Shown here one piece after another: positions 1 to 64,000 of a DNA stretch of 64,000 bases. The notes beneath the pieces are model-generated. The model was not told where the DNA came from, ran no database searches, and worked only from the letters and a program-made list of their open reading frames with translations. This DNA is from Pecten maximus. Lineage: Eukaryota. The position numbers were made by a program, and so were the translations under genes. Numbering within the stretch: position 1 is the stretch's first letter; each line of letters opens with the position of its first letter. The DNA is taken from assembly GCF_902652985.1 (NCBI RefSeq), contig NC_047025.1:22692001-22756000 (forward strand), in the 5' to 3' direction.

Positions 1-1893
1 ACCAAACAAAAGCATTAAATTCTCCGATGCTCCCTCTAATTATACACGTAGTAGATCTGACTTCATTCAGAACTTACTTCATGACAGTTTACGACATGTT
101 TCTCTACAATTGCATGACGTCATGAAGTACTGCAGTACATACGATACAAAAACATTATGATAATGCTACAAAACAATGTTTTTTTTATAAACTGATTAAA
201 GCTAGTAAAAGACAAAGATGAAATTTGAAGAGAGCAATACGTCAAATTTTCACACAAAAAAAATCATGTTATTATCAAAGGTTAATATATCTAGTGGAAA
301 AAACTTATGTGATTAACGATGAACACATCACCGTGTAAACAAACACATTCTTCTGGCAAAATGGGGAAAGGAGGAAAACGAAAACGTCTTTATCTAGGAG
401 AAAACTGTGAATTTCACTTCATAGTGGGTAGATGATATATATCAACAAGGACGATATAATTTCCTCACCTCTCATAATGTCCGCAGATAGGACCATGTTC
501 ATAAGCCAATCAGCATTAACGTTAACTTCCAAAATTGTAAAAAGGGCAAAACTCGTAAAAATCAAAGTAATAATTGACTATTTGAACTTTGTGTCAAGAG
601 CTATATAAAATGTCTTTAAAATATTTTCAAATATAGAAAAGAAAATACGACAGGGAATTTATGTGTACTTGTTATAACTCTATGACAGCTCATTTCGTGA
701 TATAGAAAAATAATTGTTTAATTGGTATCAAATCTATATGTCATAATTTAATAAAAAAAGAATGCAACAAAGCGAACTATTTGCAATCGCAACTCAAAGG
801 CTGACGTATTTCATTCGTCACCAAAATATTCGTCTAAATGAGAAATATCTAATATACCAAGCAAATAATATGTCGAAGAAACAATTTAGAGCAAAACCGC
901 AAACAAATTAAAGAAACAATGTACAGCTTCAAATAATGATATTATCACATACATGTAATTTGGAAAGACAAATGAAGACCTGAATTTATTACAATTTTGT
1001 TTTTCCTATTTCTACAATCATTAACAGCAAGCCTTATTCTTATTTCATTCTAATAAAAACTACACAAAAACTCGTGACGCTGGGAAACTGGGGTCTAAAT
1101 TAGACGCCGAGACGCCTCGTGGGAGCGTGATCAATGTTCCCGCCTATCCATTAGGGCTGTGTCTAAATCTTCCACGACAATCATTGAGAAATAAAACGGT
1201 TAATAAGTGTTCTCTGAGGAACTCTGAGCCGGGCTTTACAAATCCCCACAAATAGATCACCCTATCGCGAGATTTGCCGAGACGTCACGTAATGGCAATT
1301 AACGAGGTCTGTGTAATTCATTTATTTTGCATCTGCATAAGATTTGGCACAAATGAACCCCAGGTCTGCAACACGACCATGACGTACGCGCCGCGCGCCT
1401 AGTACGGGACCAGTGAGAGTAGTATAACCTCGTATGAAACAACCAATTTAATTTCCTCATTTTCTAATTAGACAAATTCTTTCAGACGGCATAGGATCGG
1501 TTTTTTTTTCTAAATTTAAAATAGTACATCCACAAAAAACAAATATTCAACAAAGCGGAATTTTGCTCAGATCTGAAGTAACATGAATTGACTCCTGAAA
1601 TGGTATAGTTGCCGATACTGTTAAGTCTTCACCTAAATAATAATTAACTGTTTGTTAGAAACATGTTTATTGGTATTGCCAGCCGTTATTTGTTTTATTT
1701 ATATTGAATGTCTTCGTGTTAGGTTTTGCAAAGCATTTATATGAAAATTATTACAATAAATTATCCTTAAAATCAAAATCGTATTCGTCTAAAGAAATGT
1801 CTTCACGAGCATATCACGTATACTTCGCATTCATTCTGCATACTTTCCATCATTGTTATTCATTGTTTGATATAATTATGATCTATGGTCCCA

Positions 1894-2213
1894 TGTAGTT
1901 ATCATTTTGATCTAGATGTGTTTGTCATCTAGCTATAATTGCTATCTTGCTATATCTATCATTCGTTTAAATAGCGAGGACAATTAGTTTATATAAGTAA
2001 TCCCTCTTGTCTGGCCACTGTTGACTCCTTATTTTGGAGTGAGATAGTCGACACACATGATGCTAGCGCTCACATGTACGTGCTAGACATCGCAACATAC
2101 TTATCTGTAGTATTACATTAATAAATATCGCTATTCGTGTACTATAAGTATAATTAATTTCATTTTAGAATTGACAATCTTGCTGATAGCTTTAACCAGT
2201 TTCTGCTACTACA
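1894..2213 (+). mobile_element. possible solo LTR (about 320 bp)
   Basis: Begins TGTAGT and ends ACTACA (TG..CA inverted termini), with internal TATATAAG then AATAAA in the expected order. No clean target-site duplication (tccca vs taccc). Confidence 0.3.
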
Positions 2214-2261
2214 TACCCTGGCCATGTCGCAGATAGACTTCGATAGTCTTCGTTACATTAA

Positions 2262-2668
2262 ATTGACCCACCTGTACGATGTTCCCGTTTTAAACTCTAT
2301 GTTTTAAGCACTTGATAATCCCAGCCTTAATTATCCCACTTCCCCGATCTTGACCTGTCTATACACTGTCCCCGTGCATAACTCCATATACCATTATTAA
2401 TTGGCCCATCTGTACGGTTATCTTGTTTATCTTCCTACCTAGAAGATTAACTTAACCTACCTAGAAGATGAACTTGACCTACTTATAAGATGGCCTTGAC
2501 CTACCGGTTGAAGGTTAACGTGTCGAGCTCTTCTTTATTTTTACTTGACACATGTATGATACGATCTTGTCACACATGTACGATGTCCAAATAAAGTGTC
2601 ATCCGTTGTAATCGCTTGACCCACCTAAGAGATGACCCGGACCTACTTATACTATGACCTTTACCTAC
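2262..2668. repeat. decayed tandem repeats derived from the exon-4 3' end and donor
   Basis: 2269-2298 cacctgtacgatgttcccgttttaaactct vs the junction tacctgtacgatgtccccgtatcgaactct. Further partial copies and about 23-bp ttgacctacctagaagatg units. Confidence 0.65.
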
Positions 2669-2755
2669 CTGTACGATGTCCCCGTATCGAACTCTCTTGC
2701 CCATCTGACGTTTCTGTTCTGCAGCGTTATCCGCATTCTCGGCATCTGCTGCAAA
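2669..2755 (-). CDS. ITPR: ITPR-like gene, coding exon 4 (87 nt); gene continues left beyond the window
   Basis: cttttatgacag|TTT... ...GTACAG|gtaggt, phase 0/0. Encodes FAADAENADNAAEQKRQMGKRVRYGDIVQ, similar to ITPR1 [30 protein letters not shown]. Confidence 0.92.
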
Positions 2756-3262
2756 CTGTCATAAAAGATAACTAAATAAGAATGTGTCTATAATAAAACA
2801 AAAAAGGGTTGGCATAAACCATTGTGAATGAATATTCTCGTTGTGACACGTTGTTGTTGATTATTATCATTATTACTTTCCTGACTTATTACGTAATTAC
2901 ATCATCGGTTATGATCTAAATACAATAACATTTATATTTACACACATCAATGTTGGGCAAAACATTTATCAATATCACTACATGTTAAACAAACTTATTC
3001 TTTCTCAATACAGTTTTAATATCAAAATGCCCTGTACAGGACGTTGTTTTATTATAGCATGTAAAATTAACTCTTCTCGTATTTACATTAATAAAAGCTT
3101 TGTCAAATAAACAATATCAACCAAAAGATTTCAACATCTTATAACCATATAACTTACAATACAAACAATAAAAAAAGTTACCAGCCCGACAATAACTATC
3201 TACACAAATATAAATGTTAGTACAATGACTCCGTCACCAGCTGTAACAATGACATTACCCAC

Positions 3263-3387
3263 CTTGGCCTGGGCCAACAGTCCCTTGTCCTCCGTCAGGT
3301 CTGTTGTTGACGCCGCTTGGTTCACCCATTTCCGGTACTTTTTGTTTAATTTGTATCGGTTTTGGATTCCAATTTCGAAGACGACAG
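3263..3387 (-). CDS. ITPR: ITPR-like gene, coding exon 3 (125 nt)
   Basis: ttgattccag|CT... ...GCCAAG|gtgggt. Encodes VVFEIGIQNRYKLNKKYRKWVNQAASTTDLTEDKGLLAQAK, similar to ITPR1 [36 protein letters not shown]. Lies within track ORF 3200..3397(-). Confidence 0.9.
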
Positions 3388-3687
3388 CTGGAATCAATTT
3401 AACCTTATATCACAAACTCTTGTGTAATTAAAATATGAACATACCTATGAAAGTGCATGCATATACAATGGTTATTTACATCTTAAACGATTTGTATTTA
3501 TACTTTTATTGGTTGTGATTTAAAGGTAAAGTGTCCGATGTATGGGTCACTCAACAGGTAACCCAATCCAGCCCTTACGTTTTATCAGTAAAAAATGTGA
3601 AATATTATGACTAGTATAGAATTCCTGATTTCGTGTGAATCTAATCTATCAGAGTAGGAGAAGGAAAGGTTTTGTTCCTCATTTAAT

Positions 3688-4070
3688 ATAGACGTACCTT
3701 GTGGGTTAGGGACGTACCTTGGTGGTTAGGGACTTTGGTGGTTTTTGTTCCTCAATGAATATGTAGACTTACCTTTGGGGTTATGGACTTTGGAGTTTTT
3801 TTCTCATTAAATATATAGACGTACCTTGGGGTGAGAAATTTCATAGACGTACCTTGGGATGAGGGATATTATAGACGTACCTTGGGGTGAGAGATTTTAT
3901 ATACGTACCTTGGGGGTTGGGGATTTTATAGACGTACCTTGGGGCAAGAGATTTTATAGACGTACCTTGGGGGTTGGGGATTTTATAGACGTACCTTGGG
4001 GGTTAGGGAATTTATAGACGTACCTTGGGGGTTAGGGAATTAATAGACGTACCTTGGGGGTTAGGAATTT
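3688..4070. repeat. 28-29 bp minisatellite made of the exon-2 3' end plus donor site
   Basis: Unit tatagacgtaccttgggggttagggaatt. Twelve gacgtaccttg-type cores from 3691 to 4046; the last is the real donor. Confidence 0.92.
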
Positions 4071-4126
4071 TGGACGGCTTTTCTCGGTCCTGGTTGTGGT
4101 CTATGTATAACCCACTGTGGACGGAG
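4053..4126 (-). CDS. ITPR: ITPR-like gene, coding exon 2 (74 nt)
   Basis: gtcctttcag|C... ...CAAG|gtacgt. Phase 2 in and phase 1 out, compatible with both neighbours. Encodes SVHSGLYIDHNQDREKPSKIPNPQ(A), the position of ITPR1 LVDDRCVVQPE.GDLNNPPKKFRD. Confidence 0.85.
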
Positions 4127-7100
4127 CTGAAAGGACATCAATGATCTCAATACAGTTTAGTGATGACACATACATCTTATGTAATCAAGACAGACAAATA
4201 CGAGCAATGTAACAATATTTCACCCGTAAAGGGCATTCCAGGTACGACATCAGCCATTGCATCTCTAGACTCCGCTGTGATGTGACATGTCACAGCATTA
4301 ATGCAGATAGCTAAGCAGCAATGGTAACAAACTAGATGACGATTCAGCAACAGAACTCAAAATACAATATCCTTGATGCGGAAGGTGACATCGTCGAATC
4401 ACATATTCGAAAAAGATAACTCGAAACCTAGGAAAGTATTACACGCCATCAAATGCGACCGGAGCAATTCAAAAGACGGGACATTCCTGGTTCTGGTTAT
4501 TGCCTTTATGTAACCTAAGAGGAACCGGATTTGGAGGTAGGAAGCTGGAATAACACATACTTTCACAAAACATTGTGATGCTTCTATAGAAAGTGATGAA
4601 CCTGGGGCACGATTTACATAGCGACACGTCAATATATAGAAGGACGATATGCAATACTTCTTAGTTATTTTTTTTAAAATTGTTTTTGTGAATCTGTACT
4701 TGATGTTTGAATGAATGAAATGTTTACGATCAGGTAGACAATGCTGGTTTGGTTCGGTGAACGATAAAGAGAGCGGGATAAGTTGACTTCGTTTTGTCCT
4801 AAAGTCGCCTGAAACATATAACGTGACGGTACTTATATAGTATAATTTATGATCTATATCGATAAATAACAAACGCGCCATTCCTCTTTTCTCTCTTCCT
4901 CCTACTTTCCCATCGGCCACTTTTTTTTCCTGCTCCGATATTAAAAGTCGTTTTTCCCTCCGCTGCTTTTTTTTGGTTATTTTTCTCTGTCCCAATTTTC
5001 TTCCTCAAAGTGATAATGTAGACCGCGATATGTCCGTCCATGTGTAAACAGATTGGTGTTCAGTTCATTTGAGAAGTCATTGTTTTCAGAACCCACATAA
5101 ATACCCCTAATGAACATTGACGGTACAATTTCCCCGGGGATCACAGTTCGTGTGACGGGACTCCATCAAACTGGGTTTATTGTATAGGGAACACTTCTTA
5201 CGTAAGGAAGGGTCGGTCAATATATAGGCAAAATAATGCTATCATCATTCACAAGCTCAGCAACTCATAAACAGTCATATATTTCTCTAAATATTTAACA
5301 ATTATAGATGTCTTTGTTTTCCCACATGAGGCGCTCGTACGTTATATGCAATAAGATGATTCGATCGTAACCCTGCAAATGAAATTAGATAAACAGTCCC
5401 TTAATGATATTCCGGAGCCATATGTTACAGTCTACGCCCCGGGCAAATAACATATACCTGTTCCTAAAATGTGCAAAGTTCATGATGACCAGGTAGTTTT
5501 TAATACATGTATTTATTAAATACATAACCATTGTTTTCACGAATCTTTTCTGTGTTACTATTATCGTGTGTTTGTTGGCCTACGGTACCGAAGCTTCCAG
5601 ACGATAATACCTTTGTACTCTCGCTTGGTTCTGTGAAAATGAGATAGGTTATTATTTCAGTGTTAAAAACCGGAGACATTGATTTCACGATATTCGGAGG
5701 TACCGCAGATCCAGAGACATCGTTCTGTGAAATGTGTATTCACTCAATCATGGAAAAATAAGGAACAGTCACTCAAAGACAGGGTTTTCGGTTAGTGTTT
5801 TGCTAAAGGGAATATACCCAGATACATTAAGTAATCAAAAAAATAGGAGGAAACAAATACTATCATTGATTGAACTCTCATCTAAAGACGAATACAATAC
5901 TATACCAGCTCACATCCTTGTAACAAAGGACTCTTTCAAATTATACCATGTATTATTTTGATGTTGTATTTATTTATTTTTATATTTTGTTTCCTTATTT
6001 CAAAGTTCTGTTTGATGATCGGTGACGTTATATGCCTCCCCCCTCCCCCCTCCTCCCCCTCCGTGTTTATATGCTGTTTTCAGAAAATCGAGCTTTTCCC
6101 CATGGGCCACACGAGACACCGTCCGCCATTGATGTAAGTCCTCCGCGACACCTGTCGGTAATTGATGACATATTTACATAAGGTAATCGCAAAGCGTCTA
6201 CATTCATGCATCAAATCCATTCGTAGGTGATCTCCAAAACGACATTTTCGATTGAAATTGTCTCGAGAAAATGGCAAACGTACCGTACTGATACTGACGA
6301 TGCCTTGTAATGTTATATTTACATATATACCTCGATACGTCTACTAGCCGGCCTGTCTGGCCACTCTTGTCAGGGATAAACCTTGTTATACAGGACCAAG
6401 TTTAGACCTTCGGACGTATTGGCAACCAAAATGCAGCTCTACCCGAGGTCAACTTTATATTGTTTCATCTGACAACATTAACAGGGATGACAAATACAAA
6501 CAACTCCGGTCAGTATATTAAAAGTGAAAGTTTCCAGATGATATAATATTATCACTCTACGTTTTCACAAATTCTTCACTTACTGACAGAGCCCTACCTC
6601 CTATATGCCGCTAGGTTTAACGAAATGGCAATATCGAAGGTCATATGGAATACAGATTTCAAGGAGAACTAAAAGATGAAAATAAATTACTGAAGGAAGA
6701 GCAAAAAGGAACAAATGAGGATCGAAACATGTATTGCCAAGGTTGCGACAGATATATGACACAATGAATAAAAGACACAGATGAACACCCCAATTATCGG
6801 CCCACATGATTAACATGATAACAACAGGCCCGGTCCTTTGGTTCATCAAAGTTCTCTTAAAGAGATGTTGTCAGAGGAACATGTCTATCCTACTGATTGC
6901 CCGCTTCTACACGCATTGCTGATTGTATTAGATATTAACAGTATCTCACCAAGATTAGAAGATGTCGCTGGTATTTGAACATTAATTTCCTGCGCCAAAA
7001 AGAAAGTTTCGTAGCGTGATTTTATATGAGTTTACGTGAACCCCCAGTTACATGCTTTTTATATTGACAGATTAGCTACTGTGTGTGGAGGGTTCATTGT

Positions 7101-7360
7101 TTACATTAGAGACTGTCGATAAATCATCCTCTAAAACAGTCTGTTTACACTACTCAACGCGGTCTGTACCAGGATTCATATTGTCTAGCAGTTTCATTCA
7201 TTTTTGTCTTTTCTTTTTTTCTGTCATGGACATCTGCTACTGATGGCTGTTGCCCACGACGGTATCCTGTCACGTGTAACTCTCACTTCCGGTGGTGCCC
7301 TATCACATAAATACACACATATAACACTATGTAGGATGTTATAGACATGACGTCACTGAC

Positions 7361-7467
7361 CTTGACTGAACGCTGTAAACATATCCCTCCGTCTCCACCG
7401 AGTACAGCGCGACGTAGTCCCCCACATTGAGGTACTCGCCCGCAGCCGTGTTGCTCAACATCATCAT
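7361..7467 (-). CDS. ITPR: ITPR-like (IP3 receptor family) gene, first coding exon (exon spans 7492-7361 including 25 nt of 5' UTR)
   Basis: Acceptor tttctttacag at 7494-7493 and donor AAG|gtcagt at 7360. Translates MMMLSNTAAGEYLNVGDYVALYSVETEGYVYSVQS(S), matching the ITPR1 N-terminus [26 protein letters not shown]. An in-frame TGA upstream fixes the start. Ends in phase 2. Confidence 0.9.
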
Positions 7468-8986
7468 GACGTCACGGCTGCCTACACGTCATCTGTAAAG
7501 AAAACAATATTGAGCACGTGGTTTATTATTCATGATTTTTAACAAATGGTTGTTAGGTATATTAATCGTGTGATTACAAGATAGAAATATGTCGTATGAT
7601 TATTGAATTAGAAATATTAATCGGGGAGTTAGGTCGCATGATGTTAATGGTGAGATTACGAATACGAAATCTCACATTCGTATCATATCTCATCACTTAA
7701 ATCGTAATAATTGTAACACAAGGGATTCTGGGTTCTGGATTAATTTGATAGAAATTTACAACGTCAACAGGGAAACGTTTTAAACAAGTTTTCCTCACGT
7801 ACTTCAGCGATCTGGTACGTATTGTTCTAACTTGTGTGAAGGCTGACCAGACAGAAATTAAAAAAAAAATGGGACTCATTAGGTTTGAAAGCTGACAAAA
7901 AGATAAAAAGTACATGTATTCCTTCTTTAGCTTGACCGTATTGTTCTAGCTGGTGTGAAGACTGACCAGTACTCTTCTTGTTAGTACACAGGCTGACCAC
8001 GCGGGTCAGTATAAATCATACCAACGTGTTATGTCCACATTGTCTATTTAGGAATTAATTTTTTTCTCCTTCTCTGTTCACATGATTTATTGAAAAGAAA
8101 CGCCAGCAGGCAAAGTTTACTTGAAACACGCCGAAATCAATAGATTGAGCAAGAAAATGATAAATCTTGTGGAAGCGGCCGTGTTGCATTTGACAGACAG
8201 ACTTCACTATCTATTAACCCTGTGTACTCATTTTGTGGTTGGCCAAATCTATAACCCCTGTTTGGACTACCCCATAACAAGGCCTACTTCAAATGGCCGT
8301 CTGCGTTGTCCTGACCCCAAAACAAATCATGGGTCTACTTCAGACGGATGGCTGTGTCGTCCTAAGTAGTAGAAATAGTGATTTTTTTCACTGAGATATA
8401 CCTTTTAAAAGTATGATTGTACAAATATAGGTTACATGATAAAAGAGACTTCCAAACTCAGATCCGTACACTTCGAGTCCAAAGTAACGTCAGAGTGAGA
8501 AGCTAGATCTCAATTCCGTAGTATATGGGAGATCGATCGATCGAGGCTCACTTAGACACGTATCAAACATAGATCATAGGAAAATGAGGTGACAGTTACA
8601 CCCCCGAACAACTAAACAGTGATCCTACGGCATGAATACAAACGAAAACTGATTTACAACATCACCAAAATAAACGAGGAAGCTCAGACCAACACCAGCA
8701 TCTTATTCTATAGCAGGAAATGTGCCAAAAATATACTTGTCACGTAAGTTTGCAAAAGTTTGCAATGATATTGTGTATTATATCGGCACTCTTGGATACC
8801 ATTTTGTGTCCGGTATGTACCTGATAGTCTAGACCTTTTGGTAGGAGGAAGGAAAACAAAACACCCAAAACTTCAAACACCCACCTAAGAACTTTCTACC
8901 ATTATTATGGAATGCGAGATATGCGTTTGGTCCCAAACAATACAAACGAATATTGAAAGGGCGTAACAGATGTGCGATGTTCCTGA

Positions 8987-9270
8987 CAACACTGAATGAT
9001 GCTAGAAGGAGCGAAACAGTTTGATATCCCTAACAACACTGAATGATGCTAGAAGGAGCGAAACAGTTTGATATCCCTAACAACACTATCGAGTCATAGA
9101 AGGACGAAACTGCTGTGTGATGTCCCTAACAACACTGAATGATGCTAGAAGGAGCGAAACAGTTTGATATCCCTAACAACACTGTCGAGTCGAAGAAGGA
9201 CGAAACTGCTGTGTGATGTCCCTAACAACACTGAAGGATCCTAGAAGGACGAATCAGCTGTGTGATGCAG
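8987..9270 (+). repeat. 47/49-bp tandem repeat (6 units) of a degenerate type I hammerhead ribozyme motif
   Basis: Units start at 8987, 9034, 9081, 9130, 9177, 9226. Example caaca-ctgtcga-gtcgaagaaggac-gaaa-ctgctgtg-tgatg resembles CTGANGA-GTCC-loop-GGAC-GAAA-CAGCTGTH-stem I. Confidence 0.7.
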
Positions 9271-10109
9271 TTTTATATTCAGAGGTCGACATTAACTGTA
9301 TTATTTTTTAAGGCAATGTTTACTAGGCTTTTTTCTCTCTCTTTATTATTGTAACTAAACTACTTGATATCATATCCTCATGGACTGCTACAGCGGCGGT
9401 ACAAGGTGATGGAACAAAGCTTACATAGCTTCCAGCAAATACTTCAAAATTGCACGGAAGATCTATAATAAGAAATTAGGTATAGTCGTAAAAAACATGT
9501 ACTAAAATAACTGTAGTTTGTTTAATGGTTAGAACCAAACGTGGTGAGTCTTTTGTAAATATAGATAGCATACCTAGTTACTAGAGATACCCAATAGGGA
9601 GTATAAAATATGACTAGACACATGTACACAACAGATACTACATAGTTTACAAATGATGGGGTAACAAAGCGGAGGAATGATGAGATGTTGCTTGTAATAC
9701 TCTCATAACGACCGGAAAAGATTTTTTGTGGAGCGAATTATTCTAGTATCCAAGAGGATCACAAACAGACCAGTACAGGTCGATCATGTCGCACCATTTC
9801 CTTCAACATATCTTGGTGTAGTTAGACTTTTGCTACAAAATTAAGGTGAACAACTTGACAAACGCCTGGTAAACCAAATTGACAATTAAAACAATAGGCA
9901 TATAAATCCAAAAATAAAGAAACAATTACAGAAGAAGAACGGAAAGCTACATTACATTTCGAAGCGCAAATATCACTTCCTTATACTTGTATGAGGAAAG
10001 CGTTTGTACGGGCGAAAACAAATGTTAGAAGAGTTTATATCGATAAATTGAAACAATAAACTTTACAAATGATCCTATGACAGGAAGGTAAAAACACAGG
10101 TGTTTACTA

Positions 10110-10392
10110 ATTTGGTCTGTTAAATCTAATTGGTCTGTTAATTACATATATTCTGGAGACATAATGTATCTAATTGGTCTGTTAATTACATATATTTTGG
10201 AGAAATAATGTATATATTGGTCTGTTAATTACATATATTTTGGAGAAATAATGTATATATTGGTCTGTTAATTACATATATTTTGGAGAAATAATGTATA
10301 TATTGGTCTGTTAATTACATATATTTTGGAGAAATAATGTATATATTGGTCTGTTAATTACATACATTCTAGACATAATGTATCTAATTGGT
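10110..10392. repeat. 43-bp minisatellite, about 6 copies
   Basis: Unit attggtctgttaattacatatattttggagaaataatgtatat. Confidence 0.92.
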
Positions 10393-12799
10393 CGTTATTA
10401 TTAATTTGTCTTCGATCCTGAGAATATCCTAAGACCATCAACAACTTCCTAAAGAAGACAGTTTATACTGATAGTTCCGTTTTAATTGTTTTCTTATGTT
10501 CAACCTGGAACAGTGTTATGGCCTTGAAAAATCAAATTTCGCGTTGTCAGTATTGGGCATTTTCTTGTGACGTCATAAGTGCAGGCCACCGTTCCCAAAT
10601 ATAAACAAAAAAATCATCGAATTAATTTAACATTTAAAATAACATATTCCATCGTGAGGACATTTACCTTTTATGCAACATATTTTCATAAATTGTTACA
10701 TTGACCAATCAGGATTTTTAATCCCGTAGCACGAATTTTCGTGACGTCAAAATAGACTTATTATAGTGACGTCAGACAAAATGACGTCATCTAGTGATGA
10801 CGTCACAAACATTGTTCTTAATATATCTACACCAATGGGAATTATGTGAGAATTGTGATCTGGTAACTTCCTATTTTGTTAAGTAAGATTATATAGTGAC
10901 AATGCACAGCAAATGGGAATATTATAAAACCTTATATTGAGGCGGAAGATATTATTCGTAAAATTTAACCTGAGTATGCCCCTATCAATCTGTTGGCATC
11001 AATTCGGTCAATGTCGGTATTTATACTTACACGACCGCCTGACCTTCCCTTGAATGTATGGCCTTTAAATGTAGACGACACTGTCTGTCCAATGAAACCC
11101 CCAGTGACAACGATAGTGAAGGAGTAGATACGAATGTCGATAGACATTCTGAACATACGGAATATTGCTATTTAGCAATGACTGTGGTTCGTAACGGTGT
11201 AGCCTATCGGTTAATCATGACTTTTAGCAAAAGCATATTGTATTAAAAGGTCCGATTTTCAAAGCATGATGTATCGTTCAGACCATAACAATGTCACGTC
11301 ATTGTCAATTAACATCAAATGTATATATTAAATAGAGCAGAATGTCGTACAATGATCAAGGTATCACACTATGTATCACACACAAACTTAATATTCTGTC
11401 GATAGGGATAAAATTATAATCGTGTTTATGGTATTTCTTCACAAAGTTTTCCTTTTACATTTCGTTAACAATTCAAACACAACTCTCATTCGAATTATAC
11501 TTAATAAAGTCTGACATATTAGCTCAGTCAGCAGATATCATATATATATTGTAAGTACGCTGTTTATAGATGTTCTATTTTATTACATGCAATATAATAT
11601 TTTGAATGTTATAAATTACCATGCTTTCCAAATAAAATATCTTTCCTTTTTTTGTGATATTGATTAGCATGTGGTGTTTTTGTATCAATCCAATTGTCAA
11701 GCATTATACCCAGGCGTTTCTATATACCAAGTATCATACAAAACATCAATGTGGACTTGTTTTCTCAACCTGCTTACAGAAGGAACAAAAGTACCATATG
11801 CACAAGTCTGCATTGCAACCATCTACGTGAAGATTCATGAGTTGTCTTTAACACAACTGACTGCCGTTTTCTTATTTGGCTACTTTCCTGGTCAAGAATC
11901 GAGGACCATTTGCCAATATAATTTGTCGAGTATTTTATTTGAGGAATAAAGATAGTTTTTTCGCTATCCTTTTTTTGTTTTTTGTTTTGTTTTGTTTTTG
12001 TTTATTTTTGTTTTTATTTATGATAGTACATAACAAAGCTATGTCGTGTTGCATGTTATTAGCCCTCTTGTCCAGAAGAGTCATTCTATGTCCCATTATA
12101 GGCATGACCTAGAGTCACTGAGACAATTATGTCTGTCTACTCCATTGTGTAAGATTGCCTAAATTACTACTACACCATTAGTGGTGCTTTAGTTGTCTGA
12201 CTGACACGCCGGGTACTGTGTGTTCATTACTTTTAATATAATATCCAGTCAGACATCTCATTCAGGGATTACACAAAAGACATGCTTGGTGCCCAGGTGA
12301 CATACTTTTTATCATATCAATATTATTTTAAGGCTGAAATATCAGAAAATATTGATTTGATAAAACTTCAACTTCAACTGAAGCTCAACTTCCCATCAAT
12401 TTAAAATATCCATCTATATATTTCAAAATATTAATACATAAGCATGCGTTGATAGAAATGTTTTTAGTTCAATCAGACATATACAACAGCTTTACTTAGC
12501 AAAAGAAATTTATTATTGACACGACACACAGGGAATAATATTTATATTTGCAATAACGGAGAGAATTTTGGATCACCATTGTACGATTGAAATATCTATA
12601 AAGATATCGCCACATGGTCGGAAATTGAAGAACAAATCATATTATTATATACAGTAATATCCTGTAATATAGAATTCAATAAATGAAATGGCATGCATTA
12701 TAGCAGTTTTCTTTTTTTGGGACTGTGTTTAAATCGAATCGCTAAAGAATGTTCGAAACATATACATGTACTGGGAGAGGTTTTAATACTCATAGAATT

Positions 12800-13440
12800 G
12801 GGGCCGATATCTGAGTATTCCTATCAATTTGTTGATATTTTAGTAGTCCGAGTGTTTTTAATAGATATTTGAGTATTCCTGGCATTGAGCTTGATGTTAA
12901 AGTATTCCTAGAATCGTGACTGATATTTGAGTAGTCCTGGCATTGAGATTGATATTTGAGTAGTCCTGGTTTTGATATTGATATTTGAGAAGGCCTAGAA
13001 TCGTGACCGATAATTGATTAACCCTATCAATATCGTTGATATTTTAGTAGTCCTAGTATTGTGAGATATTCTTATAGTCCTAAAATTGTGAGTTATTTGA
13101 GTAGTGCTAATGTTGTGACCGATATTTGAGTAGTTCTGATATTGAGATTGATGTTTGAATTGCCCTGCCATTGTGACCGATATTTGAGTTGTCCTGCCAT
13201 TGTGACCGATGTTTGAGTAGTCCTAGTATTGTGAAATATTTGAGTAGTTCTGATATTAAGATTGATATTTGAGTTGTCCTGCCGTTGTGACCGATATTGG
13301 AGTTGTCCTGCCATTGTGGATGATATTGGAGTTGTCCTGCCATTGTGGATGATATTGGAGTTGTCCTGCCATTGTGGATGATATTTTAGTAGTCCTAGCA
13401 GTAAGATGGATATTTAATAGTCGTAACATTGTGACCAATT
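12800..13440. repeat. degenerate 30-bp minisatellite, about 20 copies
   Basis: Unit approximately tgatatttgagtagtcctggcattgtgacc. Explains track ORFs at 13093-13438. Confidence 0.88.
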
Positions 13441-15959
13441 ATTCATTTGACTTTGTTACTTCTTATCTTTGTATTGGAATATCTTAATAATGTTACTGAA
13501 GTGCAAAACCACGATGGTATATGACATAAATCACACCGACTATCGAGTTTTCTATTCCATTTGAAGTGTTGCGAAGCATTTCTTATTTCAATGTGTCTGT
13601 AGTACACAGGATAGTGGTGGAAAGTGCGTCGACACGAAGTGGCCTGTTTGGATGTACGCCTACGAATTCGAATTCTACAGCTTTCTAAGAGTTCCGGAGA
13701 GGCGCCACGAGTCCGGCCGTGTATTGCATAGGGAGATAATTCTGTGCTTCTCTTTATGTGATATTTTGCTATGACATCCACGTCATATCCGATTAATTAA
13801 GTGCTACTGCCGTTAGACTGGTACCCTGATGCACCTTATCGTTTGAAAATTATTATCTCTCTTTAACGACCCGCTATAAATTAGGAGACAAACGTCTGTC
13901 CAGGGTCGATGGTTTCCACAGAAGACAATTGTTATGCACTGAAATCTTACTTATAACCAATCAGCCAGTTTCTCTGATGTATCGAAGCTTTCCTTCGTAA
14001 AAATGCTGATTTGTAATCCATCATAAAGTTAGTTTATGCATGTACAGATATCGTTGTGTGACATGATTTCATTGGGCATCAAGGCACGAACGACCTTGTA
14101 CATTGGTGTTAAACTCCAGTTACGTAGGCGCAATATGGTATAAATGTATCCAGGTCAATAGATAAGAGGATTTAGTGGGGGAATTTGAGGTCAAATCAAC
14201 AATGTAAACTATACTACATCTGAAGAAGCGTTATCCGTCTCTCATATACGGGTTTATCAACGCCATACTAGTATTTTTCATGTCTTAAAAAAGTTGTTAA
14301 GTTGACGGCTAGAGTAAATCCAAGATGTGCTTAGTGACATGGGGATACACGTGTAGTTACATCCCTTTAATATTTCATACCGGAGTTTTTTTCTTGGCAT
14401 TGCAATGTTCTGTAGTACCCTTAGCTTATCAGACGCGATTTGTCATGCGTGGCTTGTCGGTGTTAGAATTTTTGATGCGTGATAATTAAATGCTATGCAT
14501 GCATGTACGCTGAATGATAAACACGCTTATACGCTAACCTGACATGTTCCTGTACTTTTTTACAATCTAGCGTGTCTAGGCATTACAATTTTATTTCATT
14601 GCGTTTTAACTTAATTTCCTAACAATCATGAAATTGCCATGTCGAATAAACTTACATGCCTGATGACTTCACGAAAAACCACAAAAAAGTAGGAAGCCTA
14701 TGAATGAAAAAGAATACCCAAACCATACTTTGTACGACATGGAATGGAAGCAAGGTACAGCAGAAAATGCCGAGACGTCAATGATTGACCAAGTCGTTGA
14801 CTTACATGAGGAGCAAAAAACGACAGCCACGTTGAGCATTCGATTCTTCGATTCTCGTATTCATGATAGCGTTTTATGCTTTAAAACGAAATTGCATTTA
14901 TTCTGTATGTCAATTAAATAACAGCAGTTTTCAACATCATCATAACAATATGACATCAAATAACAACTGAGCTATTTTGGCTTACCAAAACTAAGATTAT
15001 GTAAACATACGTCGCCAAATCAAGAGGTCATGTTACTTAAAACACAAGTTTTGCCACTTCATGTTTGTTGTGGTGGCCGTCGGAGAGAATTTCCTTCCAG
15101 ACTTCAATTTGACGAAAGGTTGGATATGGAGACTAGACACGACAGGTCGTCGGCTTGACAACTTTAACACTCAAGAGGATTAGCCTGGTCTGTCTAGCCA
15201 ACTAGCATGTTACTCTTAGGATCTCAAGACAAAGGAGACATGTAAAAACAATTGTTCACTGAACAGAATAAAACTACTGCATATATCATGTGTGTCACCT
15301 TGATCGGTCGCTATTTCATATTGGCTAATATTAGCATGGGAGTTATAAACCTTTTTTTAAAATTTAAAGCCTAACCACAAATGATTAATATCAGGTATAT
15401 ATGCTCCAGTGACGAGTTAAGTCAGGCACGTCGGGAATCGGTCTTCCCCAATCAACAGAAATATAGGTGTAAAATATGGCCTGGCCTACCAAAGTTACAT
15501 ATTTGTGAGGGATAAACCATGTAGAACACATCTGTTGTCAATTGAAACCTTGCAAAAGTATGTGTGTGCTAAATTACAAATAGATAGAAATCTATCTGAC
15601 TAATCTAAAACCATACAATAAACCAAGAGATGGCACGTCTGAAATGATTCTGTGGGTACCAATTTCCTTTTTAGACAGCCCATAGACTTCTGATATTCCA
15701 TATGTGTCCACTAAGCAACGCAGGATCACAATATGCTGGATGTTGAGGATTGGAGCAGCAAATTACCAAACCTCACAGGCACCAAAATATGCAACCAATT
15801 ATTTATCGGTTGAACGTAACGTGTTACAACAATATATTTACATTTGCTCTGCATTTTCCCATTGACACAATGATAAGAGGCAGTTGTCACCATGCACCTA
15901 ACACCCAGGGCCTCAGGCTATAATACACAGTTGGTGTAGGAATACAGACAGTTGTTTTA

Positions 15960-17025
15960 TGTAAACAAATAAAATGGCCGCCAACAACGAGGAATCGCTC
16001 GATCGAGATTTACACAAACACTAAAATGTACCTGTTTGAAACTGCCATAAAAATGTGTTTATTAATTCTTAGTTGAAATCCATTATACTGCAAATGTATT
16101 TTCATGTCGTATCAATAAGTAATTCGTCAACATTTACCAAAAATGTCATTCTGTCGTCTGCTAGACTGGACCCGAATATGAAAGTTAAAGTTGTTCAAAA
16201 CAGCTTGTTCCTCGCGTTCCACAGATTGTCGAGTGAACAAATGCCTTTCTCAGGTTACAGATAACCGCCAAATAGCAGTCCCGAGCAGTGTATCCACCTC
16301 TAATCAAGTGACAATTCAGAATACCCCAGGTTTCTTCGTGAGTTCCACTTTCGATTCGTGCGTGTTCAATTTCCAAAACTAAACTTGGCGACAACCCCAT
16401 CTCTTATGCTTTCCACGAATATGACGTCACGCGATTTCGCAGTTCACAGGGAAAAAGTTTTGCTACGGTTAATGAATTTGAAAATGGATATGTTTAACTT
16501 CAAATATACGAAATTAAACATTGGAAGAAACAAAAAGTACTATTTCGTTCAGCTGATTTTTAGTCATGTGCCATTTAAAAGAAACAAGCGGTAATTTGTT
16601 GCTGGTTCAGTTTTCAAATTTGATGAAAGTGGTGAGGCAATATACATAAATATAAACATTGAGCAGTGGTTTTAATGTTGTTATAGTCGATATGACAGCA
16701 AGATGTATGGTGGGCAAAAGCTATGGGAACCCTTTGGGTTTGCTTTGATATTGATGAGTATAAGTTGTAACACGACACCAAGCAGTACTTGGTGGGGTCG
16801 TATCGGCAATGACAGCAACATCGTCTATAATATCATTATAGACTAGAACAAGAAGATACATTTATTTAATATTTAGTCAGGCAAGGGACTGGTGTATTGC
16901 CCTATCGGTACTGGGAACAACCAAGTGTTATACTGTCCCCAGCCATTGTGATTACTCAGTGTTCTACTGCCCTCAGCCATTGGCTTCGGGCATTTCCGGT
17001 CTATTACCTGAATTCTAAAACATAA
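15960..17025 (+). mobile_element. putative internally deleted Crypton-type (tyrosine recombinase) element remnant
   Basis: ORF 16191..16382 ends in a low-complexity tail plus GFFVSSTFDSCVFNFQN*, like the F..C.FNF C-termini of Crypton/DUF3504 proteins. A degenerate terminal palindrome at 16868-17020 has a gccctcagccattggcttcgggc loop. YY1-type aaaatggccgcc near 15972. Confidence 0.35.
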
Positions 17026-20000
17026 CAGTAATTGCATATTCAAACAAATGACATCAATTTAAAATAACGATTTTAGTCACATTTTAGTGTTGCTTTTGAC
17101 TGGTCAATCAATCAGCAACCTCCAATCTTCATTATTGAGTGGGGATGTGTGCACATTTGTGCCTTTTCTGTTTCACTAACATGGCTTGAAAAATAATAGC
17201 AGACTTAAATGCAGCATTAATCACGAATGTATTTTTCACAAACTTAAAAGAAAATGACGCTGAAACCCATATCTCAGACTTATCATGGATTTCTCCGAGT
17301 CATGGTCCCTCAATTTCTTTACGGCTACATAAATGTATATGGGCACATGATTAATTTTCAAGAGGTTGATCGTAATCAGAATGTCTTCGCTTGCGTAATG
17401 ACAAAAAGGAAAAAATATTTACAGATGAATTAATAGAATTATTGGCGATGTTTAGTTTTTATTTCCTTAAATGTTCTTTATATCATCATTTTCGACAGGA
17501 GACAACCCTTTCCACAGAGATAAATGTTGTTGCCGTCTGTTTTCCTTTCCCCCGGTTGTTGTAGTCTGTAAACAGTAATCCGTGTCTCCCATGTACCTGT
17601 GTAGACTAAATTTCAAAGCGGCCACTATATTGTTTTACATTCAAAACTTTTGCCGGTCAATAGATCGTTGCCCAGAGGCGGTCAATAGAACAGTCTCCGT
17701 AAATAAATTATTTGCGGTCAATAGAGCCCCAGAGACAATCGTAATTTAAAATTATAACTTATCTTAACATAGAAAAAACTACGTATTCGATAATAATATA
17801 GACTCTCTGATTAAACAAGATTAATGACAGAACAACACCAGCTACAACAACTCCACCAACAAGAACGACACCAACTATAACAACTCCACTAGTAAAAACA
17901 GCATCACCGGCTACTACAACAACATCAACTAAAACACCAGCCAACAAGATACCACAGACTAGAACAATAGCCTCACTTTATGTGAAGGTATGTGCAGCAA
18001 CAGCGCAGCTTTATTGTGAAACCACGTGTCACGGATAAAGTACTCTCATCAAAACAAAGACAAAAGAAGAGTAAAGTCTACACCGATCAGCAGCTATTAG
18101 TACCGGAAGTTTGAAAATGTTAAACCCATACTGCTGTCGTCACCACTGGACTATAATTAGGGGAACTGAGGCAGACTTCATATACAACTAATACAAACTG
18201 ACTGATGTGTGAACCTAGTTTTCACAAGACTAGTAGGGAGATCATGGCTGATTATCTGGTTCTGTGATGACGTAACTGACAGTGCGAAACCAAACAACAC
18301 AGTTTTACATTGACGTGTCCCTAGAGGTTCACTTGGCGAGGATAATCGTTTTAAAGAAATGAGCACACTTCAAAAAGCTATTATTAACTAATGTCGTTAC
18401 ATTAGCAATGTACGTGCCGACATGCTTAGATAAAACACAGCCAACTTATCCACTGCTACACCAGCTGACGTCTGCTTATGGAATTATATTATTATTAAGA
18501 GCACCGATGCCTTTTATAATTTTTATATTTTCTATTCCATGTTCCTTCAAGCATATAACAGAATGCGATATGTGACAAATAAGGATTTTCTAAGGACTCC
18601 AAAAATCATTTTTGATTAAGTTTAAACTCTGTTTTGAGATCTGATACATGATGCGGCCGTCGCCTGGGGAATGACCAACGCCGCACGTCTGAAATCAAAC
18701 GTCACCCAGATAGGGACCAGCGCAGAATGCCAGAAAGCAAGCGTAACCGTGACACGAATCGTCGCGCTACGCCAGAAAGGTCGTCGAATTATCTACCCCC
18801 TAGACCAATAGGGCAGGCCCTGTAACATGCAGCGTTGAAGTAGTTCCTAAAAGAAGAGGAATAAGTTTGCCCCCGTGGGACCTTTAAATAAATCATTTTA
18901 ATCTAGGGCGGTGTGACACAGTATGTCACAGACACGATGTGCTTGATATATAACAAATATGATTCCGTGACGATACAGTTGCTGGTATGACTTTCTGGTA
19001 AAACTATAATTATCTTAGCTCCGTACGTAAGCACATGACTTAGCTGCATTATAATCATTTCTAATGGATGACGGCAGAGATCTCTGGCGGACAAACATCT
19101 CGCCGAAAGCGTTACTGCTATTGTCTGCAATATCTGCATTAAACTACCAATTGCCACAAAGAGTTTACGTGCATGACTCCTCTTATATAAAGCACATCTA
19201 AAACAAGCGTGCATAAAGGAGCCTATGTCTTTAGTATACAATCGCATGCCATCGCACCGACCGTGCGGTTCCAAACAGTGTTCTACTTTCAGCTCTAGAG
19301 GGGAATATATAAAGTGCATCTGCATCAGCAAAACACTAAAACATATTGCGTAGATTCCTTAACATGATATATCTTTATTAAATAATCATAGATCCAAATC
19401 AATGTATATTAATCAATTATGCTGACCGAACCGCCCGTCGACATATTGAGCATATACTGAGCTACTACTAGGCGACAGAACCTGATCAACGGTAAGTGTA
19501 ATTTCATTATCAATTTATCACTAAATTCACACTACGTGAAAAAAGTTTACAGCGACAAATACGATACATAATTCCAAGCAAATCTTTAAATTAACAGAGA
19601 AAATAAACAATTCATTAAAATGGGATATCTTATTACTCACAACGTGGCTTGATTGTTCAATGTTAATGACATGAGCAAGCCTGGGAATATTAAAAGCGTT
19701 TATGTATAAATATTAATATAGTAGCTACCAAAAGCAGACTCGCAGTATACACGCATTTATGATAGAAACAAAGTGATTTTACAAGTTTTTACAATTGTCA
19801 AAGACAAATTAATGAGCCTCGATAATTACGGCATTTTCATTGTTATAGATTTATAACATTCCAATAACTCAGAGTAATAAAAACAAAATGTACAATTTTT
19901 CTTCAGAGATATTTCTCTTAAGACTCAACGTAATCAACTTGGGACATAAGACGTGTTGGTTGTGCTTTTCTAATTGACGTTATTGTATAATTTATCATGG

Positions 20001-20161
20001 TGACGTTATCCTACTTCACATTAAAATCAATATATCTAACAGAGTACGTATATCATCGCTGTGATTTCCGTGTCTTTTCAATGTTAAGAATCTCTTCGCT
20101 ACATTATCTATGACAAAAGCTTAAAGTTCATTGTTTCCTGGAGAGATTGGTAGGTGTCATT

Positions 20162-20772
20162 TAAGAAATAATTGTTATTTTTTGTTGTTCACTGGTGTAT
20201 GAACGGCATTTTTTGACAGATATTTTAAATGACGCGCGTCAGCGCGTCATGTTGAAATATCTGTCAAAAATGCCGTTCATACACCAGTGAACAACAAAAA
20301 ATAATTATTATTTCTTATATTTACATTTCAAAACTATTTTTCAACGTAATCTTTGAAAAAAATCATAAGAAACAGTATTCTACGTTCGTTATACGTAGTG
20401 ACGAAACAGCTGAATGATCGATGTAACAGCGTAACAGATAGTTCCAATTTGGCGGGAAAGGTAATCAAGTACACAAGTACACAAAATATAGTTCCACACA
20501 AATTCTAATCTTTAATTTTAATCATCATGAAAGAAAAATATTGAAATGTTGTCTTCAATTATTAACAAGTTTTAAAGTTGATGTAACATTATTTCATGTG
20601 TAATCAAACGCGATTTTAATTCACACTTCTGCATTCTCAATGTTGACGTTGGCACCGTCAACAATGTACTGTATGTATTCATACGCGGCAGGTTAATTGT
20701 TCACCTAGGAATGAACGCTAATTTTGTTAGTACCTTCATATAGAGAACACACAGTGGAAATGTAAATATAAG
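20162..20772. mobile_element. non-autonomous fold-back element: 156-bp terminal palindrome plus 16-bp subterminal inverted repeat
   Basis: Near-perfect palindrome at 20162-20317 (taagaaataat...attatttctta, centre atgacgcgcgtcagcgcgtcat). cttatatttacatttc (20314-20329) is the reverse complement of gaaatgtaaatataag (20757-20772). Confidence 0.8.
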
Positions 20773-20999
20773 TTATTACGCTCACGACGCATACAATGTT
20801 CATAAATTTTGAGCGAATCGAGGACCTTTAGCAGACACCCCGACATCCAGAGAACATTCAATAAGAAACAAACCAAGTGTTCCACATGAGTAAGCGTGTT
20901 CTCCATCTTAGATGATGCCCATCAAGTACATTTTGGTGCAGTCCAAAAAAACTTTCTTGAATATGAAAATGGTTTCTTCTTAGATATAAGTCACTACTG

Positions 21000-21340
21000 G
21001 CTTAGGGAAGCCATGCACTTGCTGGGATAGGAAAAACAGACACATTCTGGTCTATAGAATCACCAATTTTCTGGTCCATGGAACCCGACAGAGATTCACT
21101 TGTCTTTAAGACACAAAAACTGATTGATATAAACAACCAGACAGGATCTTACTGGTATATGAAACAGATAGACGTTCCCTCTAGAAATATCAGAAATTGT
21201 GCTGGTCTTGGAAACTCTGAAACTTGTTAATTTATGGGAATCATTAATGTGATGGTCTGTGCAATCAGAAACTTGTTGTCTAGGAAATCAGATGCAGGCT
21301 GGTCTAGGAAATCAGATTTGCTGGTGCAGTGGAACCAATT
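21000..21340. repeat. old, highly decayed tandem repeat
   Basis: Recurrent ctggtct(a/t)ggaaa(t/c)caga-like motifs at roughly 25-30 bp spacing. Confidence 0.45.
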
Positions 21341-23319
21341 ACCTGTTTATTAGTTAAAGTAGATACCAAACTCTAACAGATAGGTAGATATATTTGAAGG
21401 CACCCTTTCAAAGATTATTGCTCTGGACACCACTATCCCTTGAACCGTTAGTTTGGTCGGATGATGTGTCAAATGACTGTTATATAAGCCATTCGTGGGA
21501 AAGTTTAAGGTCCGCTGGTCGATGTATTCCATTCTGCCACGTTTGGGAGTTGACTTGTTGCCAGTACGAGGTGATGCTAGGCTAGAGATGAATTAGACAT
21601 GTCGCTACGGCGCTGGGGTCAGCAACCGACAGACCAAGCTGGCACAAGTACTCTCAAGTCTATAAATGCGTACCAACAATTAACCAAAAGTCTGTTTTTG
21701 GCATCTTTATTTCACGGAATTTGATTTAAAATAAGATATGACTGGTGCAGTAGAAACATGAGCATCACTTTTATCTCCGTCTATGTCGGACTATGGCGTC
21801 TCGTGGTCAGCGGCTCTGAAACTGGAGCCAAATACGTAATAGACACGGGGAAGATATTACATCAACCGGTCTCAATGGACGGAAACTGACTTCAACTTTT
21901 CTTACAACTCATAAGCTCTTTTTCTAAGTTTATCTGCTGATCATTGCAATGCCGCCTCTGTGGATTTAAGTAGATATCATTCCGTTTACTTAGTAAAGAC
22001 GCAGTATGACCGACTATTCTCCACAGGTACTTTTGTAGCTATACCCTGCTGCCAACATTTGTTCCCCTTATTATACAACGAATGCTGCCAACAAATACAA
22101 TTAAATTTTCATGTTTTTCTCTCTTTTTATTAACTACAATATATATCTAATTATTTGATCAAATTCCAACTGATGTTTTCACAATAGTCCCTTTTGTGAC
22201 TCTGTTGTGTTTTTCATGTCTATGCTGTTATGTAACGTCAATCTATATATATGTATGTGTCAGATTTATATAAGTGTCTTGACACTTGTTTCTGATTCCT
22301 TTTTGTATCATTTATATGTTGTATATGTATTGTTATTTGGAAATTGACAACTAAATGTTAAAACTAAATAAATTAAGATTTTTACAAGGAAAAGTCTCTA
22401 AGTACTATGTTTAGCATTGCCCTACCAATCATGTTTCAGTTTACGATCCTCTTTTCTCAAAAAGTAGCAGAAAAATGGCACTTGCAAATAAAAATATTGT
22501 CGACATAATATTTTATAAATACAGTAGAGCTTTACATACATTGTTAGTTATCGTAATATTATGAGGGTGAAACGAGACTATTTCTCCAATTATCAATCAC
22601 TATGTGTCTGTCCATGTCATCGGAATACATCTACGTTCCGTCATACTGACAAGCCGAATCCTGAGTACAGAATTGATGGACTTTGGTGTATTGTAGTGTG
22701 GTCAGTACGATGATGATTTGATACCGTATTGATTGACATATATATTGCTTGTGGTCAGTTGACAGATGGTCAGATTATATTTCTGATTGTTGTCTTTTCT
22801 CTTTCGATCTAAGATAAATCCATGCTTTACGATCGAGTACAGACTATTGGAATTTTTATTGATTTTTTTTCTATTTTTTCTATGCTATTGATCGTTTTCT
22901 TTATGGTTCAGTTTAAAAATATCATGCTTTTCTGACGAGTATAGCCTACTGATTTTGTTATTGATTGTTTGGATAAATTTTGTGTAACCTGTTGATATCC
23001 TTTATGTAAACACGATCGTGACAAATACTCTTGTACTACAGTAAATGGAGTATAAAAAGTACCCATTATGTCATAGATTCCATACAATGTCAACTCACTG
23101 ATTGTGTATGCTGTCTAACGAGCTAAGTTGTGCCGTCTTCGATTGCACAGTGTTTGTCCTTGTTTTGTCGATTTTGCGTTTTCGTTATACGTCGGGGTGC
23201 CTATAATGAAACACAATGGTTTTACAATTGTGCCATCCTAATTCACATATAAAGGTACTATTCACTAAGGTAACTTTTGTGCATTTATTTACGATTGGCG
23301 GCTAGTAAATGGTTATCAC

Positions 23320-23368
23320 TTGTATCACTGACGAATCCCAGACGGACGAAAAGAACTGTATGATGCAA
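23320..23368 (+). ncRNA. degenerate type I hammerhead ribozyme motif (retroelement-derived)
   Basis: ttgtatca-CTGACGA-atcc-cagac-ggac-GAAA-agaact-GTA-tgatgcaa. Stem I has 8 bp (ttgtatca/tgatgcaa, one G-U). Stem II has an A-C mismatch at its base and stem III is disrupted. Confidence 0.55.
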
Positions 23369-23519
23369 TTGTGTTTATTATTTGGAATTATTAAGATGCT
23401 ACTCAACTTTGTGTCGTTTGCACAATCAATAATTGTCAAATAAAAACGTATGCATGATTATATTTCAAAAGAAATGTCGTTAATTTTACAGAAGACAACA
23501 ACGATTACAATATATGAAA

Positions 23520-24430
23520 CATGATAACAGGGTCATCTATACATTGTAACGTGGTAACAGTGTCATCTTTACACTGTAACATGGTAACATTGTCATTTAT
23601 ACACTGTAACATGGAAACAGGGTCATCTATACACTGTAACATGATAACAGGGTCATCTATACACTGACACAGTGTCATTTATACATTGTAACATGGAAAC
23701 AGGGTCATCTATACATTGTAACGTGGTAAAAGTGTCATCTATACACTGACACAGTGTCATCTATACATTGTCACATGATGACAGTGTCATCTATACATTG
23801 TAACATGGAAACAGGGTCATCTATACACTGTCACAGTGTCATCTATACATTGTAACATGTAAACAGGGTCATATATACATTGCAACATGGTAACAGTGTC
23901 AACTATACATTGTAACATGGTAACAGTGTCATTTATACACTGTAACCTGGTAACAGTGTCATCTATACATTGTAACATGGTAACAGTGTTATATATAAAC
24001 TGTAACATGGTAACAGTGTCAACTATACATTGTAACATGGTAACAGTGTTATATATACACTGTAACATGATAACAGTGTCATCTATACACTGTAACAGGG
24101 TAACAGTGTCATCTATACACTGTAACATGGTAACAGTGTCATCTATACACTGTAACAGGGTAACAGTGTCATCTATACACTGTAACATGGTAACAGTGTC
24201 ATCTATACACTGTAACAGGGTAACAGTGTCATCTATACACTGTAACATGGTAACAATGTCATCTATACACTGTAACATGGTAACAGTGTTATATATAAAC
24301 TGTAACATGGTAACAGTGTCAACTATACATTGTAACATGGTAACAGTGTTATATGTTATATATACACTATAACAGGGTAATAGTGTCATCTATACACTGA
24401 CACAGTGTCATCTATACACTGACACATGGT
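23520..24430. repeat. 30-bp minisatellite, about 30 copies
   Basis: Unit tgtaacatggtaacagtgtcatctatacac. Explains ORFs 23817..24389 and 23887..24372. Confidence 0.95.
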
Positions 24431-25229
24431 AGCAGTCTTATCGTAACTATCCTACTCCCACACATGTAAATCATATAGTAACTACATTGTCGGTATGTTA
24501 GGCGTAAGAACCGATCATCTACCTGTATTACGTTATAGCTTCGACCGACATGCTATTGTTAAAATAATCTTTGTTCCAATTTGAGTGAGAGTTCACGCCC
24601 AGTAGATTGGCTCGGTAACATGTAATCCCCCAGGTGTATTATAACATCACCAGTTCTCTGTCATAGTTCATTACCACTGTAGCTTTCACTTTGATCAATT
24701 TCTCCACCAAACTCACAGCTACAGTCACCAACGTTGTGGATAATGCATGAGTTCAAACAGACAAATATATAGCGCTGCGATTATATTAGATTTCGAATGT
24801 GTATTGATATTTCAAGGTGATGGCGAAACGAATGTCTAGAATTCAATTAATATTTCCATGCTTTCCTATTAGTCACGTACGATTTAGGTGATATGTACAA
24901 CATGATGTATCCTGGTATATCTTTTCGAAACATTAGACCAGATACCTATATAACTATCTCTTATTGGTCCATGATCAGACGCTGTGGAATAATTGATGCT
25001 GTCTGATTTGGACGTCACATTTACTAACACTCATTTGTTGCCGTTATATTGTACACGTTGTACTTGAATACATATATATAACATTATTCACGTTTTTGCT
25101 GTCTTTATATTGTAATTATTAGATGTATAAATTATTACTTGCTTTTTTCGTGTTTTTTTCTCTCTCTTTATATTGAATAATATTATCTTAATTATTCTCA
25201 TTTTCTTTCCTTTATATTGTATATACATA

Positions 25230-25432
25230 AATTGTTTTCACTTTGCTGTCTTTTATATAGTATATATCATTATTCCCAATTTGCTGTCTTTTATATTTTA
25301 TATATCATATATATCATTATTCCCGATTTGTTGTCTTTTATATAGTATATATCATTATTCCCAATTTGTTGTCTTTTATATTGTATATATCATTATTCCC
25401 AATTTGTTGTCTTTTATATAGTATATATGAAT
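25230..25432. repeat. about 38-bp AT-rich minisatellite, about 5 copies
   Basis: Unit ttgttgtcttttatatagtatatatcattattcccaat. Confidence 0.85.
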
Positions 25433-25984
25433 TATTCTTATTTTACTGCCATTTAGTAGTTTCTTCCTTAACACATTCTCCTATGTGGAAACCATGGTAC
25501 TACTGTTTCCTAGTTAGGAATTGAGGAGGGGACAAACTTTGTAGTGAAAATATTATTTATGTTCCTGGCAGCAAAGACGTTACATTAAAAAAACATATAC
25601 AGGCATTCAAGATCCAAGTCAAAAATGATATAAAATGCCTGAAAGAGAAAACTGGGGAAGGCTCTATCAAAAGGGGCCGATTAAAAAGACTCGGAAGAAA
25701 ACGACAAAGTACAAAAATGTAGTTAACGTACCTGCGGTCCACCATGGAATGGAAAGACTATACATTAAACGAGGATTTAGGAATAACGATGAAATTCGAT
25801 ATACATAAAGTCTACATCTATATACTGGTCTTTACGTTACGTGTGTGTTACTTGGTTTTATTTCAATATATGCAACACTAGAAATCTATAGAAGACTCGA
25901 CAAAAAAAAAAACTCATAAAGCCTCCGCTCTACAGAACATCGTAGTCTGTAGTGGAATAAGTTAAATGTTCGGTCAAGTAATGG

Positions 25985-26835
25985 CATAGATGCGTGAAAT
26001 TGTACACTGGACAACAGATTGGTGTTGTTCAATATACAGTTAATCGTCTTTCGGCACGTTTTCGTGCTACTGGGTCAGTTTCTGGCCGTCTCAGGAGTGG
26101 CCGTCTGCTTATAACGGCCGCGCGACAAGACAGGACAATTCTATTGATGCATCTGCGCGTAATATTCAAGACAGCTGCAGTAAAGACGTCACGGTAGTAG
26201 ACCCATCAGTGTTCCAACTGCCAGAAATCACATGCGTACCGAATCATCGCGCGCCGACCTTGTATCGGCCCATCTCTGACACCACGTAGGCGACAAGTCT
26301 TGCTTGGGTGCACGGATGTAGCCCAAATAGGTTTGGGATGCGTCGGCGGAGGCTTGTAATGTTCACCGACGAGTCTAGATTATATGTCTCAAACGGGAGG
26401 AAAAGGGGTATATGGCAGACGCGGTGAGCGTTTAGCCGACAGATGCGAGGTTGCCGAACGCGATAGATTCGGTGGGGCGCTACTGTTATGGTTTTGGGAG
26501 GCTCCCCCTTAGTGGTTCTGAGCCAAACTTGCGATGCCGTTTGGTACCTCTTTGATGTCGTTACCTCATTTTTCAGCAAAAGACAGCTTCAACATTTGTT
26601 GCCAGAGTCTGCTATATTCTTTAGAATGGCATCCATATAGTCCCTCCTACATATTTCCCAGTGACATCTTTGGGGTAATCTTTACAGGCGTATCATAAAC
26701 CGTCAGAACCCTCCAACTTACTGAATGATTGCAGCATTGACAGAAGAATGAGGCGAAAGAACATTCTAACGAACTCCATGCATAGGAGAATACGTGTAGG
26801 AATGTGTGCAAGAGGTGTCCACGCCAGGTACTAAA
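25985..26835 (+). mobile_element. decayed Tc1/mariner transposase (pseudogene)
   Basis: TVNRLSARFRATGSVSGRLRSGRLLITAARQDR (HTH/GRPR linker), VMFTDESR (first catalytic D), DRFGG..VMV, HLWGNL..RIINRQNPP and NSMHRRI in the expected order, with frameshifts. Confidence 0.85.
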
Positions 26836-27474
26836 GTGTCATTTTTCTATGCGGGGTATCTCTCTCAAAGTGACTACTGACAACATTGAGCCGTCACATA
26901 GACCTTCCTTTACAGTATTGTCAAGAGTATATTTGTCCTTTTATACAGATATCAACGCTTGTTTTGCATTCCGGCCTGATGTTCAAAACACACCGGCCTG
27001 GACATTTTCATTGGAAATCTATCCACTATATTGTATATGTGTGTTGTCTGATGAGTGAGTGTTATTACCAAGCTTCTCTGACATTATCTGCATGTTCAAT
27101 CTGATTGACAAAAACAGTTGTTTTGCATTACAATTATTTTGATGAATATTGATTCAATTTAAGGAAACAATATTTGAAAACTCATTTTATTATTTCCAAT
27201 GAATAGTACTTGTTATCAGTGCACCTAGAAGAGCTATTATTGAGAGCCATTTTTTCCTTCGTAAGCGATATATCTCCTACAAAGTAGCTGATGTCAGTTA
27301 ATTTAATTACATTTACATTAGAAAGATCTCAAACAGACATCAACATGTTTACTGATAAACATTTCATTTTTCATGACGTGCATTGCTGGTTGATTTGTTA
27401 TATAGGTTTATAGATAGTTAAATATAAAATGTAAAAGAGATTGTAAAGATTCTATACGGGGAAGTTGGGAAGAA

Positions 27475-30400
27475 GTGTCCTGTGGAGGGTAACAGGGAGT
27501 GGTCTAAAGGGGGTAGTGTCCAGTGGTGGACAACAGGGAGTGGTCTAAAGGGGGTAATCTAGTGGTGGACAACAAGGAGTGGTCTAAAGGGGGTAGTATC
27601 TAGTGGTGGACAACAGGGAGTGGTCTAAAGGGGTTAGTGTCCAGTGATGGACAACAGGGAGTGGTCTAAAGGGGGTAGTGGTGGACAACAGGGAGTGGTC
27701 TAAAGGGGGTAATCTAGTGGTGGACAACAGAGAGTGGTCTAAGGGGGTAATCTAGTGGTGGACAACAGGGAGTGGTCTAAAGGGGGTAGTATCCAGTGAT
27801 GGACAACAGGGAGTGGTCTAAAGGGGGTAGTGTCCAGTGATGGACAACAGGGAGTGGTCTAAAGGGGGTATCATCTAGTGATGGACAACAGGGAGTGGTC
27901 TAAATGGGGTAGTATCTAGTGGAGGACAACAGGGAGTGGTCTAAAGGGGGTAGTATCTAGTGATGGACAACAGGGAGTGGTCTAAGGGAGTAGTATCTAG
28001 TGATGGACAACAGGGAGTGGTCTAAAGGGGGTAGTATCTAGTGATGGACAACAGGGAGTGGTCTAAAGGGGGTAGTATCTTTGTGGTGGACAACAGGGAG
28101 TGGTCTACAAGGAGTAGTAGCTAGTGATGGACAACAGGGAGTGGTCTAAGGGAGTAGTATCTAGTGATGGACAACAGGGAGTGGTCTAAATGGGGTAGTA
28201 TCTAGTGGTTGACAACAGGGAGTGGTCTAAAGGGGGTAGTATCTAGTGGTGGACAACAGGGAGTGGTCTAAAGGAGGTAGTATCTAGTGGAGGACAACAG
28301 GGAGTGGTCTAAAGGGGGTAGTATCTAGTGGAGGACAACAGGGAGTGGTCTAAAGGGGGTAGTATCTAGTGGAGGACAACAGGGAGTGGTATAAAGGGGG
28401 TAGTATCTAGTGGTGGACAACAGGGAGTGGTCTAAAGGGGGTAATCTAGTGGTGGACAACAGGGAGTGGTCTAAAGGGGTAGCATCTAGTGGTGGACAAC
28501 AGGGAGTGGTGTAAAGGGGGTAGTATCTAGTGGTGGACAACAGGGAGTAGTCTAAGGGGGTAGTATCTAGTGGTGGACAACAGGGAGTGTTCTAAAGGGG
28601 GTAGTGTCTAGTGGTGGACAACAGGGAGTGGTCTAAAGGGGGTAGTATCTAGTGGTGGACAACAGGGAGTGGTCTAAAGGGGGGTAGTATCTAGTGGTGG
28701 ACAACAGGAAGTGGTCTAAAGGGGGTAGTACCTAGTGGTGGACAACAGGGAGTGGTCTAAAGGGGGTAGCATCTAGTGATGGACAACAGGGAGTGGTCTA
28801 AAGGGGGTAGTATCTAGTGGTGGACAACAGAGAGTGGTCTAAAGGGGGTAGTATCTAGTGGTGGACAACAGGGAGTGGTCTAAAGGGGGTAGTATCTAGT
28901 GATGGACAACAGGGAGTGGTCTAAAGGGGGTAGTATCTAGTGGTGGACAACAGAGAGTGGTCTAAAAGGGGTAGTATCTAGTGGTGGACAACAGGGAGTG
29001 GTCTAAGGGAGAAGTATCTAGTGGTGGACAACAGGGAGTGGTCTAAGGGGGTAGTATCTAGAGGTGGACAACAGGGAGTGGTCTAAAGGGGGTAGTATCT
29101 AGTGGTGGACAACAGGGAGTGGTCTAAAAGGGGTAGTATCTAGTGGTGGACAACAGGGAGTGGTCTAAAGGGGGTAGTATCTAGTGGTGGACAACAGGGA
29201 GTGGTCTAAGGGGGTAGTATCTAGTGGTGGACATTAGGGAATGGTCTAAAGGGGGTAGTATCTAGGGATGGACAACAGGGAGTGGTCTAAAGGGGATAGT
29301 ATCTAGTGGTGGACAACAGAGAGTGGTCTAAAGGGGGTAGTGGTGGACAACAGGGAGTGGTTTAAAGGGGGTAGTATCTAGTGGTTGGCAATAGGGAGTG
29401 GTCTACAAGGAGTAGTATCTGGTTGTGGACAACAGGGAGTGGTCTAAAGGGGGTAGTATCTAGTGGTTGGCAATAGGGAGTGGTCTACAAGGAGTAGTAT
29501 CTGGTTGTGGACAAAAGGGAGTGGTCTAAAGGGGGTAGTATCTAGTGTTGGACAACAGGGAGTGGTCTAAGGGGGTAGTATCTAGTAGTGGACAACAGGG
29601 AGTGGTCTAAAGGGGGGTAGTATCTAGTAGTGGACAACAGGGAGTGGTCAAAGGGGGTAGTATCTAGTGGTGGACAACAGTGAGTGGTCTAAGGGGGTAG
29701 TATCTAGTGATGGACAATAGGGAGTGGTCTAAAGGGGGTAGTATCTAGTGGTTGACATTAGGGAGTGGTCTAAAGGGGGTAGTATGTAGTGATGGACAAC
29801 AGGGAGTGGTCTAAAGGGGGTAGTATCTAGTGGTGGACATTAGGGAGTGGTCTAAAGGGGGTAGTATCTAGTGGTGGACAACAGGGAGTGATCTAAAGGG
29901 GGTAGTATCTAGTGGTTGGCAATAGCGAGTGGTCTACAAGGAGTAGTATCTGGTTGTGGACAACAGGGAGTGGTCTAAATGGGGTAGTATCTAGTGGTGG
30001 ACATTAGGGAGTGGTCTAAATGGGGTAGTATCTAGTGGTGGACAACAGGGAGTGGTCTAAAGGGGTTAGTATCTAGTGGTGGACATTAGGGAGTGGTCTA
30101 AAGGGGGTAGTATCTAGTGGTGGACAACAGGGAGTGGTCTAAAGGGGGAAGTATCTAGTGGTTGGCAATAGCGAGTGGTCTACAAGGAGTAGTATCTGGT
30201 TGTGGACAACAGGGAGTTGTCTAAATGGGGTAGTATCTAGTGGTGGACATTAGGGAGTGGTCTAAAGGGGGTAGTATCTAGTGATGGACAACAGGGAGTG
30301 GTCTAACGGGGGTAGTATCTAGTGGTGGACATTAGGGAGTGGTCTACAAGGGGTAGTATCTAGTGGTGGACAACAGGGAGTGGTCTAAAGGGGGTAATCT

Positions 30401-32310
30401 AGTGGTGGACAACAGGGAGTGGTCTAAAGGGGGTAGTGTCCAGTGGTGGACAACAGGGGGTGGTCTAACGGGGGTAGTATCTAGTGATGGACAACAGGGA
30501 GTGGTCTACAAGGAGTAGTATCTAGTGGTGGACAACAGGGAGTGGTCTAACGGGGGAAGTATCTAGTGGTGGACAACAGGGAGTGGTCTAAAGGGGGTAA
30601 TCTAGTGGTGGACAACAGGGAGTGGTCTAAGGGGGTAGTATCTAGTGGTGGATAACAGGGAGTGGTCTAAAGGGGTTAGCATCTAGTGGTGGACAACAGG
30701 GAGTGGTCTAAGGGGGTAGTATCTAGTGGTGGACAACAGGGAGTGGTCTAAAGGGGGAAGTATCTAGTGGTGGACAACAGGGAGTGGTCTAAGGGGGTAA
30801 TCTAGTGGTGGACAACAGGGAGTGGTCTAAAGGGGGTAGTATCTAGTGATGGACAACAGGGAGTGGTCTAACGGGGGAAGTATCTAGTGGTGGACAACAG
30901 GGAGTGGTCTAAGGGGGTAGTATCTAGTGATGGACAACAGGGAGTGGTCTAAGGGGGTAGTATCTAGTGATGGACAACAGGGAGTGGTCTAAGGGGGTAG
31001 TATCTAGTGGTGGACAACAGGGAGAGGTCTAAAGGGGGTAGTATCTAGTGGTGGACAACAGGGAGTGGTCTAAAGGGGGTAGTGTCCAGTGGTGGACAAC
31101 AGGGAGTGGTCTAAGGGGGTAATCTAGTGGTGGACAACAGGGAGTGGTCTACAAGGAGTAGTATCTAGTGATGGACAACAGGGAGTGGTCTAAAGGGGGG
31201 TAATCTAGTGGTGGACAACAGGGAGTGGTCTAAAGGGGGTAATCTAGTGGTGGACAACAGGGAGTGGTCTAAAGGGGGTAGTGTCCAGTGGTGGACAACA
31301 GGGAGTGGTCTAACGGGGGTAGTATCTAGTGATGGACAACAGGGAGTGGTCTACAAGGAGTAGTATCTAGTGGTGGACAACAGGGAGTGGTCTAACGGGG
31401 GAAGTATCTAGTGGTGGACAACAGGGAGTGGTCTAAAGGGGGTAATCTAGTGGTGGACAACAGGGAGTGGTCTAAGGGGGTAGTATCTAGTGGTGGATAA
31501 CAGGGAGTGGTCTAAAGGGGTTAGCATCTAGTGGTGGACAACAGGGAGTGGTCTAACGGGGGAAGTATCTAGTGGTGGACAACAGGGAGTGGTCTAAGGG
31601 GGTAATCTAGTGGTGGAAAACAGGGAGTGGTCTAAGGGGGTAGTATCTAGTGGTGGACAACAGGGAGTGGTCTACAAGGAGTAGTATCTAGTGGTGGACA
31701 ACAGGGAGTGGTCTAACGGGGGTAGTATCTAGTGGTGGACAACAGGGAGTGGTCTAAGGGGGTAGTATCTAGTGATGGACAACAGGGAGTGGTCTAAGGG
31801 GGGTTGTATATAGTGGTGGACAACAGGGAGTGGTCTACAAGGAGTAGTATCTAGTGATGGACAACAGGGAGTGGTCTAAGGGGGTAGTATCTAGTGGTGG
31901 ACAACAGGGAGAGGTCTAAAGTGGGTAGTATCTAGTGGTGGACAACAGGGAGTGGTCTAAAGGGGGTAGTGTCCAGTGGTGGACAACAGGGAGTGGTCTA
32001 AGGGGGTAATCTAGTGGTGGACAACAGGGAGTGGTCTACAAGGAGTAGTATCTAGTGATGGACAACAGGGAGTGGTCTAAAGGGGGTAATCTAGTGGTGG
32101 ACAACAGGGAGTGGTCTAAAGGGGGTAATCTAGTGGTGGACAACAGGGAGTGGTCTAAAGGGGTAGTATCTAGTGGTGGACAACAGAGAGTGGTCTAATG
32201 GGGGTTGTATATAGTGGTCGGCAATGGGGAGTGATCTAAAGGGGGTAGTATCTAGTGGAGGACAACAGGGAGTGGTGTAAAGGGGATAATGTCCAGTTGT
32301 GGACCACAAG
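27475..32310. repeat. 41-bp G-rich minisatellite, about 118 copies
   Basis: Unit ggacaacagggagtggtctaaagggggtagtatctagtggt, with 39-42 bp variants. Confidence 0.98.
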
Positions 32311-33649
32311 AAGTTTTATTTTGACAAGCAAATCCTCATGATTAATATTTTATTGAGCATGCATAATAATAACAACATAAAATATTTTGTATACTTTATA
32401 AATCTGATGTGTTTGATGTAATATATTTCTCCATTGTTACATTTGATTTTCTGTTTCTCTATTGTAGCATTCCTGTTTTCTCTACCTACGGTGGATACGT
32501 ATACTTGTCCCAGTTCATTCGACACGCGAAGATAGTTTTCTAGTATCACTATATTATGAAAGATGTTTACTGCTGACAATACGTTGTTTCGAAAGATGAA
32601 GGTTGATGGATATCATGTTTTATGGCCGACATCATGATATCATAAATATTGTATTTCTTTGGATGCTAAGAGTTAGACGTTTAGTGGATCCATTGCCAGT
32701 ACCCCGATTCTGTTTTGAGCTCATGGTAAAAACCCGGATCTGACCTAGATTAACGGAGGATGCTTACCATTCCGGAACACCTGGTCCTATTTCCTTATAC
32801 CGTTTATAATACACACTATCTGTTTGGTAGCATTACGTTTTTTTCACTGAAATATTATAGGTTACATTGATAAGCACAATGTATAGGCCCCTACACCGAG
32901 TCGGGTACATTAATAAAGGAACGAGTAACCCAGTATAATGACACATTGCCATAACAAACATTGGCAATGCTTTCCATCACAAAATACCTGTATAAAAGTC
33001 CCTGTATCGTACAGTTGTATAATTTTACTAATTCCTTGAAGATCTTTTCACTTGTGTCATGCGAAATATCCTTTCAAATTGTTTCATGGTAAGTTATACT
33101 CCCCGAGGTTTCTGTTTTGAAGGGTACTTTATATGTCATATCTTGTGTGTATTTTGTACAATCATTTATCATCACGTGCAAGTCACGGGTTCAAAATATT
33201 TGTGAATAAGGGCACCGGTTCAGAATATACGCACGTATAATACACGTTCTATAAAAATTCCCAGTATTCACACTTTACCAGATTTATTCAATTAGGGAGT
33301 TGACGTGGGGTTAGTGTATGGGTGGGGTGGGGGTTATGTAGGGATTGGGTGGGGCGGTGGTTAGGGTAGGGGTGATCAGTTGTTTAGTAACATCCCATTG
33401 GTAATATCTAGGTCAATTTTTATTTTCCTAGCATCCCTTTTTTATTATAACCTCGCTGATGCATTCTAGAATTATGACACCTGTTATGTCAAATTCAGAG
33501 GATCGTGACCTAATCTATCTTTTGCTTAGGTCTTTTTAATTTGCCGAGCATCCCTTCCGGATTTTCACACATTTGATTCGTATATTTGGAGTAAAGTACG
33601 TTCACACGCATCATTTCTTGTATTTCGAAAGTAACAATATATACTAGGA

Positions 33650-35105
33650 GTTCGTCCGTCATCCAAACGTACCACTATACATTCAACACACAGGGTGTCC
33701 GTCCGTCACCCAAACGTAATATAATACATTCCTCACACACAGGTTGTCCGTCCGTCACCCAAACGTAATACAATACATTAGTAACACACAGGGTGTCCGT
33801 CCGTCACCCAAACGTAATACAATACATTAGTAACACACAGGGTGTCCGTCCGTCACCCAAACGTAATACAATACATTAGTAACACACAGGGTGTCCGTCC
33901 GTCACCCAAACGTAATACAATATATTCCTAACACACAGGGTGTCCGTCCGTCACCCAAACGTAATACAATACATTAGTAACACACAGGGTGTCCGTCCGT
34001 CACCCAAACGTAATACAATACCTTAGTAACACACAGGGTGTCCGTCCGTCACCCAAACGTAATACAATACATTCCTCACACACAGGGTGTCCGTCCGTCA
34101 CCCAAACGTAATACAATACATTCCTCACACACAGGGTGTCCGTCCGTCACCCAAACGAAATACAATACATTAGTTACACATAGGGTGTCCGTCTGTCACC
34201 CAAACGTAATACAATACATTAGTAACACACAGGGTGTCCGTCTGTCACCCAAACGTAATACAATACATTAGTAGCATACAAGGTGTCAGACCGTCATCCA
34301 AACGTAATACAATACATTCCTAACACATAGGATGTCCGTCCGTCACCCAAACGTAATACAATACATTAGTAACACACAGGGTGTCCGTCCGTCACCCAAA
34401 CGTAATACAATACATTAGTAACACACAGGGTGTCCGCCCGTCACCCAAATGTACCACTATACATTCCTCACACACAGGGTGTCCGTCCGTCACCCAAACG
34501 TACCACTATACATTCAACACACAGGGTGTCCGTCCGTCACCCAAACGTACCACTATACATTCCTCACACACAGGGTGTCCGTCCGTCACCCAAACGTACC
34601 ACTATACATTCCTCACACACAGGATGTCCGTCCGTCACCCAAACGTACCACTATACATTCCTAACACACAGGGTGTCCGTCCGTCACCCAAACGTACCAC
34701 TATACATTCCTCACACACAGGGTGTCCGTCCGTCACCCAAACGTACCACTATACATTCCTCACACATAGGGTGTCCGTCCGTCACCCAAACGTACCACTA
34801 TACATTCCTCACACACAGGATGTCCGTCCGTCAACCAAATGTACCACTATACATTCCTCACACACAGGGTGTCCGTCCGTCAACCAAATGTACCACTATA
34901 CATTCCTAACACACAGGGTGTCCGTCCGTCACCCAAACGTAATACAATACATTCCTAACACACAGGGTGCCCGTCCGTCACCCAAACGTACCACTATACA
35001 TTAGTAACACACAGGGCGTCCGTCCGTCACCCAAACGTACCACTAAACATTCCTAACACACAGGGTGTCCGTCCGTCACCCAAACGTACCACTAAACATT
35101 CCTCA
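33650..35105. repeat. 49-bp minisatellite, about 30 copies, two variant domains
   Basis: Unit gggtgtccgtccgtcacccaaacgt(aatacaatacattagta|accactatacattcctc)acacaca. Confidence 0.97.
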
Positions 35106-35398
35106 CGAATATAATGAATTGCGACAGCTTTCGGTTTGCTTTACAATTGTGTATACGGATATGATTCGAAAACCTTAAAACAAACCAATTGAAACAGGGA
35201 CATCTGTGTTCTGATGCTCAATATCATATATATGGCTAAATGAAAATTTCGTCTGGAGACAACGTAAGCTCATTCATTTGAAATTCCATTTGAGCTACGT
35301 ATGTGTGATGTTGTTTTTTTTTTTTTAAATCTTTTCATTGAGTAGGTTAATAAATTAGAACTAAACAGAAAATTAAAAAAAAAATCTAATGTTCTTAC

Positions 35399-35620
35399 CT
35401 GAACAAAGTTGGTTATGTCCCATTATTGTCCCGTATAAATCCATCAGGCACACATCATGTAGCTGTCATTTTTAGTTTGACTATTGGTTGAAGATAAAAA
35501 GTTGACACTGAAGAACTTTTTTCCTGGTTGGATTATTGCCAAGTAAATTCCCAACACTTCCGAGCTAATCTAGCAGGTATCATATATGTATTGAATTATC
35601 TGCGAGTGGGCGTGGCTATC
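35399..35620 (-). promoter_or_regulatory. candidate promoter plus 5' exon (possibly of the ITPR-like gene)
   Basis: Strong donor CAG|GTAAGA at 35398, Inr-like TCAGT at 35511-35507, and GC/KLF box gggcgtggc near 35608, all in a unique island between arrays. Confidence 0.3.
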
Positions 35621-36157
35621 TGAAGACTTCCCTACAGCACGATGAACGGAAACTGACAGACGGGAAGCTTTCCCGGAGTACTAAGTTACACGGTTAGGCA
35701 GCCCATATCGATCCCCTACAACCAGCGTCCCAACACCACGCGCTGTATCACATAATGACACAGAGCGAAGCACTCTGTGAAAGTGATACAGTACGGGACC
35801 CCTGTAAAATTTAAACAGAAAAACACCCGATCATTGAAAGGAGCGCACTGTTAAAGGTATAAAAAGCAAGGTGTTCTCTGTAGAGGTTATACAGGGACGC
35901 TGAACCAGAACTTCAGTAGCGTTACGTAGAAGTTACTCTACAATAATGTCTTTACTGAACCATAACTTCAGTAGCATTACGTAGAAGTTACTCTACAATA
36001 ATGTCTTTACTGAACCATAACTTCAGTAGCATTACGTAGAAGTTACTCTACAATAATATCTTTACTGAACCAGAACTTCAGTAGCGTTACGTAGAAGTTA
36101 CTCTACAATAATGTCTTTACTGAACCAAAACTTCAGTAGCATTACGTAGAAGTTACT

Positions 36158-36762
36158 TAAGAAATAATTAACGATGAATCGTGTATTATTGCAGGATATA
36201 CAACGAGGACGAGGATATTTTGCAATTGAATTAATAACGAAGGCCGCAGGCCTGAGTTATTAATTAAAATTGCAAAATATCCGAGTCCGAGTTGTATATC
36301 CTGCAACAATACACGAGTCAAAGTTGATTATTTCTATTCTACCATGTACTGTTTAGTTCTGAGATCGACCTCTTTCTAATAGAAAAACAGCAAAGAAACC
36401 CCGAGAAAACCTTGTCATTTATTTCTTGAGTATTGCATTATTTGTTGTATTTGATGTATCAAGAGCATCTATTATATGGCATTGATTTTGAAAAGAAAAA
36501 AAAAGGATAAAAACAAAAGAAGAAAAAAGGGGGTCCTCCGTAGGATTCGAACTCGCGTCGTGATAAAAATTTATTGAAAGAGTAACCCATTAGCCCACTC
36601 GGCTATAGTAACCTTTCGTAAAACGGGTGAATATTAGATATATAAAATTGTTACAGCCGTGACTCCCGACCGTGTATTATTGGCACGAGAGTGGGTTATT
36701 GGAAAATAATACATGGTTTTAAACCAATCAAAACTGGCGTTGTATAGCAAACATGGTAGAAT
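36158..36762. mobile_element. non-autonomous fold-back element (about 180-bp terminal palindrome plus 12-bp subterminal IR), inserted without a TSD
   Basis: Palindrome at 36158-36336 with centre gaaggccgcaggcctgag. attctaccatgt (36336-36347) pairs with acatggtagaat (36751-36762). The flanks rejoin to the intact repeat unit agttact|ctacaata. Confidence 0.88.
36523..36612 (-). ncRNA. tRNA-derived Pol III cassette (pseudo-tRNA/SINE-like head) inside the fold-back element
   Basis: A box TAGCCGAGTGG (36605-36595), B box GAGTTCGAATCC (36554-36543), then a T6 terminator. Cloverleaf stems are degenerate, so it is not a functional tRNA. Confidence 0.6.
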
Positions 36763-36964
36763 CTACAATAATGTCTTTACTGAACCAGAACTTCACTAGC
36801 GTTACGTAGAAGTTACTCTACAATAATATCTTTACTGAACCATAACTTCAGTAGCTTTACGTGGAAGTTACTCTTACAAGAATTTCTTAAACTGAACCAG
36901 AACTTCACCAGCGTTATGTAAATGTTACTCTACAAGAATTGCACTGTAGAGGTTAGGAATACTG

Positions 36965-51400: not shown

Positions 51401-53070
51401 TGGACTGATGGTTATTGTAACAAAGTAGCTCACTACTTTACCTGGACTGATGGTTATTGTAATAATGTAACTCACTACTATACCTGGACTGATGGTTATT
51501 GTATTAATGTAACTCACTACTATACCTGGACTGATGGTTATTGTATTAATGTAACTCACTACTATACCTGGACTGATGGTTATTGTATTAATGTAACTCA
51601 CTACTCTACCTGGACTGATGGTTATTGTTACAAAGTAGCTCACTACTTTACATGGATTGATGGTTATTGTAATAATGTAACTCACTACTCTACCTGGACT
51701 GATCGTTATTGTAATAATGTAACTCACCACAATATACCTGGACTGATAGTTATTGTAATAATGTAACTCACTACTTTACATGGATTGATGGTTAATGTAA
51801 CAATGTAACTCACTACTCTACCTGGACTGATCGTTATTGTAATAATGTAACTCACTTCTCTACCTGGACTGATGGTTATTGTAACAAAGTAGCTCACTAC
51901 TTTACCTGGACTGATGGTTATTGTAACAAAGTAGCTCACTACTTTACCTGGACTGATGGTTATTGTAATAATGTAACTCACTACTATACCTGGACTGATG
52001 GTTATTGTATTAATGTAACTCACTACTATACCTGGACTGATGGTTATTGTATTAATGTAACTCACTACTATACCTGGACTGATGGTTATTGTATTAATGT
52101 AACTCACTACTCTACCTGGACTGATGGTTATTGTTACAAAGTAGCTCACTACTTTACATGGATTGATGGTTATTGTAATAATGTAACTCACTACTCTACC
52201 TGGATTGATGGTTATTGTAATAATGTAACTCACTTCCCTACCTGGACTGATGGTTATTGTAATAATGTAACTCACTACTCTACCTGGACTGATGGTTATT
52301 GTAATAATGTAACTCACTACTCTACCTGGACTGATGGTTATTGTAATAATGTAACTCACTACTCTACCTGGACTGATGGTTATTGTAATAATGTAACTCA
52401 CAACTATACCTTGACTGATAGTTATTGTTATAATGTACCTCACTACACTACCTGGACTGATGGTTATTTATAATAATGTAAGTCACTACTTTACCTGGAC
52501 TGATGGTTATTTATAATAATGTAACTCACTACTCTACCTGGACTATTCGTCATTGTAATAATGTAACTCACTACAATATACCTGGACTGGTCGTTATACC
52601 TGGACTGATGGTTATTGTAACAATGTAACTCACTACTCTACCTGGACTGATGGTTATTGTAATAATGTAACTCACTACTATACCTGGACTGATCGTTATT
52701 TATAATAATGTAAGTCACTACTCTACCTGGACTGATGGTTATTTATAATAATGTAACTCACTACTCTACCTGGACTGATCGTTATTGTAATAATGTAACT
52801 CACTACTATACCTGGACTGATCGTTATTTATAATAATGTAAGTCACTACTCTACCTGGACTGATGGTTATTTATAATAATGTAACTCACTACTCTACCTG
52901 GACTATTCGTCATTGTAATAATGTAACTCACTACAATATACCTGGACTGGTCGTTATACCTTGGCTGATGGTTATTGTAACAATGTAACTCACTACTCTA
53001 CCTGGACTGGTGGTTATTGTAATAATGTAAGTCACTACTTTACCTCGAAGGCTCGCCATTGTAATGATGC
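48410..53070. repeat. 42-bp minisatellite, about 110 copies, with 632-bp and 2134-bp higher-order repeats
   Basis: Unit tacctggactgatggttattgtaataatgtaactcactactc. Identical track ORFs at 48958..49596 and 51092..51730; offset 48958 to 49590 is 632. Confidence 0.98.
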
Positions 53071-54171
53071 AACTGTCAGATCTAGTTACTATGACTGGAC
53101 AGATTAAGTTTCTATATTCTTTGTACGAACATTTTACTGGCGTCCCTGACCACCTTTAAGCTTGTAAGTATGACGCCAGTAATGATCCGGTCGTAGAGGG
53201 CGTATGATGGCACAACACAAGCACCGCCACAGACCTGAGCATTTTAAAGTCTGTGTGTCACATTTTGAGACATTTTGGATATCAATAATAAACATCGAAG
53301 GGTGCCGTTTTACCAAATTTCCTAAAATAGATATGAACTGTAACACATTCTCATGTCCCTGTGGCACCGCCATGTAGCCTCATGAGGACATGTATTATGT
53401 ATACACTGCCGATAAACAGTGTCGTAACTCATCATTCTATAGATACCATTATATGGCCGAGGCGAGAGAGACACGAACCTTTTAGTATGTATGTCATCAA
53501 GGGTGAAGGAGAAACGGAGCAATACAACCGAAGTGTGTTATATAGGTATAATTCAACAATGTTATTAACAAGTCTACAGAGGATAAGATCTATTTGATGC
53601 AGCCCCACAAGTGTAGTAGACCAACTGGGGCCTATGGGCGTAGGTGGAGGTGCGTATCATGATGGTTTTTTGTGTGTCAAATAACGAAATATTCACATAG
53701 AAGACCCAAGGGATAGTAGGAAATGTTATGATCGCAATATGGAAGCAATAAAATCAACCATATATATATGATCTACCAACATTTTATATATAGATATATT
53801 CTATTCATGCTAAATATGTCGATATCTGACCTAAAACGCTTACAGTAGGTCACATGGGATTGCGATTCAAATTATGATAATTAGGCTAAGTGCTGTTAAT
53901 GAACACACGTAATGTCTTGGCCTGCGTCCACGTGCGCGTTTGTTCGTGTCCCGCTGGATCACACACGACGTCACGGTGAATATCCGGTGATGAATATGCC
54001 AGTACGGGTCTATTGTATGTGAATTCCAAACATTGTTCGACATATAGATGTACTATATGTACAATGGCCCGACGCTCGTCACACTTCGTTTTCTTAAAAT
54101 TGCATTTTGATCACTGGCTGTCGCGCCTGTCCCCAGAAGGCATGGCACCATTCCCAACCCACGGTCCCTTT

Positions 54172-54980
54172 AGTTTAAACATATTTATTGTCAAAACATA
54201 GACACGGGATTAGGCACAAGTTACAACAACTTATCGACGCCTTCTCCCAACATATATAGAGTGTATTACAAGGCATAGTTACAGTAACAGGGATGATGAC
54301 AAACATGTTATATTATACGGTCTGATCAAATTACTAAATTTAAAACCTATTACTGGATTTGATAAAACATTGCACATATCTAAAGATATTTCTATAAAGG
54401 TCAACGGAAAGTTGTGAGTTTCTATATAACATAACTTCTAAACTTATTGTAACATTCAGATTGTTTAGGTTTGTAACAAAATATGCCTTTCGTTAATAAA
54501 ACGGTGACATTCCATAAAAAGTGAAAGGCATTCTCACAAGGATGACCACAAATACAAGCTGCGCTTTCTACAAGGTTTACTCTAAACAGATCATAATTAA
54601 GGGAATTACATTGGTGTCTTAGTTTGGTATGCAATATATTAAGTTTGCGATTTCCAAATTTAAAATGCACTGGAGGACGTGACTGGACATTTTTCTATAA
54701 TGATAATTTAAACGAATGCAAGGACGGCAAGGACCGAACTGAATTATCTTCATTATTCCAACAATGAAGGGTAGACGGTATAAAAGACGAGTTAGTAAGA
54801 GAGAGCCTGAATCGCGGAATTCTAAAGACATTCATGTTACGCAGAGCATAGTTGATATTTTCTCCAATTAAATGTGGTAAAAGGGTATTTAGGTAATCAG
54901 GAGTTAATTTATTATGCATCTTATACAACAGCTGTAGTTTTCCCTTTTTTTCTACGGTTAGCTAATGTTTCAAATTCCTG
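54172..54980 (-). mobile_element. 5'-truncated CR1/L2-group LINE, 3' end of ORF2 plus tail
   Basis: YKMHNKLTPDYL...RIPRFRLSLTNSSFIPSTLHCWN...FGNRKLNILHTKLRHQCNSLNYDLFRVNL..CICGHPCENAFHFL across frameshifted ORFs. Tail caataaatatgtttaaact. Confidence 0.8.
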
Positions 54981-55970
54981 TTTCATAGTCCATATATATC
55001 TCTATCCGTACTACTATATGGACCGTGGGTTGGGAAATCGTACCAAGTCCCTGTGGTTTGCTGATTCATCACCATAACCAGATGCCTATGTAGTCAGCTT
55101 ATCAACCTCCCGTGTGCACTGATAATTTACCAATATTACCTTTTTTCATTAGTTAGATTTTTACATCTGTCTCGTAGGCTCTCTGTCATGTATCGCTTTT
55201 GTTTGTCCCTGAAAAGGAGACGTCCACAAACGCCACGTGACCCATCTGAGCAGCCCCTCTAAAGCGTTTCTACACCACTAGAAAGATAAATTAGCTGGAT
55301 GTTGTGTTAATGTATTGAAGTGCTCCCCACGTTATTGCACCACTCGTTAGGGACCACGAGGGAAATATGGATAATTGATTAATCTAAAAATTAACAGGGA
55401 CCTGTGTTGTGTGGTCTGTAATGCCAACTGGGGCATTCTGGTGCAGATTCGATAGGAAAACCACAGAACAGGGGGATGATACTGACCCCTAACGTTGGTT
55501 AATGACCTCATCTCAAACATCATCCCACACACTAACTATCGTCCGTCGGTGTCCATGTTTATCTGTTTGTTCGTAATATGCCCTCTATCGATTTGGATTG
55601 AATTACTTGTGTTTATAGTGTTTTCATATTGTATAATGGAAACATACACGTGATCAGTTAGCCTCCCCCAGGGTTCCTTGTCCAAAATATATGGAAGAGA
55701 TCGCTCGCAATGCACCATGGGAAAGACAAACAACAGTAAAAAAAATACCGACATTCAACCGAAACCGTCAAATTCTAAATAGGCAAAACGAGGGTGAAAA
55801 TACGGACAATACTTATGCATGTATGGAGACCCATGGATAAGTACAATGGGAACAAGGCATCGCAAACGATACAAATCCCCTCGCGTGCTAACACATGAAC
55901 TCTGACGCAAAATGGGGGGTGGGGTTATTGCAGGACATTGAAATAACATCAGTTGTCATTTGCACTGAAC

Positions 55971-56494
55971 TGACAAAGATTTTCTATAAATAGTAACGGT
56001 GACATTGGCCTTGACCTTGGCGCCCTAAAACACGAACTCGTTCGAGGTATTCCCATGCTGGACCCATATATGAAGTTTGGTCAGGATCTGTTCAGAAATG
56101 AAGTCGCAAGAGTGCTGACAAAGATTTTCTATAAATAGTAACGGTGACATTAACCTTGACCTTGGCACCCCGAAACACAAACTCGTTCGAGGTATTCCCA
56201 TGCTGGACCCATATATGAAGTTTGGTCAGGATCTGTTCAGAAATGAAGTTGCAAGAGTGCTGACAAAGATTTTCTATAAATAGTAACGGTGACCTTGACC
56301 TTGACCTTGGCACCCTGAAACACGAACTCTTTCGAGGTATTCCCATGCTGGACCCATATATGAAGTTTGGTCAGAATCCGTTCAAAAATGAAGTCGCAAG
56401 AGCGCTGACAAAAAGTGAACATACGTACGTACGTACTTACGTACGAACGGAACGCTATATCCCCTCCCCGACTTTCGTCGCGAGGGGATAATAA
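55971..56494 (+). mobile_element. HINE / pearl-like non-autonomous Helentron, 3' part
   Basis: Three 145-bp internal tandem units (55971, 56116, 56261) with gaccttgaccttg, an (acgt)n microsatellite, and terminal hairpin tatcccct..cgac-tttc-gtcg..aggggata followed by ataa. Confidence 0.85.
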
Positions 56495-56879
56495 GACAAA
56501 GGCGTTCAAAAAGGGTAAGAGTCCTTTGTTTATCTAGGTCAAATCCGGGGAAAGTCATAATAAAACACCTAACATGTCTGACGTCAAATCGCAAAAGACA
56601 ATAGCTCCCTAAGAGATCCTAATGTCGGCCATGGAGTGTAACGTAATCAGAAGCCTTGGCTAGCGAAGATGCCATAGATTAAAATGTCCAATGTTCTTAA
56701 GCTGCATCTCTCGAATCCCTGTGCTGTTTATTCTTTTCGCCAGTAAGCTAGTCGACATACCCTGATAATAGGAACAAGTCATTGAACAGCATAGGGAAGG
56801 GAAGCAGGGATATTGCTATCAACAAATGGAAGTTAACTTTTGGGAAATTGAATTGGTAAGTTGTCCTTGCTGGTTATAT

Positions 56880-57150
56880 TGAGTTATTGTAAGTTTTAAT
56901 GAAAGTATTTGGATTATAATCAGATTGAAAGGGCTGACAAACTTCTCGCTGGCGCCATATATAGTTCATCTATCGTCACACATACAATGAGAAGTTAAAC
57001 GTAGTCATCAATGGAGCATGCTCAGTGTACATGTTTTACAACTTTGTGTACGCATGCTGCCCTGGACATCTGTCTGATGAAGGTGACAGTGTTCATACCG
57101 TGCTGCTCATCGAAACGTCTCGTATTCATTGGTTTTGTAACCGAATAAAA
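56880..57150 (+). mobile_element. possible Penelope-like element 3' remnant with minimal hammerhead motif
   Basis: ESIWI....KGL resembles the GIY-YIG C-terminus. CTGATGA-a-ggtga..tcatc-GAAACGTC at 57074-57119, followed by AATAAA. Confidence 0.45.
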
Positions 57151-57489
57151 TGTTCATAAAAAAGACGTGGAACAAATTCAGGCAATGAAAGACAGAAGCA
57201 AAATATGAAAAATACCAAGGGCAACGGATTAATGGCACATGCTTTTGTGGAAATACAAAAGCTTTTTTTTTTCAAATGAAATAAAGTTTCAAATAAAATA
57301 AAGAAGGAAACAAAATTTCTGGAAGTTTGTGGAGAAAGCAATTTTTTTTCAAATGACAATGAAAAGGCCGACCTCACTGCATAAATACTTTGCAGTATCT
57401 TCACTCTTGCTGAAATAGAAGAAAATGTCAGCCTTTGATAAGAGAGAAATACACATTACAAAAGAAACAGTCAAGAAAATGCAAAATTA

Positions 57490-57800
57490 TATGCCAGTCG
57501 GTCTTACGTTGATCACTGACAAATCATATAAACAATAATCAGAGATGCAATCATTAAACAACTAGAAGATAACGATTTAATCTCGGAAACATATGTTTGG
57601 CTTCAGGTAGATCAACCACGACAAAGCTTCTCGGGATCTTAGAAATCATAACAAAATCATATAACCAGTTGAATATGTGTATTCAGACTTCAGAAAGGCT
57701 TTCTACATGGTTTCACATGAAAGTTTACTCGCGGAATTGAAAGGATATGTGACTAACGGGAAAGTCCACAATTAGATCAAGCTTCCTGGTTGGAAGGAAA
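57490..57800 (+). mobile_element. decayed LINE reverse transcriptase fragment (CR1/L2 group)
   Basis: IIRDAIIKQLEDNDLIS..FGFR and VYSDFRKAFYMVSHESLLAELKGY..NGKVHN correspond to the RT motif D(F)xKAFD region. Confidence 0.75.
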
Positions 57801-58124
57801 TAACGACCAATCGTCCACGGAAAAGCATCAGAATGGGAAGCGGTAAAACACGGAATACCGCAAGTAATTTTGTTGAAGTTGTGTAGGAGACAACCCGTGT
57901 AAGACAGTATAACAGAGAAACCGTAAAAAATATAATGAAATTACACTTTTTCGATTGCATATGCTGAGGTACTTTGAAGTACAGTATAACGTGTTCTCCT
58001 ATTGTCGCTGGTTTCCTATTCTCACGACAACTGAAAAATGGCTGTAGAATGCACGAGCGTTTTTTGGTTACGTCATTCTTAGATAAGAGAAACACTAGAA
58101 ATAATTAATTACTCTGTCTTTCCA

Positions 58125-58672
58125 GTTCCTCCTGCGTTAAGTGTACGATGTTCTACCAACACCTACCAACTTGCATCGATGGGGAATCCGGGTAACCTGG
58201 CTCATGTACTGTCATCGTGCAACACTGCTTTGACACTAGCAGACACGTTGGAGAAAGAAAGGCAGAAAAAGAGATGTATGAAACAACAACCCTACATCAA
58301 CTCTGTAAGATCTGGAGAGTCAGGAAGCAAAACAACAGCACACCTCTCTACCAGGGAGGTATACTCAGAACTGAGAAATTCGGGTTAACTTGGGACAAAG
58401 ATTTTTTTTCCAGAAGTCGTGCAAACCAACCTTCGTCCAGATATTCTACTCTGGTCACAGCAATGGAAGAGAATGATAATTATTGAGCTGGCTGTCCCCT
58501 GGGAGGAGCGATGCTAAGAGCCATACAGCGGAAAAGAGAGAAGTACGCCAACCTTGCTGATGACGTGAGAGCGAAAGGATGGTGTGTGTGTGTGTGTGTG
58601 TGTGTCATCCCACTAGAAATGGGGTGCAGACGATTCCCTGCACAGTCAATGTGGGGGGTGTTTGCTGCTTTA
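58125..58672 (+). mobile_element. Hero-clade-like RLE non-LTR retrotransposon, C-terminal fragment (left part)
   Basis: VYDVLPTPTNLHRWG, GNLAHVLSSC (CCHC remnant), TNLRPDILLWS..IIIELAVPWEE (PD-(D/E)xK nuclease), PLEMGCRRFPAQSMW. A (TG)n expansion lies at 58582-58605. Confidence 0.85.
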
Positions 58673-61655
58673 TAGTCCGGTTGCCAAACCCCGATTTCTC
58701 TCTTAACCTTGCATTTTCGTCCACATAATGTTTTTCAGTGATTTTTGTATGTTTGAGGGGTGCTGATCCCAGAACTGCTTGGTGCCACTCTGGCACCCTT
58801 GAGCATTTTGAAATATTCAAGATGGCCGCCAAGATAGCTGAAAAATCTAAAAATGGCAATAAGTTACTCATTTATTACTCTAGAGTTACATTGTTTGTGT
58901 GTATACTGGGGTTTTTAGGGTTATGTATACCACTAAAATCATGTAAAATACAGTGCAGTAATCAATTCTTTAATTCAATCTAAAATAGCATCCAAAATGG
59001 CCGCCGAAACCTCAAAATTGCAATAAGTCATGTATTTTTTCCTTAAAACGGTTATTGGTGTTTATGTTTTGATATGGAGATTGCTTCATAGTAACACAAT
59101 CACAATCAAAATATTGTTCAGTATGAATGGAAATTATGTTATGATTAAATGTTATGCCAGGTATTGATTAAATTATATGCGACCCATAGAAGCCCTCCCA
59201 TAAGCAGTTCTCTAAAGCTTTCTTGGAGGTCAGCATGTGAAGCGTCATCAACCTGGATTGTGGTATGAAATGTGGTTAGACATGTTTATCATAACATTCA
59301 TGCGGTATGGCCATGGTCCTGGATGACTTGTCGGAATAATTGTTAACCAATCTGCTCTTAAACGATTGACACTAAGCCTTCATGTCTGCAGTCGTCTCAT
59401 CAAAGACAGCAGACATGCGCGAGGAAGACACAAAACCACAAGTTATTTCACACAGAGAGGATATGCCAGCTCGTATACGTACCTTGGATTCGACAAACAT
59501 TACGAGTATAGCATCAAGAGTGGCACTTGAAATTTGTATGCAGGGGAAAGGGCAACAAGATGTCACATGTTTGCGCTCATTACTCCCTTACCTTTTCAAC
59601 AAGTTATCTGAACAGTCACAAAAAACAGAGTGCAGGCCACAGACCTTATTTGTCTGCAGATGTTAGAACGGGTGCGTAATCTTCAGCCTACAGACACTGC
59701 GTTCAGTCAAAGACTAGTGGTAACTGGACTTGACCATGCGCCACATGAAGTCCATATAATTGTCTTGCTAGAAAGAACTGACATGAGAACAACTCGCGAG
59801 GAGGCAGACGTGACTATTCCACAGCAAATGACGTGTCCTGTAACACAATGGCGCAAATCCATCAAAGTGCAGTAGGACGATACTTATGTATTCATCTTAC
59901 TGGTTTACCTGTACCACATCCAGAATCCGACATGCTCTGTCATAATGGAAGCAACCAGTCCACAATGGTCATCAGTAGATGAACGAGCAACGGCAAAGAA
60001 ACATGCTAATCTTTTGTGCAGCACATGCTTTGTCAGGATGTGACACTATTGCCAACATGTTTTGGAAAAGGGACTGTACTGAAGGTTCTTTAAAAAGAAC
60101 ACACACTCAGATAGCTTGGTGAGCAGACAGCAGATATAAATGAAGTAATTTCAGAGCTCACATCATGTGTTGCAACATGTTATGGCAGCAAAATTATAGA
60201 TAACATCTCCAAACGTCACTTTCAAAATTAATATTGATATCTTAACTGGCGAAGAATCAAGAAATTAAAGTCACTGCATGCCACCAACACCAAGTCATTT
60301 GCTGTAAACGTCAAACGTGCCCATATACAGGTGTGCATTTAGAAGGCAGTACTAGAGAAACGCCCATCTGATCTTGATTCGGAAGGCATTGGCTGGATCC
60401 GGGATGAAGCGTCAAAAGCTATTTCACCCATTACATTGCCTTCCAACGTACCCCAACTCCCCCTGGAATTCTGAAGATGATCAGATGTGGTTGCACTAGT
60501 GATCATCCGTGTGCAACAGCTAGGTGTGACTGTCAGAAGGCTCAGTTGACATGCACAGTTTTCTGTGACTACACCATTGAACACATCTGGGAGAATCAGT
60601 GGACAACATATACAGATCAACGGAGTGATACCGGAAATGGAACTGAGAATGATGAGGACAGAGCTGAGTGAATATTACACAATGCACTTAAAGTTGATGT
60701 TATTTTTCGTACAGTGTGTGCTTCGAACAATAGTCGTGTAAAAGGATGAAGTAACACAAATATTTTCTTTTGTACTGGTGTGGTTGGTGTCAAGGTACGC
60801 CTATATACCCCCATACACGTTTATGTGTATGGGCTGTGGTTGGTGTCATTGGTACGCCTATACCCCCATACAACTGTATGTGTATGGGCTGTGGTTGGTA
60901 TCATTGGTACGCCTATACCCCCATACAACTGTATGTATATAGGCTGTGGATGGTGTCATTGGTACGCCTATACCTCATACATTTGAAGTTTATGTATATG
61001 GGCTGTGGTTGGTGTCATTGGTACGCCTATACCCCCATACAACTGTATATGTATGGGCTGTGGTTGGTGTCATTGGTACGCCTAACCCCCATACATTTGA
61101 AGTTTACGTACGTGGGCTGTGGTTGGTGTCATTGGTACGCTTATACCCCCGCAAAAATGTATAACACTTAAAAACAAATCATTTGACTGATAAACATGAT
61201 TATGGTTTCGACAACCATTGCATTGAGAGCTTTGAGTTCGTATATTGTAATTTTGGTACTTTAATTTTCATGGTGGTCATTAAAATTCTTGGATTTGACT
61301 AATCACTCTAGGGAAACAATGACTTATTGCAATTTAGAGGTTTCGGCGGCCATTTTAACGGCTTTTTTAGATTCAATTAAAGAATTGATTACTGCATTGT
61401 ATTTTACATGATTTCAGTAGTATCTATGACCCTAAAAACCTCAGTATACACACAAAAAAATGTAACTCTAGAGTAATAAATGAGTAACTTATTGCCATTT
61501 TTAGATTTTTCAGCCATATTGAATATTTCAAAATGCTCAAGGGTGCCAAAGTGGCACCAAGCAGTTTTGGAATCAGCACTCATCCAACATATACAAAACA
61601 CTAAAAAACATTATGTGGACGCTACTGCAAGGTTTAGTGGGCTGCTGCTGGACTA
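58673..61655 (+). mobile_element. Academ-type DNA transposon, internally deleted, about 350-bp TIRs, TTA target-site duplication
   Basis: Termini TAGTCC...GGACTA with TTA on both sides (58670-58672, 61656-61658). TIRs about 58673-59030 and 61319-61655. Remnants RHQPGLW..W.DMFI..FMRYGHGPG, EEADVTIPQQ..DT, HALSGCDT, PPT, KRAHIQ, CGC..C..CDC..LTCTVFC (XPG/PIN-like plus Cys-rich). Confidence 0.85.
60775..61152. repeat. 55-59 bp tandem repeat (7 units) inside the Academ element
   Basis: Unit tggttggtgtcattggtacgcctatacccccatacaactgtatgtgtatgggctg. Most units have a cccatac/gtatggg stem. Confidence 0.93.
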
Positions 61656-61880
61656 TTAGGCATCCGGGGAAAGATCAAAGGGCAGCTGTACGACGACGGG
61701 CAACAACAGCAGAGAAGTCGTCCAGCTGGCTTTGGTGGAGAAGGGAGGACAAGAGCTGGAAGCCATCCATCGACGGACAGTGATTTGGCAATCACTGTCG
61801 ACTCGCCACCTTTAGGGCGTTCCAGGATAGGAGTCGAAACGCCCAGTGAGAGGTGGTCCTGGCTTCCAGTATCCTGGCTG
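61656..61880 (+). mobile_element. Hero-like RLE LINE, continuation (ORF end plus 3' UTR)
   Basis: LGIRGK..AEKSSSWLWWRREDKSWKPSIDGQ* continues the sequence interrupted at 58672, with one frameshift. Confidence 0.85.
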
Positions 61881-62604
61881 GAGTCAAGACTGCTCCGTAT
61901 TTGAATTTTACAGCGATTTCAAAAACAATCCTGTTTTAACATCCCTTCACATTCTTCTCAGATCTGTAAGGTCACTGCCAGTAATGACAGTATCGTATGT
62001 ACTTACATCCGTGACGACAGAGATATAAAACCGTCGGACACGCATGTAATAGTCCCCATCTTCCATCACGTTCCTTACATATTACAGCGCTTTCGGGACT
62101 CTTTAAAACAAGCTAGGAGCCCGTGGTGGTATACAACGACATCCGATATATATATGTTTATCATGCAGGGCTATTAAATCATTCTGTAATTACAAAACAA
62201 AACCATACAAGACGACTACTGATCGTATAGACAATTTTATTGCACATGAAATATTACAACATCTTAATGTTCCCATTGTACTGATCATGTGCCAGATTGT
62301 CCCCGTGTGAGAGGGGCGACATTTGTAATTAGTACACGGCAACCATTGCAATACACATCCTTTAAGACCAACATCATCTATTTCAAACTGATCCAAAGAT
62401 GGGAAGTGATTTTTTGTTATCAAATTAACCGTGTTTCCAGATTCTGGACACCTGTTTAGCTTTAGTTGTCTACCCCCGACTGGTGGGTCACAATAATGTT
62501 ACTGTCATCCATAAAATTTGACTTGTTGAAGTATCATCATTAACATCACAAACTTGAACTTTGCAATCTCTTGGAATATTATTAATCTATCGGTGACAAT
62601 GACA

Positions 62605-62650
62605 AACCGTACCAGACAACTGCCCCACGTGGGTTTCGAACTCGCACCAA
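62605..62650 (-). mobile_element. short tRNA-derived SINE fragment
   Basis: The reverse strand has B box GAGTTCGAAACC followed by cacgtggggcagttgtctggtac, resembling bivalve SINE heads. No A box retained. Confidence 0.5.
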
Positions 62651-63219
62651 GTACCATAACAAGAACTAAAAAGTAGACACTATTATCAATACTATTTTCT
62701 GAATTACAAAATATTGTCTGCAAAGTGTATGAGATTGTATGGATGGCAGCGTAATGTGTATTGATGATGCCAAATGTGTGTTAAGGTTGAACTACTAAAT
62801 GTATGTGGGAAGTACTACCAATACATGTATCAGGGTAAACATCACTACATGTATACACATCTATTTCAATCGTAACCAAAAACACTCTCACAAAAACATC
62901 TGTGCTTAAATATTAGTATCAGGATTTGATATACATATTATCTTACTTTCACCAGTATACATCATATGATTATTCTACATAATATTTGACGATTATCAGA
63001 GCCATAACATCAATAACATAAATACTGAATCTTACATTTGTTCCATTTGAGATGGATTTAATTAAAGATATCAAAAGAGGTTTTCATTTACATCAGTTGT
63101 TGATGGGATAACATGAAAAAATCTCCCCAAGTTTCAAAAATCTTCCACATGAAATGGAATTATGAATGAATTTAACTCATCACATAAGTGAATTTTTTTT
63201 CTAAGAATGGTACTATATA

Positions 63220-64000
63220 AAGCAAGAGGTCCATGGGGCCTGCATCCCACCTGGATATTTCAGTGATTGTGGCAATGCACTTTCAAGTTATATAACAAAT
63301 AGTTTTCCCTTTTTGGGATCGGTCTCTCAGCAACATATCATGTTAAGTCAATACTTGCCTTTAACCAACATCTTGCTTTCTAAGGTTCCAAAGATTCAAA
63401 GCAAATTAAGCTGAAAAGCACTCATCATAAATAAACAATGGACTTCCTTTATTGGCCCTGTCATCTCTGTCTCTAGGTAGATAAGTTAAAGCAATGTTCA
63501 GCTCATGTTGCCCTAGAACTCAGCAGACCACAACAAAATCTCCACCTCAAGGGGAGACAACCCCTTCATTGTCTCTTTCACTCATCAATCCTCCGCATGA
63601 AATCTGATCAAAATCCATCAAGCCGTTCAGAAGTACTACTCTGACTAGGATTTATATAATTATGTATCTCTTATCTGCTATATTTGCCCTAGTAGGCCCT
63701 GCCCCTATGACTCCTGGGAGGGAGAAGGAGGGGAATAAACCTTAAATCAAAGGATGCTTCAGACCATATTTGGACAAAGACTTTTCATTCCTTCAGAAGA
63801 AAAAGGAATCGATAATTATTTCTTTATATTTCTCCTATTGGGTCCCATCCATAAGGCCCCTTGGGACCAGACCAAACGTTTATACAAAATCTGTTCCCTT
63901 TCAACCAAGGATGCCTCGGACCAAACTTGGTAAAAAAAAAAAAAAAAAAAACCTGTTGGGTCCCACTCTCAGGGCCTTGTGGAACCACCTCCATTAATAA
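63220..64000 (+). mobile_element. HINE-like non-autonomous Helentron, 5' part (runs off the window)
   Basis: Starts aagcaagaggtccatggggcctgcatcccacctgg (typical caagaggcccatgggcc..cacctg head). Degenerate internal units contain ggcccc..ggg and aaggatgc..accaaa(t/c)ttgg. Confidence 0.6.

Follow-up and report, generated by a model that had tools for sequence, protein, structure and literature searches.

Tandem duplications that carry an exon-intron boundary into the adjoining intron have been described in amphioxus, where they are called mirages. They occur in Adh3, troponin C, the globins BflGb6 and BflGb9, and PGBD5, and the portions of the reports drawn on here describe them as unstable in length and as leaving regular splicing apparently undisturbed (PMC3087553, PMC3902484). 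Human genes contain comparable repeats. In the 37-bp VNTR of F7 intron 7, the first site meets no competition from its identical pseudo-sites (PMC1557585). The introduction of the same report lists junction minisatellites with repeated donors in IFI6 (6-16), CBS intron 13, LMNB2, and PDGF, and mentions that the nearest pseudo-sites of IFI6 and CBS are also used (PMC1557585). Splicing can also be tuned by intronic repeats that act in other ways. According to the excerpts consulted, the length of TERT VNTR6-1 tunes splicing or nonsense-mediated decay (NMD) via G-quadruplexes (PMC11830802), and an intronic VNTR in ABCA7 tunes splicing (PMC13196383). The portion of PMC10078293 consulted contains nothing on repeated donors. 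No description of such arrays from a bivalve or scallop was found in the literature searched, which did not include subscription papers.

An array of this kind lies in a 64,000-nt stretch of the scallop Pecten maximus genome (contig NC_047025.1, positions 22,692,001 to 22,756,000; hereafter the window), at the border of coding exon 2 and intron 2 of a predicted calcium channel gene. The array is a mirage, or junction-spanning minisatellite, of the type already known from amphioxus and human genes: its first unit spans the real exon-intron boundary, the unit is local and not dispersed, and the copies keep their splice signals. As in amphioxus, copies of the boundary extend into the intron, one genome contains both donor and acceptor types, and several arrays occur in one gene (PMC3087553, PMC3902484). 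The unit length also falls in the 10-72 bp range reported in the consulted text for amphioxus Adh3. Unlike the amphioxus cases, the scallop array resides in a mollusc gene of the IP3-receptor family and has two nested unit lengths; moreover, length instability is a feature of the amphioxus arrays, whereas the scallop array is known from one assembly. The likeness to F7 is that the first unit spans the donor, later copies repeat the 5' splice site, and only the most upstream site has been seen in use. However, the F7 unit, as described in the excerpt, includes 4 nt of exon, is polymorphic at 5-9 copies, and has been tested in minigenes, whereas the scallop unit includes 18 nt of exon, the array has 12 sites, and it is known from sequence and contigs (PMC1557585). 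The layout of repeated donors is the same as in IFI6, CBS, LMNB2, and PDGF, but the pseudo-site use cited for IFI6 and CBS was not seen here at low depth. TERT and ABCA7 offer a precedent for length-tuned splicing; TERT acts through G-quadruplexes and not through repeated donors, and effects of alleles have been measured there.

Structure and origin of the array

The host gene is located on the minus strand. Matches to MIR (E=2e-5), RYDR_ITPR (E=3e-6), and Ion_trans (E=1e-4) follow one another in that order downstream on the same strand, the single-exon scores of MIR and Ion_trans being under Pfam's cut-off. Among the open reading frames scanned, RYDR_ITPR was found in 2 of 145, MIR in 1 of 145, and Ion_trans in 1 of 43. 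None of the four N-terminal exons, which are short, matched a Pfam family, a genome search with PF08709 did not recover the gene, and single-exon searches for homologs found none. Homologs were found instead with an alignment-based profile. Built from exon-3 relatives, the profile found 22 proteins, mostly molluscan or annelid, many of which are annotated as IP3 receptor type 1 or 2(-like). Spliced alignment to 12 homologs yielded 57 exons and 2,119 residues over ~60 kb with no stop, in a model that is partial at the C-terminus and uncertain at a few late borders. The domains and homologs thus identify the predicted product as a channel of the IP3 receptor/ryanodine receptor family, and its family membership suggests that it would conduct Ca2+ when gated by IP3. 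An acceptor at 7493 implies that a putative untranslated exon precedes coding exon 1. Downstream of the gene are a Myb/SANT-like ORF (L008:7138-7521), which we take to belong possibly to a Harbinger-type element, and a sulfotransferase ORF (L009:5044-5862).

Between 4053 and 3698 on the minus strand there are twelve AAG/GT sites (the slash marks the splice site), which are the real donor and 11 copies (Table 1). AAG/GT is intact in all 11 copies, 10 of which read CAAG/GTACGT; the remaining one, at 3773, reads AAAG/GTAAGT. None of the 11 scores below the real donor with an approximate donor matrix that, like the other splice-site matrices used, was not trained on the P. maximus genome. The TRF program reported a period of 29 with 9.0 copies and a score of 355, and weaker periods of 55 and 20 deeper in intron 2. 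Tiling and alignment showed that the repeat unit consists of ~18 nt from the end of exon 2 and 11 nt from the start of intron 2. In the first eight copies, 10-16 of the last 18 exon bases agree with the real junction in an ungapped comparison, as do 9-10 of the first 10 intron bases. The last three copies are spaced 52, 55, and 20 nt apart, and pairwise alignment revealed ~33 nt of exon-like sequence in those at 3773 and 3718. An earlier note, made from the letters of the window alone, had described a minisatellite born from an exon-intron junction of a Ca2+ channel gene, with 11 decoy donors past the real one, most of them CAAG/GTACGT on the sense strand. Each of these points is borne out, as is the composition of the unit; the 28-29 bp spacing that it gave holds only among the first eight copies.

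Table 1. Coordinates of the junction array and of neighboring features of the host gene in the window
Feature	Position	Strand	Basis
Coding exon 1, ATG at 7467	7361..7467	minus	sequence, tblastn with homologs, spliced model; outside RNA-like contigs
Coding exon 2, 74 nt; its final 18 nt form the exonic part of the unit	4053..4126	minus	RNA-like contigs covering 4053-4127; homologs
Real 5' splice site AAG/GTACGT	4047..4055	minus	sequence; sole donor in RNA-like contigs
28-29 bp array, probably younger: real junction and 8 copies (4024, 3995, 3966, 3938, 3909, 3881, 3853, 3825)	3814..4071	minus	TRF, unit tiling
TAA in frame with any of decoys 2-11	4012..4014	minus	reading-frame analysis
More decayed copies, probably older: two 52-55 bp units (donors 3773, 3718) and one 20 bp unit (donor 3698)	3688..3813	minus	TRF, pairwise alignments
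AATAAA, single, in intron 2 downstream of the array	3505..3510	minus	sequence
Coding exon 3; holds out-of-frame TAA 3346-3348	3263..3387	minus	RNA-like contigs
Coding exon 4	2669..2755	minus	contig joint 3263-2755; spliced model
Decayed exon-4 donor copies in intron 4, junction-equivalents ~2483, 2461, 2272	2262..2505	minus	3 matches, 3-4 mismatches in 20

A 17-mer of the unit has seven exact matches in the 918-Mb genome, all of them within the array, and therefore the array is not a product of chance. A DNA search with the array as query likewise matched this locus alone. The peptide encoded by the end of exon 2 has recognizable counterparts in gastropod, bivalve, and annelid homologs (tblastn), so the exon end is old coding sequence that predates the array. 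Because the unit is unique to the locus and the exon end is conserved in homologs, the array arose in place from the exon-2 junction. In other words, intron 2 contains 11 additional copies of its junction with exon 2 that likely came from local tandem duplication. The reverse order, in which a dispersed satellite or a piece of a mobile element supplied both the exon end and the donor, might be entertained in a genome as repeat-rich as that of P. maximus. It is highly improbable, as neither the unit's confinement to this locus nor the conservation of the exon-end peptide fits it, and it was rejected. Local duplication may have proceeded in two steps. The first would have been a duplication of 52-55 bp, made up of ~33 nt of exon and ~20 nt of intron; next, a shorter 29-bp derivative beside the real donor would have expanded via slippage or unequal exchange. 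We infer this order, with the long unit before the 29-bp unit, from divergence and exon content.

Donor use at the array

Evidence on splicing comes from RNA-like contigs. Runs X6 and X7 each contain one 250-nt contig, at a depth of 4.4, that joins 4053 to 3387 and 3263 to 2755; the figures do not differ between the two runs, which probably represent a single data set, their RNA status was guessed from the small share that fits exons, and they are contigs and not reads. These contigs confirm 4053 as the authentic donor. Neither a joint from a decoy nor coverage of the array was present in the X6 and X7 contigs at depth 4.4. Run X8 matched intronic pieces only and run X9 had zero coverage. Contigs drop rare forms and NMD would remove decoy products, so minor use of the decoys could be hidden. 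X6 and X7 also contain a 193-nt RNA-like contig in intron 1 (window 6374-6566) whose ends lack splice sites. Masking of the decoys by RNA structure was considered and rejected: the array RNA folds less stably than its shuffled versions (z=+1.64) and has no stable fold.

What would happen if a decoy were used? With decoy 1, the reading frame shifts and a TAA at 3348 in exon 3 ends translation at codon 84. With any of decoys 2-11, an in-frame TAA at 4014, within the array, ends it at codon 74. It is tempting to read uniform stops as a sign of design. However, in 25 further introns of the gene, the same 11 offsets lead to a stop in 267 of 275 cases, and 19 of these 25 introns have stops at all 11. 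The stops therefore say nothing on design, and that idea was rejected. The precedents of F7 and amphioxus suggest that the most upstream donor would be chosen. By the same precedents, any transcript that leaked to a decoy would stop prematurely at codon 74 or 84 of >2,100 and would be removed by NMD. Both of the stop positions had been foreseen in the earlier note, which also proposed counting split reads to see whether 4053 alone is used. With contigs standing in for split reads, the 4053-3387 joint is the sole one to acceptor 3387, at a low depth that could conceal minor use.

A variant of this scheme retains the neutral origin but allows a leak, in which splicing reaches the closest one or two decoys at a low rate, their products are degraded, and the number of copies slightly lowers the channel mRNA. 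Over 10+10 nt, decoys 1 and 2 are identical to the real site, all 11 decoys lead to premature stops, IFI6 and CBS provide the example of pseudo-site use cited in the introduction of PMC1557585, and the excerpts on TERT VNTR6-1 (PMC11830802) and ABCA7 (PMC13196383) show that intronic VNTRs can tune splicing or NMD, if by other means. On the other hand, a decoy joint is absent from the low-depth contigs, premature stops are the default outcome for such offsets, and the identical pseudo-sites of F7 do not compete in the excerpted account (PMC1557585). Moreover, if the nearest copies alone leak, distal additions would tune nothing. We regard such a leak as unlikely.

Related arrays in the gene and the genome

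Tandem repeats are present in 17 of the 56 modeled introns of the host gene and cover 16.7% of the intron bases. Four of the 28 arrays span a junction, namely the donors of exons 2, 42, and 48 and the acceptor of exon 5. Random placement of founding units on the collapsed gene predicts 1.9 junction-spanning arrays (P=0.12), and the rate in the gene is thus compatible with random birth. Of the 56 donors, 5 have a near copy of their 10+10-nt junction within 1.5 kb, and none of the 56 acceptors does (2 do in a 16+4 window), against a background of 9.0% among 2,352 random intronic positions.

The other arrays of the gene, all on the minus strand, differ in form. The exon-5 acceptor array in intron 4 (L002:8600-9074) is a 39-bp unit repeated 12.2 times whose last unit spans the acceptor; this mirage is of the acceptor type and has as many as 11 decoys, of which 6 keep AG. 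The exon-42 donor array (L005:1-170 and L006:9840-10000) is a 21-bp unit repeated ~15 times across the donor, and seven of its intronic sites score at least 5.8, some exceeding the real donor. At exon 48, decayed repeats of 49-61 bp extend across the donor (L006:2886-3021), where the model probably sets the border 14 nt too far downstream. In intron 7 (L003; window-relative -14967 to -15313), the donor region of exon 7 recurs in two decayed copies at +56 and +177.

Genome-wide, 26.6% of an evenly spaced sample of eighty 10-kb stretches (799,400 bases) is tandem repeat, and the same 0.8-Mb sample contains 162 arrays with a period of 15-80. Strong donors occur in the units of 4 of these arrays vs 3.8 expected at a score of 5.0, and in 2 vs 2.0 at 5.8, in a sample of such low power that a 2-4-fold donor bias would fit. 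Motif counts gave a different picture. Triple runs of this array's donor 9-mer have 539 matches vs 2 for the reversed motif, and the first 100 of the 539 fall into 12 arrays with unrelated units, hence at least 12 arrays. Triples of the consensus donor 9-mer number 4,302 vs 153 reversed (28-fold), single copies 22,640 vs 6,606 (3.4-fold), and triples of a near-miss motif 533 vs 37, although motif matches are not arrays and just three control motifs were counted. The first 100 consensus triple matches represent 10 arrays in 13.3 Mb, a density that would correspond to roughly 400-700 arrays in the genome. At the start of four of these first 10 arrays, the sequence has a good acceptor and an open frame, compared with 10% of 400 controls. 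One of the four, a clear mirage in another gene, is a 43-bp x 19 donor array (L060:2788-3735); the exon in which it starts matches Cupin_8/JmjC (E=5.5e-13). The motif counts suggest a strong bias of arrays toward donors, but none was found at the array level in the unbiased, low-power sample of 162. In either case, junction-spanning or donor arrays are numerous in the P. maximus genome.

Several other long arrays carry donor-like motifs. A 5.4-kb array (L067:3564-8992) has a 21-bp unit in which the donor motif mostly lacks GT, a few copies being intact, and is possibly a decayed donor array. Two arrays in the window, at 44089-47309 (28 bp x 115) and 48410-53074 (42 bp x 100), have units that contain donor-like AG/GT motifs on the minus strand; inspection by eye and with Pfam revealed no exon at their 5' ends.

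By-product or regulatory element

The reading that we favor, and consider quite probable, is that the array is a run of junction copies that is likely tolerated since splicing keeps to the first donor. It would then be a neutral by-product that needs no regulatory role. A harmless by-product is likely because the contigs show the first donor only, repeats are common in this genome, and such arrays are known from lancelets and humans. The earlier note had proposed a tunable sink for splicing and NMD or a cluster of U1 decoys; with the first donor alone in the contigs, stops as the default outcome, and junction arrays common, that proposal found no support. Several observations speak against the neutral reading nonetheless. 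These are the thin RNA data, the ability of NMD to hide decoy use, a donor 9-mer that is invariant in 9 of 9 units, the 28-fold vs 3.4-fold donor excess, and the use of pseudo-sites in IFI6 and CBS.

In the nine adjacent units, the 9-mer that would pair with U1 does not vary, CpG included, whereas 11 of the 20 other columns do (hypergeometric P=0.005). Of all 9-base windows in 23 local arrays, the focal array included, 2.9% are invariant. With P about 0.005-0.03, this is the one signal for function, and it is treated as a lead. U1 binding protects pre-mRNA from premature cleavage. One explanation for the invariance is that selection keeps the decoys as U1 snRNP sites that are unused as donors, where they would either shield a very long pre-mRNA against premature cleavage or help to define exon 2. 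The sole change among the 11 copies goes toward the consensus, and one AATAAA lies downstream of the array in intron 2. However, the block that does not vary measures 12 nt, and changes are concentrated in a slippage-prone C/T run. Core invariance is also absent from the exon-42 donor array, where AG/GT is lost in 6 of 14 copies, and from the exon-5 acceptor array, where the AG/CT core is lost in 5 of 11. In 10 other donor arrays, which were selected for three exact copies, the 9-mer is only mildly less variable than the rest (0.28 vs 0.38 alleles per column), and AATAAA is common in AT-rich introns. Retention as U1 sites is thus very unlikely.

A broader proposal combines two claims. It holds that 5' splice sites are favored birthplaces of minisatellites, of which hundreds of donor arrays would be the outcome, and that the U1 core has been selectively kept here, with copy number dialing channel output through U1 loading or through decoy splicing and NMD. 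We consider this combination distinctly improbable. The neutral by-product remains our preferred reading, and in that case the single locus matters little, being one more mirage. However, a gene with three donor arrays and one acceptor array, in a genome with hundreds of donor-motif arrays, provides a natural test set in which the rule that the first donor wins could be examined outside mammals and lancelets. If the decoys do tune the channel mRNA, a fast-mutating repeat would act as a dosage control on calcium signaling, and many similar arrays would become candidate modifiers of splicing.
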